Source: a virus
Lineage: Duplodnaviria > Caudoviricetes
Length of the DNA: 64,000 nt
IMG/VR virus record: IMGVR_UViG_3300025295_000098
Location: 14,600-78,599 of that record
Direction: 5' to 3' (one strand)
Shown here: in pieces, positions 1 through 64,000 of the stretch
Numbering within the stretch: position 1 is the stretch's first letter
How the letters are laid out: every line of letters starts with the position of its first letter
Notes under the pieces: generated by a model
What the model was told of the DNA's origin: nothing
The model's database searches: none
The model's input: only the letters and a program-made list of their open reading frames with translations
Made by a program: the position numbers and the translations under genes

Positions 1-119
1 AGTTCAGCGTTCACCGAGCGGTTGTTAGAATCGGCGACACGCTTGATGCGATCGCGCATCCCATCGGGAACGCGGATGATGATTTTATCCAGGAGGCGGC
101 TGGGGCTCTGGTCGCTCAT
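1..119 (-). CDS. Arc/ribbon-helix-helix DNA-binding protein (5' part; runs off the window)
   Basis: Manual translation from ATG at 119: MSDQSPSRLLDKIIIRVPDGMRDRIKRVADSNNRSVNAE, Arc-family signature; absent from ORF track. Confidence 0.8.
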   Translation of the reverse strand, partial: MSDQSPSRLLDKIIIRVPDGMRDRIKRVADSNNRSVNAE

Positions 120-242
120 AAACCAAGGCATACAAGCCGGGCTTAACCAAATAAATATTGGCCAGTGGCCATACACGCTCAAGGCGCTATGTTCGTTTTT
201 CATACTTAAAAGAGCACTGCCAAGTGCCTATGGAGCGATGAA

Positions 243-599
243 ATGAATGAACTATTCGCCTCGTTTGTGTCCCCCGAAAAAGTGATGTCTGGGAAGTTTC
301 GCGTCCACGCCATAGTTGGTGACGAGATGGAGCCAACGCTGCGCGCCGGCCGGGATTATGTCCTGACCGCACCGGTTACGACTTACGAGGGCGAGGGGCT
401 CTATTTGGTCGATATAGGTCTGGGCATCGAGCTCTTCCGCGTCACCAACACTCTCGGCCCGGCCGGCGAGCTGCTGCTGTCGCGGGAAAACGAGCACTAC
501 CCGCCCCGTCGCTTGCCGAGGCATGAGTTCAGTGACGCTGTCGTCGGGATCGTCGTCGCCGACATAAGGACGAGAGATGAACGGTTTCTCAGGCGCTAG
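243..599 (+). CDS. Stand-alone peptidase-S24-like domain lacking catalytic residues
   Basis: VGDEMEPTL...GEGLYLV resembles S24 GDSMxPT..GxYxx, but Ser is replaced by Glu and the VKRL Lys is not seen. Confidence 0.55.
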   Translation: MNELFASFVSPEKVMSGKFRVHAIVGDEMEPTLRAGRDYVLTAPVTTYEGEGLYLVDIGLGIELFRVTNTLGPAGELLLSRENEHYPPRRLPRHEFSDAVVGIVVADIRTRDERFLRR

Positions 600-1348
600 A
601 TCGTGAACCGCCCGATATAGCGGCCGATGATCTGGATCTCATCGAGGTTCAGGACGCGGGTCATGTGGCGGGGATTATCCGACGAGATCTGAACCGTGAT
701 AGTTTCGGAGCCTGGGCTCGATGTCACCTCCAGGCGTTTAACGACGACGCCGCCGAACTCATCGGCCAGCGCATAGACGCCTGGCGGCGATGGGACGCGA
801 TGGCGAGTGTCGATGAAAACGACGTCGCCGTCTTCGATCGTCGGCGTCATAGAATCTCCTCGCGATGGAAACGCGGCGACATGCGGAGCCTGGACACCCA
901 TGCGTCCGAGCATCCACTCCGGTAATCTCCAATGGTCCCTTACTGCCTCCTTGTGGAACGTGATCCCGTTCCGAGATGTGTTCTCGACGATAGCCATCCC
1001 ACCACCGCCCAAGCCGGCGATAAGGTCAATCTCTGGGATGTCCTTCCCGGCTGGCTGATTTGAGGGTTCGACGTGGTGATCGTCGTCATCGTCAGGATCA
1101 AAGCTCCGCACCAGAGCGTCGTCTCTCTTCGGCGGCTGGTTGAGCATCAGTGCTTCAACTGTGGTCCCGAGTAAGGGCGCCATCTTCTCAGCTCGATCCC
1201 TTTTCAGCTGGGAATGGTCATTTGCCAAGCGGTTCACCGTCGCGCGGGAAACATCCAGCGCTTCAGCGAGCTCCTCCTGTGAGCCAATATTTGATGCTTT
1301 CAGAAAAGGTTCGAGCCAGTTTTTCGACATGGCAATTTTATCCGCCAT
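596..1348 (-). CDS. cI: CI-like repressor (HTH + S24 autopeptidase)
   Basis: HTH QEELAEALDVSRATVNRL; S24 motifs GDSMTPT and VVVKRL; divergent from cro-like gene; start 1348 or 1330. Confidence 0.92.
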   Translation of the reverse strand: MADKIAMSKNWLEPFLKASNIGSQEELAEALDVSRATVNRLANDHSQLKRDRAEKMAPLLGTTVEALMLNQPPKRDDALVRSFDPDDDDDHHVEPSNQPAGKDIPEIDLIAGLGGGGMAIVENTSRNGITFHKEAVRDHWRLPEWMLGRMGVQAPHVAAFPSRGDSMTPTIEDGDVVFIDTRHRVPSPPGVYALADEFGGVVVKRLEVTSSPGSETITVQISSDNPRHMTRVLNLDEIQIIGRYIGRFTI

Positions 1349-1375
1349 CTCTGGCGAACGATCTATGCCATAAAA

Positions 1376-1418
1376 TGCTACACTGCCGTTGACAATCGCC
1401 GCGAAGTGTAGCAGTAAT
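1376..1418 (+). promoter_or_regulatory. pR-like promoter with flanking inverted-repeat operator
   Basis: TTGACA at 1389-1394, -10-like AGTAAT at 1413-1418; 9-bp inverted repeat TGCTACACT (1376-1384) / AGTGTAGCA (1405-1413). Confidence 0.7.
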
Positions 1419-1424
1419 TGCGAC

Positions 1425-1622
1425 ATGACCCTTGAAGATTACATCCATACGCACACCACTGTAACAGCTTTTGCGGCATTGCTGGGCAAGAGCCGGGCGC
1501 AAGTGCACCGGTACATGCGCGGTGAAAATCTGAGCAAGAGCGTCATCGAAGAGATTTGCCGCGTCACGGACGGGGCGGTCGAGCCGAAGTCATTTTTCGA
1601 AGCTGCGGAGAAGGCAGCATGA
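1425..1622 (+). CDS. cro: Cro-like HTH regulator
   Basis: 65-aa HTH (TAFAALLGKSRAQVHRY) divergent from cI; no SD before ATG 1425, possibly leaderless. Confidence 0.85.
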   Translation: MTLEDYIHTHTTVTAFAALLGKSRAQVHRYMRGENLSKSVIEEICRVTDGAVEPKSFFEAAEKAA

Positions 1623-2002
1623 GCGGGAAAATCTATTTCCTCCGGCCAGTCGGCATGATCGGTCCCATCAAGATCGGATTCGCTCAGAAACCCGCCAGAA
1701 GGCTCTCCTACTACATGAGCCTGTCGCCGTTCCCGCTTGAGCAGATCGCGGAATGCGCCGGTTCGATCCGTGAGGAGAGGGCTGTCCATAATCATTTCGC
1801 TGATTGCCTCAGCCATGCTGAGTGGTTCCACCCGATACCCAGGCTCCTTGAGGCGATTGCCGCCATCCAGACCGGCGCGCAACTTTCTGAGGCTATCGAT
1901 CTCGGTGATTTTCGCGGGAGCGCCCTTTCGAAGAAGCAGTTGGCAACTCGTGCGCAGAACGGAACCGCATCGAAGCGGTTGTCGACCGGGGTTGCAGCAT
2001 GA
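1619..2002 (+). CDS. GIY-YIG / T5orf172-like domain protein
   Basis: IYFL...IKIGFA..P..RL...E...HNHF...EWF pattern; ATGA overlap with cro. Confidence 0.8.
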   Translation: MSGKIYFLRPVGMIGPIKIGFAQKPARRLSYYMSLSPFPLEQIAECAGSIREERAVHNHFADCLSHAEWFHPIPRLLEAIAAIQTGAQLSEAIDLGDFRGSALSKKQLATRAQNGTASKRLSTGVAA

Positions 2003-2304
2003 CCGCCGACGGCCAGAGCATTCCCGAAGACATCATGAAGGCGGCCGAAGAGGCGTTGGATAACGTTCTCTGCAACTGCGTCGAGTCCTGCGGTGGCGCT
2101 GCTGGTCTCCGCAAGGCATCGATCGAGGAGATCGCGAAGGCAATCCTGGCTGAACGCGAGCGTATCGTCGCGCGCCTCAAGGAGGAGGCCGACCTCACTC
2201 CTTGCAGTGAAGACGCAATGGTAACGCGCTCCAACGCCCGCCTTATCGAAGCAGATTTCAGTTACGAAGAGGCTGAGCGCCTCGCCGAAAAAGAGGAGGC
2301 GTAA
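1999..2304 (+). CDS. Hypothetical phage protein
   Basis: ATGA-coupled ORF in early operon. Confidence 0.65.
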   Translation: MTADGQSIPEDIMKAAEEALDNVLCNCVESCGGAAGLRKASIEEIAKAILAERERIVARLKEEADLTPCSEDAMVTRSNARLIEADFSYEEAERLAEKEEA

Positions 2305-2307
2305 CTC

Positions 2308-3468
2308 ATGTCCGACGCGCATGGCGTAGCCCGCGACCAACTCCGCGCTTTCATCGAGCGCATTGAACGCCTCGAAGAAGAAAAGAAGACGATCGCCGAC
2401 GACATCAAGGATGTCTACGCCGAGGCCAAGGGCATGGGCTTCATCCCGGCCATGATGAAGAAGGTCATCGCTCTCCGCAAAAAGGACGAGATGGAGCGCA
2501 TGGAAGAGGAGGCGATCCTCGACACCTATCTCCATGCACTCGGCATGATCGCTCAGCATGATCTCTTCGAAGAGCCCACGCGTTCTGTTCCGGCGCACGA
2601 TCCCGAAACCGGCGAGATCCTCGAAGACATCAACCCGCGTCTCGTCAAGCAGGTCGTTGACGGCATGCAGACCGAAGCCGGTCGCAAGGCGCTGATCGCT
2701 GCTGTCGATATCGTGATCGAGCAGGAAGAGGCGGAAGAACAGAATTCGCCGGAAACGGCAACGAAGAGCGGAGTGGGACCGCTCCCCGGCGCAGCTGGAG
2801 CCGATGGCACCCACGAACCAGCAGAGGACGAGCGGGATGTTGAAGCCGCTGGTAGAGCAGCGCTCGTCCTCACCAATTCCCAATCGGATGACGACGCATT
2901 CGCTGAAGTGAAGGGCAGAGCCCGACTTGCGAACGTCAATGACGTTGAACCGTCGTCGTCCGGCCAATCGTCCGATCAACCTCTCACAGGAGGCGATCAT
3001 GTAAACGCTGAGCAGAACGCCGCAACCTTGAACAACCGACTGGACGGTGTGTCTGTCCAGTCGGCCGACCGGGTCACCTTCGAAACATGCCCTCGCATGC
3101 CGATGAAGTCCCTGAGCTATGCTCACTGCTTCCCGGAACTGACCAAGACCGAATACCAGTGCCTTGCCGGCGATATCGCCCTCAATGGCGTGCTGGAACC
3201 GATCATCCGCATGAGAGACATCATCGTCGACGGCTGGAACCGCTACAACGCGGCTCGCTCGCTCGGCATCGAGTACCCCGTGAGGAATTACAGCGGCGAC
3301 GATGTCCTGGTCGACGTCATCTCCTGGCAGCGCGCCGCGCGAAATTGGACGCCTGAGCAGGAGCGCAAGATCGCGGCCACGCTTTCGAAGATCGTCCCGC
3401 ATCGTTCCAACGATATCTGGGCCGCATTTCATCTGGCGCCGACCTCTGGCGAAGTGGTGGCCGCATGA
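2308..3468 (+). CDS. GapR-like (DUF2312/UPF0335) domain fused to ParB/Srx-like domain
   Basis: N-term [35 protein letters not shown]; C-term [11 protein letters not shown]...[11 protein letters not shown]. Confidence 0.8.
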
Positions 3469-3839
3469 ACGCGAAAGAATTCCGCGAAGCGCTCACCAAG
3501 ATCATGCCCGGTTATGACTGGACGGTCCACAAGACGCCGAAGTCGTTCGCAAGCATAGGCTTGGGCTATCTGGAGGCAACAGGCATCCAGAGCAGCGGCT
3601 TCAATCGCCTTTCCACGCTGTCGGTCGCCCGACGCGAAAAAGATGGCGTCGTCACCTTCGAGGCTAAATCCGCAGGATATGGGACGCGCGCCAAATGGCT
3701 GCACGTCTACACCGACACGACGTTGGCTCGCGCGCTGCGTGGTCTGCAAGACTACTACGAATATATGGCCAACACGTACGGAGGTCACGCCAGGGCCCTC
3801 CAAAATGCGCGGAAAGCAACTGGTGAGGTAGCAGCATGA
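3465..3839 (+). CDS. Hypothetical phage protein
   Basis: ATGA-coupled ORF. Confidence 0.7.
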
Positions 3840-4156
3840 TTGACGCTCCTCGCATCCAATCCCGCTCCGAACTGACTGCCATGATCATAGACTTCACGTC
3901 GAAGGGTGGCGCGGTGCGCGAGTTCAAGCGCGGTTTCACCAGCGATTGGAGATACCTGCGGGATCTCCTCCAAGGCTTCGGATACGAAGTGAAGATCGAA
4001 AAGTCCTGGTACATCGTTCGCAAGATCGGCCAGGGAGGTCGCCCGAAGCGCCTCGGCCGGACCGCCGCGATAAAGGCGATCGACGAGATCCTCGTCGCCC
4101 ATGGCCTTCAGCCTTTCATGATCACCAAACACGAATTTTTGGAGGCACGCCCATGA
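3836..4156 (+). CDS. Hypothetical phage protein
   Basis: ATGA-coupled ORF. Confidence 0.7.
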   Translation: MIDAPRIQSRSELTAMIIDFTSKGGAVREFKRGFTSDWRYLRDLLQGFGYEVKIEKSWYIVRKIGQGGRPKRLGRTAAIKAIDEILVAHGLQPFMITKHEFLEARP

Positions 4157-4329
4157 CCGCATCCGTAGATGCCGAACGCCGCGTTCAGAAGCAGGCTGTT
4201 CGTTTTGCAACGTTTCACTGCTGCCCGGCATGCGCCCGTGTCCTCTCGATACCCGAAATCATTGAGCGTCACTGCGAGCGCTGCGACGCCGCGACCACGC
4301 CGAAAGAAATAACCGAGGAAGCAGCATGA
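4153..4329 (+). CDS. Small Cys-rich (zinc-finger-like) protein, 58 aa
   Basis: CCPACA...CERCD; GGAGG RBS; ATGA coupling at both ends. Confidence 0.65.
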   Translation: MTASVDAERRVQKQAVRFATFHCCPACARVLSIPEIIERHCERCDAATTPKEITEEAA

Positions 4330-4484
4330 GCACGTTTATCGGTCATCTCTGTTTGTGGCTCATCGTCGGACACTTCGCCTTCTGCGTCGTCTTCGCTCTG
4401 GCTGCGGCGCGTGGTTCCAGCCGCATCAGCCGGAATGAAGAGGCTGGCGCCTATCGCAGCAGGCATCCCGCGAACACGAATTGA
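4326..4484 (+). CDS. Small single-TM protein, 52 aa
   Basis: MSTFIGHLCLWLIVGHFAFCVVFALAAA...; ATGA-coupled; below ORF-track cutoff. Confidence 0.55.
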   Translation: MSTFIGHLCLWLIVGHFAFCVVFALAAARGSSRISRNEEAGAYRSRHPANTN

Positions 4485-4549
4485 CGGGTTACCCCCTCCG
4501 CCCGTCACCGCTGGTCCCGGTCATCCTCCTCCCGAGCGCCGGGACCAGC
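4482..4549 (+). ncRNA. Cuckoo-like (CCUCCUCCC-loop) tandem stem-loop RNA candidate
   Basis: Stem TGACGGG/CCCGTCA (4482-4507) with CCCCCTCC loop; stem GCTGGTCCCGG/CCGGGACCAGC (4510-4549) with CCTCCTCCC at 4525-4533. Confidence 0.55.
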
Positions 4550-4837
4550 AACCCGAATACGGACCCGCTTATTCGCCAGTCGCATGACGACGGCTTGAGT
4601 GGCGGACCCAAGACTTTCGAAAGGTGCCGAAGCCTCCGGCGGAGAGGCTTCGGCGGCAGGGCGAGGCGGAACAGACGCCCTGCGAGTGAATGGAATGACG
4701 GCATCCAGGCGGCGGTCTGGGCCGACGACAGAGGGCGAAGGCCCGGCAAGGCTTTCCTCTCTGTCGTCATCGATATCGGTCCTGCGCATCTGAAGCTCCT
4801 CTGAACAAGGGCGAAAGTAACGCAGGGAGTTTCGGAA

Positions 4838-5209
4838 ATGCCCGAAAAGGCTTCGGAGAAATCAGAAATGAGTACCGTTGAGTTTTGTCAGAGAGCTTTG
4901 AGAGAGGAGATTGCGCCTCCCAGTATCGGCGCGAAGCTGGAACGTATCCGGCACGCATCTCGTCAGCTTGGCTGGTCTTACACCAGGACCAAGGACGCTT
5001 GGTACGCCGATCCCAGAATGTCGATCAAGCCCCATGAGCTGTTCCGCGTCGAGGCGGTCAGCGGGCTCACCTATGCACGCGAGGAGATGCGGGAAAATGA
5101 CCGAGCAATCGAAAGAGCCGAGGCTCTCCTCGGCGGGGAGGATACGCGTCTCGTTCGCACGTTGGTTGCTGCGGTACGCGAGGCGCTTGGCCTACGCAAT
5201 CGCGCCTGA
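4838..5209 (+). CDS. Hypothetical phage protein
   Basis: ORF with phage-like codon pattern; start 4838 or 4869. Confidence 0.65.
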   Translation: MPEKASEKSEMSTVEFCQRALREEIAPPSIGAKLERIRHASRQLGWSYTRTKDAWYADPRMSIKPHELFRVEAVSGLTYAREEMRENDRAIERAEALLGGEDTRLVRTLVAAVREALGLRNRA

Positions 5210-5232
5210 GATCAAGGACGAGGGGACGAAAG

Positions 5233-7374
5233 ATGCAGAATAGTGCGCCGTTGATCGTTGATAGCTTCGCAGGTGGCGGCGGTGCGTCGACCGGTATCGA
5301 GATGGCTCTTGGCCGCTCGCCCGACATCGCGATCAACCACAATGCTGATGCGCTGGCTCTTCACGCTGCCAACCATCCAGAAACGCTGCATCTTTCCGAG
5401 AATATCTTCAAGGTTGATCCTCTCGATCACGTCGCCGGCAAGCATGTCGGTCTCGCCTGGTTCTCTCCCGACTGCAAACACTTCTCGAAGGCCAAGGGCG
5501 GCAAACCAGTCGAGCGCAACATCCGAGATCTGGCCTGGATCATCGTCCTCTGGGCCGAGCGCGCGAAGCCTGACGTCATCATCATGGAGAACGTCGAGGA
5601 GTGGAAGGAATGGGGTCCGCTTATCGAAACCCCACGCGGGCTGATGCCTTGCCCTGACAGCCGGGGCCAGACCTTCAAGAAGTGGTGCAAGGCGATGAAG
5701 CGGGCTGGTTACAAGCTGCAGCATCGTGAGCTTCGCGCCTGCGATTATGGCGCGCCTACCATCCGCAAGCGGCTCTTCGTCGTCGCGCGTCGAGACGGCC
5801 AGCCGATCGTATGGCCGGAGCCGACCCATGGCGCGCCGACCGATCGCGATGTCATCGCCGGCAAGAAGCTTCCATGGCGCACGGCGGCCGAGATCATCGA
5901 CTGGTCGCTTCCTTGCCCATCGATCTTCGACACTTCAAACGAGATCATGGCGAAGTTCGGTCTCCGCGCGATCCGCCCTCTGGCTGACGCGACGATGGCC
6001 CGCGTTGCCCGCGGCACGAAGCGTTATGTTCTCGATTCAGCGCGGCCGTTTCTCGTCCAAACTGGCTATGGCGAGCGCCGAGGTCAGGATCCTCGGTGCT
6101 TGGATGGTGACGCTCCGCTCGGTACCGTCGTCGCCGGCGGGGTCAAGCATGCGGTCATCTCGCCTTCCGTTACGCGCTTCAACACCGGCGCGACCGGGAG
6201 CGCGATGGACGAGCCTGTTCCGACCGTCACTGCCAACAGCCATATCAAGAAGCCCGGCGGTGCTGCGCCTCTTGGGATGATCGCTCCGAGCCTGTCTGTC
6301 TTCTATGGTTCTGGCGCCGGCGGCAAGGATCGGTCTGCCAGCGCCGAAGAGCCGGTGAGGGTGGTCACGACCGAAAACCGCCATGCGGTGGTCGCGCCGC
6401 ACCTTATGACGATGCGGAATTCTGGCAAGCCGTTCAACGGTGCTGACGAGCCGACACATACGATCACCGCAGGCGGTGCTGGCCTGTCCGTCGTCGCGCC
6501 CGTGCTGACCTATGCCCAGCAGGGAGGTGCAAACCGCTCAGTCGAGGATCCACACCACACCATCACAGCCAGCAAGAAAGACCAGAACGCCGTCATCATC
6601 CCGACGCTGGTCGGATGCGGTGGCCGGGCAGGGCAGTCCCGTCCCCGCGGCGGCGACGAGCCGATGGCTACGGTTACCGCGAAGGCCGACGTCTGCACGG
6701 CCGCCGTCTTTGTCGCCCAGCACAACAACGACAGCCGTCGTATCGGCGGCGTCAATCCCGGCCGGGCGGCTGATGAGCCGATATCGACTGTAACCTCAAC
6801 CGGCGCGCAGCAAGGCCTTGTGTCCGCTTTCGTGTCGCGCCAGTTCGGTGTCGGTATCGGCCAGGGGGTCGATGAGCCGTCGGCCACGGTCACTGCGGGT
6901 GTGAACAAGTCGGCGCTCGTCGCTCCGCACCTGCATGCCTACTACGGGTCTGACCAGGACACGCCTGAAGATGAGCCGTTCCACACGCTGACGACGAAGC
7001 CGCGCTTCAGCCACGTCGAGGCTTCAATCAGCGCACCGCCTTTCACCGAAGACCAGCACTCACGGGCGCGCGAAGTAGCGGAATTCCTGCGATCCTATGG
7101 CTTCTGGGATGATCGCCAGTTTGTCACCCTGACCATCGGCGACGCCGAGTTCGTCATCGTCGACATCGGCATGCGCATGCTCACGCCGCGCGAGCTCTAC
7201 TCCGCTCAGGGTTTCCCGGTCGATTACAAGATCGACGCCGATGCCAACGGCAGACCTTTTCCGAAGAACGTCCAGGTCTCATGCGTCGGCAATTCCGTGT
7301 CGCCGCCCGTCGCCGCCGCGATCGTGGCCGCCAACTGCAATCACCTCATCGAATATCGCGAGGCGGCCGAATGA
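5233..7374 (+). CDS. C5-cytosine DNA methyltransferase with repeat-expanded variable region
   Basis: Motif I FAGGGG, motif IV SPDCKHFS, motif VI ENV, VIII RKRLF, IX RMLTPREL, X GNSVSPP. Confidence 0.95.
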   Translation: MQNSAPLIVDSFAGGGGASTGIEMALGRSPDIAINHNADALALHAANHPETLHLSENIFKVDPLDHVAGKHVGLAWFSPDCKHFSKAKGGKPVERNIRDLAWIIVLWAERAKPDVIIMENVEEWKEWGPLIETPRGLMPCPDSRGQTFKKWCKAMKRAGYKLQHRELRACDYGAPTIRKRLFVVARRDGQPIVWPEPTHGAPTDRDVIAGKKLPWRTAAEIIDWSLPCPSIFDTSNEIMAKFGLRAIRPLADATMARVARGTKRYVLDSARPFLVQTGYGERRGQDPRCLDGDAPLGTVVAGGVKHAVISPSVTRFNTGATGSAMDEPVPTVTANSHIKKPGGAAPLGMIAPSLSVFYGSGAGGKDRSASAEEPVRVVTTENRHAVVAPHLMTMRNSGKPFNGADEPTHTITAGGAGLSVVAPVLTYAQQGGANRSVEDPHHTITASKKDQNAVIIPTLVGCGGRAGQSRPRGGDEPMATVTAKADVCTAAVFVAQHNNDSRRIGGVNPGRAADEPISTVTSTGAQQGLVSAFVSRQFGVGIGQGVDEPSATVTAGVNKSALVAPHLHAYYGSDQDTPEDEPFHTLTTKPRFSHVEASISAPPFTEDQHSRAREVAEFLRSYGFWDDRQFVTLTIGDAEFVIVDIGMRMLTPRELYSAQGFPVDYKIDADANGRPFPKNVQVSCVGNSVSPPVAAAIVAANCNHLIEYREAAE
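6100..7020 (+). repeat. About nine 33-39 aa repeats (xxDEPxxTvTa...avv) inside the C5-MTase
   Basis: GDAPLGTVVA, MDEPVPTVTA, AEEPVRVVTT, ADEPTHTITA, VEDPHHTITA, GDEPMATVTA, ADEPISTVTS, VDEPSATVTA, EDEPFHTLTT. Confidence 0.85.
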
Positions 7375-7571
7375 CCCCTCCCGAAGAGATGATCGCCTGG
7401 CTCGATCGCCGCATCGCCTCCGCCATGACATGGCTCGACGACCACGGCAAAGGCTCTAAGCGTCCTCGTCCTCAGCACGAGATCGAAACGAAGGAATACG
7501 ACATCGCCCGCTTTGAAGAGATCAAGGCGGCGTATGTGAAGGCGCTTGAGCGGAAAGGGCAGGCTACATGA
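7371..7571 (+). CDS. Hypothetical phage protein
   Basis: ATGA-coupled 66-aa ORF MTPPEEMIAWLDRR. Confidence 0.65.
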   Translation: MTPPEEMIAWLDRRIASAMTWLDDHGKGSKRPRPQHEIETKEYDIARFEEIKAAYVKALERKGQAT

Positions 7572-8359
7572 GCCAGTCAAACCGGCAGATAAAATTCTAT
7601 GTCGGGCTTCACCAGCCGGCGGATGCCAAGCATTTCGATTTGGCCTGCATCAGCATCAATCGCCTGCGTCGGCGGAAGAAGAAGGTTCCGTGTGGCGATG
7701 TCCTAGTCGATAGCGGTGCCTTCACCGAACTTTCAAAGCACGGTGCTTATAGGCACTCGGTCGAGGAATATGCCGCTGAGCTTTATCGGCTCTATAGCAC
7801 GGGCGTTGTCCACATCGCCGCGGCGGTCGCTCAAGATTATATGTGTGAGCCCTTCATCCTGGCAAAGACTGGGATGACGATAGAAGATCATCAGCGGTTG
7901 ACGATCGAGCGCTACGACTGGCTGCTCGCCGAGTTGGGCCGGTTGTTCCATGGGAAGGTCCCATTCCACGTCATGCCCGTTCTTCAGGGTTTCGCGCCGC
8001 AGGACTATGCCAATCACGTCCGGATGTATGGCGATAGACTGAAGAACGGCATGTGGGTCGGCGTCGGTTCGGTCTGCAAGCGACAGGGAGATCCCCGGTC
8101 GATCATCGCCGTTCTGCAGTCGATCTATGCCGCCCGGCCTGATCTTGCTCTGCATGGCTTCGGCGTCAAGAAGACGTCACTGCTCCATCCTGGAGTTTGC
8201 GAATTGCTTTCCACCGCCGACAGCATGGCGTGGAGCTACGCAGCTCGCAAGCAGGACAGGGATTCCAATGATTGGCGCGAGGCGAAATCCTTCGTTGAGA
8301 CGATCCTCGACGCCGCCGGCCAGATTTTCAAGCCATGGCAGTTGGAGATGTTCGCATGA
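7568..8359 (+). CDS. tRNA-guanine transglycosylase-fold protein (DpdA-like deazaguanine DNA modification candidate)
   Basis: TGT motifs VLVDSGAF, QDYMCEP, PVLQG, GVGSVC, LHGFG, TADSMAW. Confidence 0.75.
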   Translation: MSQSNRQIKFYVGLHQPADAKHFDLACISINRLRRRKKKVPCGDVLVDSGAFTELSKHGAYRHSVEEYAAELYRLYSTGVVHIAAAVAQDYMCEPFILAKTGMTIEDHQRLTIERYDWLLAELGRLFHGKVPFHVMPVLQGFAPQDYANHVRMYGDRLKNGMWVGVGSVCKRQGDPRSIIAVLQSIYAARPDLALHGFGVKKTSLLHPGVCELLSTADSMAWSYAARKQDRDSNDWREAKSFVETILDAAGQIFKPWQLEMFA

Positions 8360-8511
8360 TCAGCGCGGCAGATATCGAGAAGGCTTTCAGCGAGCGCGTC
8401 CCGTACGCCATTGCGACCTATAGCGCGGACAGCAAGACCGCCAAGCGCGATCCGTCGAAGGCCGAGATCAAAGCGCGACTACTATCCCTGTTGGAGAGGG
8501 TGGCAGCATGA
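8356..8511 (+). CDS. Small hypothetical protein, 51 aa
   Basis: ATGA-coupled on both sides. Confidence 0.5.
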   Translation: MISAADIEKAFSERVPYAIATYSADSKTAKRDPSKAEIKARLLSLLERVAA

Positions 8512-9647
8512 TCGAAACCCGCTCCATCCTCGACGGCCGCTGCAAGATCTATGTCGGCGATTGCATCGAGGCTATGCGCTCTATGGCGGCGAACTCGATC
8601 GACTGTGTCGTTACGTCCCCGCCGTATTGGGGCCTTCGCGACTATGGCGTTGACGGCCAGATCGGCCTTGAACCAACGCTTGGCGAACACCTCGATGTGA
8701 TGGTCGCCGTCTTCCGCGAAATCCGCCGCGTCCTCAAGGCGCATGGCACGGTATGGATGAATTACGGCGATTGCTACGCCGCTCAGCCGAACGGGAAATC
8801 CGCGGCAGCATATAAGGCCGACGGCAGTGACGATCGGACGTTCCGGGATAAGCCGTTCTCGACCGTCGGGCCCATCTACGACCCAAACCATTCGAAAGCG
8901 AGAGGCGCCTTCTCGTCTGGCGATCGTCAGTCCCACATAGAGAGCGGCGGCCGAGTTGTCGCCGGCGGATTCATGAAGCCCAAGGATCTATGCATGATCC
9001 CGAACAGGCTCGCCATCGCTCTTCAAGATGATGGCTGGTGGGTCCGGTCCGAGATCATCTGGAACAAGACCAATCCTAAGCCCGAGTCGATCGACGATCG
9101 GCCTGCCGCCGTTCATGAGAAGATTTTTCTGCTCACCAAAAGCGAGCGGTATTTCTTCGACGCTGAATCGCTGAAGGAGCCGACGACCGGCAACGCTCAT
9201 GCTCGCCGCAGAGATGGTCAGTACAAGCCGGCCAAGGGCAGCACAGCAGGACAGAATAGGGAGGGAACGTGGGTTGAGACCTATGTCCCGGATCTCCGCA
9301 ATGGCCGGAACGTCTGGACCTTCAATATCGAGGGTTACCGCGGAGCCCACTTCGCCACATTCCCACGTGAACTAGCCCGTCGCTGCATCTTGGCTGGAAC
9401 ACCGAAGACGGTCTGTGGCTGCTGCGGCGCTGCTGAGGGCTGTGGCCCGATCTGCGAAACGTTCGAGCGTCTTCCCGGCGTAGTGCTTGATCCCTTTGGT
9501 GGCTCTGGAACAGTCGCGGTGGTTGCGGAGCAGTATGGCTATCGAAGCGCGTTGATCGAGCTGAAGCCAGAATATGCCGACATCGCGGAGCGCCGCATCA
9601 CCGGCGCGCCTGCCATCTCGCTCGAGAACGAAGAGGAGGCAGCATGA
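8508..9647 (+). CDS. Beta-class amino-DNA methyltransferase (SPPY, probably m4C)
   Basis: VTSPPYWGLRDY near N-terminus, VLDPFGGSGT near C-terminus. Confidence 0.93.
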   Translation: MIETRSILDGRCKIYVGDCIEAMRSMAANSIDCVVTSPPYWGLRDYGVDGQIGLEPTLGEHLDVMVAVFREIRRVLKAHGTVWMNYGDCYAAQPNGKSAAAYKADGSDDRTFRDKPFSTVGPIYDPNHSKARGAFSSGDRQSHIESGGRVVAGGFMKPKDLCMIPNRLAIALQDDGWWVRSEIIWNKTNPKPESIDDRPAAVHEKIFLLTKSERYFFDAESLKEPTTGNAHARRRDGQYKPAKGSTAGQNREGTWVETYVPDLRNGRNVWTFNIEGYRGAHFATFPRELARRCILAGTPKTVCGCCGAAEGCGPICETFERLPGVVLDPFGGSGTVAVVAEQYGYRSALIELKPEYADIAERRITGAPAISLENEEEAA

Positions 9648-9799
9648 CCTTCCTCGAAGCCTACGGCATCCACGGCCCAGACGTTGAGCGCATCGCCGAA
9701 GCCCTCGGCATCACGCCACCAGAGGCTGATCGCCTCATCAACGAAGCAATGGAGCGTCGGCACCAGCAGCGCGTCCGGCGCAGTTTGAGGCGCGCATGA
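9644..9799 (+). CDS. Small hypothetical protein, 51 aa
   Basis: ATGA-coupled on both sides, GAGGAGG RBS. Confidence 0.55.
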   Translation: MTFLEAYGIHGPDVERIAEALGITPPEADRLINEAMERRHQQRVRRSLRRA

Positions 9800-10674
9800 C
9801 AAACCCGTACAAAATCGATGGCCCAGCGCTGATCTCCTTCTCCGGCGGACGCACCTCGGCGTACATGCTCTATCAGATCCTGCAGGCGCATGGTGGCGTC
9901 CTCCCTGATGATGTTGTCGTCTGCTTTGCCAACACCGGCAAGGAGCGTGAGGAAACGCTTCGCTTCGTGCATGAGTGTGGCAGCAGGTGGAACGTCAGGA
10001 TCAACTGGCTGGAATTCCGCCTTGGAAAGCCAGGGTTTGAGGAAGTCGGCTTCAACAGCGCCTCCCGTGAGGGAGAACCTTTCGAGCAGCTGATCGCATG
10101 GAAGCAGCGCCTTCCGAACGGCCATGAGCGCTGGTGCACGTCATTCCTTAAGGTGCTGCCGATGTTTGCCAAGATGCGCGATAAGCTCGGGCTTGAGCCT
10201 GGGCAGTATCTCGAATGCATCGGGCTTCGGGATGACGAAGGTCTCCGGATATTCAACGCGATGGCGCAGGGTGAAAAATACGGCCGCCGTATTTTTCACC
10301 CTCTCGCCAAGGCAAAGGTTCGCAAACCGGACATTTGGAAATTCTGGCTTGGCGATAATCGCGATCCGAAGAGCCTTGTCCACCCATTGCCACAGGGCTT
10401 CGATCTCGGTCTCTATCCTTGGGAGGGAAATTGCGACCTCTGCTTCCAAAAGGGCAAAGGCATTCGCAAGCGGTATATCCGCGAAAACCCGAAGTCGCCG
10501 CATTGGTGGTCTCGTCAGGAGGTCACGCAAAATGGATGGTTCGACAAGCGCGACACGGTCGCCGAACTTATGGAGCAGGTCTGGTTTTCACCGAGCTTCT
10601 TCGACGCCGAATCCGACGATGACATGGAATACGATGTCGAGTGCGGCCTTCACTGCTCGGGAGAAGCCGCATGA
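9796..10674 (+). CDS. PAPS-reductase family (PP-loop adenine nucleotide alpha-hydrolase) protein
   Basis: ISFSGGRTSAYM PP-loop, FANTGKE, CT..LK, NCDLCF. Confidence 0.85.
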   Translation: MTNPYKIDGPALISFSGGRTSAYMLYQILQAHGGVLPDDVVVCFANTGKEREETLRFVHECGSRWNVRINWLEFRLGKPGFEEVGFNSASREGEPFEQLIAWKQRLPNGHERWCTSFLKVLPMFAKMRDKLGLEPGQYLECIGLRDDEGLRIFNAMAQGEKYGRRIFHPLAKAKVRKPDIWKFWLGDNRDPKSLVHPLPQGFDLGLYPWEGNCDLCFQKGKGIRKRYIRENPKSPHWWSRQEVTQNGWFDKRDTVAELMEQVWFSPSFFDAESDDDMEYDVECGLHCSGEAA

Positions 10675-11039
10675 CGCGTGTTGTCTCCTTCGAACTTCCC
10701 ATGCCGCCGTCGGTAAACAAAATGTATTCGAACCTTCCAGGCAAAGGCCGTGTGAAGACGAAGGAAGCTCGTCAGTGGGCATTTGAAGCCGGCTGGATGC
10801 TTATCGCTCAACGAAACCGCCTTGGCTCTCACAGGTGCTTTCTCGGTCCAGTCGAGGTCCATGTTGCTGCTTATCGCCCAGCCAGCAAGCGCAGGGACTT
10901 GGACAACATCCTGAAAGCATTGCTGGATTTACTCACCTCAACGAAGACGATCGGCGATGATAGCCAGGTCGTCGCCATCAATGCGAGATGGGTGGAAGAG
11001 GGCGTTCCCTGCACTGTGACGGTGAGGGATGCCGCATGA
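10671..11039 (+). CDS. rusA: RusA-family Holliday junction resolvase
   Basis: PPSVN, RRDLDNILKALLDLL, DDSQV motifs. Confidence 0.92.
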   Translation: MTRVVSFELPMPPSVNKMYSNLPGKGRVKTKEARQWAFEAGWMLIAQRNRLGSHRCFLGPVEVHVAAYRPASKRRDLDNILKALLDLLTSTKTIGDDSQVVAINARWVEEGVPCTVTVRDAA

Positions 11040-11791
11040 GCAACGATTGGTTCCGTTCATGGCATGGTGCGCCAACCGATCCGAAATGGCTCGGGATAGC
11101 CCGCCGCGCCGGTGTCGCTCCTGGTATCGCCGTTGCGGTCGCGTGGGCTCTCATGGACCGCGCCTCACAGGCATCGGATCGAGGATCGATCAAGGGCTAT
11201 GACGCCGAGGGATTGGCCTACTTCTATGGATGCGAGCCTGAGCAGGTAGAGGCCATCGTCGCCGCAATGGCTGACAAAGGCATGATCTCCGACGGGAGAT
11301 TCTCCAGCTGGGAAAAGCGGCAGCCGAAGCGCGAAGATGGCGCTGCCGAACGCGCGAGAGAATGGCGCGAACGCAAACGAACGCAAACGAACGCATCTGC
11401 AACAACAGATACAGAGACAGATACAGATCCTTCGGAAGACGCGGGCGCGCCAGAGAACGATCTTCAATTCGAAGAATTTTGGGATGCCTACCCGAACAAG
11501 ACCGGCAGGCCATCGGCCGAGAAAGCCTTCTCCCAAGCCGTCAAGCGCGCCAGCTTCGACGAGATCATGACCGGTGTCCGAACCTATGCCGCCAAGACCG
11601 ACGATCGGCAGTGGTGCTCGCCGGTGAAGTGGCTCTCCGATGACCGCTGGAAAGACCAGCCCGCCAAGCCGCCCGACAAGGGGACGCCTACGAAGCTGAA
11701 CGGGACCGGCTTCACCCACCTGCAGAAATTTCAATCCCGAGAAGAGTACCTAGCCGCCGAAAAGGCGAGATCTGAGCGGAGTTTCCGATGA
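11036..11791 (+). CDS. Phage replication initiator
   Basis: WFRSWHG..DPKW N-term HTH, WEKRQPKRED linker, FEEFWDAYP C-terminal domain. Confidence 0.8.
   Translation: MSNDWFRSWHGAPTDPKWLGIARRAGVAPGIAVAVAWALMDRASQASDRGSIKGYDAEGLAYFYGCEPEQVEAIVAAMADKGMISDGRFSSWEKRQPKREDGAAERAREWRERKRTQTNASATTDTETDTDPSEDAGAPENDLQFEEFWDAYPNKTGRPSAEKAFSQAVKRASFDEIMTGVRTYAAKTDDRQWCSPVKWLSDDRWKDQPAKPPDKGTPTKLNGTGFTHLQKFQSREEYLAAEKARSERSFR
11347..11429 (+). repeat. Iteron-like repeats inside initiator gene (candidate origin)
   Basis: CGAACGC at 11347, 11368, 11378, 11388 (10-bp period) followed by CAGA(T/G)A/C x4 at 11406-11429. Confidence 0.6.
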
Positions 11792-12330
11792 ACGTCCTAG
11801 CAAGAGATATCCGAGCCAAGCTCATGAACCCGCCGGTGAAGATCACCCGCGAACAGGTCATGGATCTGCAACAGCGCAACCGCAATCTAGCGGCCAAAAT
11901 CATCATGCTCGAAGAGGCAAACAAGGCCAAACAGGAGGTGATCGATACCCTCCTCACAGACCTTCGAAGCGAGCGAGATTTCACAAAATCGCTCGAGTTA
12001 CGGATGCGGGCGATGGATGAGGACGAATCCGGATCAGTCGATGACAAGCCGTCGATCAAGAGCATCGTCCGCGAAGAGCTGAAGGATTGGCCAGGCGTCA
12101 CCTGGGCGCAGGTCAAGGGCGGCCGTAAGCCCTGGCATGTTGTGCAGGCTCGGCGGCAGTGCTTGCAGGCTGTTTATCAGAAGCGCCCTGATCTGACGCT
12201 GCAGGAGATCGGCCGCATCTTCAACAAGGACCATTCTACTGTCTGCTATGCCGTCTATCAGGGCAACCAAGTCCTCAAGAAAATGGAGCTCAATCGGCAG
12301 CGGAAAGCCGCTGAGCGAGGTGAAGTATGA
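11788..12330 (+). CDS. DnaA C-terminal-like HTH protein
   Basis: VQARRQC...LTLQEIGRIFNKDHSTVCYAV matches DnaA domain IV. Confidence 0.75.
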   Translation: MNVLARDIRAKLMNPPVKITREQVMDLQQRNRNLAAKIIMLEEANKAKQEVIDTLLTDLRSERDFTKSLELRMRAMDEDESGSVDDKPSIKSIVREELKDWPGVTWAQVKGGRKPWHVVQARRQCLQAVYQKRPDLTLQEIGRIFNKDHSTVCYAVYQGNQVLKKMELNRQRKAAERGEV

Positions 12331-12818
12331 GCAGGAGACCTCGCCTCTATCTCGATCTCGACGGTGTCATGGCCGACTTCGATGCTCACTTCCCGGCCCT
12401 ATTCGGCGTGGACCACCGGAATATGCTCGACGATGATATGTGGGCTAAGATCAACGGGCACCCGAGCTACTTCCGGGATATGCCTCAGTGCCCTGGCGCG
12501 AAAGAGTTCTTCGACCGCATATCATGGCTTAAGCCGATCATCCTTACGGCCTGCCCGAAATCGAACTATGCGCACGTCGCCCGCCAGAAGCGGGAATGGG
12601 TGAGGGAGCACCTGTCATCCACCTGCCACATCCTGCCGGTCATGGGCGGCCGGAACAAGCCGCTCTTCATGCATTCGCCCGGCGACATCCTCGTCGACGA
12701 CTTCGAGCGAAACATCAAGGCTTGGCGCGAGGAAGGCGGGTTCGGGATCCTGCACACTGACTTCACATCGTCCAGAGATGCGATCGAACGCGAAATGGTT
12801 AGGAGTGCTGCGGCATGA
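12327..12818 (+). CDS. HAD-family 5'(3')-deoxyribonucleotidase-like protein
   Basis: LYLDLDGVMADF, ILTACP, DILVDD motifs. Confidence 0.85.
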   Translation: MSRRPRLYLDLDGVMADFDAHFPALFGVDHRNMLDDDMWAKINGHPSYFRDMPQCPGAKEFFDRISWLKPIILTACPKSNYAHVARQKREWVREHLSSTCHILPVMGGRNKPLFMHSPGDILVDDFERNIKAWREEGGFGILHTDFTSSRDAIEREMVRSAAA

Positions 12819-13279
12819 CCCGTCTAGCTCGCGTCGACATGGATGCCGTCGCTCCGCTCTATCCTAGCGACAAGGTCGCCGGCCGGGTAGCGGCAAGGGG
12901 AGAGCATTTCGATTGGCAGCCAAACCAGGCCACCAAGGTCCATTCGTCTGATCCGCTTGCCGTCCGTCGCCCTACGGAAAACGAACTGTCGAGGCCTGAA
13001 TACACGGATCTGACGGGCGCTAAGATCGGCCGGCTGACCGTGGTGGGCGTTGCAGCGGAGATAATAGGCAACGGCCAGAAGTGGGTAGTGCGCTGCGTCT
13101 GCGGATCATACGAGACCCGCAAGGCCAGGTACATCAAGGCCTGTGTCGCCGGCAACAATCCGGGAAGCAGCGATCCGATGTGCGACGCGTGCGGCTATAC
13201 CCGGAAGCTTCAGCTTGGCTACCACAACCCCAAAAAGGCGGCCGCGGCGGCGCAAGCGATCATGGAGGCGGCTCGATGA
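12815..13279 (+). CDS. Hypothetical protein with DLTG..GRLTV / CxCG motif
   Basis: Motif typical of N-termini of HNH/AP2 phage proteins; extra CxxC. Confidence 0.65.
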   Translation: MTRLARVDMDAVAPLYPSDKVAGRVAARGEHFDWQPNQATKVHSSDPLAVRRPTENELSRPEYTDLTGAKIGRLTVVGVAAEIIGNGQKWVVRCVCGSYETRKARYIKACVAGNNPGSSDPMCDACGYTRKLQLGYHNPKKAAAAAQAIMEAAR

Positions 13280-13788
13280 GCGATCTTCTCATGACGAGAC
13301 GCGTCGTGTTCTCGGATTGTGGCCTTTACCGCTATCTCCTTGAGCACGACTTCGGCGGGACCGGTCCGGTTATCTCGATCGGGATGGTCAACCCATCCAG
13401 CGCGGATGAGGAAAAGAACGATCCTACCATGACGAAGATCGACGGCTTCGCCGCGCACCTCGGCGCCAGCAAGGTGAAGGTCTGGAACAAGTGCGCGTTG
13501 CGCAACAAGGACGTGAAGGCGCTCCGCGCGGCAGCTGACCCGATCGGGCCGGAAAATGACGCCTACATCGAGCAGGCGATCCGCGATGCAGATATTCACA
13601 TCGTCGCATGGGGACCGCTTGCCAAGCTTCCGCGACCTCTCCGCAACCGATGGCGCGATGTCGTGGATGTCATGACCCGCGCTGGCTGCCGGCCGATGTG
13701 CTGGGGCACTGCCGGCGACGGGCAGCCGCGCCACCCGCTGATGGTCGCCTACGCCACGCCCCTAGGCCCATGGGAGGCGCCACGGTGA
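13276..13788 (+). CDS. DUF1643-family protein
   Basis: FSDCGLYRY.L, IGMVNPSSADEEKNDPT, AWG, PRHPL. Confidence 0.85.
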   Translation: MSDLLMTRRVVFSDCGLYRYLLEHDFGGTGPVISIGMVNPSSADEEKNDPTMTKIDGFAAHLGASKVKVWNKCALRNKDVKALRAAADPIGPENDAYIEQAIRDADIHIVAWGPLAKLPRPLRNRWRDVVDVMTRAGCRPMCWGTAGDGQPRHPLMVAYATPLGPWEAPR

Positions 13789-14006
13789 CAGACATTCCCG
13801 TCGACGAAATCAAGATCGAGGTCTGGCCCATCTCCGGCATTCACGAACGAGGCGGCCAGCATGTTGGAACCTGCCCGGGTGTGCGCATTACGCATCTTCC
13901 GAGCGGCATCCATGCTTACGTCGATATCGGCCGATCCCAACACATCAACAAGACCATCGCAATGGACATGATCCTCGCGGCGATCACTCATCCGAAATTC
14001 CGATAA
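13785..14006 (+). CDS. Stand-alone class-1 release factor GGQ (peptidyl-tRNA hydrolase) domain, 73 aa
   Basis: GTG start after GGAGG; EIKIEVW..SG..RGGQHV...GVRITHLPSGI......RSQHINK.IAM.MI aligns with RF1/RF2 domain 3. Confidence 0.8.
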   Translation: MTDIPVDEIKIEVWPISGIHERGGQHVGTCPGVRITHLPSGIHAYVDIGRSQHINKTIAMDMILAAITHPKFR

Positions 14007-14031
14007 TCCGAGCGGCGGCTCATGAGAGGAA

Positions 14032-14724
14032 ATGAAAATGGCGGCACTGGCATTGCAAGAGCAGGACACACGAGATTTCGCTGATATAGTCGCGCAACGG
14101 CGGAAGCGGCTTATCGGCCGAGATTGGTACGCGATCCGGACTGCCCCCGGCACACAGCGAATGGCCCGACATGTCGAAGACGCTCCGATCCATCGTATCG
14201 GAGAGAGCATCATCGAGCGCAATCTCCGCAACGAGGGGATCAGCGTCTACATGCCGGCGTATTGGTACGAGGGCATTCACCACCGCAACCGGAAGGTCAT
14301 CCAGCGTCGTCTGCCGCTGTTGGTCGGATATGCGTTCGTGAACCTCGAAAACCTGAATTTCGAGAGGGTGCGCGACGTCGACGGCGTGGTGTGTTTCCTC
14401 CGGTCCGAGTTCGGTCCGCTCCGGTTCAGTGGAGACGATCTTGCCGTCATCGCTGCCGAAGAGTTGACGCGGCGTCAGGAGTTCCGGCGCGAACGGATCA
14501 CCCGAATCCAAAATGAAACCGCCGGACAGGCCATGCAGCTCCGCGGCAATCTCCGCAAGATCCTGCCGAAGGGCAGGGGCAATCGCATCAACCTCAAGGA
14601 TCAAGCTCTCCTCACCATCAAGGACTTGAAACCGGAGATGCAGAGCAAAGTCATGGGGATGTTGCTCCAATTGGAGCAGTTAGAGGCATATGAGGGGCTT
14701 GAAACCATAGATCGTGTTGCGTAA
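14032..14724 (+). CDS. NusG-family (NGN) transcription antiterminator
   Basis: WYAIRTAPG, VYMP, RLPLLVGYAFV, VRDVDGVVCFL; no KOW domain recognisable. Confidence 0.85.
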   Translation: MKMAALALQEQDTRDFADIVAQRRKRLIGRDWYAIRTAPGTQRMARHVEDAPIHRIGESIIERNLRNEGISVYMPAYWYEGIHHRNRKVIQRRLPLLVGYAFVNLENLNFERVRDVDGVVCFLRSEFGPLRFSGDDLAVIAAEELTRRQEFRRERITRIQNETAGQAMQLRGNLRKILPKGRGNRINLKDQALLTIKDLKPEMQSKVMGMLLQLEQLEAYEGLETIDRVA

Positions 14725-14727
14725 TAT
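14699..14727 (+). promoter_or_regulatory. Candidate late promoter
   Basis: TTGAAA-N17-TAATAT overlapping the antiterminator stop codon. Confidence 0.6.
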
Positions 14728-14818
14728 CGTCAGTGATTTGCGGTGTTCTGTTCGCGGACCCATCTGATGGGGAATACCCTGCCGGCCGCTTGTCTCTCAA
14801 AAGCATCACTTATGCTCA

Positions 14819-15631
14819 TTGGAGAAATGCGCCTTGGCGTTCATCGTTGATGGTGTAGCCCACATCCCTCTTCAGAAATCGAAAGGCCGCAAGCGGATGT
14901 TTGCGCTTATCGACGAGGAGGATTACGACCGCGTGTCTCGTTTAAAGTGGTACGCGGTCGCTTCGGGGAAGACCTTTTACGCTAGAGCCACCAGCGGTAT
15001 CCTGTCGGCCCATCTGTATGGGATGCATTCCTATGTCATGCGGGCCCAAAAAGGGCAGCGCGTAGACCACGAAAACGGGAACGGCCTCGACAACCGGAAG
15101 GCCAATCTCCGCAAAGCCACGCCCGCCCAAAACACGTGGAATTCCTTCAAGCGCAGCGACCCGTGCAGTTCGAAGTTCAAAGGCGTCATCCTCACGAGTT
15201 CGGGGAAATGGGCAGCATCCATCACTCGAAACGGTGATCATCAGGTAATCGGGCTGTTTGACGATGAAGCCGAAGCAGCCCGCGCCTATGATGAAAAGGC
15301 GTTAGTGCTGTTCGGCGAGTTCGCTAAGACCAATGACGCCATGGGCTTATTCGAGAGCGATCAGGCAAGCCGGGTCACGGCATCGGACATGATGTTTGAC
15401 CCGCGATCGATCGGCGATTTCAAAGCGGCGACGCCCGGCCAAATTTTCGACGGCAATGAAAACGTTGGAGACCGCGCTGCCGTCGGGATCGTGATCGGCC
15501 TTTGCAAGCACCCTCGCACGCGTCAAACCATGTATCGGCTCGATACAGGCGCCAAGGTGCATATGGATGCTTACATGGGTCGGCATCCATCAATCGAGGA
15601 AATGGCTCTCTTTCGCGCCAGCCAAAATTGA
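14819..15631 (+). CDS. HNH endonuclease with AP2 domain
   Basis: VDHENGNGLDNRKANLR; SKFKGV...KWAASI...IGLFDDEAEAARAYD; start uncertain. Confidence 0.88.
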   Translation: MEKCALAFIVDGVAHIPLQKSKGRKRMFALIDEEDYDRVSRLKWYAVASGKTFYARATSGILSAHLYGMHSYVMRAQKGQRVDHENGNGLDNRKANLRKATPAQNTWNSFKRSDPCSSKFKGVILTSSGKWAASITRNGDHQVIGLFDDEAEAARAYDEKALVLFGEFAKTNDAMGLFESDQASRVTASDMMFDPRSIGDFKAATPGQIFDGNENVGDRAAVGIVIGLCKHPRTRQTMYRLDTGAKVHMDAYMGRHPSIEEMALFRASQN

Positions 15632-15640
15632 ATTGTTTCA

Positions 15641-15718
15641 TGTCGGAGTAGAGCAGCCCGGTAGCTCGCTTGGCTCATAACCAAGAGGCCGCAGGTTCGA
15701 ATCCTGCCTCCGCAACCA
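15641..15718 (+). tRNA. tRNA-Met(CAT), initiator-like, with irregular acceptor stem
   Basis: D arm GAGC/GCTC, anticodon arm CTTGG-CTCATAA-CCAAG, T arm GCAGG-TTCGAAT-CCTGC, ends ACCA; extra T in 5' acceptor strand. Confidence 0.85.
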
Positions 15719-15959
15719 GTTCCCAGAGGGGCCAAACGAACAAGCTGATGAGTTCAGCCACTGTCGTGGAGACGGTGCGATGTGTTCGGGCCCCGCATCC
15801 CCAGAAGCCGTTCGCCGGATAGTCCACGTAACCGGAAAGAAGGATTGCGGACCAGCCAGCCGCCATCCGAGGCACCAGAGCACCCAAGCCCGCCGTAAGC
15901 TCTCGGGGCGCAAACGAGAGGCGGAGGTCTGCAAGCCTCCACAGCCAATCACGCCCGTC

Positions 15960-15994
15960 GCCCGCTTAGCCGCGGTTGGCGGGTTTTCCATTTT
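15960..15994 (+). terminator. Possible intrinsic terminator
   Basis: CCCGC...GCGGG followed by TTTTCCATTTT. Confidence 0.45.
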
Positions 15995-16009
15995 CTGAGA
16001 GGCTCTCCA

Positions 16010-16450
16010 ATGTCAGACGAGCATATGTGCCCGCGCCGCGCCGAAGGGCCGACTTTCACCTCTGGGCCTGACACCTGGCGTGAGGACGGATCGTGCTCAT
16101 ACTGCGGCAGCCTGAATCCCGATACCCTCATGGCGCGCCTTGAGGCTGGTGATGTAAGGCTTGACCCGACGGATAAGACCTACAAGGTCTATTGCGAGAA
16201 CGCCGGCGGTGAGCAGTTCAAACAGACCTATCGCAATTGCCCAAGCGATGCGAATTGCAAGGGGCCTGACGATTGCTCCCACTGGGTGACGCGGGAGCGT
16301 AGCGGCACAAAGTTCTATTTCCAGCATTTGAGCGAAGACCAGAGAAAGCGGTTCGTCGACCTTCTCAACGCGAAAAAAGTCATGCTCGGCTACCCTGGAT
16401 ACTTCTACGTCCCGCCGTTCTTTATTCAGTTCAAGGCGCCGGCGGCGTGA
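16010..16450 (+). CDS. Hypothetical Cys-rich phage protein
   Basis: GAGG RBS; CSYCGS motif. Confidence 0.75.
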   Translation: MSDEHMCPRRAEGPTFTSGPDTWREDGSCSYCGSLNPDTLMARLEAGDVRLDPTDKTYKVYCENAGGEQFKQTYRNCPSDANCKGPDDCSHWVTRERSGTKFYFQHLSEDQRKRFVDLLNAKKVMLGYPGYFYVPPFFIQFKAPAA

Positions 16451-16505
16451 TCCTCTGGCGATCCCCATCCGCCTTCGCGATCGATAATCATCAAGGACGA
16501 TAGAG

Positions 16506-16925
16506 ATGGTTTGGTTTGTTCAGCCGCTGGAGCGCAAAGACAAAGACGGCAAGCCGTCCGGTCTGTGGCATCTCTGCGCGCAAAGCGACGAGGGCGGCGG
16601 CTTCTACACCGGCTGCAACCATGATCATGCTTCTGCCGAAGAAGCGCAGGACTGCATCGAGGCCAAGGTGCGCCTCGGCCAGGTGACGGGGTTTCCCTAT
16701 GTGGCCTCGAAAATCAAGGTCAACGGCATTGAGTTCGAGGTCCATGGCGACATGATCAGCCATGAGCAGATCTGCGCACTCGCCGGCAAGCCAGTCCACG
16801 CCTCGGCCACCTATCTCGGTCCCCGAAAGGGCGACAGCGAGAGAAGCGGCATCACCCATGTCGGAAAGTCCGTCAAGCTCGAAGACGGCATGAGCTTCAC
16901 CTGCGTCGTGACGGGCAACGCATGA
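16506..16925 (+). CDS. Protein with C-terminal multi-ubiquitin-like (beta-grasp) domain
   Basis: KIKVNGIEFEV..DMISHEQICALAG...SVKLEDGMSFTCVVT pattern. Confidence 0.6.
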   Translation: MVWFVQPLERKDKDGKPSGLWHLCAQSDEGGGFYTGCNHDHASAEEAQDCIEAKVRLGQVTGFPYVASKIKVNGIEFEVHGDMISHEQICALAGKPVHASATYLGPRKGDSERSGITHVGKSVKLEDGMSFTCVVTGNA

Positions 16926-17056
16926 TCATCCCCCGCTACATCCAGCGCGCCGCTTTCGTCGTCGCAATCGTTCTATTCTGCCTCGTAGGGCTGTTCGCCA
17001 TGTCGGGGTGCCAGACGTATCAGCCGCCGGGCCAGGATCTGTGGCGGGCGCTATAA
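16922..17056 (+). CDS. Small lipoprotein candidate, 44 aa
   Basis: Basic N-term, hydrophobic stretch, lipobox-like AMSG-C; ATGA-coupled. Confidence 0.55.
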   Translation: MIIPRYIQRAAFVVAIVLFCLVGLFAMSGCQTYQPPGQDLWRAL

Positions 17057-17057
17057 C

Positions 17058-17273
17058 TCATCGTTCCTCGGGAGTGCGCAACCGGCGGGTTGAAAACGAT
17101 CCGCTACTCCGACGCTCTTCGACAAACTTTCTACATCCGTCATGCGGGCAATAGACCAACTCGACGTCAACAAAGCCGGGCTGGCCCTCGTATTCCAAGC
17201 ACTCGAACTCCTGACCGCAATGAGGGCAGGTCACGACTTCGGAATGGGTATTATCTTGGCCTTGCAGAAACAT
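17058..17273 (-). CDS. Small zinc-finger protein (antisense to late operon)
   Basis: CPHC...CPHDGC. Confidence 0.55.
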   Translation of the reverse strand: MFLQGQDNTHSEVVTCPHCGQEFECLEYEGQPGFVDVELVYCPHDGCRKFVEERRSSGSFSTRRLRTPEER

Positions 17274-17296
17274 TATTTTCTCCCGTGTGTGACCCT

Positions 17297-17908
17297 ATGC
17301 CAGTCCTGAAAAACCCCCGGCATGAGAAGTTTGCCCAAGCTCTCGCCAAAGGCAATACAGCAGATGACGCATATGCCGCCGCTGGCTTCAAACCTGACCG
17401 TGGAAATGCCTCTCGCCTACAGCATAAAGACAACATCGTACAACGCGTGTCCGAGCTTTTGGAGTGGGAGCAGACGGTAGAGCGAAAGGCCACCGAAAAG
17501 GCCATCGAGAAGCTGGCCATCACCAAAGAGCGCGTCCTGGCCGAACTTGCCAAGATCGGGTTCTCTGACATCCGCAAGGCCATCAAGTGGCAGGGCACGC
17601 TTGTAACCGAGGAAGACAATCCGGACGGCGGTGATGTCCTCGTGATCAAAAATGTCGTCACGAACAATGTCCAGCTTGTATCGAGCGACGAGATCGACGA
17701 CGAGACGGCCGGCGCGATCGCTGAGATCAGCCAGAACTCGACCGGCGGCATTAAGTTGAAACTTCACGACAAGAAGGGTGCGCTCGTGGACATCGGCAAG
17801 CACCTTGGCATGTTCGTGGAGCGGCACGAGCATACAGGCAAGGACGGCGCACCGATCCAGACCGAGACGAGAACATGGCGGGAAGTGCTGCGCAGCGAGA
17901 AGAGCTAG
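17297..17908 (+). CDS. terS: Terminase small subunit
   Basis: LKNPRHEKFAQALAKG..A..AY.AAGF; ITKERVLAELAKIGF; KLHDKKGAL.DIGKHLGMF. Confidence 0.9.
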   Translation: MPVLKNPRHEKFAQALAKGNTADDAYAAAGFKPDRGNASRLQHKDNIVQRVSELLEWEQTVERKATEKAIEKLAITKERVLAELAKIGFSDIRKAIKWQGTLVTEEDNPDGGDVLVIKNVVTNNVQLVSSDEIDDETAGAIAEISQNSTGGIKLKLHDKKGALVDIGKHLGMFVERHEHTGKDGAPIQTETRTWREVLRSEKS

Positions 17909-19332
17909 ACGCCACCACATATCTCACCAACCCGGCTCTTCATGATTTTTGGGAGCAGGTTTTCCTCGGTCAGGCGGACATCGCGGTTCTTCACGGCGGC
18001 CGCTCAAGCTCAAAGACGCGAGACACGGCCTGCCAGTTGGTTCGGTTGGTCGACCATGTCGGCGTCAGGATGCGGGTGCTTTGCATCCGTCGTTTCCAGA
18101 ACCGTATCCAGGATTCGGTTTACACGGAACTGAAATGGGCGATCGCTCATCTCGGTCTCACGGACCAATACGACATTCAAAAGACCACCATCATCCACAA
18201 GGTGACGGGGTCGGAGTTCATCTTCTACGGCATCGAGCGAAACCTTGAGGATATCAAGGGAACGTCCGACGTCGATATTCTCTGGGTCGAAGAGGCGGAA
18301 AAGCTAACCGAAGACCAATGGACGGTGATCGGGCCGACGATCCGTAAGGAAGACAGCCTAGCGATCCTGCTGTTCAACCCGAAGCTCGTCACCGACTACG
18401 TCTGGAAGAACTTCGTCATCAATGTTCCGCCGCATTGCGTGGTTCGGAAGATCGATTACACCGAGAACCCGTTCCTTTCGCAGAAAGCGCTGCGCGACAT
18501 TGCTGCCATGCGGGAGCGCAACCCGGAGACCTTTGAGCACGTCTACGGCGGTATTCCTCTCGGGGATAGCGAGCTTTCTATCTTCAAGCGCCGCTGGCTT
18601 GATGCTTGCATAGACGCTCATGTGACGCTGAACGTCGGCCTCACGGGTCGGAATATCATCGGTTTCGACCCTGCCGACGATGGCGAGGACAAATGCGCCA
18701 CGGCCGATAAGGTCGGCGGCATCTTCACCGAGGTCGACGACTGGGCGTCCGGCAAGGACGAACTTGTCCAGAACGCCAAGAAGGTATGGGCCAAGGCGAA
18801 GGCCGTCGGCGCAACGGTGTCATACGATACGATCGGCGTCGGTGCCTTTGTCGGCGGCTATATCGATGAGCAGAACCGGGAAAACCGGGCGCGTGTCAAC
18901 CACTACGCTTTTCATGCCGGCGGCGCGGTTCTCGACCCAGACAAGGCGAGCGACCCGTACAACAGCAAAAGCCCGCTGAACAAAGACGAATACCTGAACC
19001 GCAAGGCGCAGGCCTGGGCCAATACCGCACGACGGGCGATGCTGACCTTCAATGCCGTCACCAGGGGGCAACCCATCAGGGCTGAGGATGTTCTTTCGTT
19101 CTCGTCTGGGATCGGGACCGCAAAGCTCGATGCTCTTTTCACGGAACTCTGCGTGCCGTGGTGGGTAGAGAGTGAGGGAAAGAAGCGGGTTGTTCCCAAG
19201 GTGAAGCTGAAAAAAGACCTGGGCGTGAAGTCACATAACTTGGCGGACGCCGTCATTGCCGCTGACAACGTTCAGCTATCGCGTGTCCTGGTCATTAGCG
19301 ACACGGTACTGCAGCGATCAACATCGAGGTAG
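17875..19332 (+). CDS. terL: Terminase large subunit (PBSX-like, probably headful)
   Basis: Walker A HGGRSSSKT, Walker B ILWVEEA, nuclease GFDPAD. Confidence 0.95.
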   Translation: MAGSAAQREELDATTYLTNPALHDFWEQVFLGQADIAVLHGGRSSSKTRDTACQLVRLVDHVGVRMRVLCIRRFQNRIQDSVYTELKWAIAHLGLTDQYDIQKTTIIHKVTGSEFIFYGIERNLEDIKGTSDVDILWVEEAEKLTEDQWTVIGPTIRKEDSLAILLFNPKLVTDYVWKNFVINVPPHCVVRKIDYTENPFLSQKALRDIAAMRERNPETFEHVYGGIPLGDSELSIFKRRWLDACIDAHVTLNVGLTGRNIIGFDPADDGEDKCATADKVGGIFTEVDDWASGKDELVQNAKKVWAKAKAVGATVSYDTIGVGAFVGGYIDEQNRENRARVNHYAFHAGGAVLDPDKASDPYNSKSPLNKDEYLNRKAQAWANTARRAMLTFNAVTRGQPIRAEDVLSFSSGIGTAKLDALFTELCVPWWVESEGKKRVVPKVKLKKDLGVKSHNLADAVIAADNVQLSRVLVISDTVLQRSTSR

Positions 19333-19334
19333 GA

Positions 19335-20954
19335 ATGGGTATTCGAAACTGGTTCGGCCGCCTGTTCCGGCAGGATAAGCAGCAGGAGGTCGCGGTGCCG
19401 GCGCCTGTGCTGGCCGACAAGCCAAAGCCCATCAAGGTGCCCGATGGAGCGCTGATATCGTCTCGGTTGAACCCGGAGGCCTACAGACGCGTTCCCGTGT
19501 TCTCTCTGCCGACGCCAGCACCGGGAGTTTTGCCAGCTGGCGAGACCGGTATGGCGATGGATTCGGGTATCGGGTCAGCGAACAATTGGGCCAACCAGTT
19601 CGCGATCGATGGCTACTGGACCGAGGGGATTACCTTCCTCGGCTATGCCTATCTGTCCGAGTTGGCGCAGCGCCCGGAATATCGGGTGATCTCCGAAACG
19701 ATCGCGACGGAAATGACGCGAGAGTGGATCGAGTTCTTCTCGACGACGGACGATGACGACGACAAGCAGGATCGCATCAAGGAGCTCGAAGAAGAGTTCA
19801 AGCGGCTCTGCGTATCGGACATGTTTGCCAGGGCAGCCCAGCAAGACGGGTTCTTCGGCCGCGGTCATATCTATATCGACACAGGCGATACCGATAATAC
19901 GGATGAACTGCAAAAGTCTTTGGGTGACGGCTGGGACGAGCTGAGCAAGACGAAGCTCTCGAAGAAGAAGATCAGATCGCTGCGGACCATCGAGGCCGTG
20001 TGGTGCTATCCGACGAGCTACAATTCGAACGACCCGCTGAAGGACAACTGGTACCGGCCTGATAGCTGGTATGTGCAGGCCAAGATCGTGCATTCCTCTC
20101 GCCTGATCACGCTGATCGGCCGGGAAGTTCCGGATCTGCTGAAGCCGACATATTCCTTCGGTGGTCTGTCCCTGTCGCAGATGGCGAAACCCTATGTCGA
20201 CAACTGGCTTCAGACGCGCCAGTCGGTGAATGACATCATCTCGGCATTCTCTGTATTCGTCCTCGAAACCAACCTGGCGGAAAGCCTGCAGGCCGATGGC
20301 CAGCAGTTGTTCAAGCGAGCCGAGCTCTTCAACAACCTGCGAGACAATCGCGGGCTGATGATGATCGACAAGGAAAGCGAAGGGTTTCAGAACGTCTCCG
20401 CGCCTCTTGGTGGCCTCTCAGAGCTTCAGGCTCAGGCCCAGGAGCACATGGCATCGGTGTCGCATATCCCGACGGTCAAGCTTCTCGGCATTCAGCCGGC
20501 CGGTCTCAACGCCTCGTCCGAGGATCAGATGCGGGTGTTCTACGATTACATCCATGCCTATCAGGAGCATCTGTTCCGGCATCCTTTGCGCCGGCTGATG
20601 GGCCTGATCATGATTTCGCTCTGGGGCGAGACGGACAAGGCCATCGATTTCCGATTCAAACCGCTGTTCTCCCTCGACGAGAAGAGCGAGGCCGAGGTCG
20701 AAAAGCTGAAGGCCGAAACGGATCAGATCCTGATCGACACCGGCGTGATATCGCCTGACGAATCCCGCAAGCGTGTCGCGGCGGACCCGGCATCCGGTCA
20801 TTCGTCGATCGATGTCGACGACGTGCCGGATCTGCTGGACGAGGAGGAGCATGGCCTAGCCCCGAAGGGTGGCAAACTCTTGCCCGGCTTAGGTGAAGAG
20901 GATACTGATGATAGTGCCTCCAACCGCCTTTTCGGGAAAGCTGAAGCCGCGTGA
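19335..20954 (+). CDS. Portal protein (DUF1073 type)
   Basis: Follows terL; VHSSRL, IP.VKLLG.QPAGLNASSED, YYD-type motifs. Confidence 0.9.
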   Translation: MGIRNWFGRLFRQDKQQEVAVPAPVLADKPKPIKVPDGALISSRLNPEAYRRVPVFSLPTPAPGVLPAGETGMAMDSGIGSANNWANQFAIDGYWTEGITFLGYAYLSELAQRPEYRVISETIATEMTREWIEFFSTTDDDDDKQDRIKELEEEFKRLCVSDMFARAAQQDGFFGRGHIYIDTGDTDNTDELQKSLGDGWDELSKTKLSKKKIRSLRTIEAVWCYPTSYNSNDPLKDNWYRPDSWYVQAKIVHSSRLITLIGREVPDLLKPTYSFGGLSLSQMAKPYVDNWLQTRQSVNDIISAFSVFVLETNLAESLQADGQQLFKRAELFNNLRDNRGLMMIDKESEGFQNVSAPLGGLSELQAQAQEHMASVSHIPTVKLLGIQPAGLNASSEDQMRVFYDYIHAYQEHLFRHPLRRLMGLIMISLWGETDKAIDFRFKPLFSLDEKSEAEVEKLKAETDQILIDTGVISPDESRKRVAADPASGHSSIDVDDVPDLLDEEEHGLAPKGGKLLPGLGEEDTDDSASNRLFGKAEAA

Positions 20955-21044
20955 TCAAACTAGTCCTCTGGGACATCATCAACGCGAAAGAGCCGACGGC
21001 TCGCGATAGCATTCCACAGAGCCTGGCTAGGCTGGAGAAGAACG

Positions 21045-21866
21045 TTGGCGCGCAAGTTAAGGCGGAAGACGCCGAAGGCCACGGAAACGATCCTGAGGCC
21101 GATACACCCGAATGCGGGGATTGCCGCTGATTATCAGCGCAGGCTTGATGCCCTTATCCAGGCGATGGCGAAGTCGGTAGAGTTTTGGCTCACCGCAACC
21201 TATCGACAGAACGAACCGCGTATCGCGCAGGATGAAACACCTGCCGACGCGCTGCGCCGTTCGATGCGGGAGTTGTCGAAGCGCTGGGTGAAACGCTTCG
21301 ACGAGATGGCCGGCAAGATGGCGGAACACTTCGCTCAGTCGGTCGAAGCCCGGTCAACGGGAGCGATGAAGAAGATCCTGAAGGACGGGGGCTGGACCGT
21401 CCAATTTCACGTCACTCCGGCGATGCGGGACGTGATGGACGCGACCGTGCATCAGAACGTGGCGCTCATCAAATCGATCCCGGCCCAGTATCTGGAGCAG
21501 GTTGAAGGCATCGTGATGCGCGGCGTGCAGAACGGCCGCGATCTGGGCGTTGTATCCGAAGAGCTTCAGAAGCGTCTCGGGGTTACCCGTCGTCGAGCGG
21601 ACTTTATTGCCCGCGACCAAAATCAGAAGGCCACGTCAGCTTTCAACCGAGTTCGCCAAACGGAACTCGGGCTCGACGAGGCCGAGTGGCACCACAGCGG
21701 CGGCGGGAAGGAACCCCGACCGACGCATGTGAGGGCCGGAAAAGACAAGGTCCGCTACAAGATTTCGCAGGGTTGGTACGACCCGGCCTTGAAGCGCTTC
21801 ATACAGCCTGGTGAAGAGCCGGGATGCAAATGCGTCGGGCGGCCAGTGATCAAGGGATTTTCGTAA
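21045..21866 (+). CDS. Head morphogenesis protein (SPP1 gp7/Mu F family)
   Basis: RADFIARDQ.QK, WHHS...RPTH, PGEEPGCKC. Confidence 0.9.
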   Translation: MARKLRRKTPKATETILRPIHPNAGIAADYQRRLDALIQAMAKSVEFWLTATYRQNEPRIAQDETPADALRRSMRELSKRWVKRFDEMAGKMAEHFAQSVEARSTGAMKKILKDGGWTVQFHVTPAMRDVMDATVHQNVALIKSIPAQYLEQVEGIVMRGVQNGRDLGVVSEELQKRLGVTRRRADFIARDQNQKATSAFNRVRQTELGLDEAEWHHSGGGKEPRPTHVRAGKDKVRYKISQGWYDPALKRFIQPGEEPGCKCVGRPVIKGFS

Positions 21867-22171
21867 TGATTTCTCAGGAACCCAAGGAAATCGCCGCCAC
21901 ACAGGTCAGCGGGCCGGTTGGAGGCGCTTGCAACTTCATTCGATATCCAGATGAAGGGGTAACGTATCGTTCGCAAGCCGGGAATTATACGAACGAAAGA
22001 GATGACGGGCGATTGCAGGTCATAGCCGCCCGTTGTTTTGCGGGGCTGCAAACCTATGTCGACGCGTTGCCGCAATACGAGTTCCAGCAGATTGAATTTT
22101 TGCAGACGGCCGATAGATCGATGGCCGATCAGTTTGTTTCCATGACGTTTGCCAAAAAGCAAAAGGCGTAA
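21866..22171 (+). CDS. Hypothetical protein
   Basis: TAATG-coupled ORF. Confidence 0.5.
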   Translation: MISQEPKEIAATQVSGPVGGACNFIRYPDEGVTYRSQAGNYTNERDDGRLQVIAARCFAGLQTYVDALPQYEFQQIEFLQTADRSMADQFVSMTFAKKQKA

Positions 22172-22197
22172 GCCAGTCGAAGTAAGGGGTTCAGCTG

Positions 22198-22488
22198 ATG
22201 GAAAACAAGCCCGACATGAAGAAGATCGCGGCTCCGAAGCCGCAATTCTCTTTCCTGCAGGATTATGCCTTCGAACTGATCGACAAGCACGGTCCCCGCA
22301 CCCTTGGGATGATCATGCACGGCTATACGAACATGGGTTATTCGATCGCCGGCGCCGTCGTTGACGAGCAGTTCGAGACGCTCGCGAAGGAGCTCGAGGC
22401 TGATCCTCGACTGGTTGTTGTTGCCGATAATGCTGGTCGCGGTGGCGACTGGATCGGCATCAAGGAAGATCACAAAGATGGCGTTTGA
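22198..22488 (+). CDS. Hypothetical protein
   Basis: 96-aa ORF, high GC3. Confidence 0.6.
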   Translation: MENKPDMKKIAAPKPQFSFLQDYAFELIDKHGPRTLGMIMHGYTNMGYSIAGAVVDEQFETLAKELEADPRLVVVADNAGRGGDWIGIKEDHKDGV

Positions 22489-22693
22489 TCCACTCGACGA
22501 AAGCGACATCCTTGCTGCCGAAAGGGCTCTTGGCATTGCCCCTGTTCCGACCGGTCGCCTGCGTTTGTTCAAACAGGGCAATGAAATCAAGCTTCTGCAG
22601 TTGTGGGAGTCGAGCGCCAGCCCACGTCGTGGGATCTGGCTTGAAGTGCCGATCGTCACTGAGATGCCTGAGGGGGAAATCCAATGGCCATGA
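22478..22693 (+). CDS. Hypothetical protein
   Basis: Overlapping ORF MAFDPLDESD. Confidence 0.5.
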   Translation: MAFDPLDESDILAAERALGIAPVPTGRLRLFKQGNEIKLLQLWESSASPRRGIWLEVPIVTEMPEGEIQWP

Positions 22694-22843
22694 TGACGGT
22701 GCGCCTGAGCGCCCATGTGCCGTGGCAGACACGCGCCGGCATCTATCTCGCCGTGGTCTTTGAGCACATTCCGTTCTGCAACCTCCTCTCCCTTCAGCTG
22801 CTGAAGTGGGCGCAATCTCAAATTCAGGTGAAAGTCGAGACGG

Positions 22844-24856
22844 ATGCCAGCGGTCAGTGAAAAGCAGAGGCGTGCGATGTTCGCAGCGGCAGAAGGGAAT
22901 AGCACGTTGGGCATCCCGAAGAAGGTCGGCGAGGAGTTCGTCGCCGCCGACGCCAGCAATGGCCATGCCGCCGGTATCCTCTACGTGGCGCCGGATGGCG
23001 ATGTGCTGCTTCTTCGGCGGTCCTCGACTGAAACGAACTATGCCGGTCACTGGGCTCTCCCGGGCGGCAAGGGCGAGGAAGGCGAGACGCCCGAGCAGAC
23101 CGCAGACCGCGAGGCGCGTGAAGAGATGGGCCCGCTCATCCCGGAAAGCGCGAAGCGGATGAAACTGTTGGATAGCCGAGTCACTCCGACCAAGATGGCG
23201 TTCCACACCTTCGCTCAGGCGGTTCCGGAGAAGTTCGTTCCGACACTGAACGAGGAGCATAGCGGCTACGCCTGGTCGCCGTTCGACCAGCTGCCCGGTC
23301 CGATCCATCCCGCGGTGAAAAGTACGCTGGATGACCGGCTCGGAACCGATGGACTCGAAACGCCGGAAGATTGGGCGATGCTCAAGACCCGTCTCGTCAA
23401 CTGGTTGAGCTACGATGAAGACGGCGAGGAAGAGGTCGCCACGGCGCAAGATTCGATCGCGATGGACCGGGACAGTGTCCGCCGCATCGATCAGGATGGC
23501 CATCTTTTCGTAGAAACCACGCCGATCTCGAAGGCCGTGGTCAACCCGTACTACGGCAAGGAGATCCCCGGTTTTCAGAAGCTGGGCCTTGATCCGGAGC
23601 GGATCTACAACCTGCTTCGTGACCCGAAGGAGTTGAAGGCCGCCGCGACGACATTCGCAGGCAAGCCGCTGCTGCTGATCCACAAGCCGGTCAATGCTGA
23701 TGAGCATCCCCGCGAGATCGTGGTGGGCTCGGTCGGCGATGATGTTGAGTTCAAGGCCCCGTACCTGATGGCCCCGCTGAATATCTGGGACGCTGAGGCG
23801 ATCAAGCTCATCGAATCCAAGAAGCAGCGCGAGCTATCGTGCGGGTATCAATACGAACCTGTCATGGAACCGGGAACCTACGAAGGCGAACGTTATGACG
23901 GTCGGATGACGAACATCAAAGGAAATCACCTCGCGATCGTCGAATCAGGACGGGCCGGGGCGGATGTCTTTGTTGCAGACCAAGCACTGAAACCAAAGGA
24001 GACTGCAGCCATGGCGAAGACGCCAGTTCTATCCCGCAAGGCATCCGTCGCTCATGGCGCGATCCTCGCATATCTCCGCCCCAAGCTCGCTCAGGATGCC
24101 AAGATCGATATCACGGCGATCCTGAAGGACGTGACGGCAAAGAACTACAATCCGGTGACCATCGCCGATGGCCTGAAGAAGGCCGCGACCGGCAAGCTGG
24201 CCCAGGATGCCGACATCAGCGACGTCGTCGATCTTCTCGATACGCTGAAGACCGTCGAAGGTGCCGAAGACGATCTCGAACCGAACTCCGGCCAGCTCAA
24301 CGCCGGCAAGGTGCGTGGCGAGGATGAAGAGCCCGATGGCGAGCCGGACCAGAAGTCGCGGGTCATGGAATTCCTCAAGGACAAGCTGTCCGAGGACGAC
24401 ATGAAGGCCTGCGACGAGCTCTGGAATCAGGAAGCGATGGACGAAGACGCCGACGAAGACGAAGGCGCCAGGAAGAAGGCCGAAGACGAGGCCGAGGAGA
24501 AGAAGGACATGGTCGACAAGAAGGCAATGGATGCGGCAATCAATGCCGCAGTGGCGAACGAGCGCCGCAACGCTCGCGAGATCGAAGCCGCCAAGGAAGA
24601 CGTCCGCCCCTATATCGGCGCGGTCGCCATGGCCCATGACAGCGCCGCCGATGTCTATCGCACGGCTCTGACCTCTCTCGGCGTCGATATCGCCGGCGTT
24701 CACCCCAGCGCTTTCCGCGCCATCCTGAAGGCGCAGCAGATCCCCGGTACGCAGCAGCGGCAGACGTCGCCTTCCGTTGCCATGGATGCCAAGGGAGCTT
24801 CCTCGTTCTACGAGATGTTCCCGGAAGCAAAGTCGCACATCGTCAAGACGCTCTAA
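22844..24856 (+). CDS. Nudix hydrolase fused to DUF2213-type prohead protease/scaffold
   Basis: Nudix box GGKGEEGETPEQTADREAREEMG; DUF2213 RELSCGY, GNHLAIVE.GRAG; acidic scaffold C-terminus. Confidence 0.88.
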   Translation: MPAVSEKQRRAMFAAAEGNSTLGIPKKVGEEFVAADASNGHAAGILYVAPDGDVLLLRRSSTETNYAGHWALPGGKGEEGETPEQTADREAREEMGPLIPESAKRMKLLDSRVTPTKMAFHTFAQAVPEKFVPTLNEEHSGYAWSPFDQLPGPIHPAVKSTLDDRLGTDGLETPEDWAMLKTRLVNWLSYDEDGEEEVATAQDSIAMDRDSVRRIDQDGHLFVETTPISKAVVNPYYGKEIPGFQKLGLDPERIYNLLRDPKELKAAATTFAGKPLLLIHKPVNADEHPREIVVGSVGDDVEFKAPYLMAPLNIWDAEAIKLIESKKQRELSCGYQYEPVMEPGTYEGERYDGRMTNIKGNHLAIVESGRAGADVFVADQALKPKETAAMAKTPVLSRKASVAHGAILAYLRPKLAQDAKIDITAILKDVTAKNYNPVTIADGLKKAATGKLAQDADISDVVDLLDTLKTVEGAEDDLEPNSGQLNAGKVRGEDEEPDGEPDQKSRVMEFLKDKLSEDDMKACDELWNQEAMDEDADEDEGARKKAEDEAEEKKDMVDKKAMDAAINAAVANERRNAREIEAAKEDVRPYIGAVAMAHDSAADVYRTALTSLGVDIAGVHPSAFRAILKAQQIPGTQQRQTSPSVAMDAKGASSFYEMFPEAKSHIVKTL

Positions 24857-24883
24857 GCGTCTCGACATAACCGCAACCCACAG

Positions 24884-24910
24884 GGCCGCCGTTGTGCGGC
24901 CGTTTCTTTT
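24884..24910 (+). terminator. Possible internal terminator in late operon
   Basis: GGCCGC/GCGGCC stem followed by GTTTCTTTT. Confidence 0.5.
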
Positions 24911-24922
24911 AGGAGAAAACCC

Positions 24923-25864
24923 ATGGCTGGATTCCAGACCCAGGCGTACTACAATCCTGCCCCGGCGGTGGAAGGCGACTTTGCCAGCACCAACCCGCGG
25001 GCGACCGTCATCGCTGGTCCCGGCGGCCTTGTCGCCGGTTCCTCCTTCATCGTTGGCCGCGCCATCTGGCTGTCCAGCACCTATGTCGACGACGATGGCA
25101 CCCCGGCTGTGGCAAATGCCTTCGGCTCCGGTGCGATCGCCGGTATTGCCCACCGCGAACAGCAGGGCCTTATCCAGCAGTATCTGCAGGAATCGACCAT
25201 GCTTGTCCCGGCCGGCTTCCCGGTCACCGTCTTTGCTTCCGGCGATTTCTGGGTCAAGAACAACGGTTCCACCCAGGCGCTGCCGGGCATGAAGGCATAT
25301 GCGGCCTTCGCTGACGGCAAGTTCACCGCAGCCGCTACCGGTAGCCCGAGCACGGCATCCGGTTCCGCAAGCTCGGTCGCCGCATCCACCTTCTCGGTTA
25401 CCGGTTCGATCGCCGACAACGTCTTGACCGTCACCGCGGTCAGCTCCGGTACCGTCGTCCCGGGCGGCACGATCTCGGGCACCGGCATCGCAACCGGCAC
25501 CAAGATCGTCAGCCAGCTTTCCGGCACCACGGGCGGCATCGGCACCTATGCGGTCAGCATCCCGGAACAGACTGTGGCGTCGACCACGGTCAGCGGCACC
25601 TACGGCACGCTAACTGTCGGCGGTACGGTGGCAGGCGTCTTCGGCGTCGGCCAGTCGCTCTCCGGCTCCGGCGTCGTCGCGGGAACCACGATCACCGCGC
25701 TCGGCACGGGCACGGGCGGCGCGGGTACCTACATCGTCGACAACAACACCGTCGTCGCTTCCACGGCGATCACGGCAGCCACCAACGTCGAAACCAAGTT
25801 CGTTGTGCGTTCCTCGGCTCTGCCGGGCGAACTCATGAAGATCAGCTCGTGGCTGCAGGGCTGA
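24923..25864 (+). CDS. Head decoration/cement protein with two inserted Gly/Thr-rich modules
   Basis: MAGFQ...PAPAVEGDFAS.NP N-terminus directly before the capsid gene. Confidence 0.75.
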   Translation: MAGFQTQAYYNPAPAVEGDFASTNPRATVIAGPGGLVAGSSFIVGRAIWLSSTYVDDDGTPAVANAFGSGAIAGIAHREQQGLIQQYLQESTMLVPAGFPVTVFASGDFWVKNNGSTQALPGMKAYAAFADGKFTAAATGSPSTASGSASSVAASTFSVTGSIADNVLTVTAVSSGTVVPGGTISGTGIATGTKIVSQLSGTTGGIGTYAVSIPEQTVASTTVSGTYGTLTVGGTVAGVFGVGQSLSGSGVVAGTTITALGTGTGGAGTYIVDNNTVVASTAITAATNVETKFVVRSSALPGELMKISSWLQG

Positions 25865-25935
25865 TCTAGCCACGCCATCCCCCAACCAGATCGCCGAGCG
25901 CTCCCAGCTCGGCGGCTCCCTGAGGAGAAATTACA

Positions 25936-27033
25936 ATGGACTTTCATGACTACCATCAGGCTGCCGCTGCCTGGGACGCTCACCGCGGAATGTTCGAAGC
26001 GGCCGGCATCTACCTTCCCGATGCCAAGGCGTATGTCTGGAACGAGGCCAAGGTCAATTACATGGCCATGGACGCCCAGCCCGCACTTTCAACGGCGGCA
26101 AACACCGGCATCCCGGCGTTTCTCACGACCCTGATCGACCCGGATGTCTACCGGATCGTCTTCTCGCCGACCAAGGCAGCTGAGATCTTCGGCGAAACCC
26201 GCAAGGGCACGTGGATCGACCAGACCGCAATGTTCCCGGTCGTTGAATCCACGGGCGAAGTATCGTCCTACGGCGACTACAACGAGAACGGCCGCTCGGG
26301 TGCGAACATGAACTGGCCTCAGCGTCAGTCGTACCTTTTCCAGACCATCTCCGAATACGGTGAGCTGGAAATCGAGCGGGCTGGCCTCGGCCGGGTCAAC
26401 TGGGTCGGTGAAGTGGACGGCGCCGGCACCACGGTCCTGCATCGCTTCCTCAACCAGTCCTATTTCTTCGGCGTGCTTGGCCTTCAGAACTACGGTCTGC
26501 TGAATGACCCGAACCTGTCGGCGCCGATCACCCCGGCCACCAAGGCTTACGGTGGCGTGAAGTGGGTCAACAACGGCCAGATCGTTGCCACGGCAAACGA
26601 GATCTTCGCCGATATCCAGGCGCTCTGGTATCAGCTTCAGGGTCAGCAGGCCAACGGCCTCGTCGACCAGAACACGAAGATGACCCTGGCTCTGTCGCCT
26701 GGATCGGAACTCGCCATGACCGCGACCAACTCCTTCGGCGTCAACGTCTCCGATCTGCTGAAGAAGAACTTCCCGAACCTCCGGATTGTTTCGGCGGTGC
26801 AGTATGGGGCTCTGACAGCAAATAACCCGGTGGGTGTTGCCGCCGGCAATGTCGTCCAACTGATCGCCGATGCCATCGATGGCCAGAAGACCGGGTATTG
26901 CGCCTTCAACGAGAAGCTCCGCAGCCACCCGATCATTCGCGCCATGTCTTCCTGGAAGAAGAAGATGACGTCGGGCACCTGGGGCGCCGTGATCCGCATG
27001 CCGCTCGCCATCAGCCAGATGGTGGGCGTCTAA
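25936..27033 (+). CDS. Major capsid protein (DUF2184 type)
   Basis: GEVSSYGDY, YFFGV.GLQNYGLLNDPNL, TSGTWGAVIRMP. Confidence 0.9.
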   Translation: MDFHDYHQAAAAWDAHRGMFEAAGIYLPDAKAYVWNEAKVNYMAMDAQPALSTAANTGIPAFLTTLIDPDVYRIVFSPTKAAEIFGETRKGTWIDQTAMFPVVESTGEVSSYGDYNENGRSGANMNWPQRQSYLFQTISEYGELEIERAGLGRVNWVGEVDGAGTTVLHRFLNQSYFFGVLGLQNYGLLNDPNLSAPITPATKAYGGVKWVNNGQIVATANEIFADIQALWYQLQGQQANGLVDQNTKMTLALSPGSELAMTATNSFGVNVSDLLKKNFPNLRIVSAVQYGALTANNPVGVAAGNVVQLIADAIDGQKTGYCAFNEKLRSHPIIRAMSSWKKKMTSGTWGAVIRMPLAISQMVGV

Positions 27034-27164
27034 GCCAGCAGCGGGAGCCTTTCACCCATAAGTTCGGCGGGCGCGGACGCGCGCCTTGACGACCCAGCGG
27101 CCCGTTCCTCCCAAGGCAACCTGCTGGATCCGTGACGCCGACGTCTGTCAACCAGGAGCAAGAA

Positions 27165-27584
27165 ATGTCTGAAACTGTAACCGTGGCATGTAAGATGCCA
27201 CATGGCCTGATCCTTCGCGTCTTCGACAAGGTGAAATTTCAGGAACCTATGCCGGGAGGCGGCACAAAGCCTGTCGATCGCGCCATGCCTCGTCCCCAGA
27301 CCGTGACGCTCAAGGGCTATCTCGAAAAGTACGATCCGAGCATCCCGCCGGCGGCCCGTGGATCGAGCTATGCGCTCACGTATGGCGTCGACAAGGAGTT
27401 CTTTGAGCTTTGGCTGAAGCAGAACCATGACCTCGATGCGGTCGTGAACCACCTGGTCTTTGCCCACGACCAGGACACTGCCGGCATGGCGGAAGAATAT
27501 CGCAGCACGAAGTCCGGGCTCGAGCCTGTCGACCCGGCGAAGCTCAAGGGTCGAGTTCAGACCTTCGACAAAGACGCCGCTTAA
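27165..27584 (+). CDS. Conserved structural/head-completion protein
   Basis: VTVACKMPHGL..., GVDKEFFELW; position after capsid. Confidence 0.65.
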   Translation: MSETVTVACKMPHGLILRVFDKVKFQEPMPGGGTKPVDRAMPRPQTVTLKGYLEKYDPSIPPAARGSSYALTYGVDKEFFELWLKQNHDLDAVVNHLVFAHDQDTAGMAEEYRSTKSGLEPVDPAKLKGRVQTFDKDAA

Positions 27585-27599
27585 CCGGAGTGATCGCTG

Positions 27600-28043
27600 A
27601 TGGGCGTGGCCGTTCAATTCAATTATGCAAACTGGGCGGCCACTTTCCCGCAATTCTCTCCGGCGCTGGATGAGGCTACCGTCACCAATCTGATCCTACC
27701 GATCGCAGAAATCTATTGCCGCAATGACGGCGGTGGACCGGTCAGCAAGGCAGAGACACAGACGGTCCTGCTTAATCTCATGGTCGCCCATGTGGCGCAG
27801 CTGATGTACGGGCCGAAAGGCGAAGGCATCACTGGGGCTGGCGGCAGCGGGATCGTGGGTCGCATCAGTAGCGCGACCGAGGGCAGTGTGTCGGTCTCGG
27901 CGGAATTTCCGACGACGCCAAACAACGCGTGGTTCCTGCAAACGACCTTCGGGGCCGCTTTCTGGCAGGTAACGGCTGCGTACCGGACCATGCGATACAT
28001 TCCGGGGCCGCGCCGAAACATGAACCCGTGGCTAAATCAATAG
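27600..28043 (+). CDS. Head-tail adaptor (DUF4054 type)
   Basis: FPQF, LMVAH, GRISSATEGSVSVS, TTFGAAFWQ. Confidence 0.85.
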   Translation: MGVAVQFNYANWAATFPQFSPALDEATVTNLILPIAEIYCRNDGGGPVSKAETQTVLLNLMVAHVAQLMYGPKGEGITGAGGSGIVGRISSATEGSVSVSAEFPTTPNNAWFLQTTFGAAFWQVTAAYRTMRYIPGPRRNMNPWLNQ

Positions 28044-28053
28044 GAGGTCCGAG

Positions 28054-28233
28054 ATGGACAAGGAACTTCGCAAGGAATTCCGCGAATGGAAAGTCGAGGT
28101 GGATGACCGCCTCGACCGGCTCGAAGCCGCACAGGTAGCCAAGGACGCGGCATCCGCCGCCCAGGCTCCGCAGGCCACGGCGAGCAAGAAAGCCGCTGCC
28201 GACGCAGCCACCTCGGAAAAGGAGGGCAACTGA
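28054..28233 (+). CDS. Small hypothetical protein, 59 aa
   Basis: AGGAGG RBS; TGATG coupling to next gene. Confidence 0.6.
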   Translation: MDKELRKEFREWKVEVDDRLDRLEAAQVAKDAASAAQAPQATASKKAAADAATSEKEGN

Positions 28234-28709
28234 TGGATATCGACGCTTACGAAAAGCACATCCGCCGGCTAATTGCCGAGGTGGAGTCCCTGCAAACCCG
28301 CTTGGCGGTTTACGAGCCGATGCTGGTAGAGATGCTGCCGTCGTGGCTGGAATACCAAGCCAATCAGGAGCCCGCCAGCGACCAGGCCCCGGCCGAAGGG
28401 GGATCACCTGCCGCTGATCAGCAGGCAGCCACTCCCCCCGTCGCGCCGATCGAAGGCGAGAGCGGGCAGGCGCCTGTGGCAGATGCACCTGCCGCCGATG
28501 CTCCGACAGGTGAGCCCGGACCTGCGGCGGCCCCTGAACCCAGCACGGGTGGCGAACCTCCAACCGCGCCCGAGGGCGCTGAGGCTTCTGCTCCTGAAGA
28601 GGCGGAGAAACCCGCCGGTGGCGATCAGCCGGAGACATCTGGAGACGTGCCTGCCGAGGCTCCTGTCGCCGCCGATGAACTCGAAGAGCCCCCGCCGGAC
28701 GCTGCCTAA
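28233..28709 (+). CDS. Pro/Ala/Glu-rich low-complexity protein
   Basis: Short N-terminal coiled coil then PAE-rich tail. Confidence 0.6.
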   Translation: MDIDAYEKHIRRLIAEVESLQTRLAVYEPMLVEMLPSWLEYQANQEPASDQAPAEGGSPAADQQAATPPVAPIEGESGQAPVADAPAADAPTGEPGPAAAPEPSTGGEPPTAPEGAEASAPEEAEKPAGGDQPETSGDVPAEAPVAADELEEPPPDAA

Positions 28710-29248
28710 TGGTCACGCTGAAGGGCGGCGACAAGCTGGCCGCCGCCTTGGCCGAGATCGCCAAGAACATCGAGAAGGCATCGTCGGTGGATATCGGCTT
28801 CCTCGAAGGGGCAACCTATCCCGATGGGAAGTCCGTCCCAGAGATCGCGGCGATCCAAGAATTCGGCGCGCCAAAGGCGGGTATCCCGCCACGTCCGTTC
28901 TTCCGCACCATGATTTCCGACAAAAGCCCGGAATGGCCGGATGCTGTCGGCAATCTGCTGGTCAGCAACGGCTATGACGCCGCGAAGACCCTTGGGCAGA
29001 CCGGCGAGGCGATCAAAGGCCAGCTTCAGCAGTCGATCATCGATACGTTCAATCCGCCGCTAAGCCCGGTCACACTGATGCTGCGCAAGATGCGCGCCGA
29101 CAATCCCGACCTGGTTGTGACGGGCAAGACGGTCGGCGAAGCGGCTCGGCGCGTGAAGGCCGGCGAAAGCACGGGAGGAGTCTCCACCAAGCCACTGGTG
29201 GATTCCGGAGTGCTCCTGTCGAGTGTGGATTACGAAGTGAAATCGTAA
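28709..29248 (+). CDS. Neck/tail-completion protein
   Basis: ATYPDG, IQEFGAP..GIPPRPFFR, KPLVDSG. Confidence 0.8.
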   Translation: MVTLKGGDKLAAALAEIAKNIEKASSVDIGFLEGATYPDGKSVPEIAAIQEFGAPKAGIPPRPFFRTMISDKSPEWPDAVGNLLVSNGYDAAKTLGQTGEAIKGQLQQSIIDTFNPPLSPVTLMLRKMRADNPDLVVTGKTVGEAARRVKAGESTGGVSTKPLVDSGVLLSSVDYEVKS

Positions 29249-29260
29249 GGAATTGAGCAA

Positions 29261-29773
29261 ATGAAACTGAGATACGTTGTTGCGGCGATACTCCTTACCG
29301 GAATCACGGCCGCTTGGGCTCAGACGGCTATAATCACCGGGAACGAGTTCCAGACGGCAACGCCGGGGAAAACCGTCTCCGGCGTCGTCAGCATGTGCAT
29401 CAACGGCAGCAACCAGGCGATCCCTTGCCCGACCGGCGGCTCAACGGCGGTCACGCAAGGGACCGACCCGTGGAATGTCGCCTATAACATCCCATCCGTT
29501 GCGAAGACGGTGGCAGGGTGCACCGTCGCGGCGACCTCCGGCGCTTGCCTGGGGGCAAACCCACGTGTGTGGGTGCAAATGCAGAACACATCCGCATCGG
29601 CGACCGTCGCGTGTTCGTGGGTTGGCGCTGCCACGCTCAATGGCACGGCATCGTTCATGCTGGCCCCCGGTCAAAGCGCATCGTGGGGACCGACGACCGG
29701 CGGAGCGCCCAACCAAGCGCTAAACTGCATCGCTACGGCTGGCTCAACGCCGTTGTATGTGGAGCAAAATTGA
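29261..29773 (+). CDS. Signal-peptide-bearing protein within structural module
   Basis: MKLRYVVAAILLTGITAAWA-Q; beta-rich mature part. Confidence 0.65.
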   Translation: MKLRYVVAAILLTGITAAWAQTAIITGNEFQTATPGKTVSGVVSMCINGSNQAIPCPTGGSTAVTQGTDPWNVAYNIPSVAKTVAGCTVAATSGACLGANPRVWVQMQNTSASATVACSWVGAATLNGTASFMLAPGQSASWGPTTGGAPNQALNCIATAGSTPLYVEQN

Positions 29774-30375
29774 TGAAAAAGATTGCTCTCGCTTTTCTCC
29801 TGGTGTTCGCCAGTTTCAGTTTTGCGCATGCTCAGATTGCGCCGCTGCCGGTGGGACCGAATATCGCCGTTAGTGGGAACATCACGGCCAAGGGGCTCGT
29901 GAGTTCCACCAACAATACCACAGCGGCCGGCCCGACGAATTCGGGCGTCGCATTGTCTGCCGCTCCCGATGTTGCCGACACGCTCTTCTTTGATGCTTCG
30001 CAAACGGCCAACAATCGCACCTATGAGATCCTGGGGTTTCAGGGTGGCTTGAACTTCCGGTTCAAAAACGATGCGGGTAACTCGGCCACGACATGGCTCA
30101 AGGCATCTGGCGGCCAAGCGGCTGGGATTACCGGGATCACGTCCAACAGCGGTTCCGGCGCTTGGGTGCATACTGGCGCGTTCGCCGCGAACAGCTTGCA
30201 GTCAAAGACCGTCTTTACCGTAGCGACATTGCCGACATGCAACGCGGGCGCCGAGGGCACGTTTGCCGCGGTGAGCGATGCCGCGGCAGCGCCCGTCTAT
30301 AATGCGACTGCAGCGGGGGGCGGTAGTGTCCATCTGCCTGTCTATTGCAACGGCACGAACTGGACCAATCATTAA
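29773..30375 (+). CDS. Signal-peptide-bearing fibre-like protein
   Basis: MKKIALAFLLVFASFSFAHA-Q; C-term TVATLPTC...AVSD...VYCNGTNW fibre-tip-like motif. Confidence 0.65.
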   Translation: MKKIALAFLLVFASFSFAHAQIAPLPVGPNIAVSGNITAKGLVSSTNNTTAAGPTNSGVALSAAPDVADTLFFDASQTANNRTYEILGFQGGLNFRFKNDAGNSATTWLKASGGQAAGITGITSNSGSGAWVHTGAFAANSLQSKTVFTVATLPTCNAGAEGTFAAVSDAAAAPVYNATAAGGGSVHLPVYCNGTNWTNH

Positions 30376-30392
30376 ATTCGGCGGGTAACCTC

Positions 30393-30770
30393 ATGAACCT
30401 ACACGGTATCGTGGCGCCGGCCATCGGCGCGGTTAACCCGTTTGTCTCTGCCACCATGCAGGTCAGCACGGGGTATACGACCAATCCGGACGGGTCTCGT
30501 GTCCCCACCTATAGTACGGTAACCGGCCAGGTTCAGGTCCAGGCTTTGACGTACAAGGACCTGAAGCAGTTGGAGGGCATCAACATGAATGGTGCCGCCC
30601 GTGCCATCTATTTCTACGGCGAGTTCAATGGTGTCCTTCGCGCCCGTCAGAAGGGCGGCGATATCGTGACACTCTCGGATGGTCCGAACGTCGGGAAGTG
30701 GCTCATCGTGCAGATGCTGGAAACCTGGCCTGATTGGAGCAAGGCAGCCGTGGTGTTGCAGACGGATTGA
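30393..30770 (+). CDS. Head closure/neck protein
   Basis: MNLHGIV..AIGAVNP; GV.RARQKGGD; ETWPDW. Confidence 0.75.
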   Translation: MNLHGIVAPAIGAVNPFVSATMQVSTGYTTNPDGSRVPTYSTVTGQVQVQALTYKDLKQLEGINMNGAARAIYFYGEFNGVLRARQKGGDIVTLSDGPNVGKWLIVQMLETWPDWSKAAVVLQTD

Positions 30771-30776
30771 TCGATC

Positions 30777-31508
30777 ATGACATTGCAGCCACCGTCACCC
30801 ACGCAGTCAAATATCTTGACGGCGCTACGATCCTTCCTGCTGGCCGTATTGCCGGCCGGGACGGAAGTGGTGCAGGGGCAGGAGAACCGCGTGCCTGAGC
30901 CGATCGGCGATGATTTCGTGATCATGACGCCGTTCCTTCAGAACCGTCTGGCAACGAATATCGACACCTACGCCGATGTCTCGTTCACCGCCTCGATCGC
31001 GGGAATGGTGATGACCGTGACGGCGGTAGAATTTGGCGCGTTGGCCGTGGGTCAACTCGTGTTCGGCGTCGGCGTTTCTGCCTTGACCACGATCACGGCA
31101 TTGGGGACCGGAACCGGCGGCGTGGGTACCTATACCATTTCCGCCACGCAAACCGTCCCGAACCGAAAGATGGCATCGGGCAGTGAAACACTGCTCCAGC
31201 CCACCCGCGTCACCGTCCAACTCGACGTTCACGGAAACAACGGCGCGGAAAACGCGCAGACCATATCGACCTTGTTCCGCGACGATTATGCGGTGCAGGC
31301 CTTCAAGGCATCCGGCTTCGATGTCTCGCCCCTCTATGTGAGCGATCCGAAGCAACTGCCGTTTGAAAATGAAAACCATCAAATCGAAAGCCGCTGGGTG
31401 ATCGACGCCGTGATGCAAGCCAACCAGGTGCTGGCTGGCCTTCCGCAACAATTCGCAGACGAGCTCGATATCGCAGTCATCGATGTCGAAGCTGCCTATC
31501 CCGCCTAA
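30777..31508 (+). CDS. Tail terminator/neck protein with one inserted Gly/Thr module
   Basis: [24 protein letters not shown] motifs; position before sheath. Confidence 0.75.
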
Positions 31509-31534
31509 TCCATCTTCATAGAAGGAAGACGACC

Positions 31535-33481
31535 TTGACCACGATCCCAGCTTCGGCGCTTGTGAACGTAATCCCGAACGTGCTGAACGCCGGCGGCAAT
31601 GCGCTCGTTCTGAACGGCCTCATCCTGACCAGCAACTCTCGCGTTCCTGCGGGGCAGGTGCTGTCCTTCCCGAATGACGGTGTTTCCGTCTCGACCTACT
31701 TCGGCCCGTCGGCCAAAGAAGTCGAGATCGCGGACATCTATTTCAACGGATTCAATGGCTCGACGCAGAAGCCTGCGGATATCCTGTTCACGCAGTATAA
31801 CCCGGCGGCGGTCGCGGCCTATCTGCGCGGCGGCCCCGTCAACACGTTGACCATTCCTCAACTCCAGGGGCTTAGCGGCTCTCTGTCGATCATCGTCGAC
31901 GGCTACACCTACAGTGCCGCGAGCATCGTCTTGTCGTCGGCCACCAGCTATTCCGCCGCCGCGACCCTGATCAAGACCGGCCTGAATGCCAGCCTTCCAG
32001 CCGCAGCCAGCTTCACCGGCGCCATTGCGGCAGGGACTGCATCCGTGACGGCTTCGATCGCCGGCAACGTCATGTATGTCACGGCGGTATCATCCGGGAC
32101 CCTCGTCCCCGGCGCCATCATCTCCGGGACCGGCGTCACGGCAGGAACCCAGATCCAGTCGCAGCTTTCTGGCACGACCGGTGGCGTCGGGACTTATGCC
32201 GTGTCGCAGACGCAGGTGGTCGCCAGTGGCACGATATCGGCTACCTATGGCACCTTGACGGTGTCTGCCGTGGCTTCCGGCACGCTTTCCATTGGCCAGA
32301 CCATCGCTGGCGGCACGACGGTGGCCGGTACTCAGATCACGGCTCTCGGGACCGGTACGGGTCTCACCGGCACCTATATCGTCCAGACCACTCAGACCGT
32401 CGTCAGCGGCGCATTGACGGCGACCGGATCAGCGCTCAATGTCACCTTCGATTCCGTGTCGGGCGGCTTCATCATCACGTCCGGCTCGACGGGTGCGCAA
32501 TCCACGATCCAATTCCCGACCGGCACACTCGCTGCTCCGATCTTCCTGACCTCGGCGACGGGCGCCATTCTGTCTCCCGGCGCGGCTCCGGCCTCTCCAT
32601 CGGCGTTCATGACGAACATCACGCAGGTGACCCAGAACTGGGCCTCGTTCATGACGATCTTCGATCCGGATAGCGGCTCTGGCAGTGTGCAGAAGCAGGC
32701 CTTCGCGACGTGGACCAACGGCAAAAACAAGCGATATGCCTATATCGCCTGGGATACGGACATCACCGCCACCCAGAGCAACAATGCGACGACCAGCTTC
32801 GGCCACATCATCAAGGCGGCTGAAATGGACGGCACGTGCGCGATCTACGACCCCGCGAATGGCGTCGATATCGCGGCCTTCGTCTGCGGTACCGCTGCCT
32901 CGATCGATTTCGAGGCGACGAACGGGCGCATCACCTTCGCCTTCCGAGGTCAGGATGGTCTGACTGCCGGCGTGACGACCGCGACGGCAGCCGACAACCT
33001 CATCGCCAACGGGTATAACTTCTACGGCGCCTATGCCACGGCCAACCAGCAGTTCCTGGAATTCCAGCCGGGCGGCGTTTCCGGCGAGTTCCAGTGGCTT
33101 GACAGCTACATGAACCAGATATGGCTCAATAACGCACTTCAGCTCGCACTGATGGAGCTGCTGCAGAACATCAATTCCGTGCCGTACAACACCGCCGGCT
33201 ATGAGTTGATCAAGCAGGCCTGCGCCGATCCGATCAATGCCGCCCTGAATTTCGGCGCCATCCGTGCCGGCGTCACGCTCTCGTCGCTTCAGGCGGCGCA
33301 GATCAACACGGCGGCCGGAACGAAGGTCAGCGACGTGCTGCAAATCCAGGGATGGTTCCTTCAGGTCAAGGACGCCGCTCCCCAGGTGAGACAGGCCCGT
33401 CAGACGCCGCCGTGCAATTTCTGGTATCTCGACGGCCAGAGCGTCCAACAGATCACGCTGAGCAGCGTCCTGGTTCAGTAA
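31535..33481 (+). CDS. Tail sheath protein (DUF3383 type)
   Basis: IPAS.LVNV.PNVL N-term; [22 protein letters not shown]. Confidence 0.92.
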
Positions 33482-33510
33482 TCACTTCCGCAAAAATCTA
33501 GGAGACCATC

Positions 33511-33942
33511 ATGGCGACAATCACTTCCGCCAATGCGATCGTCATGCTCAGCATCCCGGGGCTGTTCGATGTTCCTCAGCAGATCCAAGGCTTTTCTGCT
33601 GACAACATCTACACCCAGGACACGCTGGAAGTGACGCAGACTTCCATGGGCGTAGACGGCAAGCTGTCCGGCGGTTTCGTCTTCACCGCCGTCTCGCAGA
33701 CCTTCACGCTGCAGGCGGATTCCCCGTCCAATGTCATCTTCGACACATGGGCGCAGAACCAGCGCTTGCAGAAGGACGTCTACGTCGCCCAGGGGCGCAT
33801 CACGCTTCCCTCGATCGGGTTCCTTTACGTCCAGACCAAGGGCTTCCTGGTGAGCTATCCGCCGCTGCCAAGCGCCGCCAAGACGCTCCAGCCCCGCGCT
33901 TACCAGATCCAGTGGGAAAGCGTCGTACCGCAGCCGAACTAA
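33511..33942 (+). CDS. Tail tube protein
   Basis: ITSANA, QGFSAD, MGVDGKLSGG; follows sheath. Confidence 0.88.
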   Translation: MATITSANAIVMLSIPGLFDVPQQIQGFSADNIYTQDTLEVTQTSMGVDGKLSGGFVFTAVSQTFTLQADSPSNVIFDTWAQNQRLQKDVYVAQGRITLPSIGFLYVQTKGFLVSYPPLPSAAKTLQPRAYQIQWESVVPQPN

Positions 33943-33953
33943 GAGGTGATCTT

Positions 33954-34478
33954 GTGGCTCGCAAGGAAATCGATATCACGATCTCGGAAGGAACGCCGGA
34001 GACCAACCGGGACTTCGGCAAAACCTTCCATATTCGTGAGATGTCAGCGTCGCAGGCAGAAAAATGGGCAGTTCGTATGCTCATGATCGCCACGAAGTCG
34101 GGCGCCGACATCGGGAATGCCGAAGGGCTCGGCATGGCAGGCATCGCCATGCTCGGCGCCGAGGCGGTGATGAAAGCCAATTTCGGTGAAATCGAGCCGT
34201 TGCTCGACGAGATGATGGCCTGCGTTTCCATCAAGCCGGATCGAAACAATCCGAACGTGGTCCGTGGTCTGATCGAAGACGACATCGAAGAGATCAAGAC
34301 CCGCTTCGAACTGCGCCGCGAGGTGCTGAAGCTCCACATGGGTTTTTCGCAACAAGACAGCGGATCGACGCAGACCGGGTCGCCGCCCCAGGAAGCGCCA
34401 ACGTCATCGAATATCCCAACATTCCCCGAACCATCGGTGCGGTTCTCTCAATCTCCCAAAACAAAACACAAGCCCTGA
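33954..34478 (+). CDS. Tail assembly chaperone (G)
   Basis: GTG start after GAGG; RDFGKTF.I.EM.A.QAEKWA; DIEEIKT...LR. Confidence 0.82.
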   Translation: MARKEIDITISEGTPETNRDFGKTFHIREMSASQAEKWAVRMLMIATKSGADIGNAEGLGMAGIAMLGAEAVMKANFGEIEPLLDEMMACVSIKPDRNNPNVVRGLIEDDIEEIKTRFELRREVLKLHMGFSQQDSGSTQTGSPPQEAPTSSNIPTFPEPSVRFSQSPKTKHKP

Positions 34479-34591
34479 GGGACTTGGACGAGCATCTGTC
34501 GGTCGAAGACGTCTACGACATTCTCGAGGTCGCGACGGTCGACGGATACAATATGCAAACGCTGAGAGAAGCGGCGAAGAGGAGGGGCTGA
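33954..34591 (+). CDS. Tail assembly chaperone extension (GT) via -1 frameshift at 34340-34346
   Basis: In-frame slippery G GGT TTT; -1 frame open for 83 codons (..YPNIPRTIGAVLS..LDEHLSVEDVYDILEV..) ending 1 nt before tape-measure start. Confidence 0.8.
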
Positions 34592-34592
34592 C

Positions 34593-36725
34593 GTGGGCAC
34601 TGTCATCGACAGCCTCATTGTAACGCTCGGGCTTGACCCGGCCCAGTTCAACAAGGGGCAGAAAGAGGCCGCCAACGCCTTCATCAAGACGCAGCAGCAG
34701 GCGGAAAAGTCCGGAAAGCTGATCGAAGATTCGGCCAAGAAAACGGCCAATGCGATCTCGTCTGTCACGCGCGAAGTCCTGTCGCTCTACGCAGTGTTCC
34801 TCGGGGCGCGGGGCATCAAGGAATTCGTCCAGGATCTGACGCTCGCCGACGCGGCCCTCGGCCGGTTTGCGCGCAACCTGAACGAATCCCCCCAGACCAT
34901 CGCGGCATGGGGCAATGCCGCCGAGCGCATGGGCGGTTCCGCCGAGGCGACCGCCGGCTCCTTCGAGCGTATCGGCAAGGCGCTCTACGATCTGCACCGC
35001 AATGGCCAGATGCTGCCGAAGGAATTCTCGCAGCTCCAGGCCCTGACCGGTCGGCGCATCGACACGGAACACGGTGTCGATCGCTTCCTGAAGGATACCG
35101 CCGGCGCATTGAAGGCCATGTCGGCCATTGATCCTGCACAGGCGCATTTTCTTGCCCAGGGCATGGGGATCGACGACGCCACCGCCAACGTCATGATCAA
35201 GTATGGCGACGCGATCGGCGCCTACATCGACCAGATCAAGAAGCTGTCGCCGACGGGAGACGCCATCAAGGCGGCTCAAGACCTTCAGGAGAAGTGGAAA
35301 ACCCTCCAGCAGACCGCAGTGGCGCTGGCGAACACCATCCTGTCGACGCTCGGTCCCGAACTGTCGAAACTGCTCACGCAGATGACGGATTGGGTCACCA
35401 AGAACAGCGACTGGCTGCAGAGCGGCATTGTCGAGGCTGTCAAGGATTTCGCCAACTATCTGAAGGGCATCGACTGGGCCGCGATCGGCGATGGGCTTCG
35501 CACCTTCGGTGAGGACGCCCACAAGGTCGCCGACGCCATAGGCGGCATAACGACGGCTACGGAAGCGTTGTTCCTGCTTTGGGCCGGGAGCAAGGCGCTT
35601 GGCGTCATTTCCTCATTGAGGACGGCCGTGGCGGGAGGCGCTGCGCCGGCGGCAGCTGCGAGCGGTGGCCTCTGGGGCCTGTTGGGTGGCCTCAGAGGTT
35701 TGGCCGCCGGAACGACTGGCTTCGCAGCTGCGATGACGCTGGGCCGGGGTGGCGAAGTGCGGCCGCTCAATGATCGCATGATGGAGCTTTTCCTGAAAAG
35801 CCACGGCACGAATATGATGCCGGGCACCGGTGGATCGACGCGCGGCCGTTACCGCGGCGATGGGATGCAGCCAGATCGGGAACGCAGCCTCAACGACTTC
35901 CTCAACGGTTCTGTCGACGGCCGACCGGTCTCGAAGTCCAACCCGCTCCCCGTCACGATCTCCGACAAGGATTCGAATGGCGGCGGGTTCTGGGGAAAGG
36001 TCGGAACGGCGATCAGCTCATTCTTCGGTGCCGGCAGTTCTTCGGGTAGCGAAAACAACTCGTCGGATTCACCCCTCAGGGCAACCGGTCCATCGGCCGG
36101 CGTCCGGGGATGGTGGACGAAGGATCGCCAGCAGCACGCTTACGATCGTCTGACGAAAGAGGCGGGACTGAGTGATGCCGGCGCCAAGGGGCTTATCTCG
36201 CGCTGGATGAACGTCGAGGCCTCAGGCGGTCCGTCGTCCCGCAATTCCATCGGCGCATGGGGCATTGCTCAGTGGCTCGGCGATCGCCAGAAGGGGATCA
36301 ACGGAAACTCGGATTACGATGCTCAATTGGCGCATGCCATCAAGGAGCTGAACACCACCGAAAGGAAGGCCGGCGACGCGCTCCGAAACGCTAAAACAGC
36401 GGCGCAAGGGGCAATCGGCGCCAGCATGTACGAGCGGGCCGAAGGGTATAATCCTCTCACCGGCCGTGACAACTTCACCGGGCGCACGCTGGGCGGAATG
36501 GCCGGCATCGGCGATTATGTTGGTTCGGTCCTGTCGGGATCGGCTCTTTCGTCGATCCAGAATGACCATCGCGTGACCACCTCCAACTCTTCGAACGAAA
36601 TGAACGTCGGCACCATCAATGTGAACGCGCCGAACGCCACGGACTCGAAGGGTATCGCCAGCAGCATCACCGACAGCCTGTTTCGGCAGACGTTGGCGGC
36701 AACGGCAAACTACGGACCTCGATAA
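34593..36725 (+). CDS. Tape measure protein with C-terminal phage-tail lysozyme-like domain
   Basis: VIDSLIVTLGLD N-term, helical body, E-S-G...GIAQW.G.R lytic motif. Confidence 0.9.
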   Translation: MGTVIDSLIVTLGLDPAQFNKGQKEAANAFIKTQQQAEKSGKLIEDSAKKTANAISSVTREVLSLYAVFLGARGIKEFVQDLTLADAALGRFARNLNESPQTIAAWGNAAERMGGSAEATAGSFERIGKALYDLHRNGQMLPKEFSQLQALTGRRIDTEHGVDRFLKDTAGALKAMSAIDPAQAHFLAQGMGIDDATANVMIKYGDAIGAYIDQIKKLSPTGDAIKAAQDLQEKWKTLQQTAVALANTILSTLGPELSKLLTQMTDWVTKNSDWLQSGIVEAVKDFANYLKGIDWAAIGDGLRTFGEDAHKVADAIGGITTATEALFLLWAGSKALGVISSLRTAVAGGAAPAAAASGGLWGLLGGLRGLAAGTTGFAAAMTLGRGGEVRPLNDRMMELFLKSHGTNMMPGTGGSTRGRYRGDGMQPDRERSLNDFLNGSVDGRPVSKSNPLPVTISDKDSNGGGFWGKVGTAISSFFGAGSSSGSENNSSDSPLRATGPSAGVRGWWTKDRQQHAYDRLTKEAGLSDAGAKGLISRWMNVEASGGPSSRNSIGAWGIAQWLGDRQKGINGNSDYDAQLAHAIKELNTTERKAGDALRNAKTAAQGAIGASMYERAEGYNPLTGRDNFTGRTLGGMAGIGDYVGSVLSGSALSSIQNDHRVTTSNSSNEMNVGTINVNAPNATDSKGIASSITDSLFRQTLAATANYGPR

Positions 36726-37366
36726 TGGCATTTCCGGTCAACGTCCCAAATGTTCCCGGTGTGCCGTCGGTCCTGTTCGCGGCCGGCGCGGGACAGTTGC
36801 TGAGCTTCCTGACCGGGGACGCCGCTGGGCTCTTCCTCGGAGCGTTGTTGCAGCAGCCGTGGGGGATCTATTCCGGCGGGGTACCGGTCATCCTGTCCGA
36901 CAATGTGGTCAGCTTCGATTACCGGCAGCAGTTTTCGATATCGGATTTCCCCGTCGAGCGCGGGGGATTCCAGAGCTATGACAAGGTTCAGATCCCCTTC
37001 GATGCCAGGTTCCGGTTCACCGCCGGCGGGTCGGAGGCGAACAGAACTGCCTTTCTCGCCTCGATCGCGGCCGTCATCGGCGATCTGAACCTCTACACCG
37101 TGGTGACGCCCGATGCGATTTATCCCTCGGTCAACCTGACCCACTACGACTATTCCAGATCGGCGCGGAACGGCGCCGGGCTGATCACTGTCGACGTCTG
37201 GGGATTGGAAGTCCGGGAGACCGCGACGGCGGCCATGTCGAGCACACAGAGCCCAACGTCGGCATCTCAGGTCAACGGGGGCACTGTCCAAGCAACGCAG
37301 GCGAACTCGCTGCAGCAGGCGCAGGCAGGGTCTATCGCGTCCCACGGCGGACGGCAGGCGGGATGA
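36725..37366 (+). CDS. Baseplate/tail-tube initiator protein
   Basis: ISDFPVERGGF.SYDKV; YTVVTPD..Y. Confidence 0.75.
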   Translation: MAFPVNVPNVPGVPSVLFAAGAGQLLSFLTGDAAGLFLGALLQQPWGIYSGGVPVILSDNVVSFDYRQQFSISDFPVERGGFQSYDKVQIPFDARFRFTAGGSEANRTAFLASIAAVIGDLNLYTVVTPDAIYPSVNLTHYDYSRSARNGAGLITVDVWGLEVRETATAAMSSTQSPTSASQVNGGTVQATQANSLQQAQAGSIASHGGRQAG

Positions 37367-37370
37367 GAAA

Positions 37371-37709
37371 ATGCTGATCGTTCCGCTCCAGCCGATCCCC
37401 AACCAGACAGTGACCGTCACTTTGAACGACCAGGTGACGCAGTTGAACGTCTACCAGACCGTGGGCGGCCTGTTCATCGACGTGCTGGTGAACAATGTGC
37501 TGATCATTGGAGGCGTCATCTGCCAGGATCTCAATCGGATCGTCCGTTCTCTCTATCTCGGGTTTTCCGGCGATCTGGCCTTCATCGATAATCAGCCGGA
37601 GATCGTCTACGGCCAGAAGGTCTACAGCGACCCGCATTATTCCGGGCTCGGGACGCGCTTCGCCCTGGCCTATCTGTTTCCGGGCGAGCTTCTGACGAAC
37701 GAGGGTTAG
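37371..37709 (+). CDS. Baseplate protein
   Basis: VPLQPIPNQTVTVTL; GDL.FID; LG.RF.L.Y. Confidence 0.75.
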   Translation: MLIVPLQPIPNQTVTVTLNDQVTQLNVYQTVGGLFIDVLVNNVLIIGGVICQDLNRIVRSLYLGFSGDLAFIDNQPEIVYGQKVYSDPHYSGLGTRFALAYLFPGELLTNEG

Positions 37710-38101
37710 TTTCCAACGCGGGAGAGGGCATCCTCGGCCATCAGCTTGATATCGCCATAGCAATGGTCCTCGGCATAGCCCGCGGCGACACAGTGGTGGA
37801 CGTAGGATTCCACAAGTGGCGCGCAGCTCATGGCAAGGAGCGACGTGCTATCGCCGCCCATCATCTTGATCTGCCGCAACCGGTCCTTCTCTCCGAGAGC
37901 ATTGCCATAGGAGCACTTCGCGAAGGCGGTGGCGTTCGTGATCATGTTTTCCATGTCCTGGTTGGCGCCAGCATGGGCATGATCGATGCACGAGGCGACG
38001 AGGATCATAACGCCGAAGGCTGCGCATCCGATCATAAACCGGGTGAGCTTGGGAAACAGGATCGCGAAGACGATCAGAACGAGCAGAAGGCCGATGAACA
38101 T
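37706..38101 (-). CDS. Membrane-anchored/exported moron protein, antisense within baseplate operon
   Basis: Two N-terminal hydrophobic segments then Cys-containing soluble part; ATG 38101 with upstream AGAGG. Confidence 0.65.
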   Translation of the reverse strand: MFIGLLLVLIVFAILFPKLTRFMIGCAAFGVMILVASCIDHAHAGANQDMENMITNATAFAKCSYGNALGEKDRLRQIKMMGGDSTSLLAMSCAPLVESYVHHCVAAGYAEDHCYGDIKLMAEDALSRVGN

Positions 38102-38156
38102 TCCGGAAATGTGTACCTCTGGCCGGCAATAAGCAAGATGAGGCGCGTGGTCCGAC

Positions 38157-39020
38157 ATGTCATTTTCGCAAAAACTAATTAACGTCCAATTCAACTTGGC
38201 GAACGGCAAGTTCGAAGGTGGCGGAAATACCGCAAGTGTCAGCGGCTTGCGAGTGTCGGCTCACATAACGAATACAGGCGGGGCGTCCCAAAGCTGGCTT
38301 GAGGCAGCCATCTACGGCCTGCCGCTTTCGCTGATGAACCAGCTTTCGACGGTCGGCACGCAGTCCTACAAGATCTATCAGAACAGCATCACGGTCGAGG
38401 CCGGAGATACCGAGACCGGCATGACCCTAGTGTTCGGCGGTGAGATCGTCACGGCCTTCGTCGATGCGCAATCCATGCCTCAGGTCTGTTTCCGCGTCAC
38501 GGCAAGACCTGGCGCATTCCATGCGATCAAGCCGGTGACGCCGATCAGCATCCGCGGTTCGGCCGATGTCGCCGGAATGATGTCGGGCCTGGCAAAACAG
38601 ATGGGGCTGGGGTTTGAAAATGCCGGCGTGACGGCAAAGCTCGCCAACCCCTATTACGCCGGGACAGCGCTCCAACAGGCGCTGACGATCGCAAAACATG
38701 CGGGCATCGACATGATCATCGAGCGCAACACGATGGCGATCGTGCCGCCTGACAAGGCGAGGGAGGGCGAGGCGGTGCTCATCTCTCCGCAGACGGGCAT
38801 GGTCGGTTATCCTGCGTTCAATCAAGCAAATGTTCTGGTCAAGGCGCTGTTCAACCCCTCGGTCACCTATCTCGGGTCGATCGAGGTCAGGAGCGACCTC
38901 ACCCCGGCAAACGGAAAATGGAAGGTTAACAGGCTGGAATATGAACTGGATTCGATGGTCCCCCAAGGGAAGTGGTTCATGCTGATGGAAGGCGTCCAGA
39001 TCGGGCAGACGGTGCCATGA
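38157..39020 (+). CDS. Baseplate hub protein
   Basis: IYGL.L..MNQLS, I.VEAGD, ISPQTGMVGYP. Confidence 0.85.
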   Translation: MSFSQKLINVQFNLANGKFEGGGNTASVSGLRVSAHITNTGGASQSWLEAAIYGLPLSLMNQLSTVGTQSYKIYQNSITVEAGDTETGMTLVFGGEIVTAFVDAQSMPQVCFRVTARPGAFHAIKPVTPISIRGSADVAGMMSGLAKQMGLGFENAGVTAKLANPYYAGTALQQALTIAKHAGIDMIIERNTMAIVPPDKAREGEAVLISPQTGMVGYPAFNQANVLVKALFNPSVTYLGSIEVRSDLTPANGKWKVNRLEYELDSMVPQGKWFMLMEGVQIGQTVP

Positions 39021-39685
39021 CCGAAGGATTTTTTGGACAGCGCGGCATAACCGACTCCACGTCGGAAACGAATGCCATTCAGTTTCTCATCCGGCAGGCG
39101 CTGGGCGAGGTTCGGACAGCCATACCGGTCAAGATCATCGCCGTGCATGGCGGCGGCGTCGGGGCGGCTCCTACTGTCGATGTCCAGCCAGTCGTCACCC
39201 AGATCGATGGGCAAGGCAACCAGACGCCGCACGGCATCATCTACGGACTGCCGGTCTCGCGCAGCCAGGGCGGCGCGGCCGGGATCATCATGGACCCGGT
39301 GGTCGGCGACGTCGGGCACATAATCATAAGCGATCGGGACACCTCGGCGCTGCGCTCCAATGAGGGATCGCAGTCCAACCCAGGATCGTTTCGCATGCAT
39401 GATCCGGCCGACGGCGTCTATCACGGCGCCATGCTCAATCCGGTGACGCCGAACCGATACATCAACCTAAACGGCCCCGGCATCGAGATCTCCGACGAAT
39501 TCGGGAACACGATCATCACGGGGGCGGCTGGAATTATGATCAACGGCGTGCTGATCACGCGTGATGGCAAGGTCACGGCGCCGGACGATGTGATCGCAAA
39601 CCCGGGGAACATCTCGCTCGTGCACCACGTCAATACCGATGTCGTCGCTGGCGGCGATGATTCCGGACCGCCAAGGGCAAGCTGA
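39017..39685 (+). CDS. Baseplate spike (Gp138-like)
   Basis: TVDVQP, DPVVGDVG, DRD.S, R.HDPADG, HHVN. Confidence 0.85.
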   Translation: MTEGFFGQRGITDSTSETNAIQFLIRQALGEVRTAIPVKIIAVHGGGVGAAPTVDVQPVVTQIDGQGNQTPHGIIYGLPVSRSQGGAAGIIMDPVVGDVGHIIISDRDTSALRSNEGSQSNPGSFRMHDPADGVYHGAMLNPVTPNRYINLNGPGIEISDEFGNTIITGAAGIMINGVLITRDGKVTAPDDVIANPGNISLVHHVNTDVVAGGDDSGPPRAS

Positions 39686-40035
39686 TGCAGACGCTTCTTC
39701 TCGACACGGTGTCATGGGATCTGACGGTCGATACTGCCGGCAACATCGCTGTTGCTAGCGATCCATATTCTCAGGCCCAGGATGCGGCCAGCGCGATCCG
39801 GACGTTCGAAGCCGAGGTCTACTACGACACCACCCTCGGGATTCCGTATTTCCAACAGGTGCTCGGCTATGCCCCACCTCTGTCGCTGTTGAAGGCTTAC
39901 TTCAATTCGTCCGCTCTGACGGTTCCTGGCGTCACCAACGCTCAGTCGTTCATCATCTCGTGGCAGGACCGCACGATCCGCGGTCAGGTGCAGATCAAAA
40001 ACGATGCCGGGCAAGTCTCGGCTGCAGGGTTCTAA
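39685..40035 (+). CDS. Baseplate wedge/sheath initiator
   Basis: WDLTVD..GNIA; TFEAEVYYDTT.GIPY. Confidence 0.8.
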   Translation: MQTLLLDTVSWDLTVDTAGNIAVASDPYSQAQDAASAIRTFEAEVYYDTTLGIPYFQQVLGYAPPLSLLKAYFNSSALTVPGVTNAQSFIISWQDRTIRGQVQIKNDAGQVSAAGF

Positions 40036-40041
40036 TCATAT

Positions 40042-41472
40042 ATGGCAACCTCAGTTCCCCAGCCGTCGTTTGGCCCGACAGGCTTCATCATCCCGTCCTC
40101 AACGACCGTCCTTGATGGCGTCACGGAAGATATCAATGAAGCCTTCGGCGGCAATCTCAACCCTGGTCTGAACACGCCGCAGGGGCAGTTGGCGTCGAGC
40201 GAAGCAGCAGTCGTCGACAACGTCAATCAGACGTTTCTGTTTCTGACGCAGCAATTCGATCCAGCCTATGCCTCGGGGCGCTATCAGGATGCGCTCGCGC
40301 GGATCTACTTCCTCGAGCGCAATCCCGCCCAGCCGACCGTGGTCCAAGCGCTGTGCACGGGCCTTGAAGGCGTCACCATCCCGGTCGGTGCGTTGGCCCT
40401 GGCGGAAGATGGCAATCAATACCTATGCACCGAATCCGGTACGATACCCGCCACGGGCAACATCACGCTGACCTTCGAATGCACCATTGTCGGTCCGGTT
40501 CCTTGCCCGGCCGGGACGCTGAACCAGATCTATCGGAGCATTCCCGGCTGGGATGCCATCGAGAACGTGTCGGATGGCGTGCTTGGGAACGACGTCGAGG
40601 GAAAGGCGGCTTTCGAAGCGCGGCGAGCTGCATCGGTGGCGCTGAACTCGATCGGCTCGCTGCCGTCGGTTCTCGGCGCGGTCCTCGATGTTGAGAACGT
40701 CATTGATGCCTTTGTGACAGAGAACGCCACCAATAGCCTGCAAACCATCGGTGGCGTTTCGCTCTATCCGAACTCTCTCTATGTCGCGGTGGTCGGTGGG
40801 GAAGCCCAGGACGTCGCGAGAGCCATATGGTCTAAGAAGGCACCTGGCTGCGCCTATAACGGCAACACGACGGTGACCGTTCTCGATACCAGCGCGGGCT
40901 ACGTGCCACCATACCCGGCCTATTCAGTCTCCTTCGAGATCCCGGAGCCACTGCCAATCCTGTTCGCCGTCGATCTGAACAACAGCACGATGGTGCCGGC
41001 CGACGCGGCAACGCAGATCCAGAACGCCATAATGAGCGCCTTCGCCGGCAGCGACGGCGGCCCCAGAGCCAAGATCGGGACGACACTCTATGCCAGCCGG
41101 TTCTATGCCCCGATTGCGGCGCTCGGATCATGGGTGCAGATCATTTCGATCGAAATCGGGTCGGTCAACAATGTCGCCGCCGCATTCACCGGTTCGATTG
41201 CCGGGACGACGCTCACAGTCTCCGCCGTCGCCTCCGGCACACTGGGGGTCGGACAGACGATTTCGGACACGACCGGGAACCTCGTCGTTGGAACGAGGAT
41301 AACCGCGCTGGGAACCGGTTCCGGGGGAACTGGCACCTATACCGTGTCGGAGACCCAGACCGTCGGCTCGGAAAGCATGAAAGCCGCCGTGGCAAACCGT
41401 TTCGATATCGACGTTCGGATCGATCAGGTGCCAACGGTTTCCGCCAATGATATCGTGGTGACGCTGAGCTGA
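40042..41472 (+). CDS. Baseplate J-like wedge protein with one inserted Gly/Thr module
   Basis: TPQGQLA, DP..A.GRYQD, ENAT, VVGG...DVA.AIW.KK.PG. Confidence 0.9.
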
Positions 41473-42221
41473 TGGTTGATACAGGTCCGCCATATCCTCG
41501 GCCGCCGGCCGGCGTTCCGAACGGCATAGGTCAGTTCGAAATAGGCGTCAGCCCGATCGGGACGTATCCCGGATTCGACGTTTGGCAGACGGTGATCTCG
41601 CAATATGCGAATTCGCCGATCCTGACGCAACTGATCCTCAATATCGACGCCTATCTCGACCAGGCCGTCAATCTCGACATGTTTTATGATTACATCATGA
41701 ACGTGTCGACAGCACAGGGATATGGTCTTGATGTCTGGGGGCGGATCGTTGGCGTCAACCGCGTTCTTCAGGTCCAGGTGGGAGAATGGTTCGGTTTCGA
41801 GGAGGCTTCTCCGGGTGCAGATACATTCGGGCAGGGGGCATTCTATAGTGGGGCTTCTCTTACCAGCAATTTCTCGCTTTCTGATGAGGCATACCGCACC
41901 CTAATTTTTGCTAAGGCTGCGGCAAACATCACCGATGGATCAATACCGGCGATCAACCAAATCCTTCTCGGGTTATTTCCCCATCGAGGCAATTGCTACG
42001 TCGCCGAAGGTTTTCATACCGGCGAATGGTTCGGTTTCGCGGAATCGGTAAACGCCCAAGGGTTCAATCAGGCATCGTTCTATTCCGGGGCTACGATCAG
42101 CACCATGACGATGTCCTACGTCTTCGAATTCCAACTCTCGCCCGTCGAACTCGCGATCGTTCAGCAATCCGGCGTTCTTCCGAAGCCAACCGGCGTCTCG
42201 GCCTCTGTCGTCATAATCTAG
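41472..42221 (+). CDS. Baseplate wedge protein (DUF2612 type)
   Basis: TVISQYANSP, AQGYGLDVWGRIVG, LSDEAYR.LI..KA, LPKPTGV. Confidence 0.85.
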   Translation: MVDTGPPYPRPPAGVPNGIGQFEIGVSPIGTYPGFDVWQTVISQYANSPILTQLILNIDAYLDQAVNLDMFYDYIMNVSTAQGYGLDVWGRIVGVNRVLQVQVGEWFGFEEASPGADTFGQGAFYSGASLTSNFSLSDEAYRTLIFAKAAANITDGSIPAINQILLGLFPHRGNCYVAEGFHTGEWFGFAESVNAQGFNQASFYSGATISTMTMSYVFEFQLSPVELAIVQQSGVLPKPTGVSASVVII

Positions 42222-42231
42222 GAAAAATCAA

Positions 42232-43380
42232 ATGAAGATCTCCGACATTCCGTCGAAGTTCCAAATTCCTTTTGCGAACGCTGCGGGAGGCGGCTTTATA
42301 AGGCCAATCCCCGAAGCCTCTCAGATTGGCATCCAGAATGGGGCCGCGTCGCTGACTGACGGGTTTCCGCCGCTAAATTTCCTTCCAGTTGGGGCAGGTG
42401 GTGTTCCGCCATTCGGACAGGACATGAATGGCATTTTGAACCAATCGACGGCCTGGAACCGCTGGCAGGGTGCTGGCGCCCAGGTCGTTTACGATGCCTC
42501 GCTGTCAACAGCTATCGGCGGCTATCCAAAGGGTGCGCTTCTTGCGAGTGCCACTACCGCCGGCCTGCTTTGGCTGAATACCGTCGATGACAATACGACA
42601 AACCCGGATAGCGCTGGTTCGAATTGGGTTGGGATCGCCAATATCCCTGGGGTCCAGAATGACGCTTGGAACTGGGCAGCTACTTTCGGTGGAACAACAA
42701 CAGCCCTGACAGCGACGCTCGCACCCGTTCCTACAGCTCTCACGGCAGGCCTGCGTGTTCAAGGCATAGCCGCCTCGAATAATAATGGATCATCGGCGTC
42801 TTCGCTCAATGTCAACAGCCTCGGTGCGAAGTCCATCGTGGTATCCGGAGGCGGCAATCCTTCGTGGAGCACTGGGGACATTCTGAGCTTCGTCTACAAC
42901 GGCACAGCGTTCTTCTTGACGACACAAAGCAGTGCCCAGACTGCGGCGATTGTCCCGACAATACAAACTGCCCAGGTGATCGGTTCCGTCAGCGTGTTGA
43001 TCCCGTTCAATACGATTACCACACTCGGATTTTCGGCGTCAACGACAGTATTTCTTGACCCATCCACTACCTATTCCGGGGGTGTCCTGACCGTTGGGCC
43101 GAAGGATGCCGGCACTTGGAGCGTATCATTTTGGATCAACGCCCAGAGAACCGATAGCACGGTATTGTGGGGCTATATCTACAAAAATGGCTCCCAATAT
43201 GCCGTCAGCGGCGATACCAGCGCTTCCGCCGGCTCCCCCTCCGGTATGAATGCGACAATCTCCATCGCACTAAGACTGAACAGCGGGGACAATATTCAAG
43301 GCCGCGTCTTCCAGCAGAATGCTTCATCTAACTCCCAGACTATTCTGGGCAACATGGGCCTCATAAGGATGTCAGCATGA
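42232..43380 (+). CDS. Tail fibre with C1q/TNF-like C-terminal domain
   Basis: GAASLTDGFPP...GGVPP.GQDMNGILN anchor; C-term FN...GTW..S...IYKNG...L.LNSGD. Confidence 0.82.
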   Translation: MKISDIPSKFQIPFANAAGGGFIRPIPEASQIGIQNGAASLTDGFPPLNFLPVGAGGVPPFGQDMNGILNQSTAWNRWQGAGAQVVYDASLSTAIGGYPKGALLASATTAGLLWLNTVDDNTTNPDSAGSNWVGIANIPGVQNDAWNWAATFGGTTTALTATLAPVPTALTAGLRVQGIAASNNNGSSASSLNVNSLGAKSIVVSGGGNPSWSTGDILSFVYNGTAFFLTTQSSAQTAAIVPTIQTAQVIGSVSVLIPFNTITTLGFSASTTVFLDPSTTYSGGVLTVGPKDAGTWSVSFWINAQRTDSTVLWGYIYKNGSQYAVSGDTSASAGSPSGMNATISIALRLNSGDNIQGRVFQQNASSNSQTILGNMGLIRMSA

Positions 43381-43583
43381 GTGACGGTCAGACGTTAAAA
43401 CTTAATCTGGATGATGTCGCCAAAATTACCCATGCCATCGATATTGACCTCGGTGCAGGCCCCGGGTGGCAGGCCATCTCTGGATTTCATTACGACACTG
43501 AAACTCAAGAACTCTTTGTTCCCCGAGAGCTTCAAGATGCTGTTGCAAGGGCCATGACAGCAGCGAACGTTCAAGGCTCCTGA
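43377..43583 (+). CDS. Small hypothetical protein (possible fibre assembly factor)
   Basis: ATGA-coupled to fibre gene. Confidence 0.55.
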   Translation: MSDGQTLKLNLDDVAKITHAIDIDLGAGPGWQAISGFHYDTETQELFVPRELQDAVARAMTAANVQGS

Positions 43584-43600
43584 TTCCCAGAGGATTCGAT

Positions 43601-45223
43601 ATGTTTAGATTTGTCACTCTGGCAGTCGCATTACTATGCGCGCCAGCAGCATTTTCCCAGTCCTCTCCCGGCTTTAGTTACGGGCAGGTTCCGACCGCCG
43701 GGCAATGGAATTCGTATTTTGCGGCGAAGCAGGACACGCTTGGTTACACGCCAGTCAATCGCGCTGGCGATACGATGTTCGGGAAGCTCCGAACCGTTGC
43801 CCCAACGGTCAGCGGCGCGGGTTTTTCTCTGCTTCCAGGTATCGCTCCCACCTCGCCGGTGGACGGCGATATGTGGGTGACGTCTGCCGGCCTGTATGCC
43901 CGTATTAACGGCGCGACAATAGGGCCTCTTTCGTCGACGGTCGGAACGGTCACTAGTGTCGGGATCAGCGTTCCTGCCTATATGGCTGTGAGCAATTCCC
44001 CCGTGATGAACTCCGGGACCATGGGGCTCTCGTTCTCTTCGCAGAGCCAGAACCTCATCTTCGCGAGCCCTGGCGCATCGAGTGGCGCCCCGACGTTTCG
44101 CTCTCTGGTCGGTGCCGATCTTCCTACCCCATCGGCATCATCACTTGGCGGCGTTCAGTCGGTCGCCCCCGCGGCATCCAACTGGATAAGGTCGATCTCG
44201 ACGGGCGGTGTGCCCTCACTTTCACAGCCAGCCTTCTCAGATCTTTCTGGCACGACGAATGCCGTTACGAATGCCATGCTGGCGCAGATCACGACACAGA
44301 CTTTTAAGGGCCGAACGACGGCAAGCACGGGCAATGTCGAGGATCTATCCGCCACTCAAGCTACCGCGATTCTGAACCCTGTCGTCGGCGACAGTGGTTC
44401 CGGTGGCACAAAGGGGTTGGTTCCAGCACCGACGTCAGGCGATGCTGCAGCGAACAAATTCCTTAAGGCAGATGGCACTTGGGCCGTGCCGCCGACAAGC
44501 GGCACGAATTCCGGATACATTTTTGGACTGACACTCTCGAATGATGCAACAGATTCGACAAATGATATTGATATATCTACCGGAACAGCAGGAAGTGATG
44601 CGTCAACATCCGTTCTGATTACGCTTGCCTCCTCTCTCATTAAACGCACTGACGCAGCGTGGGCCTCTGGTACGAATCAAGGTGGCTGGCTCGATGGCGC
44701 ATCCATGCCAAACGGATGGGGATATGTTTATCTTATATATGGAGGTACTTGCGGTGTTGATGTTGGATTTTCTGCATTATTAACGCCAACTCTGCCAGTC
44801 GGATGTAATACTGGGAAGAGACGTATTGGAGCCATCTATAAGGCGGCAGGAGTGCTTCAAGGATTCCTTCAAGATGGCGATTATTTTTGGTATACGGGCG
44901 CTTTGATAACGGATGTAAACACAAATGTTCTTGGCACGTCGCCAACTGATTTTACGTTGACTGTGCCTCCAATTGCTGGAGTAAAAGCAATTTTACAAGG
45001 ACAAATATCAAACGCGTCCACTCTTAGTTTAGCATTGAATGGAAAGGGATTAACTACAGGTGCAACCTTTATGCGCGGCCCTGGAGGATCGGCTTTGGGG
45101 TTGTCTCAATTCGAAATGCGCGTAAACGCATCTGGTCAAATCACCGCCCAAGCAGGAGCGACAAACACTACATTAAACCTATATACGCTCGGCTTTGTCT
45201 ATACGCGAGCACGATTCAACTAA
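43601..45223 (+). CDS. Tail fibre-like protein with signal-peptide-like N-terminus
   Basis: FSYGQVPTAGQWNSYFAAKQD, PVNRAGDTM.G, GLTLSND...IDI..G domain; 3' third visibly AT-richer. Confidence 0.78.
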   Translation: MFRFVTLAVALLCAPAAFSQSSPGFSYGQVPTAGQWNSYFAAKQDTLGYTPVNRAGDTMFGKLRTVAPTVSGAGFSLLPGIAPTSPVDGDMWVTSAGLYARINGATIGPLSSTVGTVTSVGISVPAYMAVSNSPVMNSGTMGLSFSSQSQNLIFASPGASSGAPTFRSLVGADLPTPSASSLGGVQSVAPAASNWIRSISTGGVPSLSQPAFSDLSGTTNAVTNAMLAQITTQTFKGRTTASTGNVEDLSATQATAILNPVVGDSGSGGTKGLVPAPTSGDAAANKFLKADGTWAVPPTSGTNSGYIFGLTLSNDATDSTNDIDISTGTAGSDASTSVLITLASSLIKRTDAAWASGTNQGGWLDGASMPNGWGYVYLIYGGTCGVDVGFSALLTPTLPVGCNTGKRRIGAIYKAAGVLQGFLQDGDYFWYTGALITDVNTNVLGTSPTDFTLTVPPIAGVKAILQGQISNASTLSLALNGKGLTTGATFMRGPGGSALGLSQFEMRVNASGQITAQAGATNTTLNLYTLGFVYTRARFN

Positions 45224-45249
45224 TACTCTGATTTAAAGGAGAGAGGGAC

Positions 45250-45930
45250 ATGAGATTCTTGAAATCAACATTCTTGTCAATTGCCATGATGCTGACAGGC
45301 ATCGTGAATGCTATTGCTGGCGGTCCTGATCATTGGAGTACTCGGGCATATGTCGAATATGATCAGTCTTTCATTGTCGGAACCGGGCAGGTATTGATAA
45401 TCGGTGATAGTATCACCGAAATGTTCTGGTGGAATATATTCGGAAATCATTTCATTTTGAACGCAGGTCAGGGTGGCGCTGGAATAGACCAGGCAATCGT
45501 CAACGCAAATGGGATCGCACCCGTAGCGCTTCCTCATGTTTCACTGGTGATGATTGGCATCAATGACTGTCAGATGCCGACTCCTACGACTGATTATGCC
45601 GCCTGGGGTGTGAAATATGCTCAACTTCTGGCAAGTCTAAAAGCCAGCAGCACGAAGGTATTGGCGGTCTCAATTCTTCCAGTGGACCCGACGGGGTCAC
45701 TTGCTCCAAACTTTAGCACAACCTGCCAGATGAACCTTAACAGTCAGGTTGTTGCCAAGGCCGCCGCCGCCGCCGTTCCTCTTGTGAATGCCAACTATGT
45801 CTTCGGCAACCCGGCTACTGGCTATTCAACCATGCTTCCGGGCAATTCCATCGATGGCGTACATCTTAATTCCGTAGGGCAGACCAAAATGTTCAACATG
45901 TACCAATCGGCAGTGATGTCCAATTGGTAA
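45250..45930 (+). CDS. Secreted SGNH/GDSL hydrolase (esterase)
   Basis: IGDSIT, GQGG, IGIND, DGVH blocks; signal peptide; AT-rich. Confidence 0.88.
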   Translation: MRFLKSTFLSIAMMLTGIVNAIAGGPDHWSTRAYVEYDQSFIVGTGQVLIIGDSITEMFWWNIFGNHFILNAGQGGAGIDQAIVNANGIAPVALPHVSLVMIGINDCQMPTPTTDYAAWGVKYAQLLASLKASSTKVLAVSILPVDPTGSLAPNFSTTCQMNLNSQVVAKAAAAAVPLVNANYVFGNPATGYSTMLPGNSIDGVHLNSVGQTKMFNMYQSAVMSNW

Positions 45931-46068
45931 CGCCGGCCCTTATGTAGCGAACGTACCTATACCGAGGCGCACTGAAGCGCCGATCTGATCCGACATTGCT
46001 AACTCCTTCGCACCCCGCCTCCTCCGGAACCGGGTGCTTTGCCACGCCTGAAAGGGCAGTAAAATCCA

Positions 46069-46701
46069 ATGAACCGCAAACCCTTCTTTGACGCGCTGCG
46101 TGGCGGCGCGCTGTTCCCGCATGGTTTCAGCACGAACCAGACTGTAGGTTTGACCCGTCTGCTCGACGTCTGGGAAAAATACTTCCCCAGCGACCCTATC
46201 GCTGATCTCGCCTATAATCTCGCCACTTCATATCATGAGACGATGCAGACGATGCAGCCGATCAAGGAACTTGGCTCCCGTTCCTATTTCGACAAATACG
46301 AGCCTGGAACAAAACTCGGGAAGATGCTCGGCAACACGCAGCCGGGGGATGGCTATCGATTTCGCGGCGAGGGTGATGTTCAAAACACCGGCCGGCGAAA
46401 CGCCAAATTCGCTTCAGACCGCCTGAACAAGGTGTTCAATCTCGGGATCGATCTCGTCGCCAACCCAGACAAGCGCGGCGACCCCTTCGTTTCCGCCATA
46501 TCCTTGTTCCTTGGAAACAAGGAGGGATGGTGGACGGGCAAGGATCTCCACGACTACATCGATGGCATGGACGAAAGTGCCGACGAGGACTTGCGCGAGT
46601 TCATCGAAGCCAGGCGCGTGGTCAATGGAACCGACAAGGCCAAGGCCATTGCCGGGTATGCCGTGCAGTTTCTCGCGGCGCTGAAAAAAGCATCCGCTTA
46701 A
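46069..46701 (+). CDS. Endolysin, glycoside hydrolase family 19-like
   Basis: AY.LAT.YHET..TMQPIKE; FRGEG.VQ.TGR.N; ARRVVNGTDKA. Confidence 0.88.
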   Translation: MNRKPFFDALRGGALFPHGFSTNQTVGLTRLLDVWEKYFPSDPIADLAYNLATSYHETMQTMQPIKELGSRSYFDKYEPGTKLGKMLGNTQPGDGYRFRGEGDVQNTGRRNAKFASDRLNKVFNLGIDLVANPDKRGDPFVSAISLFLGNKEGWWTGKDLHDYIDGMDESADEDLREFIEARRVVNGTDKAKAIAGYAVQFLAALKKASA

Positions 46702-46726
46702 CTCCCCACAACAAAGGATAACTCCC

Positions 46727-47116
46727 ATGCGATCGATCGGATTCGCCGCCGTAGCCCTGTGCCTGGCACTCAGCTCCTGCGCCAACATCCAGACGGCTTA
46801 CGATGCTGTCACCACATCCACCGTCCCGGCCAAGTCCGTCTATGTCGCGGTGAACGCCTTCAACGTCGTCGAGACGGCCGCCACTGGGTACATCACCTAT
46901 TGCACGCCGAACCCGACGCCGGTCGGCTGCAATGACGAGGTCATTCAGAACCAGATCGTCCCGACCATCGACAAGGGCGTCACGGCGAAGAAGACGCTCG
47001 TCACTTTCCTCAGGCATCACCCCGGCGCGCTTGGAGACAAAGGCGTTTACGACAGCCTGGTCACCGCGACGTCGACGCTCCAGACCCTCCTCGCAGCCAA
47101 CGACAAGCGTTCGTAA
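46727..47116 (+). CDS. Lipoprotein in lysis cassette
   Basis: Lipobox LSS-C at residue 17. Confidence 0.75.
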   Translation: MRSIGFAAVALCLALSSCANIQTAYDAVTTSTVPAKSVYVAVNAFNVVETAATGYITYCTPNPTPVGCNDEVIQNQIVPTIDKGVTAKKTLVTFLRHHPGALGDKGVYDSLVTATSTLQTLLAANDKRS

Positions 47117-47131
47117 CCGGAGACAACCACC

Positions 47132-47506
47132 ATGGAAGCCCTCGTCCTCACCATTCTGCAGCTCATTCAGAGCCTGCTTTCCCAGATCGGGTCCAACAAC
47201 ACCGCCGTCAACCAGATCATCGCCGCGCTGGTGCAGATCGTCCCTCTCGTGGTCAATCTCAGCACGCCGATCATCAATTCAGTGAAAGCCATCATCACGG
47301 CGCTGCAAAACAGCGGCGCATTGACGGATGAGCAGATAGCCACGCTCGAGAGTTTGAGCGATGAGATCGACGCCGCATATCAGGCCGCGGTTGCCAACTA
47401 TCTGGCCTCAAAAAAAAAGCTGATCCCAGCGATGACAGTGACGGTATCGGCTCCAGCGGTTCAGCCGTCGCCCTCGGTCTCGCCGGCGCCGGCGGTTTCG
47501 GAGTGA
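47132..47506 (+). CDS. Hydrophobic helical protein in lysis cassette
   Basis: GGAG RBS; amphipathic N-terminus; contains A9 tract. Confidence 0.65.
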   Translation: MEALVLTILQLIQSLLSQIGSNNTAVNQIIAALVQIVPLVVNLSTPIINSVKAIITALQNSGALTDEQIATLESLSDEIDAAYQAAVANYLASKKKLIPAMTVTVSAPAVQPSPSVSPAPAVSE

Positions 47507-47511
47507 CCCCG

Positions 47512-47865
47512 ATGTCCGACACCAAGGAACAGGTCACAAGTCAGGTGGCCGCCGCCGTCGCGGCCACGGTCGCCAAGCCGGAAGTCAATGCGGAAATGTC
47601 GGCGGTACCGGCGATCGTCAATGCACTCGCGCCTATCATCGATCAGATTGTGCATTCGACTAATTCCGAGCCGTTCTACCAGTCCCGCGTCTTCTGGGGG
47701 TCGATCATCGCGCTTGTCGCTGCGGTACTCGGAGCCTTCGGCATCGCTTTCCCGAGCGATCTGCAAGGGCAGGTGCTGACCGCCGTCATGGCGGGCCTGG
47801 CGCTCGTCGGGCCGCTTGTTGCTCTCTACGGACGATTCAAGGCGAAGAAGCCCATCGGCTCATGA
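47512..47865 (+). CDS. Holin-like two-TM protein
   Basis: FYQSRVFWGSIIALV TM1, second TM, basic C-terminus. Confidence 0.7.
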   Translation: MSDTKEQVTSQVAAAVAATVAKPEVNAEMSAVPAIVNALAPIIDQIVHSTNSEPFYQSRVFWGSIIALVAAVLGAFGIAFPSDLQGQVLTAVMAGLALVGPLVALYGRFKAKKPIGS

Positions 47866-47961
47866 GCGCCAGCTTCGTAACGTTCCTCATCACCACTGCC
47901 GCTCTTGCCTGTCTCATCGGGCTTGAGTGGCTTTCTGTCTTGCCATGATCGGAGAAAAGCC

Positions 47962-48342
47962 GTGGCCGTCCTTTCCTTCAATAAGCTCCGCCAACTCTGC
48001 GGCAATCCTCAGCTCGATGGCCAGCAGATGCAGACGATCATCGATAGCATCTTCAAGCCGCGGTACATCGTCGTGCCGGATACGACGCTGACGATCGGCG
48101 ACGATCACCGCGGCGCTATCCTGCGCTTCACCTCCGCCTCAGCCATTACCGTCACTCTGCCGACCACCTATACGAACGATGACGGCTTTCTCTTCGGCTT
48201 CATCCAATACGGTGCAGGGCAGATAACCTTCACGTCGGCCGGTACGATCCGCGGCGGCGTTCATTCCTCGGCGCAGTATAGCCAAGGCGCCGCCGAACTT
48301 CTGGATAATGGCGAATGGCTGATGACGGGAGTTTCGGCATGA
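47962..48342 (+). CDS. Hypothetical protein resembling a fibre N-terminal/spacer domain
   Basis: GTG start after GGAG; ITVTLP...G...GAGQITF. Confidence 0.6.
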   Translation: MAVLSFNKLRQLCGNPQLDGQQMQTIIDSIFKPRYIVVPDTTLTIGDDHRGAILRFTSASAITVTLPTTYTNDDGFLFGFIQYGAGQITFTSAGTIRGGVHSSAQYSQGAAELLDNGEWLMTGVSA

Positions 48343-49526
48343 CGCTTGCTCTTGGGCCGCAGCGATTTGCGCTGGTTACGAAAACCGGCGGGGGCAGTGT
48401 CCCCACTAAATTAATACGACCTTTCGGTGGAAGGTTCGCATATGCGTCTGCCTTGACGGCTGACCCTGCGAAGAACATGGACCACTCTCGGCCGCCGATC
48501 TACACCAACACCACAGGCGTCACCCTTACAGAACTTCGTGTCCTGTTCTGCAATTGGGTGGTGACGGCCTCCTCGGATAACTTCCCGACCAATCAGAGCA
48601 TTATCTGGAAGGCCGGGTTCCAGGCTTCCAGCCTTACAGCAGCCTCGAAGGTTCCCGGCACGTCTGTCACTATCCCGGCAGGCGGCTTCGACTATTCGAT
48701 CATCAGCGGCTTGAACATCGCTCCAGGCGATCAGTTCTACATCAACTGCCGAGCCGAGGGCACGTTGAACAAGCAGTTCCCCCTATCCTTTACGAATAAC
48801 TCCCCGACGAGGCTTGCCTATTTCGGAACGGACACGGGAGACTACACACTCACGGGCTCAGGCCTCCAGCCTACTGGTGGCGGTAACGGCGTTATTCCGT
48901 TCGCCATTCTCGGCAATGAGGTTGGCCTATGGCAGAAGGTCATCGGCCTTTACGGCGACAGTATCCAAATCGGGGCCACGGGCGTGGGCTTCTCTGAAAA
49001 CGCGTGCCTTGATGCCGGTGCGGCCTGTATAAATCTCGCCGTGTCCGGCGCCCAGATCAACGGGCAAAACCTCACAAACCGTCATCTTATCGCGCAGGCG
49101 CTGGGCGTTACGATCGCCTACACCGACTACGGGATCAACGATCTCGTGATCGGGGGGCGAACGGGCGCTCAGGTCATTACCAGCCTGAATGCCTTCTGGA
49201 CCACGTTAAAATCCAAGGGCTTCACGGTTATCCAGCACACGATCTCCCCCAAGTCCACGCAGATAGTAGTCGGCCCTGACTGGTCCGCATCAAACCAGAC
49301 CACGACGGCCTACAAGCCCGACATCGACACAATTAACGCTCACATTCGTAGCGGCGGCGCCGGTTTGCTGGATGGCTATTGGGACTATTCGGACGTGATG
49401 TCCACCAGCCGGGATAGCGGCATCTTCAAGGATAACTACACCATCGACGGAACGCATCCGTCGGCAACAGGCGCGGCTGCAGCCCGGCCATCAATGGCGG
49501 CAGATATCGCGGCGAGGATCGTGTAG
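48339..49526 (+). CDS. SGNH/GDSL hydrolase domain protein (tailspike-like)
   Basis: YGDSI, AVSG, YGIND, DGTHP; ATGA-coupled. Confidence 0.82.
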   Translation: MTLALGPQRFALVTKTGGGSVPTKLIRPFGGRFAYASALTADPAKNMDHSRPPIYTNTTGVTLTELRVLFCNWVVTASSDNFPTNQSIIWKAGFQASSLTAASKVPGTSVTIPAGGFDYSIISGLNIAPGDQFYINCRAEGTLNKQFPLSFTNNSPTRLAYFGTDTGDYTLTGSGLQPTGGGNGVIPFAILGNEVGLWQKVIGLYGDSIQIGATGVGFSENACLDAGAACINLAVSGAQINGQNLTNRHLIAQALGVTIAYTDYGINDLVIGGRTGAQVITSLNAFWTTLKSKGFTVIQHTISPKSTQIVVGPDWSASNQTTTAYKPDIDTINAHIRSGGAGLLDGYWDYSDVMSTSRDSGIFKDNYTIDGTHPSATGAAAARPSMAADIAARIV

Positions 49527-49597
49527 CGGCCTTGGCCGCGTAAATCGGGGATCGCGACGAATGATCCAGCATCGTTTAAGTTATCCCATCTAATCAG

Positions 49598-49628
49598 ACC
49601 GTCGCTCACCAGCGGCGGTTTTTCTTTT
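49598..49628 (+). terminator. Intrinsic terminator
   Basis: ACCGTCGCT-CACC-AGCGGCGGT followed by TTTTCTTTT. Confidence 0.7.
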
Positions 49629-49662
49629 GTCAAGCGGCCGGCGCCCTAGCGTGAGATAATAG

Positions 49663-50091
49663 ATGGCATCCAATGACGATATACTCCGAGCCCTCGGTCG
49701 GGTCGAAGGAAGACTGACAGGCATTGAGGAGAGCGTTTCCCTCATTCGTGAGGATCTCGGCGACGAGAAGGACAATGCTCGCGAAAGCCGAGCGGTGATC
49801 CATCGGCGCCTAGATGAGCAAAGGCAGCAGATCCACTTACTGGACAAGGTGGTCGAGATCAGCAGCGGCGTAGATGCCACCCTGCGTGAGGAGATCAAAA
49901 GCATCAAGGAGACCGTCGAGAAGAATCACGAAGCGGTCGCCCCCACTCTCGAGGAGTGGAAGAAAATGAAAACTATCGGCTACGGAATTTCAGGGCTAAT
50001 CGCCTTCGCCGGCCTGACCGTCGGCGGGGTTGTCGCCTATATGAGCGATGGCGCCGTGGCCTGGATCAGGCACTGGCTGAAGATCAATTGA
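49663..50091 (+). CDS. Coiled-coil protein with C-terminal TM (DUF1515-like)
   Basis: SRA.IH.RLD; ..PTLEEWKKMK.IG.G..GL. Confidence 0.7.
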   Translation: MASNDDILRALGRVEGRLTGIEESVSLIREDLGDEKDNARESRAVIHRRLDEQRQQIHLLDKVVEISSGVDATLREEIKSIKETVEKNHEAVAPTLEEWKKMKTIGYGISGLIAFAGLTVGGVVAYMSDGAVAWIRHWLKIN

Positions 50092-50123
50092 TTGCTAAAC
50101 GAGCGCAGATGATCAGCCCGCAA

Positions 50124-50312
50124 TCATTTCGAGTTCAGCGGCCGGTTGATCTTGAATTCCTCCGGAAAGTGCTCTTTGCACCACCAGCGCACGGGCACCA
50201 GTTTAGACGAACTGTTGCCCCAACTCCCCCACTTATCGCAGCCTTCCACTTCGCAATAGTGGACGTGCATTTCCGGCGCCTTGGTCAGTGTCGGTCTATC
50301 GGTGTCGCTCAT
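50124..50312 (-). CDS. Small Cys/His protein
   Basis: HYCEV.GC.KWGSWG...WWC.EH. Confidence 0.6.
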   Translation of the reverse strand: MSDTDRPTLTKAPEMHVHYCEVEGCDKWGSWGNSSSKLVPVRWWCKEHFPEEFKINRPLNSK

Positions 50313-50321
50313 CTCATTTCC

Positions 50322-50573
50322 TCATTCGTCGGCAAGGTAATATCCAAATCGCAGTTTTCCTGCCTTCGCTCCGCACGAGGAGCACTTCAGGCGCTTTTCG
50401 ACATCCTCAACATGCGAGTGCCGCAGGTTCTGTGGCAGATCTTCCTTCGAGAATTCGCGCTGCTGCCCGCAAGCCGTGCACTCCGCCATGATAGCGAGAT
50501 GCGCCGGCGTGACGTTGATGTAGCCCGGGCTCCAATCTTTTATCGCCTGAAACCGCCGCTCGGGGATGCTCAT
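50322..50573 (-). CDS. Small zinc-ribbon protein
   Basis: CTACG...KCSSCG. Confidence 0.65.
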   Translation of the reverse strand: MSIPERRFQAIKDWSPGYINVTPAHLAIMAECTACGQQREFSKEDLPQNLRHSHVEDVEKRLKCSSCGAKAGKLRFGYYLADE

Positions 50574-50845
50574 CTCGTATTCCTCGCCATCGTCATGAAC
50601 CTCGGATCGCTCTTCGGCAGATAGGCGATCGCCACGCGCCTGCTGCCGCAGACCGGGAAGCGCATGCGCTGCGACAGCATGGCGATCGGGAAGTCGCGCC
50701 CCCGCGTCGCCACCAGCGTCGCCACATCGAGCGAGTGCCGCCAAAGGCATTCCCGGACGCTCTTCAGCCCTTCGCGCCTTCCCCAGGCGCAGCGCGCGCG
50801 AATCTCCCATCCTGCATCCATTGCCTCGCCGATCGTTTCGGCCAT
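50570..50845 (-). CDS. Small zinc-ribbon-like protein
   Basis: ARCAWG...EC...TRGRDFP...MRFPVCG (one expected Cys appears as Phe). Confidence 0.65.
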   Translation of the reverse strand: MAETIGEAMDAGWEIRARCAWGRREGLKSVRECLWRHSLDVATLVATRGRDFPIAMLSQRMRFPVCGSRRVAIAYLPKSDPRFMTMARNTR

Positions 50846-50909
50846 GCGTCGTCATCCCCTTGTGAGGTCCTTCCTGCCGCCTTGTTGATGAATGCTCCGC
50901 CCGAGCGAT

Positions 50910-50924
50910 GTTCCTAATATGTTC
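50910..50924. promoter_or_regulatory. Alphaproteobacterial LexA (SOS) box
   Basis: Exact GTTC-N7-GTTC (GTTCCTAATATGTTC) between divergent genes. Confidence 0.75.
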
Positions 50925-50994
50925 TCACTGGCTGGGGAGTCAATAATCAATCTTGGTCAATTGCTTTTTAGGGTGTTGCTGTTGCCATGGCGGC

Positions 50995-52047
50995 ATGACA
51001 AAGCCGCCTCGAAAGCCTGCCCAGCCGCTGCTCGGTGATGCTGAAGCACCGATCCGCAGCCGCCCGCGAAAGAAACGTGATCCGGCCCAGCCTCAGCTCA
51101 CTCTCGATCCAATGCCGGCGCGCATCGATCCGTGCCTGGCGCTGCTGAAGCCTCGGCCGCCGAAAGGCCGGCAATGGTCTTTCGAAGTGAAGTGGGATGG
51201 CTACCGTCTGGCCGTTCACATCGAGCCGACGGGTATTCGGATCCTAACACGCGGTGGCCATGACTGGACAACTCGCTTCCCCGCTATCGCCGCCGAGGCA
51301 AAACGCCTTCCCGTATCCACGGCGATATTGGATGGAGAGGCAGTCGTGTTCGACGAGCTGGGCAGGTCGGATTTCGGCAAGCTTCAGCAATCTCTCGGCG
51401 GACGGGGAGGGAAGAGGACGTCGCAGGAAGCGGTCTTTCTGGCTTTCGATCTCCTCTATTTCGATGGCCGTGACCTCACCGGGACCGAATTCTCGGCGCG
51501 GCGCCACCTCCTCGAGGGACTTGTGCCAGCCGGTGGAGAAGATGCCATTCGGTTGTCCGAGGAGATCGAGGCGGACGGAGACGTCCTTTTGCGCATCGCC
51601 TGCGAGCATGGCCTTGAAGGGATCATCGCCAAAGACCGGAACAGCACCTATCGCAGCGGCCGCGGCGGCGAATGGCTCAAGATCAAATGCATCCAAAGCG
51701 ATGGCTTCGCGATCGTCGGCTATGAGAAGTCGACAGCATCGTTCGGCGGCATCGGCCGGCTGCTGCTTGCCGCGCGCAAAGGAAACGAGCTCGTCTATGT
51801 CGGGGGAGTGGGGACCGGCTTCAACGAACGTTCCGCCGACGAGCTCAGAGAGCAGATGGACAAGCTGATCATCTGCAAGCCCGCTGTGGATACTGGACGG
51901 AAGCGAAATGCCGTTTTCGTCCGCCCCAAGCTAGTCGCCGAGATCGAATATCGAGCCTGGACGCATGACGGCAAGCTGCGACATGCCTCCTATAAGGGGC
52001 TGCGGGAGGAGCAGGATGAGGCGGGGGTTTATCAAATCGGCGGCTAA
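50995..52047 (+). CDS. ligD: ATP-dependent DNA ligase (LigD ligase domain only)
   Basis: EVKWDGYR, ILDGEAV, AFDLL, EGIIAK, WLKIK, LRHASYKGLRE. Confidence 0.92.
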   Translation: MTKPPRKPAQPLLGDAEAPIRSRPRKKRDPAQPQLTLDPMPARIDPCLALLKPRPPKGRQWSFEVKWDGYRLAVHIEPTGIRILTRGGHDWTTRFPAIAAEAKRLPVSTAILDGEAVVFDELGRSDFGKLQQSLGGRGGKRTSQEAVFLAFDLLYFDGRDLTGTEFSARRHLLEGLVPAGGEDAIRLSEEIEADGDVLLRIACEHGLEGIIAKDRNSTYRSGRGGEWLKIKCIQSDGFAIVGYEKSTASFGGIGRLLLAARKGNELVYVGGVGTGFNERSADELREQMDKLIICKPAVDTGRKRNAVFVRPKLVAEIEYRAWTHDGKLRHASYKGLREEQDEAGVYQIGG

Positions 52048-52048
52048 T

Positions 52049-52477
52049 CTACAGGGCTCTCGCCTGATAGAAGCCAATGCCGATCATCAAAAACGAAGTT
52101 ACAAACATGACAAGTATCAATGTACGCACGAGGAGTTGCCCCAAAGGAAATAGATGTCTCAGGACCTGATTCTTTCCCTCGTACTTTTCTTTTCCGGCCC
52201 GGTCGATTAAGCCGAATGTAATTGAGCCCGTCCCGAGCATGAGAATGCCAGCATATCCAAACAGTGAGTATTGGATGAATTGGTCCGCAGCTCTCATGTA
52301 CCCGGTTGGCAGTGGCCGTTCCGACGCGCCAAGCTTCATCCAAAAGGAATAAATCACAAGGACAGTTATTGCGCGAGTGATCATGGCGACATAATCAGAA
52401 ACGTACTTCGCCGCGTTGAAACGCTGCTTTGCGTCTCCAAACATTAAATCCTGCACAAATTTCAAAACTTCTTTCAC
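52049..52477 (-). CDS. Hypothetical multi-TM protein, AT-rich
   Basis: Three hydrophobic segments; GGAG RBS before GTG start. Confidence 0.6.
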   Translation of the reverse strand: MKEVLKFVQDLMFGDAKQRFNAAKYVSDYVAMITRAITVLVIYSFWMKLGASERPLPTGYMRAADQFIQYSLFGYAGILMLGTGSITFGLIDRAGKEKYEGKNQVLRHLFPLGQLLVRTLILVMFVTSFLMIGIGFYQARAL

Positions 52478-52800
52478 TTAAAGCTCCTATGATCTGAGGA
52501 TCCGCTCTGCAGATACCTGCGATCCGGTCGGCGGCGTCCCGGAGGAGCACAGTCGTTTCCTTGGCGGCCGTTGCACTTTGACGCGAATCGCTGACGTCGT
52601 GCGCATGGGCGGCGTTTAATCCACATGTTTATGCACATGAGGTTTAGGACGTTTCGTCGACATCGCCGTCTTCGTCCAGATCTCCAACTACTCCCGCGCG
52701 AAAATCCTATGCTGTCGGAACGCCGATCGAGAGGCGTTTCCGGAACGTTCAGCAAACAGCTATTCAGAATGAAAAAAGGACGGCATTCAGAATGAAAAGT

Positions 52801-52829
52801 CTTGCGCTCATTCTAGAGCTGGTCTAAAT
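52801..52829 (+). promoter_or_regulatory. Sigma70 promoter of tRNA-Cys
   Basis: CTTGCG-N17-CTAAAT, alphaproteobacterial consensus-like. Confidence 0.65.
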
Positions 52830-52871
52830 CGCGGCCACCACACGATAATTTTCGATGTCGGTCACAGGTGA

Positions 52872-52945
52872 GGCCTCGTGGCGGAGTGGTGACGCAGAGG
52901 ACTGCAAATCCTTGTACCCCGGTTCAATTCCGGGCGAGGCCTCCA
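52872..52945 (+). tRNA. tRNA-Cys(GCA)
   Basis: 74 nt; acceptor GGCCTCG/CGAGGCC, anticodon loop CTGCAAA, T loop TTCAATT, encoded CCA. Confidence 0.97.
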
Positions 52946-52946
52946 A
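52902..52946 (+). repeat. attL core (3' part of tRNA-Cys)
   Basis: 45-bp exact match to 63591-63635. Confidence 0.95.
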
Positions 52947-53084
52947 CAAATTCCACAACAAAAACAGCGGCTTAGCAAAGGGCTCCGGACTTCCTGGGCC
53001 TTCCATGTGCCATTCATGTGCCGCAAAATTTTACCAACAACTACAACGAATTTCCGCGAGCTCTTCTGGCTCCCGGCAGCTCCG

Positions 53085-53104
53085 TGCGACATGCATGCAA
53101 CATG
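53085..53104 (+). repeat. Candidate integrase arm-type sites (left)
   Basis: TGCGACATG / TGCAACATG at 11-bp period; matches pair at 63532-63551. Confidence 0.6.
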
Positions 53105-53169
53105 CCGGCTGCCTAAACCCCGGCCGTGGCTCTATTTTTTATCCTTCCGAGTTGTGCGATCCTTCCCCT

Positions 53170-53697
53170 ATGCCCGCGCCCTCGAAAAGAACGCCGTCCT
53201 CCGATCCGCATCGCTCCCTGCGGGCGGTGATGGTCGCGAATCCCTATTTCGCCCCGGCGCATGACGGCGACGTGAGCAACCCCCGAACCATTCCGGCGAT
53301 CGTCAACATCCGGGAAAGTGCCATCACGATGCTGGCCTCGCGCGGGCGGATCGACGCCGCTCAGCTCGCCGCAGCGACGAGGTTCCGCGCCTTGTGGGAA
53401 GCGATGTGCCGGAGCACGCGGGCGATCGATTACGGTCGGGAGCCGGTAGATGGCGGCGGTCATGCGGACCCGATCAGCCACAGGCAGATGCATGCGGCCG
53501 AGGAGCTGCGGCGCGTCCGACCTCTGCTCGGCGAGAAAGGCTACTGGCTGGTGTCCCGGATTTGTGGCGAGGGCTATTCTCTCGGTGAGATCGTCGGCCC
53601 AGGCGCCAGCAAGAGGGCCAAGTTGAAAGCCGCCCGCGACCTCCGAGAATTCCTCGATCTGCTCTGTGAATACTGGAACCTGTCCACGCGGCGCTGA
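53170..53697 (+). CDS. Putative late activator/antiterminator-like protein (DUF6456-like)
   Basis: GRIDAAQLAAA.RFR..WE...AIDY.RE.VDGG...L...LG; start uncertain (53170 or 53229). Confidence 0.65.
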   Translation: MPAPSKRTPSSDPHRSLRAVMVANPYFAPAHDGDVSNPRTIPAIVNIRESAITMLASRGRIDAAQLAAATRFRALWEAMCRSTRAIDYGREPVDGGGHADPISHRQMHAAEELRRVRPLLGEKGYWLVSRICGEGYSLGEIVGPGASKRAKLKAARDLREFLDLLCEYWNLSTRR

Positions 53698-53869
53698 TGC
53701 CCTGCCTTGCCTCCCACGGGGCCGCCAGCGCGTTTCGTCGGCAGGGCCGGGGGAATATGCTCCGTGCCGAACATCGTCGTCTCTGGCGTCCTACGTTCAC
53801 GTAGCCGTTTCAGGGGAAGACCCGCTATGATACTGATTATCGCGACTTCTCATTAACGGAGCAAAGCGG

Positions 53870-54148
53870 GTGAAAAATTTACATGAAGAAGTCCGCTTCT
53901 TTGTCTGGGCTTGGTTGGTCCTTGCGCCTTGCTGTGCGGTACTGTTTGGCGGAACGATACTTTATGTCAAAATCAATGACATTGATCCGTCCACGGTCGC
54001 GGATGTCTCGTTCTTTTGGCCGGTGATGCTTTTCGCTTTTCTGACGATTCTTCTCCTGGTCGAACTGGGGTCCCAGTCAAAATTCAGGACCGGCTTTTTT
54101 ACGGCATGGCTTCAGATGGCGATGGGAGAAATTACAATTGCTGTATGA
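53870..54148 (+). CDS. Small two-TM protein
   Basis: Two hydrophobic segments; GGAG RBS before GTG. Confidence 0.5.
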   Translation: MKNLHEEVRFFVWAWLVLAPCCAVLFGGTILYVKINDIDPSTVADVSFFWPVMLFAFLTILLLVELGSQSKFRTGFFTAWLQMAMGEITIAV

Positions 54149-54248
54149 GCGTGGACGGCGAGACAAGTAAACTCAGCAACACCAGTCGTTTCGCCGCCGC
54201 GCGGACACCTGGGGCCTTGTTGCAGGACTAAGGCCATCTCCGCGCACA

Positions 54249-54566
54249 TCACGATTTCGACTTCCGCCAGCCGGCGGCCCAAGCTTCGAATTCCGTGCAG
54301 AACCATCGTTCGCCATACTGGGGGCTGATCTTAGTCTGTGAGTAATATTTCTGCCCCGGCACGTGAAAGATGCGCTCGCCCGTGTCGATGGAGACGTTGC
54401 CCTTGATTCGGCACGATTGTCCGGCGCCGGCAGAAGCGGTGAATGAGGCCAGCATGTCGCTCGCGGTCCAGCCGCCGGCCGCGCCGAACGCGATAGCGCC
54501 GATGACCAAACCCGGCGCCCTGAGCAGCACCGATTTCTTTTGCGGAACGCGATAACCCTGACGCAT
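54249..54566 (-). CDS. ExoI-like exported small protein
   Basis: TM then C.IKGNVS..GERI.HVPGQKYY..T.IS..YGERWFC.E.EA.AAGWRKS. Confidence 0.8.
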   Translation of the reverse strand: MRQGYRVPQKKSVLLRAPGLVIGAIAFGAAGGWTASDMLASFTASAGAGQSCRIKGNVSIDTGERIFHVPGQKYYSQTKISPQYGERWFCTEFEAWAAGWRKSKS

Positions 54567-54963
54567 GTCCCCATCTCCGACATGGGTGGGGATCGTATCC
54601 GCGTTGGCGCCCGGCGAACATCTCTACAAAAGCGGTATCTGGGCCGTCGCCGCAATCCGCCTTTGTCCAGGCCGCTCAGGGTTATCAAATTCAGCCAGTA
54701 AACTTGATTTCAGCCGATACCAGCCGGCCTACGCTTGCCGACGCCGGCCGGTATTCTCCAACATTCTGTGTAGCACTGTGCCAACGTGGAGACTTAGCCG
54801 ACCCGTCCCCTTTGCGTTGGCTTAGCCGAATGGCAACTTTGAGTGATAGAATCGACGTTACGAGTAGGCTCACCACCGGCGCGACGATGGAAACGTATGT
54901 GCGCCGTGCCGACCGTTTTAAGGATCATGCCGGAGATGGTTTTCTGTAGAAGGTAGACGCAAC

Positions 54964-55599
54964 ATGGTACTCTGGCCCCACCCACGAAGATCCGACTGGG
55001 ATGATCTTTCCGATTTTGTGGTCCACTTGACGCGGAACAACGCTGGCATCAATGCCGCCTTCAATTTCGTAGCGATACTGAGAGATGGTCGGATCGAAGC
55101 TCGTAACAGATTCGGTATCGGTTACGCCTTTGATCAGTGCCCCTCAGCTGTTTGCCTAACTGAGACACCGCTGCACCAAATGATCCGTATCGCAGACCGC
55201 CGAAGCGTGTTTGGCATCGGATTCCTGAAGAGTTTTGTTGCAGAAGCAGGCGGTGGCCCGGTTGGGTACTTATATGGCGACCGGCAAACAGCAGCCCGAA
55301 GTTTGATGCGGGAAGCCATCGACGATGCCGAAAACCCGATTTGGAAACTGGCTCCGTTCCTAGATGGGCCGAGGCAGAATTATAGCTTCGAATGGGAACG
55401 GGAATGGCGAGTTCCACGAGAACTTGCCTTCCAACCGGAACAGGTTTGCTTTCTCACCGGACCTGACGACGAGCACGACAGGATGCGGGAGTATTTTGAA
55501 CAAGAGCACCGGGAGAGCGATTTCCCCAACTACCAGATGCCACTGATCGACCTGCGATGGAGCCGAGAGCGTATGCATGAGGAGTTGGGTAGACAATAA
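54964..55599 (+). CDS. AbiGi-like / ADP-ribosyltransferase-fold protein
   Basis: VVHLT, F.AIL..G, VCLTETPL, FGIGF.K, GGGPV.Y, EWEREWR. Confidence 0.7.
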   Translation: MVLWPHPRRSDWDDLSDFVVHLTRNNAGINAAFNFVAILRDGRIEARNRFGIGYAFDQCPSAVCLTETPLHQMIRIADRRSVFGIGFLKSFVAEAGGGPVGYLYGDRQTAARSLMREAIDDAENPIWKLAPFLDGPRQNYSFEWEREWRVPRELAFQPEQVCFLTGPDDEHDRMREYFEQEHRESDFPNYQMPLIDLRWSRERMHEELGRQ

Positions 55600-55683
55600 C
55601 AGTTGCGTCGACAACGGTGACGTTCTGCACAAGAAAATCAGCGATAACGGTCTTTATCGCTACCTTGCATATGTAACGCGCGT

Positions 55684-55998
55684 TCATTGGCAGCGAGGCG
55701 GCAGATAGCGCGACCACCCAAACCGGCTTCGAAGGAGGAAGATGATCGCCCGGAGCGCCACATCGTCGGTACCGGCGGCAAGACGGAGAAGATGGCCGAC
55801 AAGAGCGGCTTCAAGCTTGGCGGCGCCGACATTCAGCTGCTCGCGATAGTATCGCCTCAACGTTTTCGGATCGATCTCCATCACGCGGCCGATTTCGCGT
55901 TGGGGGATGCCCTGAGAGGCAAGCATCTGGACGATGCGACGGTCGCTTGGAGTGGGGATATGCGGAGGTCGTCCGGGGGTGGGTTTCGGGTGCATCAT
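55684..55998 (-). CDS. Terminase small subunit-like HTH protein
   Basis: GRPPH.PT...R..V..LA..GIPQ.EI......D.KTLRRYY...L..G; AIIF.L..R.GW. Confidence 0.75.
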   Translation of the reverse strand: MMHPKPTPGRPPHIPTPSDRRIVQMLASQGIPQREIGRVMEIDPKTLRRYYREQLNVGAAKLEAALVGHLLRLAAGTDDVALRAIIFLLRSRFGWSRYLPPRCQ

Positions 55999-56029
55999 CC
56001 ACAGGCGGGAAAAACCGTCCTCGATGTTT

Positions 56030-56115
56030 TGTGTCGGCGAGAAAAAAATCTCCAGATGAGGTGGACGCGGGTCTTCTGGCCGGCGGCCATCTTGGCACTC
56101 CCACCCCCCCCCGCT
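56030..56115 (-). other. cos-like packaging region upstream of satellite terS
   Basis: Minus strand reads G9-TGGGAG...GACCCGCGTCCACCTCA...T7-CTCG, a layout recalled from cos phages. Confidence 0.5.
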
Positions 56116-56192
56116 GGTTCGGTCCAGCGCGAATCGTGCTACTGGTTCGCTTCTAGCACGATCCTCTAGGCAGGACGCTGAGTTACTTCGCC

Positions 56193-56936
56193 ATGACGGA
56201 AGAGCTTACCAAAATCGCAGACGAAATGGCTGGGCTGCTCGGGTTCTTCGTTGACAGCCGAATGTCCGGCTTGATCCTCCCATCCGAGCACTCATCCACT
56301 TTCGTTGCCCTAGCTCTTGAAGCAAAGTCTATGATCGAGGAACAGCTCGGCCCAGCCAACAGCTACTCACTGAATTTGATCCATGCTGTGAATTCCGGCG
56401 CTGGCGGCTTCGCAGACGGCCCGTCTTATGCTTCTGTGGATGAGACATCGAAGGTCATCCGCGCGGCAGTTCGCACTATCGAGCGCAAGCGAGTAAGGCC
56501 GCCGGCTTTGCCGCCCGGTTCAACTCCCTACGTTGATCCAGCGCGTGTCGTCGCGCTCCAAGCCATCAGTAAGGGGCCGTGGGACTTTACGCGGCTTGTG
56601 GAGCTTTGCCGCGAGATCAACGTAACCGCTGCTAATCGGTGTCATATGTCAACGGCGATGCTCCTTCGCACCATACTCAACCATGTACCTCCCGTGTTTG
56701 GCTTTAACGCATTCGCAGAAGTAGCCAACAATTACGGCGGAGCCAAATCGCAGAAGTCCTTCAAAGCTTCAATGCAGCGCCTTGAGGGTTCGCTCCGCAA
56801 TATTGCAGACATGCATCTTCATTCCCCGATCAGAGCACGTGAGGACGTGCCGACAGCCGTTCAGGTGGATTTTGCAGCCGACCTTGATGTTCTACTCGGC
56901 GAAATAATTCGAACGGCCGGCGTTCAGACAGCCTGA
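56193..56936 (+). CDS. Hypothetical protein, HEPN-like candidate
   Basis: Helical; C-terminal RNIADMH (R-x5-H) motif; opposite strand to flanking operon. Confidence 0.6.
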   Translation: MTEELTKIADEMAGLLGFFVDSRMSGLILPSEHSSTFVALALEAKSMIEEQLGPANSYSLNLIHAVNSGAGGFADGPSYASVDETSKVIRAAVRTIERKRVRPPALPPGSTPYVDPARVVALQAISKGPWDFTRLVELCREINVTAANRCHMSTAMLLRTILNHVPPVFGFNAFAEVANNYGGAKSQKSFKASMQRLEGSLRNIADMHLHSPIRAREDVPTAVQVDFAADLDVLLGEIIRTAGVQTA

Positions 56937-56973
56937 GGAATGCCATTATGCCTCCTTCACCAGCGCAGCAACG

Positions 56974-57132
56974 TTATTGCAATCGCGTCGAGGGCGCGTC
57001 GGGCTCGCTGAAATAACGATAAACTGCTCCGGCAAGCATCGCGCTCTCCTTCTCCGTCGGCGCGCGGCGGAATGTGCGGAAGAATGCCTCGACGACATTC
57101 TTGCAGGTAGCTTCGATCTCCGAGCTGGTCAT
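56974..57132 (-). CDS. Small hypothetical protein, 52 aa
   Basis: MTSSEIEATCKNVVEAFFRTFRR..., starts 2 nt after upstream stop; not in ORF track. Confidence 0.4.
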   Translation of the reverse strand: MTSSEIEATCKNVVEAFFRTFRRAPTEKESAMLAGAVYRYFSEPDAPSTRLQ

Positions 57133-57134
57133 GG

Positions 57135-57341
57135 TCATTCCCTTTGTTGCCGCGCCGCGATGCGGACAATCGGCTTGCCCTTGGTCGTGCCGGCCTGAGC
57201 TTCAAGAAGCACAAGGCGGGCTTCCAGTGCGTCAAGGCGGGCGGCCACGGGTGACAGGTTCCGTTCGAGATGGCCCGTCACGATCTGGACGATCTCGGCG
57301 CCGAACTGTTTGCCGTCAAAGCTCATCTGCGTACCCTCCAA
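57135..57341 (-). CDS. Small coiled-coil protein
   Basis: MSFDGKQFGAEIVQIV...LDALEARL; follows capsid gene. Confidence 0.6.
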   Translation of the reverse strand: MEGTQMSFDGKQFGAEIVQIVTGHLERNLSPVAARLDALEARLVLLEAQAGTTKGKPIVRIAARQQRE

Positions 57342-58355
57342 TCAGCCCGACGCCAGAGTGGGCCATTCGATACCTGACAAAACGGCGATCGCGTCGTCGG
57401 TCCCGGCAGAGACGCCGAACAAGGCGGAGACCTTCACGGCGATGGCGTTGGTTTGCCACAAGCTGACAAGGTTCGTGGCTGTCGGCGTGACCGCGTTATT
57501 CGTCGGAGCATCGTTGATTTCGAGGGCGGCATGGCGCGAAATGTCGATCCCGAGGCTCTCGATGTCCGCCAGGATGCGGTCGCCGTCGAGGAGGATGAGC
57601 GTGCCGGGGCTGACGCCGGCCGAGACGGCGAAAGGCAAGTTCAGGAACTCCGAAAGCCCTTCCGGCGAGGCGCTTCCTCGGCCGTCATTCAACAGGGAAA
57701 TGCTGTTCGCGACGTCGGGCGAGGCGATCCAGCAGAGCCGGCCTTCGCCGGTGTTCACCGCATCCAACATCTGTTTCAAGTCAGCAGCATGATTGTCGGT
57801 GGCGGCGAACGACGGTGTGGCGGATGTGATGAGCGTGCTGAGGGCGCCGACGTCGAGCGCCTTTGCGACCGCACGGCGGAGCTGCCGGCTCAGAAATGCC
57901 TGGGCGGCGGCCGAGGCGTTCTCGATGACTTCCCTGGACAAGACGATGATCGCGTCGGCCTGTTGCGGCTGGAGCTGATCGCCGTTCAACGACATGCGCG
58001 AGACCGGCCGAGCTTTGCCTTCTCCGGTCACATCGGCGATGACGCCTTCGGAGATCGAGCCGACGCGGGACCGCAAGGGAGCCCTTGAGATGACGCCCAG
58101 ATCGAGCAGGGCGGCGAAAGCGCTCCGGCCGCCAAGACCCTGGAGGAAAGCGGAACTCGCGGCTTGCATGTCGGCCAACTGCCCGGCCCATGCCGGATCG
58201 GCCAATGTCCCGGCGGCAATCGCCGCTTTCAAAATCCTTTGGGCCGGCGCCGGCATGCGAAGCCGGTCAGCTATGTCGCCGATCGGCGCGCCCGTCTTCT
58301 CGGCGACGGCGAGAGCTCGGACGAGGGCCAAGATTGTTGATGCGTGTTCGTTCAT
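57342..58355 (-). CDS. HK97-family major capsid protein homologue
   Basis: GEGKARPVS.......L.P....AI..LSREVI; SLWQTN..A.K; AGGAG RBS before ATG 58355. Confidence 0.85.
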   Translation of the reverse strand: MNEHASTILALVRALAVAEKTGAPIGDIADRLRMPAPAQRILKAAIAAGTLADPAWAGQLADMQAASSAFLQGLGGRSAFAALLDLGVISRAPLRSRVGSISEGVIADVTGEGKARPVSRMSLNGDQLQPQQADAIIVLSREVIENASAAAQAFLSRQLRRAVAKALDVGALSTLITSATPSFAATDNHAADLKQMLDAVNTGEGRLCWIASPDVANSISLLNDGRGSASPEGLSEFLNLPFAVSAGVSPGTLILLDGDRILADIESLGIDISRHAALEINDAPTNNAVTPTATNLVSLWQTNAIAVKVSALFGVSAGTDDAIAVLSGIEWPTLASG

Positions 58356-58431
58356 TTCGGGAACTCCTGCTTTGACCACAAGGGTGCAGGCCGAAACGCT
58401 CATGGGGAAGGACCTTAAACGCTCGAAACGC

Positions 58432-58725
58432 TCACAGGGCATCATTCCCGGTGTGACGGCGGAGGCGCGGGATCGATACGCGAAGGCGACCGCCGCGCTT
58501 GAATCCTATGCCATCCTCATTGGCCCACCGGCGGATCGTGGATTTGGAGACTTTGGCCCGTTGAGCGGCGGTCCCGGTGTCGATCAGATTATACTGCGCG
58601 AAATCGTCATCAATGACGTCGGGGGCCGGCGCCGGTTCCGATCCCGCGCCGGCTATTTTCTCCCGCAATGTTAGCAAGGCCGCGATAGCACTGTCGAGTA
58701 GGGCAAGCGCATCGGCGGTCGTCAT
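58432..58725 (-). CDS. Excisionase-like HTH protein
   Basis: LIDT..AAQRA.VS.STIRRW....IG.K.GGR.RVS. Confidence 0.7.
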   Translation of the reverse strand: MTTADALALLDSAIAALLTLREKIAGAGSEPAPAPDVIDDDFAQYNLIDTGTAAQRAKVSKSTIRRWANEDGIGFKRGGRLRVSIPRLRRHTGNDAL

Positions 58726-58793
58726 GATCGCTCCTCCTGAGGGATCGCCGCCCAGACTCCTAAAGACCGGGCGGCTATCTCTTGCTGTAGTGA

Positions 58794-59366
58794 TCAGGCC
58801 GACAGGTTGGCATCGACATACCGAAGGAATTCGATTGCAAGCGGATCGCCCTGCTCGGCTTTCCGCTCCGCGTGCTCGATCACGCTCGCTCCCAGGTCCC
58901 CAATATCATCAAAAAGGGGGGCGAAACGAGCGTGCGTCTCCATCCGCCGTTTCCGTTCCTCCATTCGTTCCTTGAGCACGTGCAACCCTTCTTCACCGGC
59001 TTTCCTGAACTGCTCGTTAGTCGCATGGCCGCATTCGCTGATGAGCTGCCGCCGCATTTCCTCAACATCCTGGTTGTTGACGAAAATATCGACCATGCGC
59101 CGATGCAGGGCCATCTCCGGCGGGAGCTTCGAATAGTCAGGCGGCATTTGCGGTTCAGCGGATGCCGGAATATGACCCATCATCCGGCCCGCTCGGATCA
59201 TGCCGCGCACCGCGTTATCTGCGACCTCGCGAGCCAATTCCGGGCAAGCCACGCGAAAGCGTTTCATGAGTTCGAGGTCACCGCAGTAAGGCACTCCGTC
59301 ATCCGTCGCCTTGGCCATGATGTCGGCCAGCTTGCTCCTCTGCTCGCTGTTCAGCACGTTTGTCAT
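58794..59366 (-). CDS. Hypothetical helical protein
   Basis: 190-aa ORF, GGAG RBS. Confidence 0.65.
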   Translation of the reverse strand: MTNVLNSEQRSKLADIMAKATDDGVPYCGDLELMKRFRVACPELAREVADNAVRGMIRAGRMMGHIPASAEPQMPPDYSKLPPEMALHRRMVDIFVNNQDVEEMRRQLISECGHATNEQFRKAGEEGLHVLKERMEERKRRMETHARFAPLFDDIGDLGASVIEHAERKAEQGDPLAIEFLRYVDANLSA

Positions 59367-59561
59367 GATCGTCTCCTTCCTTGCACCGGCGCCGGGACTG
59401 GCGCCTTTTCATCTCTCATTGAAAGTCCGAAACTCCCGCCGCAACGCCTCCTCGCCGGTTCGCGTGCCATGTTTGCCATGAGTTTGCTTTTCCAGTGTTC
59501 GCGCGCCGCGCGCGTATGACGCCCGAAATGGAAGGTCGTGGCACACGTGGCACCGAGGCGT

Positions 59562-60962
59562 TTAATCGAACTCTCCATAGCGTCCTCCCCGAGCTGGCTC
59601 GGAAAGTCTAAGCCCGTAAATACCCCGCATTTTTTGAATCCTAGCGGACGTGAATCCACGCGCTTCGAGCGCCTGTTTGAAGCTCTTCTGCGAGCCTGCG
59701 GTCTCGCCGGATCGTTCCGCCCAGCTTTTCCAGGACGCATAGAGAGGGGTGGTGCCCTCGAACGCTTGCGGATCGCGCTGGCAACAATCCTCCATCCAAG
59801 CACCAAGAGCGTCCTCGGCGTCCAGATAATGGGCGGTTGCTTCCGTGACCGCTCTCGGTGGCGACAGGCCGATACGCTGCCATTCGAGGCAACCTTCGAT
59901 CGCCCAGGCGAAAATCCCCGGCCATTCCTCCTTGAGTTTTTCCGTCAGGGTTTCATCCCGCTCCTCGGGCGGGATCGTCACTGTGAAGGGGATCAGGTTG
60001 AAGCGACGGCGGATCGCTTCGTCAACGGAGCGCAAGCTGGGCTTGTGGTTACCGGCGATCACGAGCTTGAACTGCGGCTGGTATTCGAAAAAGTCCTGCC
60101 GCATGAAGCGCGCGGCTATACGGTCGCCGCCGGTTAGCGCCTTGATCTTCGATTCCGCCCAACGGCGTCCTTCTTCCGTCTCCACCGCCGTCACCAGCCG
60201 CGCGCCGCGCAAGCCGGCAAGCTCGGTGGGATGACGGTCACCGCTAGACGCGACAAACGTCTCGATGGGTGCGCTCCTGCCGTAATCACCGACAACATTC
60301 ATCAGCGTGTCGATGAAGACACTTTTGCCGTTGCCGCCGTGGCCGAACAGAAAGAACAGCGCGTGTTCGCGGGTGATGCCGGTCAGGCAATACCCCGCCA
60401 CCCGCTGGAGGAAGGCTTGCAGTTCCTCGTCTCCGGCCGTGACGCGGGCGAGAAAGGCGCGCCAGAGCGGGCAATCCCCACCGGGCGCCACCGTTGAGAT
60501 TTTAGTCAAATAGTCGCCCGGCGAGGCAATGCGGAGCCTGCCGGTTGTCAGATCAACAACACCGGCTGGCGTATTGATGCTCCAATTATCTCGATCCCAT
60601 TGATCAATCGCTGCCGCGATCCGCCGGTCCGCCCGGATCAGTGAGGCGACGGCTGCCACGGTTTTGGCACTGGCGAGCCGCCGCCGAACCTCCTCCTTGC
60701 CATCGCAATCTGAGGCGAATTCTCGGCACAGTCGGCGGCACTGGTCGTAAACACCGAGCGTCTTGTCCGCTCGCCAGACCTTGCCGTCCCATTCCATCCA
60801 CTGGCTCCAGGCAGCGACAAATCGGAGATGAAAATTGTTCCGGTTGGCAAATTCAAGCGCCAGGGCCTCTTCCGAATAGGCTGGCGGAGCGGGTTCCTCC
60901 ATTCTGTGCGCCTGATGATACACATCGAGTCTGATAGCTCCGAACTTTGGTTCGTCGGTCAT
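59562..60962 (-). CDS. P4-family primase/D5-like SF3 helicase
   Basis: D5_N (W..WDG..W, INTP.GVVDL.TG), Walker A GHGGNGKS, AIRRR. Confidence 0.93.
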   Translation of the reverse strand: MTDEPKFGAIRLDVYHQAHRMEEPAPPAYSEEALALEFANRNNFHLRFVAAWSQWMEWDGKVWRADKTLGVYDQCRRLCREFASDCDGKEEVRRRLASAKTVAAVASLIRADRRIAAAIDQWDRDNWSINTPAGVVDLTTGRLRIASPGDYLTKISTVAPGGDCPLWRAFLARVTAGDEELQAFLQRVAGYCLTGITREHALFFLFGHGGNGKSVFIDTLMNVVGDYGRSAPIETFVASSGDRHPTELAGLRGARLVTAVETEEGRRWAESKIKALTGGDRIAARFMRQDFFEYQPQFKLVIAGNHKPSLRSVDEAIRRRFNLIPFTVTIPPEERDETLTEKLKEEWPGIFAWAIEGCLEWQRIGLSPPRAVTEATAHYLDAEDALGAWMEDCCQRDPQAFEGTTPLYASWKSWAERSGETAGSQKSFKQALEARGFTSARIQKMRGIYGLRLSEPARGGRYGEFD

Positions 60963-61492
60963 GACGTCGCCCCCTCACGCCTGCGCAGGATAGACACCTG
61001 TGGCATCCGCGCGGGCCGCATGTGCCGGGTGTAGACCGGCAGGAGGGCTTCGTGGACGGCGACGCGCGGGCAATGGCGAAGTTCATCAAAGGCGCGCCGC
61101 CAATCGATGATCACGACCCCGTCGCGGCCGGCTTTAAGCCAGTGAAGGGGGCTCCTGTAGACATGAAGGCAGTGGCCGAGGGAATAGGTTCCGGCATTGT
61201 CGACTGCCTGCTCGCCCAGCGCGAACGCTCGGCCCGTCCAGCGCGCCAGCTCATCGTTTTCCGGTCGCCAAAAGCAGATGTCTTCACACTCGCGGAAAGC
61301 CAACCAAGTTGGGCCGCTACGGTCTACTTCGAAGAAGCCGTCATGCCCGCGAAAGCCATGGATCAGACGGATCGGCTCGGGCTCAACAATCGCCGCTTTT
61401 GATACACCGCAGGCGATTAGCCAATCGATGTGGCGTGTCAAAAGCCAACCAAGGGGCGGCGAGTCGAAATAATCTAAATCAATTTTCGTCAT
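60959..61492 (-). CDS. Hypothetical protein coupled to primase
   Basis: ATGA overlap with primase; possible primase-associated domain. Confidence 0.65.
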   Translation of the reverse strand: MTKIDLDYFDSPPLGWLLTRHIDWLIACGVSKAAIVEPEPIRLIHGFRGHDGFFEVDRSGPTWLAFRECEDICFWRPENDELARWTGRAFALGEQAVDNAGTYSLGHCLHVYRSPLHWLKAGRDGVVIIDWRRAFDELRHCPRVAVHEALLPVYTRHMRPARMPQVSILRRREGATS

Positions 61493-61609
61493 CAGCGGTC
61501 TCCATTCGGAAACCACCGCGAGTTGCGCGAAGCTGCTGGCTAGGGTATTTTCCGAACGTCCCCGAAGACGCCCATCACCCCATGCAGCCGCCGTGCGAAA
61601 GTGCGGCGG

Positions 61610-61807
61610 TCATGCGGCATCCATGAAAAAAGCGACTAGCTTGCCGCGCTCCGCGACCCATCGGTTGCCGACCTTCTTGGCCGGGAGCTCGCCGCTGTCG
61701 AGCATGTGGAACGTGGCCCGCTGGGACCTGCCAATGAGTTTCGCGATGTTCGCCGCACCCCAGACAAGTTCTAGAGGCGGAGCGGAATCTTTCGTAATTT
61801 CTTCCAT
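61610..61807 (-). CDS. AlpA/excisionase-like regulator
   Basis: LVWGAANIAKLIGRS.RATFHML..G.LPAKKVGNRWV; GGAGG RBS. Confidence 0.8.
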   Translation of the reverse strand: MEEITKDSAPPLELVWGAANIAKLIGRSQRATFHMLDSGELPAKKVGNRWVAERGKLVAFFMDAA

Positions 61808-61826
61808 TGGATGATTGCCTCCTGTA

Positions 61827-61895
61827 ATATCCAGAGGATATGATATATCCAACGGATAGGTTTGATAGTCAAGCCGAAACATATCCACTGGATAG
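61827..61895. promoter_or_regulatory. Three palindromic operator sites in divergent switch region
   Basis: ATATCC-AGA-GGATAT (61827), ATATCC-AAC-GGATAG (61845), ATATCC-ACT-GGATAG (61881). Confidence 0.75.
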
Positions 61896-61917
61896 GTTTA
61901 AAGAGAAGATATGAGAA

Positions 61918-62340
61918 ATGGCCGAAAACAGAACGAACATTGACCAGTTTCAACTGCGACTTCCGCCTGGGATGCGCGAACGTATTAAGGCGGCGGGCGA
62001 TCGTAACGGCCGCAGCATGAACGCCGAAATCGTCAGAGCGCTCGAGATGGCTTTTCCGGAGCCTGTTTCGATCAGTGCGCGCCTTGAGGAACTGCACCAT
62101 CTTTTCTCCGCGATGAGGAAGATTCGCGGATACGGCGGCGCAATTGACGTGATTACGGAGGAGATCGTGAACGCTATTGAGGCGGGCGCCGCCGGTCGCG
62201 ATCCAACTCTGGATGAAGACGCTGTGGGTGAATTGCAGAAGGCGCTACTCAAATGGAAAGGTCGGCAAGATGCCGACGTGGCCGCACGCAAGAGAGCGGT
62301 AGACGAAAAGTACCAGTCCAACGGCGAGGCCGATAAATGA
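61918..62340 (+). CDS. Arc-family repressor
   Basis: DQFQLRLPPGMRERIKAA...GRSMNAEIVRAL. Confidence 0.88.
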   Translation: MAENRTNIDQFQLRLPPGMRERIKAAGDRNGRSMNAEIVRALEMAFPEPVSISARLEELHHLFSAMRKIRGYGGAIDVITEEIVNAIEAGAAGRDPTLDEDAVGELQKALLKWKGRQDADVAARKRAVDEKYQSNGEADK

Positions 62341-63530
62341 GCGTCCGCAAGCGAGAATGGGTAACACCGAAAGGCGAACAGAAATATGCTTGGGTCGTTG
62401 ACTATTTCGACACGGGCGGCAAGCGCCGGCTGAAGAGTTTCACAAGGAAGAAGGAAGCCGACCAGTTTGCCGCCACGGCTGCCGTCGAGGTGAGGGCAGG
62501 GACGCACGTTGCCGACTCAGCAAGCGTGACGGTCGAGAAGGCCGGGTCACTGTGGATCGCCTCTGGTGAGAATGCCGGCCTTGAGCGCTCGACAGTCAAT
62601 CAGCGCAAGAGTCACTTGGAGCATCACATCGTGCCGATGATCGGTCAGGTGCTCTTGTCAAAGCTCACCGTGCCGGCCGTGCGCGACTTTGAGGATCGTA
62701 TGCGGAAAGAAGGCCGATCACCAGCAATGGTGAAAAAGATTCTGACTTCGCTCGGCTCAATACTCGCGGACGCTAGTGAGCGTGGGCTTGCAGCTCGCAA
62801 TCCGGTGCGAGATATCAAGGGAAGCAGGAAGGGCCGGGACAGGCGGCAGGAGAAGCGCCAGAAGGGCAAACTTAAGGTCGGAACTGATATTCCAACCCCT
62901 GCGGAGATCAAGGCGCTCCTCGGCGCCCTTGAGGGCAACTGGCGCCCGCTGTTGTTGACCGCAGTCTTTACAGGCATGCGTTCGTCGGAGTTGCGCGGCC
63001 TGCGCTGGCAGGACGTCGATTTCAAGCGCGGAGAGATTGCCGTCCGTCAACGGGTGGATCAGTTCCGGGAAATGGGGCCACCGAAGTCAGAAGCTGGGGT
63101 GCGGACCATTCCAGTGCCGCCGCTTGTCGTCAACACTCTTAAAGAGCTGAAGCTCAAGCAGGGGAACAAGCCTGTCCTTGTGTTCGCCAATCCCGATGGT
63201 GACTCGCGCTCACACTCGAACGTCGTCAGGAAGGGCCTCCAGCCGGCGATGGTGCGGGCGGGCGTAACGACCGATACCGGTAAGCGTGACAAAAATGGCA
63301 AGCCGATCCTCAGGGCCAAGTACACGGGCTTGCATGCGTTGCGCCACTTCTTCGCAAGCTGGCTGATCAACCGGAAGGAAGACGGCGGTCTCGGCCTGCC
63401 GGCAAAGATGGTTCAAGAGCGCCTCGGACATGCTTCGATCGTGATGACGATGGACACTTACGGGCACCTGTTTGCACGCTCGGATGACGGAACAGAGCTG
63501 GCACAAGCAGCGAACATCCTGCTCAGCTAA
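62337..63530 (+). CDS. int: Tyrosine recombinase (integrase)
   Basis: TGMRSSELRGL, HALRHFFAS, LGHAS..MT.DTYGH; adjacent to att. Confidence 0.96.
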   Translation: MSVRKREWVTPKGEQKYAWVVDYFDTGGKRRLKSFTRKKEADQFAATAAVEVRAGTHVADSASVTVEKAGSLWIASGENAGLERSTVNQRKSHLEHHIVPMIGQVLLSKLTVPAVRDFEDRMRKEGRSPAMVKKILTSLGSILADASERGLAARNPVRDIKGSRKGRDRRQEKRQKGKLKVGTDIPTPAEIKALLGALEGNWRPLLLTAVFTGMRSSELRGLRWQDVDFKRGEIAVRQRVDQFREMGPPKSEAGVRTIPVPPLVVNTLKELKLKQGNKPVLVFANPDGDSRSHSNVVRKGLQPAMVRAGVTTDTGKRDKNGKPILRAKYTGLHALRHFFASWLINRKEDGGLGLPAKMVQERLGHASIVMTMDTYGHLFARSDDGTELAQAANILLS

Positions 63531-63531
63531 C

Positions 63532-63551
63532 TGCAACATGTATGCAACACG
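63532..63551 (+). repeat. Candidate integrase arm-type sites (right)
   Basis: TGCAACATG / TGCAACACG at 11-bp period. Confidence 0.6.
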
Positions 63552-63590
63552 AGGGCAGAAATCTCTTTAAAAACAATAGGCGGCAAAAGC

Positions 63591-63635
63591 CTGCAAATCC
63601 TTGTACCCCGGTTCAATTCCGGGCGAGGCCTCCAA
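63591..63635 (+). repeat. attR core (duplicate of tRNA-Cys 3' end)
   Basis: 45-bp exact match to 52902-52946. Confidence 0.95.
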
Positions 63636-63709
63636 AATTTTCCCACATGACATAGTCGGTTAGAAAATGCGGCTCGCTGGCGGTGCGGCGTCAGTGCTTG
63701 CGACGGGTC

Positions 63710-64000
63710 CTACCAGACCTGCGGACCTGGCGAAAAATCGAACTGCGCCGGATTGATTCCCGTGAGGCGGGAGAGCGCTTTCAGACCGCCCTTGCGGATT
63801 TCCGCGTGATATTCGGGATCGCTCAATTCGGATCCCCCATCGATTTCGGCGCTGGCGCCGAGCAGCCGTCGCAGGCCTTGCGGCGAAACACGGGTAATGC
63901 TGCGAATGTCGCCGCTGCTGTATTTGATCAGCAGCAGTTGGACATTGGCGTTATAGTGAAGCGCTTCTATGCCGCCCGATTGGATGAAAAAGGTTTGCAT
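63710..64000 (-). CDS. KTSC-domain-like host protein
   Basis: I.S..I.A.HY......L.I.Y.SG pattern; true start could lie beyond window edge. Confidence 0.6.
   Translation of the reverse strand: MQTFFIQSGGIEALHYNANVQLLLIKYSSGDIRSITRVSPQGLRRLLGASAEIDGGSELSDPEYHAEIRKGGLKALSRLTGINPAQFDFSPGPQVW

What the first reader, a model, noticed from the sequence alone, without database searches (positions are those of the whole stretch)
13785..14006. Phage-encoded 73-aa minimal release-factor GGQ domain
Seen: DEIKIEVWPISGIHERGGQHVGTCPGVRITHLPSGIHAYVDIGRSQHINKTIAMDMI follows RF domain 3 (..LRID....SG.GGQHVN....AVRITHLPTGI......RSQH.NK..AM..L) closely. It has its own RBS and GTG start, which the ORF track misplaces. 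It has no stop-codon-reading domain and no ArfB-type basic C-terminal tail. Known: GGQ hydrolyses peptidyl-tRNA in the ribosomal PTC. Inference: a new kind of phage translation effector, such as codon-independent ribosome rescue or sabotage, a decoy for PrmC or RF-targeting defences, or a partner of another phage protein. It sits just before the late antiterminator and 1.6 kb from a phage tRNA-Met.
Basis: partly seen in the sequence, partly recalled or inferred. Interest (0 to 1): 0.82.

Follow-up and report, generated by a model that had tools for sequence, protein, structure and literature searches.

The report
Phage mini release-factor GGQ domain
A prophage of a Rhizobium-like bacterium encodes a conserved 73-residue protein that is only the peptide-releasing GGQ domain of a bacterial release factor. 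It belongs to a widespread phage family that databases name but, as far as I could find, nobody has studied, and how such a bare domain reaches the ribosome is unknown.

Summary
Window 13785-14006 (+) is a real 73-aa gene with a GTG start, a GGGAGG ribosome-binding site 7 nt upstream, and a GTGA overlap with the stop of the upstream DUF1643 gene. It matches Pfam RF-1 above the curated cut-off, and its model matches RF1/RF2/PrfH domain 3.

It is not a fragment. At least 81 clusters of 68-77 aa exist, at 56-93% identity to this protein. GGQ is invariant in 36 aligned homologues and kept in 176 of 183 distinct mini sequences. Median dN/dS is 0.31. The minis form one clade (100/100) apart from RF1/RF2/PrfH.

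It lacks the codon-reading domains and the ArfB tail, and it has lost several basic residues of the RF helix. It ends in a family-specific THPxFR motif. Neighbours vary across 51 loci, and no known rescue partner travels with it.

The best reading (0.4) is a codon-independent hydrolase of peptidyl-tRNA at the peptidyl-transferase centre, made in the delayed-early phase. Its target and any adaptor are unknown.

The family already carries database names (PHROG 20323; NCBI "peptide chain release factor-like protein"), and this scan has met such mini domains before on other phage DNA. I found no functional study. "A new kind of effector" is therefore only partly right.

The parts
13772..13777 (+). 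Ribosome-binding site GGGAGG, 7 nt upstream of the GTG start
   Evidence: Read directly from the sequence
13785..14006 (+). Mini-GGQ gene: 73 aa plus stop. The GTG start overlaps the stop of the upstream gene (GTGA).
   Evidence: Pfam RF-1 at 37.7 bits against a cut-off of 35. Homologues start at the same place. AF2 model with pLDDT 84: three strands and one helix.
13851..13859 (+). Codons of Gly23-Gly24-Gln25, the GGQ motif
   Evidence: Invariant in 36 aligned homologues and kept in 176 of 183 distinct mini sequences
13932..13949 (+). Codons of R50-S51-Q52-H53-I54-N55, the RSQ..N loop between the last strand and the helix
   Evidence: Conserved in both the minis and RF1/RF2. PMC3950681 places catalytic-site residues in the GGQ loop and in this loop.
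13983..14003 (+). C-terminal family-specific motif I-T-H-P-K-F-R, which ends the truncated helix
   Evidence: T68, H69 and P70 are invariant in A1. The motif is absent from RF1/RF2.
13276..13788 (+). Upstream DUF1643 gene. Its likely ATG at 13276 overlaps the previous stop, and its own stop overlaps the mini-GGQ start.
   Evidence: Pfam DUF1643 at E 2.5e-29 and PHROG 3230; start context
14032..14724 (+). NusG-like late antiterminator, 25 nt downstream of the mini-GGQ stop
   Evidence: Pfam NusG; PHROG 25909 'transcription antiterminator' at E 2.3e-57
15642..15718 (+). Phage tRNA-Met (CAT). This is context only; it is not shown to belong to the system.
   Evidence: ARAGORN; Rfam tRNA at 57.7 bits

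Best explanation
The gene encodes a self-contained GGQ 'head': strand, GGQ loop, beta-hairpin, and the first 17 residues of the long RF helix. It keeps every motif that builds the release-factor catalytic site.

I infer that it is made from the delayed-early operon of the induced prophage. It would enter the large-subunit A-site cleft and insert GGQ into the peptidyl-transferase centre. There it would trigger hydrolysis of P-site peptidyl-tRNA without reading any codon.

Because it has no 30S-binding part, it cannot sense a stop codon or an empty mRNA channel. Its targets must then be one of two things. One is ribosomes, or split 50S-peptidyl-tRNA complexes, whose A site stays empty for long. 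The other is complexes marked by an adaptor not yet identified.

The likely benefit to the phage is recycling of ribosomes and tRNAs that stall during infection, for example after host or defence nucleases cut mRNA or tRNA.

Shown: fold, motifs, conservation, operon position, and absence of a fixed partner. Inferred: ribosome binding, hydrolysis, target choice and benefit to the phage.
For: - **Fold and motifs.** It matches the RF-1 domain above the Pfam cut-off. The AF2 model (pLDDT 84) superposes on domain 3 of ribosome-bound RF1/RF2 and PrfH (Foldseek E 5e-5, TM 0.65-0.72; VIA-align Z 7.2-8.2).
- **Conservation.** GGQ is invariant in 36 homologues down to 54% identity and kept in 96% of 183 minis. 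GGQHV, GV(R/K).TH.P(S/T)G, RSQH.N(K/R) and A59 are shared with RF1/RF2. [quoted passage not shown]
- **Selection.** Median dN/dS is 0.31, and the length is constant at 68-77 aa across 81 clusters.
- **Own lineage.** The minis form a single clade (100/100) separate from RF1/RF2/PrfH, so they are not recent truncations.
- **Operon position.** The gene is translationally coupled inside the rightward early operon, between the replication genes and the antiterminator. No + strand terminator was found, apart from one weak site inside the antiterminator gene.
- **Established knowledge.** The GGQ motif acts only inside the ribosomal peptidyl-transferase centre. A GGQ factor works on split large subunits in mitochondria (mtRF-R with MTRES1; PDB 7a5h; review PMC8012679).
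Against: - **No anchor.** ArfB loses hydrolysis and ribosome binding when tail residues are mutated or the last 10 residues are removed (PMC3950681).
- **Loss of positive charge.** The minis have replaced basic residues that are conserved in RF domain 3: R15 to P, K58 to I, R/K61 to D, R/K64 to L/E, and R66 to A. They are near neutral (median pI 8.0; this protein pI 7.0, net charge 0), against pI 9.4 and +3 for the same stretch of RFs. This argues against strong unaided rRNA binding.
- **GGQ is sometimes lost.** Seven of 183 minis lack GGQ (GGM, GQQ, SPQ and others).
- **The hosts are already equipped.** They carry prfA, prfB and an ArfB-like gene.
- **No direct data.** There is no expression, binding or activity evidence.
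Confidence: 0.4

Rival explanations
1. Non-catalytic mimic. The domain binds something that recognises the GGQ domain, without releasing peptides. Candidates are the glutamine methyltransferase PrmC (a sponge that leaves host RFs under-methylated), the A site of the peptidyl-transferase centre (a blocker), or a host factor or defence that targets RFs.
For: - RF1 domain 3 is the part seen in complex with PrmC (PDB 2b3t is among the structural matches).
- The minis lost the basic helix face and gained a hydrophobic helix plus the THPxFR end, which looks like a protein-binding surface.
- A few close relatives carry GGM or similar in place of GGQ. Earlier notes of this scan describe whole sister families with that change.
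Against: - Conservation is not limited to the GGQ loop. The RSQ..N loop and the TH.P(S/T)G strand, which build the catalytic site in RFs, are equally conserved.
- GGQ is kept in 96% of members.
- A neutral protein would also fit the PrmC surface less well. That point is my own recollection that the RF-PrmC interface is electrostatic; I did not test it here.
Confidence: 0.2
2. Catalytic half of a two-part factor. A second phage or host protein would deliver it to the ribosome, as ArfA or BrfA recruit RF2, or as MTRES1 works with mtRF-R.
For: - The lack of any anchor and the near-neutral charge.
- The conserved C-terminal THPxFR could be a docking motif.
- There is precedent in mtRF-R with MTRES1 on split large subunits.
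Against: - No gene family accompanies it. Among 51 dereplicated loci the commonest neighbour family is in 12, and the +1 gene is an antiterminator in only 8 of 33.
- In 31 carrier phage genomes (17 at least 90% complete) there is no S4-domain gene and no Pth, and RtcB occurs in only 2.
- Rare longer forms carry no recognisable added domain.
- A host-encoded adaptor is not excluded.
Confidence: 0.15
3. Prophage-encoded toxin or exclusion factor. It would shut down translation by premature peptide release, to block superinfecting phages or to arrest the host.
For: An ungated GGQ factor would be expected to be harmful to translation. This is inference only.
Against: - It lies inside the lytic early operon, coupled to its neighbours, and not in a lysogeny-expressed moron position.
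- It has no match in PADLOC.
- Similar mini domains occur in virulent phages such as Acinetobacter phage 133.
Confidence: 0.07
4. Decaying remnant of a captured prfA or prfB gene, with no function.
For: It covers only positions 6-70 of the 116-position Pfam model.
Against: - Constant length across 81 clusters.
- Invariant motifs.
- Median dN/dS of 0.31.
- Its own RBS and start.
- A monophyletic family with its own C-terminal motif.
Confidence: 0.02

Closest known systems
[quoted passage not shown]
   Same: - Same fold (Foldseek TM 0.65-0.72; VIA-align Z 7.2-8.2).
- Same motifs: GGQHV, GV(R/K).TH.P(S/T)G and RSQH.N(K/R).
- Most minis have the same GGQ-loop length. This protein's clade has 3 extra residues before GGQ.
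   Different: - No domain 1 and no domains 2/4 (PCRF, with the PxT/SPF codon readers).
- The helix is cut after about 17 residues and ends in THPxFR.
- N28 of the RF motif GGQHVN is G.
- Five conserved basic residues are replaced, giving net charge of about 0.
ArfB (YaeJ) / ICT1 codon-independent rescue factors
   Same: A GGQ domain without a codon-reading domain, so it is codon-independent in principle.
   Different: - ArfB has an inserted helix in the GGQ domain, a linker, and a basic C-terminal tail that binds the empty mRNA channel and is required for activity (PMC3950681).
- The mini has none of these.
- The NCBIfam ArfB model does not match it at E <= 0.1.
- The mini profile does not match the hosts' ArfB-like proteins even at E 10.
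PrfH (RFH), the release factor paired with RtcB2 for damaged ribosomes
   Same: - A mobile, conflict-associated short RF.
- Its domain 3 is as close as that of RF1/RF2 (NCBIfam 40.2 bits; Z 7.7).
- Alphaproteobacterial PrfH were among the best non-mini hits.
   Different: - PrfH is about 200 aa and keeps a decoding-type domain.
- The mini scores 40 against the PrfH cut-off of 167.
- RtcB is present in only 2 of 31 carrier phage genomes.
mtRF-R (C12orf65) with MTRES1 on split mitoribosomal large subunits
   Same: A GGQ domain without a decoding function that acts on a large subunit carrying peptidyl-tRNA. Structural match at Z 6.7-6.8 (2rsm, 7a5h).
   Different: - mtRF-R has a C-terminal extension and needs the S4-like partner MTRES1 (PMC8012679).
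- No S4-domain gene occurs in 31 carrier phages.
- Sequence identity is about 20%.
Phage RF-1-domain mini proteins in databases (PHROG 20323 'RF-1 domain peptide chain release factor'; NCBI 'peptide chain release factor-like protein'; BFVD entries of 64-136 aa)
   Same: Same size and architecture, and the same viral setting. The NCBI-named 73-aa proteins of Rhizobium are 82-90% identical to this one.
   Different: - These are names only; I found no functional study.
- The match to PHROG 20323 is modest (31 bits), so the alphaproteobacterial THPxFR group is a distinct branch.

Membership tests
Pfam RF-1 domain (PF00472) | Score at or above the gathering cut-off | tested here: met
   37.7 bits against a cut-off of 35, E 2.2e-9; covers only profile positions 6-70 of 116
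Pfam RF-1 domain (PF00472) | GGQ motif in the loop after the first strand | tested here: met
   G23-G24-Q25, invariant in alignment A1
Class I release factor RF1/RF2 | Codon-reading superdomain (PCRF, with PxT or SPF) and the N-terminal domain | tested here: not met
   73 aa with no PCRF hit; prfA 42 bits against 423 and prfB 41 against 370
ArfB / ICT1 | Basic C-terminal tail of about 40 residues after a linker | tested here: not met
   The protein ends 5 residues after the helix. The hosts' ArfB-like proteins show the tail.
ArfB / ICT1 | Match to the ArfB family model, including the helix inserted in the GGQ domain | tested here: not met
   No NF006718 hit at E <= 0.1. The mini profile does not hit the hosts' ArfB-like proteins at E 10. 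The model has no inserted helix.
PrfH | Equivalog model score | tested here: not met
   TIGR03072 at 40.2 bits against a cut-off of 166.65
PrfH | Operon with RtcB | tested here: not met
   No RtcB in this provirus's neighbourhood. RtcB is in 2 of 31 carrier records.
mtRF-R / MTRES1-type large-subunit rescue | S4-like partner protein | tested here: not met
   No PF01479 match in 31 carrier phage records. A host Hsp15-type partner was not tested.
Phage mini-GGQ family (alphaproteobacterial THPxFR branch) | 68-77 aa, GGQ, RSQ..N, and a C-terminal (A/L)(I/L)THPxFR | tested here: met
   Alignment A1. It lies inside the mini clade, which has 100/100 support.
PHROG 20323 | Profile match | tested here: inconclusive
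   E 3.5e-7, 31 bits, profile positions 6-57 of 73. PHROGs has no curated cut-off.
Any active GGQ factor | Ribosome binding and GGQ-dependent peptidyl-tRNA hydrolysis | not testable with these tools
   Needs biochemistry

The most novel reading that the evidence does not exclude
The bare GGQ head is a release factor for substrates that need no 30S sensing. These would be 50S subunits still carrying peptidyl-tRNA, or 70S ribosomes idling with an empty A site after defence nucleases deplete tRNA or cut mRNA. It might be docked through its THPxFR end by a host factor such as Hsp15. That would make it a phage-borne bacterial counterpart of mitochondrial mtRF-R/MTRES1, and a new class of counter-defence that keeps the translation apparatus running.
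Probability: 0.15. Interest if true: 0.8.

Novelty: new variant of a known kind. Interest (0 to 1): 0.55.

Why it matters
Every characterised GGQ factor couples the catalytic domain to something that tells it when to fire:
- RF1/RF2 use a codon reader.
- ArfB uses a tail in the mRNA channel.
- PrfH uses a decoding-type domain.
- mtRF-R uses MTRES1.

A conserved family that keeps only the catalytic head raises two questions. What is the minimum needed for peptide release? How is an ungated release factor kept from wrecking translation?

If it is active, it would show a translation function that temperate phages bring with them. It would also be a compact tool for codon-independent release. If it is a mimic, it would point to a host process centred on the GGQ domain that phages manipulate.

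The family is large and mostly viral, so the answer would apply to many phages.

Tried and rejected
- **tblastn against 50,697 phage records** gave only matches below 60% identity, mostly full-length RFs or unannotated fragments. No cultured close relative turned up.
- **Fusion search.** Longer relatives (108-190 aa) carry no extra Pfam domain. The 400-480 aa hits are ordinary RFs.
- **PADLOC.** No match for the mini or for four neighbouring proteins.
- **Rfam.** Only the tRNA was found in 12000-18000.
- **Known rescue partners in 31 carrier genomes.** S4 domain 0, Pth 0, RtcB 2.
- **tRNA linkage.** Only 11 of 48 loci have a tRNA nearby, in the usual post-antiterminator slot. I rejected it as a defining link.
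- **Tree.** The sister group of the minis among RF1/RF2/PrfH could not be resolved with 72 columns.
- **Literature.** Eight full-text searches found no study of phage GGQ-only proteins. The survey of release-factor diversity in PMC6514570 lists RF1/2, ArfB and PrfH only.
- **Pseudogene reading.** Rejected on conservation.

Full report
**1. The observation**

Window 13785-14006 (+) reads as a 73-residue ORF.
- The GTG start is preceded by GGGAGG at a 7-nt spacing and overlaps the TGA stop of the upstream gene (GTGA).
- The mechanical ORF list starts at ATG 13608 instead, which runs out of frame across the upstream gene.
- The protein passes the Pfam RF-1 cut-off (37.7 bits against 35), but only over profile positions 6-70 of 116.
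- NCBIfam prfA, prfB and prfH models match this stretch alone, at 40-42 bits and far below their cut-offs. The ArfB model does not match.
- Solved-structure sequence hits are RF1/RF2 domain 3.

**2. Context**

The window belongs to a 78.6-kb IMG/VR provirus record. The layout is lambdoid. In order it holds:
- a cI-like repressor on the minus strand (596-1426);
- a rightward operon with two large DNA methyltransferases, DpdA, a PAPS-reductase-like gene, RusA, a replication initiator, a DnaA-C-like protein, NT5C and DUF1643;
- the mini-GGQ gene;
- a NusG-like antiterminator (PHROG 25909, E 2e-57);
- an HNH-AP2 protein and tRNA-Met;
- small and large terminase and portal.

The genes at 12815, 13276 and 13785 start on 4-nt overlaps with the preceding stops. 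No + strand terminator-like site lies between 10.5 and 14.7 kb, apart from a weak one inside the antiterminator gene. The mini-GGQ gene is therefore part of the delayed-early transcript, in the position of the lambda nin region.

**3. It is a family, not a fragment**

- A search of 5.8 billion proteins gave 81 clusters of 68-77 aa (a few longer calls) at 56-93% identity. Those with a source name come from Rhizobium, Neorhizobium and Brucella and are called 'peptide chain release factor-like protein'.
- In 36 aligned members GGQ is invariant, and so is a C-terminal T-H-P within ...AAITHPxFR.
- A profile search of 1.84 billion representatives put about 70 further clusters of 65-95 aa at the top, ahead of ordinary release factors.
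- The ESM Atlas lists clusters of 61-75 aa RF-1 proteins that are 59-82% viral.
- BFVD holds phage proteins of 64-136 aa with this fold, from phages of Acinetobacter, Pseudomonas, Aeromonas, Mycobacterium, Rhodococcus and Cellulophaga.
- Of 183 distinct mini sequences, 176 keep GGQ.
- Median pairwise dN/dS over 51 loci is 0.31.
- In a tree of the GGQ-domain region the 51 minis form one clade (100/100), separated by a long branch from RF1, RF2 and PrfH. The sister group is unresolved.
- Five host genomes each carry prfA, prfB and an ArfB-like gene besides the prophage mini. The mini profile does not match those ArfB-like proteins even at E 10.
- The family is therefore an old, selected offshoot of the RF1/RF2/PrfH type of domain 3, not of ArfB.

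**4. Anatomy**

The AF2 model (pLDDT 84) has strands at 9-13, 33-37 and 43-46 and a helix at 52-68. The GGQ loop is the least confident part. It superposes on domain 3 of ribosome-bound RF1/RF2 (Foldseek E 5e-5, TM 0.65-0.72; VIA-align Z 7.2-8.2), on PrfH (Z 7.7) and on mtRF-R/C12orf65 (Z 6.7-6.8).

A column-by-column comparison with 39 RF1/RF2 segments shows:
- **Shared:** GGQHV, GV(R/K).TH.P(S/T)G, RSQH.N(K/R) and A59.
- **Mini-specific changes:** R15 to P, N28 to G, K58 to I, R/K61 to D, R/K64 to L/E, R66 to A, and the THPxFR end.
- **Charge:** the minis are near neutral (median pI 8.0; this one pI 7.0, net charge 0). The same stretch of RFs has pI 9.4 and net charge +3.
- **Loop length:** this protein's clade has a 3-residue insertion before GGQ, while most minis have the RF loop length.

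**5. Neighbourhood**

In 51 dereplicated loci (viral contigs, GTDB genomes and assemblies) the neighbours vary.
- The commonest family within five genes occurs in 12 loci.
- The downstream gene is a NusG-like antiterminator in 8 of 33 same-strand cases. Elsewhere it is a DNA polymerase or exonuclease, a resolvase, an ATPase or an unknown.
- Many loci show 4-nt overlaps with unrelated upstream genes.
- A tRNA lies within about 1.7 kb downstream in 11 of 48 loci.
- In 31 carrier records (17 at least 90% complete) there is no S4-domain gene and no Pth, and RtcB occurs in two.
- There is no PADLOC match.
- The gene therefore behaves as a self-contained accessory module of the early-to-late boundary, with no phage partner that I could detect.

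**6. Mechanism**

Established knowledge says the GGQ motif works only inside the peptidyl-transferase centre. The joint conservation of the GGQ loop and the RSQ loop is the signature of a retained catalytic site; these are the two places where catalytic-site residues of GGQ domains lie (PMC3950681).

I therefore favour a codon-independent peptidyl-tRNA hydrolysis factor (0.4). The difficulty is access:
- ArfB without a working tail neither binds ribosomes nor hydrolyses.
- The minis have shed positive charge.

This leaves three options:
- very weak, time-gated access to A sites that stay empty;
- action on split 50S-peptidyl-tRNA, where no 30S anchor is possible, as with mtRF-R/MTRES1;
- a host adaptor.

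A non-catalytic mimic, such as a PrmC sponge or an A-site blocker, remains a serious rival (0.2). The hydrophobic helix, the THPxFR end and the occasional GGM-type relatives favour it.

**7. Comparison with the literature and novelty**

- The survey of release-factor diversity in PMC6514570 lists RF1/2, ArfB and PrfH among the bacterial forms and no GGQ-only form.
- Genome papers mention phage 'peptide chain release factor' genes only in passing (PMC3483164, PMC10484667).
- One paper notes an RF-1-domain hypothetical gene as a core gene of tRNA arrays in mycobacteria (PMC5966550).
- Eight full-text searches found no functional study.
- Earlier notes of this scan report the same kind of mini domain in other phages, some with GGQ replaced. 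Those notes are unchecked leads, but they agree with what I saw.
- I rate this a new variant of a known kind: a GGQ factor stripped of every targeting element, catalogued but unexplained.

**8. Limits**

There is no expression, binding or activity evidence.

Noticed in passing
window 15642-15718; also L009:7188-7264, L091:7033-7109, L100:6890-6966, L120:7051-7127: The phage tRNA-Met looks initiator-like. Its 3' end is CGCAACCA and positions 1 and 72 are unpaired (G1/A72 and also T2/C71 here; a classical C1/A72 in L100). The anticodon stem has only two G:C pairs. It recurs in the same slot, after the antiterminator, in 5 of 48 mini-GGQ loci.
   Followed up: partly
L102:7078-7151: ARAGORN calls a tRNA with anticodon CTA (amber-suppressor type, labelled Pyl) 0.85 kb downstream of a mini-GGQ gene whose own stop is TAG. 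Stop-codon use in that locus otherwise looks ordinary (mostly TGA). The call may be a false positive.
   Followed up: partly
L132:5992-6219 and G035:C1:10807-11916; G032:C1:33985-35094: Two carrier records encode RtcB. In L132 the mini has KGM in place of GGQ and RtcB lies about 3.2 kb downstream on the same strand, which recalls the PrfH-RtcB pairing. In G032 the RtcB gene is about 17 kb away.
   Followed up: no
window 5233-7374, 7568-8359, 8508-9647, 9796-10674: The early operon carries two large DNA methyltransferases, a DpdA homologue (7-deazaguanine in DNA; Pfam E 3e-43) and a PAPS-reductase-like gene. This is probably a DNA-modification, anti-restriction block.
   Followed up: no
window 12815, 13276, 13785: Three successive genes start on 4-nt ATGA/GTGA overlaps with the preceding stop, forming a chain of translational coupling through the nin-like region. 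In other loci the mini-GGQ gene shows the same 4-nt overlap with unrelated upstream genes.
   Followed up: partly
window 14819-15631: An HNH plus AP2-domain protein (weak Pfam hits) sits between the antiterminator and the tRNA. It is probably a homing-type endonuclease.
   Followed up: no
window 16506-16925: A 139-aa ORF has a sub-threshold Multiubiquitin hit (23.4 bits against a cut-off of 24.5). The adjacent 146-aa ORF (16010-16450) has no family match.
   Followed up: no
L012 (CAYNGK010000104.1, 2.5 kb): A mini-GGQ gene of the alphaproteobacterial type sits on a short contig binned into a Methanosarcinales MAG. This is most likely a binning contaminant rather than an archaeal occurrence.
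   Followed up: no
L006:4320-4646: In one phage an Acb2/Tad1-type anti-CBASS/Thoeris sponge gene lies two genes upstream of the mini-GGQ gene, so the gene can sit in a counter-defence neighbourhood.
   Followed up: no

Follow-up and report, generated by a model that had tools for sequence, protein, structure and literature searches.

PICIs are defined by five core components, an integrase, a regulator, a primase-replicase, a capsid-morphogenesis gene and terS (PMC10085698). EcCICFT073 carries a lone capsid homologue (c1499), a decoration protein (c1500) and cos, and PmCI172 carries a capsid homologue and makes small capsids (PMC6092414). SaPIbov5 combines the capsid homologue Ccm with a helper cos site (PMC5052747, PMC8569155), and the marine VEIMEs encode no major capsid genes (PMC9618062). 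In the window analysed here, a 64,000-nt stretch of an IMG/VR record, a mobile island of 10.7 kb occupies a Rhizobium tRNA-Cys gene, and its features suggest that it parasitises HK97-like phages. We consider, with a probability of about 70%, that it is a helper-dependent PICI-type phage satellite of a Rhizobiales lineage, integrated in tRNA-Cys. Its phage-derived kit comprises a trimmed shell protein, a DNA-recognition protein and a cos-like packaging site, which lie among the following features.

52872-52945 (+): host tRNA-Cys (GCA) (ARAGORN; Rfam tRNA 63.8 bits), its 3' part forming attL
52902-52946: attL, exact 45-bp core of the direct repeat (repeat comparison)
53170-53697 (+): DUF6456-like protein, conserved last gene beside the tRNA, start taken from homologues (phrog_21451 8.5e-54; ESM Atlas DUF6456 clusters 0.96)
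53870-54148 (+): small hydrophobic ORF, possible cargo, uncertain as a real gene (weak matches only)
54249-54566 (-): cargo gene, 105 aa (phrog_21287 3.8e-11; tblastn matches to L031, L039, L040, L041 and L045)
54964-55599 (+): cargo gene, 211 aa, no family match; varies between islands, absent from relatives
55684-55998 (-): TerS-like HTH protein, 104 aa (phrog_12540 4e-15; phrog_309 1.6e-5)
56043-56112 (-): cos-like composite motif, G-run ... CCCGCG ... ATTTTTT (motif search and alignment)
56193-56936 (+): cargo gene, 247 aa, opposite to the operon direction, absent from relatives
56974-57138 (-): small conserved ORF 2, 54 aa, C-terminal motif DAPSTRLQ (family conserved across islands)
57135-57341 (-): small conserved ORF 1, 68 aa, coiled coil (phrog_1289 matches; alignment with L037 and L038 phage proteins)
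57342-58355 (-): HK97-fold major capsid protein (MCP) homologue, 337 aa (PF05065 5.8e-6; phrog_617 1.1e-25)
58432-58725 (-): HTH_17/MerR-type small protein, first in the capsid operon (PF12728 1.1e-5)
58794-59366 (-): 190-aa protein without family match; island L041 has a copy at 94% identity
59443-59562: candidate replication origin, GTGCCAC / TGGCA repeats
59562-60962 (-): D5_N + SF3 helicase, P4-alpha type, C-terminal two thirds (PF08706 1.3e-24; PF19263 (DUF5906) 1.7e-11; phrog_6088 8e-142)
60959-61516 (-): 185-aa ORF, Toprim-like fold, overlapping the helicase start (ESM Atlas structure matches)
61610-61807, start possibly back to 61888 (-): small HTH protein in the AlpA/Cox position (weak Phage_Cox/HTH_17 matches; homologue in L035)
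61803-61899: switch region, four ATCCA-N3-GGAT palindromes (repeat search)
61918-62340 (+): Arc-type ribbon-helix-helix protein (PF03869 3.8e-12; phrog_3178 1.5e-15)
62337-63530 (+): tyrosine integrase (PF00589 2.9e-18; phrog_1 1.5e-67)
63591-63635: attR, exact 45-bp core (repeat comparison)

The island is discrete and att-bounded, with a direct repeat (52894-52954 and 63583-63643) at a spacing of 10,689 bp and the integrase at one end. The IMG/VR record lumps it together with a prophage. The integrase, Arc, P4-type primase-helicase and xis-like HTH genes named in the original prediction are all present. The Arc gene has the same orientation as int and overlaps it, and its product is a candidate master repressor of the island. 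For the gene originally called AlpA the picture is mixed: a small HTH protein does occupy that position, but its Phage_Cox and HTH_17 matches (E 0.004-0.01) fall under the cut-offs and the Pfam search gave no match to PF05930 (AlpA), so that the AlpA identity is weakly supported. Together with the four palindromes between the divergent operons, Arc and this Cox/HTH_17-like protein may make up a regulatory module. The island also has its own primase/replicase module, whose helicase is the single island ORF above 400 aa. The 185-aa ORF, with counterparts in L041 and L042 at 59-70% identity, matched Toprim_2 proteins in the ESM Atlas at TM 0.58-0.61, a lead only, and is probably the split-off primase domain. 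The repeats just downstream of the helicase gene are a candidate origin by virtue of their position.

The capsid gene is a lone HK97-type gene, as originally predicted. Its product scores 26.3 bits against PF05065 (cut-off 24.2), and its structural model, of moderate confidence (pLDDT 66.8), matches HK97-fold capsids including those of Bxb1 and HK97 at a Foldseek probability of 1.0. The Bxb1 MCP is also a PDB sequence match (2.8e-9). The island protein aligns to residues 312-658 of a phage S78::MCP fusion (29% identity, E 5e-32), and the protease and scaffold domain are absent from its 337 residues. It would supply the capsid-morphogenesis component of a PICI. At E<=1e-30 the family comprises 634 representatives, and among the best 150 most have a length of 325-365 aa. 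In the capsid phylogeny that had been proposed as a check, a single branch (SH-aLRT 98) divides the short MCPs, which have deep internal branches among them, from 25 phage MCPs, and the MCP dN/dS is 0.19-0.26. The HTH_17 protein, kept ahead of the MCP in seven islands, is a candidate excisionase or activator. Small ORF 1, kept in 10 of the 12 MCP islands, is homologous, in trimmed form, to a phage protein (phrog_1289) whose gene directly follows that of the portal. Both small ORFs had been overlooked in the original prediction.

The TerS-like protein is equivalent to the first ~100 residues of phage TerS, whose Lys-rich C-terminal tail it does not have. Fold and PDB sequence searches returned generic HTH proteins only, and the assignment to TerS comes from the phrog_12540 family, whose phage members sit directly upstream of TerL. 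In prophage L038, for example, the TerS has a phrog_12540 match at 7e-35 and its gene overlaps the start of TerL, and gp17 of a Vibrio phage, of the TerS family, lies between HNH and TerL. The composite motif sits in a conserved non-coding block (55999-56125) upstream of terS. It occurs once in the window (0.00 expected by chance); 11 satellites and all three prophages examined have a single copy ahead of terS, and Paracoccus phage vB_PthS_Pthi1 has a 21-nt identical block between its HNH gene and the gene in the terS position. This conservation and position point to a shared cos-type site, although the motif could instead be a late promoter or other regulatory site. In this island copy a cargo gene separates the capsid genes from the cos/terS region.

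The Rhizobium prophages L036-L038 have the order HNH, TerS, TerL, S78-protease::MCP fusion, portal, with the cos-type motif between HNH and TerS, and carry homologues of the island MCP, TerS and small ORF 1. Because the composite site and these three homologues are common to island and prophages, the comparison points to an HK97-like HNH/cos phage with an S78::MCP fusion as the helper, in line with the HK97-like cos helper that had been predicted. Two satellite-bearing genomes contained no helper-type prophage except one MCP fragment. The neighbouring myovirus is an unlikely helper, as had also been anticipated, because its MCP belongs to phrog_264 and it has no match to PF05065, PF04860, PF04586 or PF03354, and lacks both the cos-like motif and a homologue of TerS.

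Six-frame searches of the 78.6-kb record gave no match to Phage_portal (PF04860), Peptidase_S78 (PF04586) or TerL_ATPase (PF03354), tblastn with helper-type HNH, TerL, portal and adaptor (Ad1) proteins gave no match in the island, and Pfam and PHROG searches revealed no tail or lysis genes among its ORFs. The predicted lack of portal, protease, TerL and head-tail genes therefore holds. EcCICFT073 (E. coli) and PmCI172 (Pasteurella multocida) likewise measure about 10-15 kb and combine a terminal integrase gene, a small regulator of the HTH type, a primase-replicase with origin, a single homologue of a major capsid protein, a cos or terS function of helper type and accessory genes, with no portal, TerL, tail or lysis genes. 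The comparison is of gene content with published descriptions. The island differs in its alphaproteobacterial host, in its regulators (Arc and a Cox/HTH_17-like protein, with no recognisable AlpA), in an MCP from the S78::MCP-fusion HK97 lineage rather than lambda E or Mu-like, in a truncated TerS homologue in place of Rpp, and in a third helper-derived gene, the post-portal homologue.

The helpers of SaPIbov5 and SaPIbov4 are probably HNH-dependent too. These islands and ours both have a capsid homologue with the HK97 fold that is only distantly similar to the helper capsid protein (24% identity there, 26-33% here), together with a helper cos-type site, in ours a candidate one; their helpers are cos phages and the SaPIs keep a terS remnant (PMC5052747, PMC8569155). 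Their hosts are Firmicutes and their regulation is of the Stl type rather than through Arc, and the helper MCP is here fused to its protease. Ccm retains an 87-residue delta domain and its penton role was shown by cryo-EM, whereas the role of the island MCP is deduced from genes, and we call the latter a Ccm-type capsid paralogue by analogy only. Paralogues of the Ccm type join the helper capsid protein as pentons, redirect capsid size and do not build capsids by themselves. Capsid-forming PICIs (cf-PICIs) resemble the island in their left arm, which holds integrase, regulator and primase, and in having terS and a capsid gene of the HK97 type, but encode their own portal, prohead protease, head-tail adaptor/connector and TerL/HNH, none of which the island has. 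P4-like satellites resemble it in tRNA integration, a size of about 11 kb and an alpha-type Toprim + D5_N/SF3 primase-helicase (split in the island), and may share with it the use of the helper terminase for cos packaging and a strategy of redirecting capsid size. Pfam and PHROG searches of the island ORFs found no Sid, Psu, Delta or Epsilon homologues, which sets it apart from the P4 type; redirection would here use a capsid paralogue, not an external scaffold, and another type of helper. The MCP homologue separates it from minimal satellites without a capsid or capsid-remodelling gene (PICMI, marine VEIMEs). The original placement outside both cf-PICIs and minimal PICIs was thus right for cf-PICIs and PICMI, but its claim of a new class is overstated, because its five main parts, a putative regulator among them, make up the standard core of a PICI, and capsid homologues had already been described in EcCICFT073, PmCI172 and SaPIbov5. 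The island is better described as a new rhizobial lineage of a known PICI kind. PICI satellites with this layout are known in other bacteria, but we found no description of it for rhizobia in the literature.

Another eleven islands with an MCP, about 9-11 kb in size and located at tRNA-Ser, Pro, Lys, Arg and Cys, repeat this gene order, and att repeats were detected for five of them. The order HTH17, MCP, small1, small2, TerS, cargo, orf157 is constant, the replication modules vary (D5_N, HTH_36, AAA_25), and sister islands have a small HExxH protein in place of the MCP. Judged from gene content, the evolution of the island family is modular. The 105-aa cargo gene is 77-90% identical to copies in other islands, and the DUF6456-like gene is kept in L002, L003, L030-32, L035, L039 and L043 (dN/dS 0.16-0.25). 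The Rhizobiales lineage that includes the island is large and appears not to have been described.

The same features could be read as an integrative island for defence or interference which is not itself packaged, in which the capsid, TerS and post-portal homologues act only as decoys or poisons of phage assembly and which is inherited mostly vertically or spreads in some other way. Each of the three proteins derived from phages is a trimmed version, such as might act in a dominant-negative manner, the islands have a hotspot of variable cargo, the HExxH protein replaces the MCP in sister islands, and the depth over the island equals that of the flanks in the public assemblies carrying it, giving no sign of excision in assembled contigs, where rare junctions are invisible. 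However, without packaging it is difficult to see why 11 islands would have kept a non-coding site of the phage type ahead of terS, the narrow 9-11 kb size range, the intact att sites at many tRNAs and the islands' own replicons also argue against it, and known PICIs do both, interference and packaging (PMC6092414). We therefore regard a purely defensive island as improbable. The MCP, TerS and post-portal homologues trace to one phage head module, and the IMG/VR record joins island and prophage, as would fit derivation by deletion from a complete HK97-like prophage or a cf-PICI. Such an origin is very unlikely, and the island is not a decayed prophage, because its order recurs in eleven other islands, its MCP lies on a separate branch and dN/dS is about 0.2, which agrees with the discrete satellite originally proposed. 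The same reduced gene set stands at five tRNA types in 12 islands, the island order (MCP, small1, small2, terS) is not that of the phages (terS, terL, MCP, portal, post-portal), and no pseudogene fragments of portal, TerL or protease were found in the island by six-frame and tblastn searches. We give next to no credence to an encapsulin-like nanocompartment shell carried as cargo, since encapsulins are among the Foldseek HK97-fold matches but by sequence the island protein is closest to S78::MCP fusions of phages and to the Bxb1 capsid protein, the Pfam match is Phage_capsid with no encapsulin-family match, a cargo-enzyme partner is absent and the operon of the gene also includes a homologue of TerS and a cos-like site.

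As a PICI-type satellite, the island would respond to an infecting or induced phage of the HNH/S78::MCP type, which would relieve Arc-mediated repression. The island would then excise, replicate from its own candidate origin and make concatemers, whose cos-like site would be cleaved by the helper terminase and HNH, with the short TerS aiding or redirecting the process. The satellite MCP may co-assemble with the helper fusion protein, which would be the source of protease and scaffold in trans. The outcome, by analogy with Ccm in SaPIbov5, would be small capsids fitting about 10-11 kb, with portal, tail and lysis coming from the helper.

It is possible, though we advance this tentatively, that the short MCPs are an old, separate 'pirate' capsid lineage of Rhizobiales (at least 150 clusters at 50% identity) that defines a major undescribed satellite family. 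The kit of this family would be an MCP without protease or scaffold, a TerS without C-tail, a post-portal stub and a helper cos site, with the capsid slot interchangeable with a small HExxH protease-like gene. If so, the HExxH swap in the capsid slot would represent a second way of subverting the same helper.

The window lies within an IMG/VR provirus record of 78.6 kb, and the island, a satellite-type element in a Rhizobium tRNA-Cys gene, is laid out as follows.

52872-52945: tRNA-Cys gene, its 3' part duplicated 10,689 bp downstream
52894-52954 and 63583-63643: att direct repeat, identical over a 45-bp core (52902-52946 and 63591-63635)
62337-63530, plus strand: tyrosine integrase
61918-62340, plus strand: Arc-type RHH protein, overlapping the integrase start
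61803-61899: intergenic switch with four ATCCA-N3-GGAT palindromes
Minus strand: small HTH protein with weak Cox/HTH_17 likeness
Minus strand: 185-aa ORF whose predicted fold resembles Toprim (a lead from the ESM Atlas)
Minus strand, after the 185-aa ORF: D5_N and SF3 helicase
Minus strand: 190-aa protein without a family match
Minus strand, directly ahead of the capsid homologue in this order: HTH_17 protein
57342-58355, minus strand, after the HTH_17 protein: capsid homologue (MCP), 337 aa
57135-57341 and 56974-57138, minus strand, after the capsid homologue: small1 (68 aa) and small2 (54 aa)
55684-55998, minus strand, last of the series: TerS-like HTH protein, 104 aa
tRNA-side end of the island: four cargo-like genes and a DUF6456-like gene

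The gene inventory of the original prediction is borne out, as the annotated parts are present and six-frame searches of the whole record for Phage_portal, Peptidase_S78 and TerL_ATPase gave no match. Its AlpA call holds as far as the presence of a small HTH gene, the name itself having weak support, and the ORFs of 68 and 54 aa, both small and conserved, had been overlooked. Searches of the island by tblastn with the helper-type HNH, TerL, portal and adaptor proteins gave no match, and a promoter and terminator scan returned counts at chance level. In assembled Logan contigs of public runs (contigs, not reads), island depth equals flank depth and no attP/attB joint is seen, which is neutral either way.

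Relatives were sought in Rhizobiaceae genomes and IMG/VR, and eleven further short-MCP islands (L002, L003, L025-L032 and L035) were found, all of them beside a tRNA gene for Ser, Pro, Lys, Arg or Cys. L002 and L031 are both from R. ecuadorense CNPSO 671. The att repeats are 9.8-10.8 kb apart in L003, L030, L031 and L032, L035 at tRNA-Cys is cut by a contig end, and the remaining islands span about 9-12 kb from int to tRNA. The order int, regulators, replication, HTH17, MCP, small1, small2, terS, cargo, DUF6456 gene and tRNA is shared by all eleven; the replication module varies by island (D5_N helicase, HTH_36 initiator, or AAA_25 with wHTH) and the capsid/packaging frame is constant. L028, a deeper branch, retains MCP, small1 and terS, its TerS coming from another family (phrog_12559). 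A maximum-likelihood capsid tree places 26 short MCPs apart from 25 phage MCPs across a single branch with an SH-aLRT of 98, and the short MCPs are themselves divided by long internal branches. In pairwise comparisons, the MCP has a dN/dS of 0.19-0.26, while terS, small1 and the DUF6456 gene range over 0.16-0.49, and an MCP profile search of 1.8 billion representatives returned 634 proteins at E<=1e-30, the best 150 of which are mostly 325-365 aa long, those with names belonging to Phyllobacterium and Aurantimonas. By the recurring order, the single tree branch, the low dN/dS and the 634 matches, the island family is large, under constraint and no debris, in agreement with the original prediction of a discrete satellite and no deletion remnant.

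For six MCP homologue entries (P0005, P0009, P0039, P0049, P0055 and P0061), the longest public contig measures 9.5-11.5 kb, roughly the length of an island, and may be the assembly of a free form, circular or cos-ended. The distant island L026 carries an 822-aa ORF (11179-13647, plus strand) downstream of small2 with weak tape-measure-like PHROG matches (6e-13), which may be either a tail gene or cargo with a coiled coil.

The island MCP scores above the Pfam cut-off for Phage_capsid, and its phrog_617 match has an E-value of 1e-25. Its AlphaFold model (pLDDT 66.8) matches HK97-fold capsids with a Foldseek probability of 1.0, Bxb1 and HK97 being the best, and by sequence the MCP family profile matches the Bxb1 capsid protein at 2.8e-9. 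The alignment to a 659-aa Rhizobium prophage Peptidase_S78::Phage_capsid fusion is confined to fusion residues 312-658 (29% identity, E 5e-32), so the island encodes the shell domain alone, with neither protease nor scaffold. Full head modules are carried by cf-PICIs. In the SatelliteFinder paper (PMC10085698), five components define a PICI, namely integrase, regulator, primase-replicase, capsid-morphogenesis gene and terS; the island has counterparts of all five, the regulators being the Arc-type protein and the small HTH, which matches Phage_Cox/HTH_17 below the Pfam cut-offs and gave no PF05930 (AlpA) match. EcCICFT073 pairs a capsid protein with a decoration protein and carries a cos of the helper type, PmCI172 forms small capsids and encodes an MCP homologue (both PMC6092414), and SaPIbov5 combines Ccm with a helper cos (PMC5052747), whereas marine VEIMEs lack capsid genes (PMC9618062), unlike the island with its 337-aa homologue. 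Because counterparts of the five PICI parts are present and lone capsid homologues were already known in EcCICFT073, PmCI172 and SaPIbov5, the proposal of a new satellite class has to be withdrawn; the island probably represents a new and apparently undescribed rhizobial lineage of PICI-type satellites, and we found no published description of this family in the literature.

Weak matches of the island TerS lead to three Rhizobium prophages (L036-L038), in which the gene order is HNH endonuclease, TerS, TerL, S78::MCP fusion, two small genes, portal, post-portal (phrog_1289) and Ad1 adaptor. The prophage TerS is of the same family as that of the island (phrog_12540), the island protein corresponding to the N-terminal ~100 residues of its phage counterpart and lacking the Lys-rich tail, and small1 is a trimmed homologue of the phrog_1289 post-portal protein. 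PHROG family and synteny point to the TerS assignment, and the fold is not part of its basis. The TerS model (pLDDT 78) found nothing in Foldseek at E<=0.001, a VIA structure search ranked Sf6 TerS (Z 4.8) among generic HTH proteins, and a PDB sequence search returned generic HTH proteins only. Rhizobium phage RHph_X2_26 was rejected as a helper-type match, its MCP-fusion layout being shared and its TerS unrelated. Among 173 Rhizobium species genomes, the counts of satellites alongside helper-type prophages are small. In the phage post-portal protein of L038 (6574-7440, minus strand), three ~40-aa repeats (DGKSVTIEDVAPM...) and a collagen-like stretch accompany a CBM-like domain at the C-terminus, which longer satellite versions of small1 retain; the phage protein may serve as a fibre of the neck or head.

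About 125 bp upstream of terS are conserved even between satellites whose MCPs are 31% identical, and in the prophages the same blocks recur between HNH and terS, in the order G-run, CCCGCG 30-48 nt on, and ATTTTTT 8-22 nt further. The 64-kb window has one copy of the composite motif where 0.00 are expected, and a single copy stands upstream of terS in 11 satellites and in 3/3 prophages. Within it, CTCATCTGGAGATTTTTTTCT (21 nt, window 56040-56060) is identical in the Paracoccus phage vB_PthS_Pthi1 (MK291444.1 14510-14530; 6001-6021 of locus L046), a cultured alphaproteobacterial siphophage, where it is flanked by the HNH gene and, 2 nt further on, by the terS-position gene, whose product is homologous to the island TerS; blastn of the region against phages gave this one 21-nt match and no more. 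Scans with the region found three short contigs in metagenomes, one more island in IMG/VR and none in the plasmid collection, and a strict pattern had no match in IMG/VR. An RNA reading was dropped, there being no Rfam match and no supported consensus structure. The alternative is that the block is a conserved late promoter; from its conservation and position, we read it as a putative cos-type packaging site common to the satellites and the HNH prophages.

The neighbouring myovirus (window 17875-49526) looks complete, with TerL, portal, NUDIX-protease fusion, phrog_264 MCP, sheath and tape measure. As originally predicted, this prophage is unlikely to be the helper, because its TerL, portal, protease and MCP families are unrelated to those of the satellite and it has neither a copy of the cos-like motif nor a TerS homologue.

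The cargo genes have no PADLOC match and no Pfam match above cut-off, including the variable genes at 54964-55599 and 56193-56936 (both plus strand), the second of which parts the capsid genes from cos/terS in the window copy only. The 105-aa phrog_21287 gene (54249-54566, minus strand) is 77-90% identical in L031, L039, L040, L041 and L045, and since the core genes of these islands are far more diverged, this suggests a recent swap of cargo between satellites. Sister islands in seven Rhizobium genomes (L039-L045 in G336, G419, G412, G174, G411, G510 and G002) all lack a capsid gene; L039-L043 and L045 retain small1, small2, terS and an orf157 gene or its remnant, with a 92% identical helicase in L041. 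In the slot upstream of small1, these six encode a protein of 139-155 aa that matches no Pfam or PHROG family and contains an FtsH-like HEAxH motif (for example L041:6083-6502, L042:8083-8547 and L045:7750-8214), which may be an alternative route to helper subversion. The 20 kb of L039 (G336:C23:81000-100999) contain one complete island together with a second DUF6456 gene and several fragments of terS, as if satellites had accreted in tandem, or decayed, at a single site.

We propose a series of steps in which Arc, co-transcribed with int, would keep the leftward operon off until relieved by a helper protein. Excision and replication would then rely on the primase-helicase that the island itself encodes and on the repeat-rich region behind the helicase. 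The helper HNH and terminase would then cut and package at the cos-like site, with the short TerS as specificity factor, and the shell-only MCP would co-assemble with the helper fusion protein into heads fitted to ~10-11 kb. This last step is modelled on the Ccm of SaPIbov5, which is 24% identical to the helper capsid protein and forms pentons (PMC8569155).

Satellites of soil bacteria were described as virtually unknown in a 2026 review (PMC13486102), and almost nothing has been published on those of soil and plant-associated bacteria. The island family offers a concrete, testable satellite-helper system for rhizobia: the helper type is defined (HNH/cos phages encoding an S78::MCP fusion), there is a candidate cos site, the capsid paralogue may reduce the size of helper capsids, and anti-phage genes may reside in the variable cargo slot. 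By analogy, it would be the second independent case, after Ccm, of capsid redirection via a capsid paralogue, and it is relevant to phage resistance and gene flow in inoculant strains.
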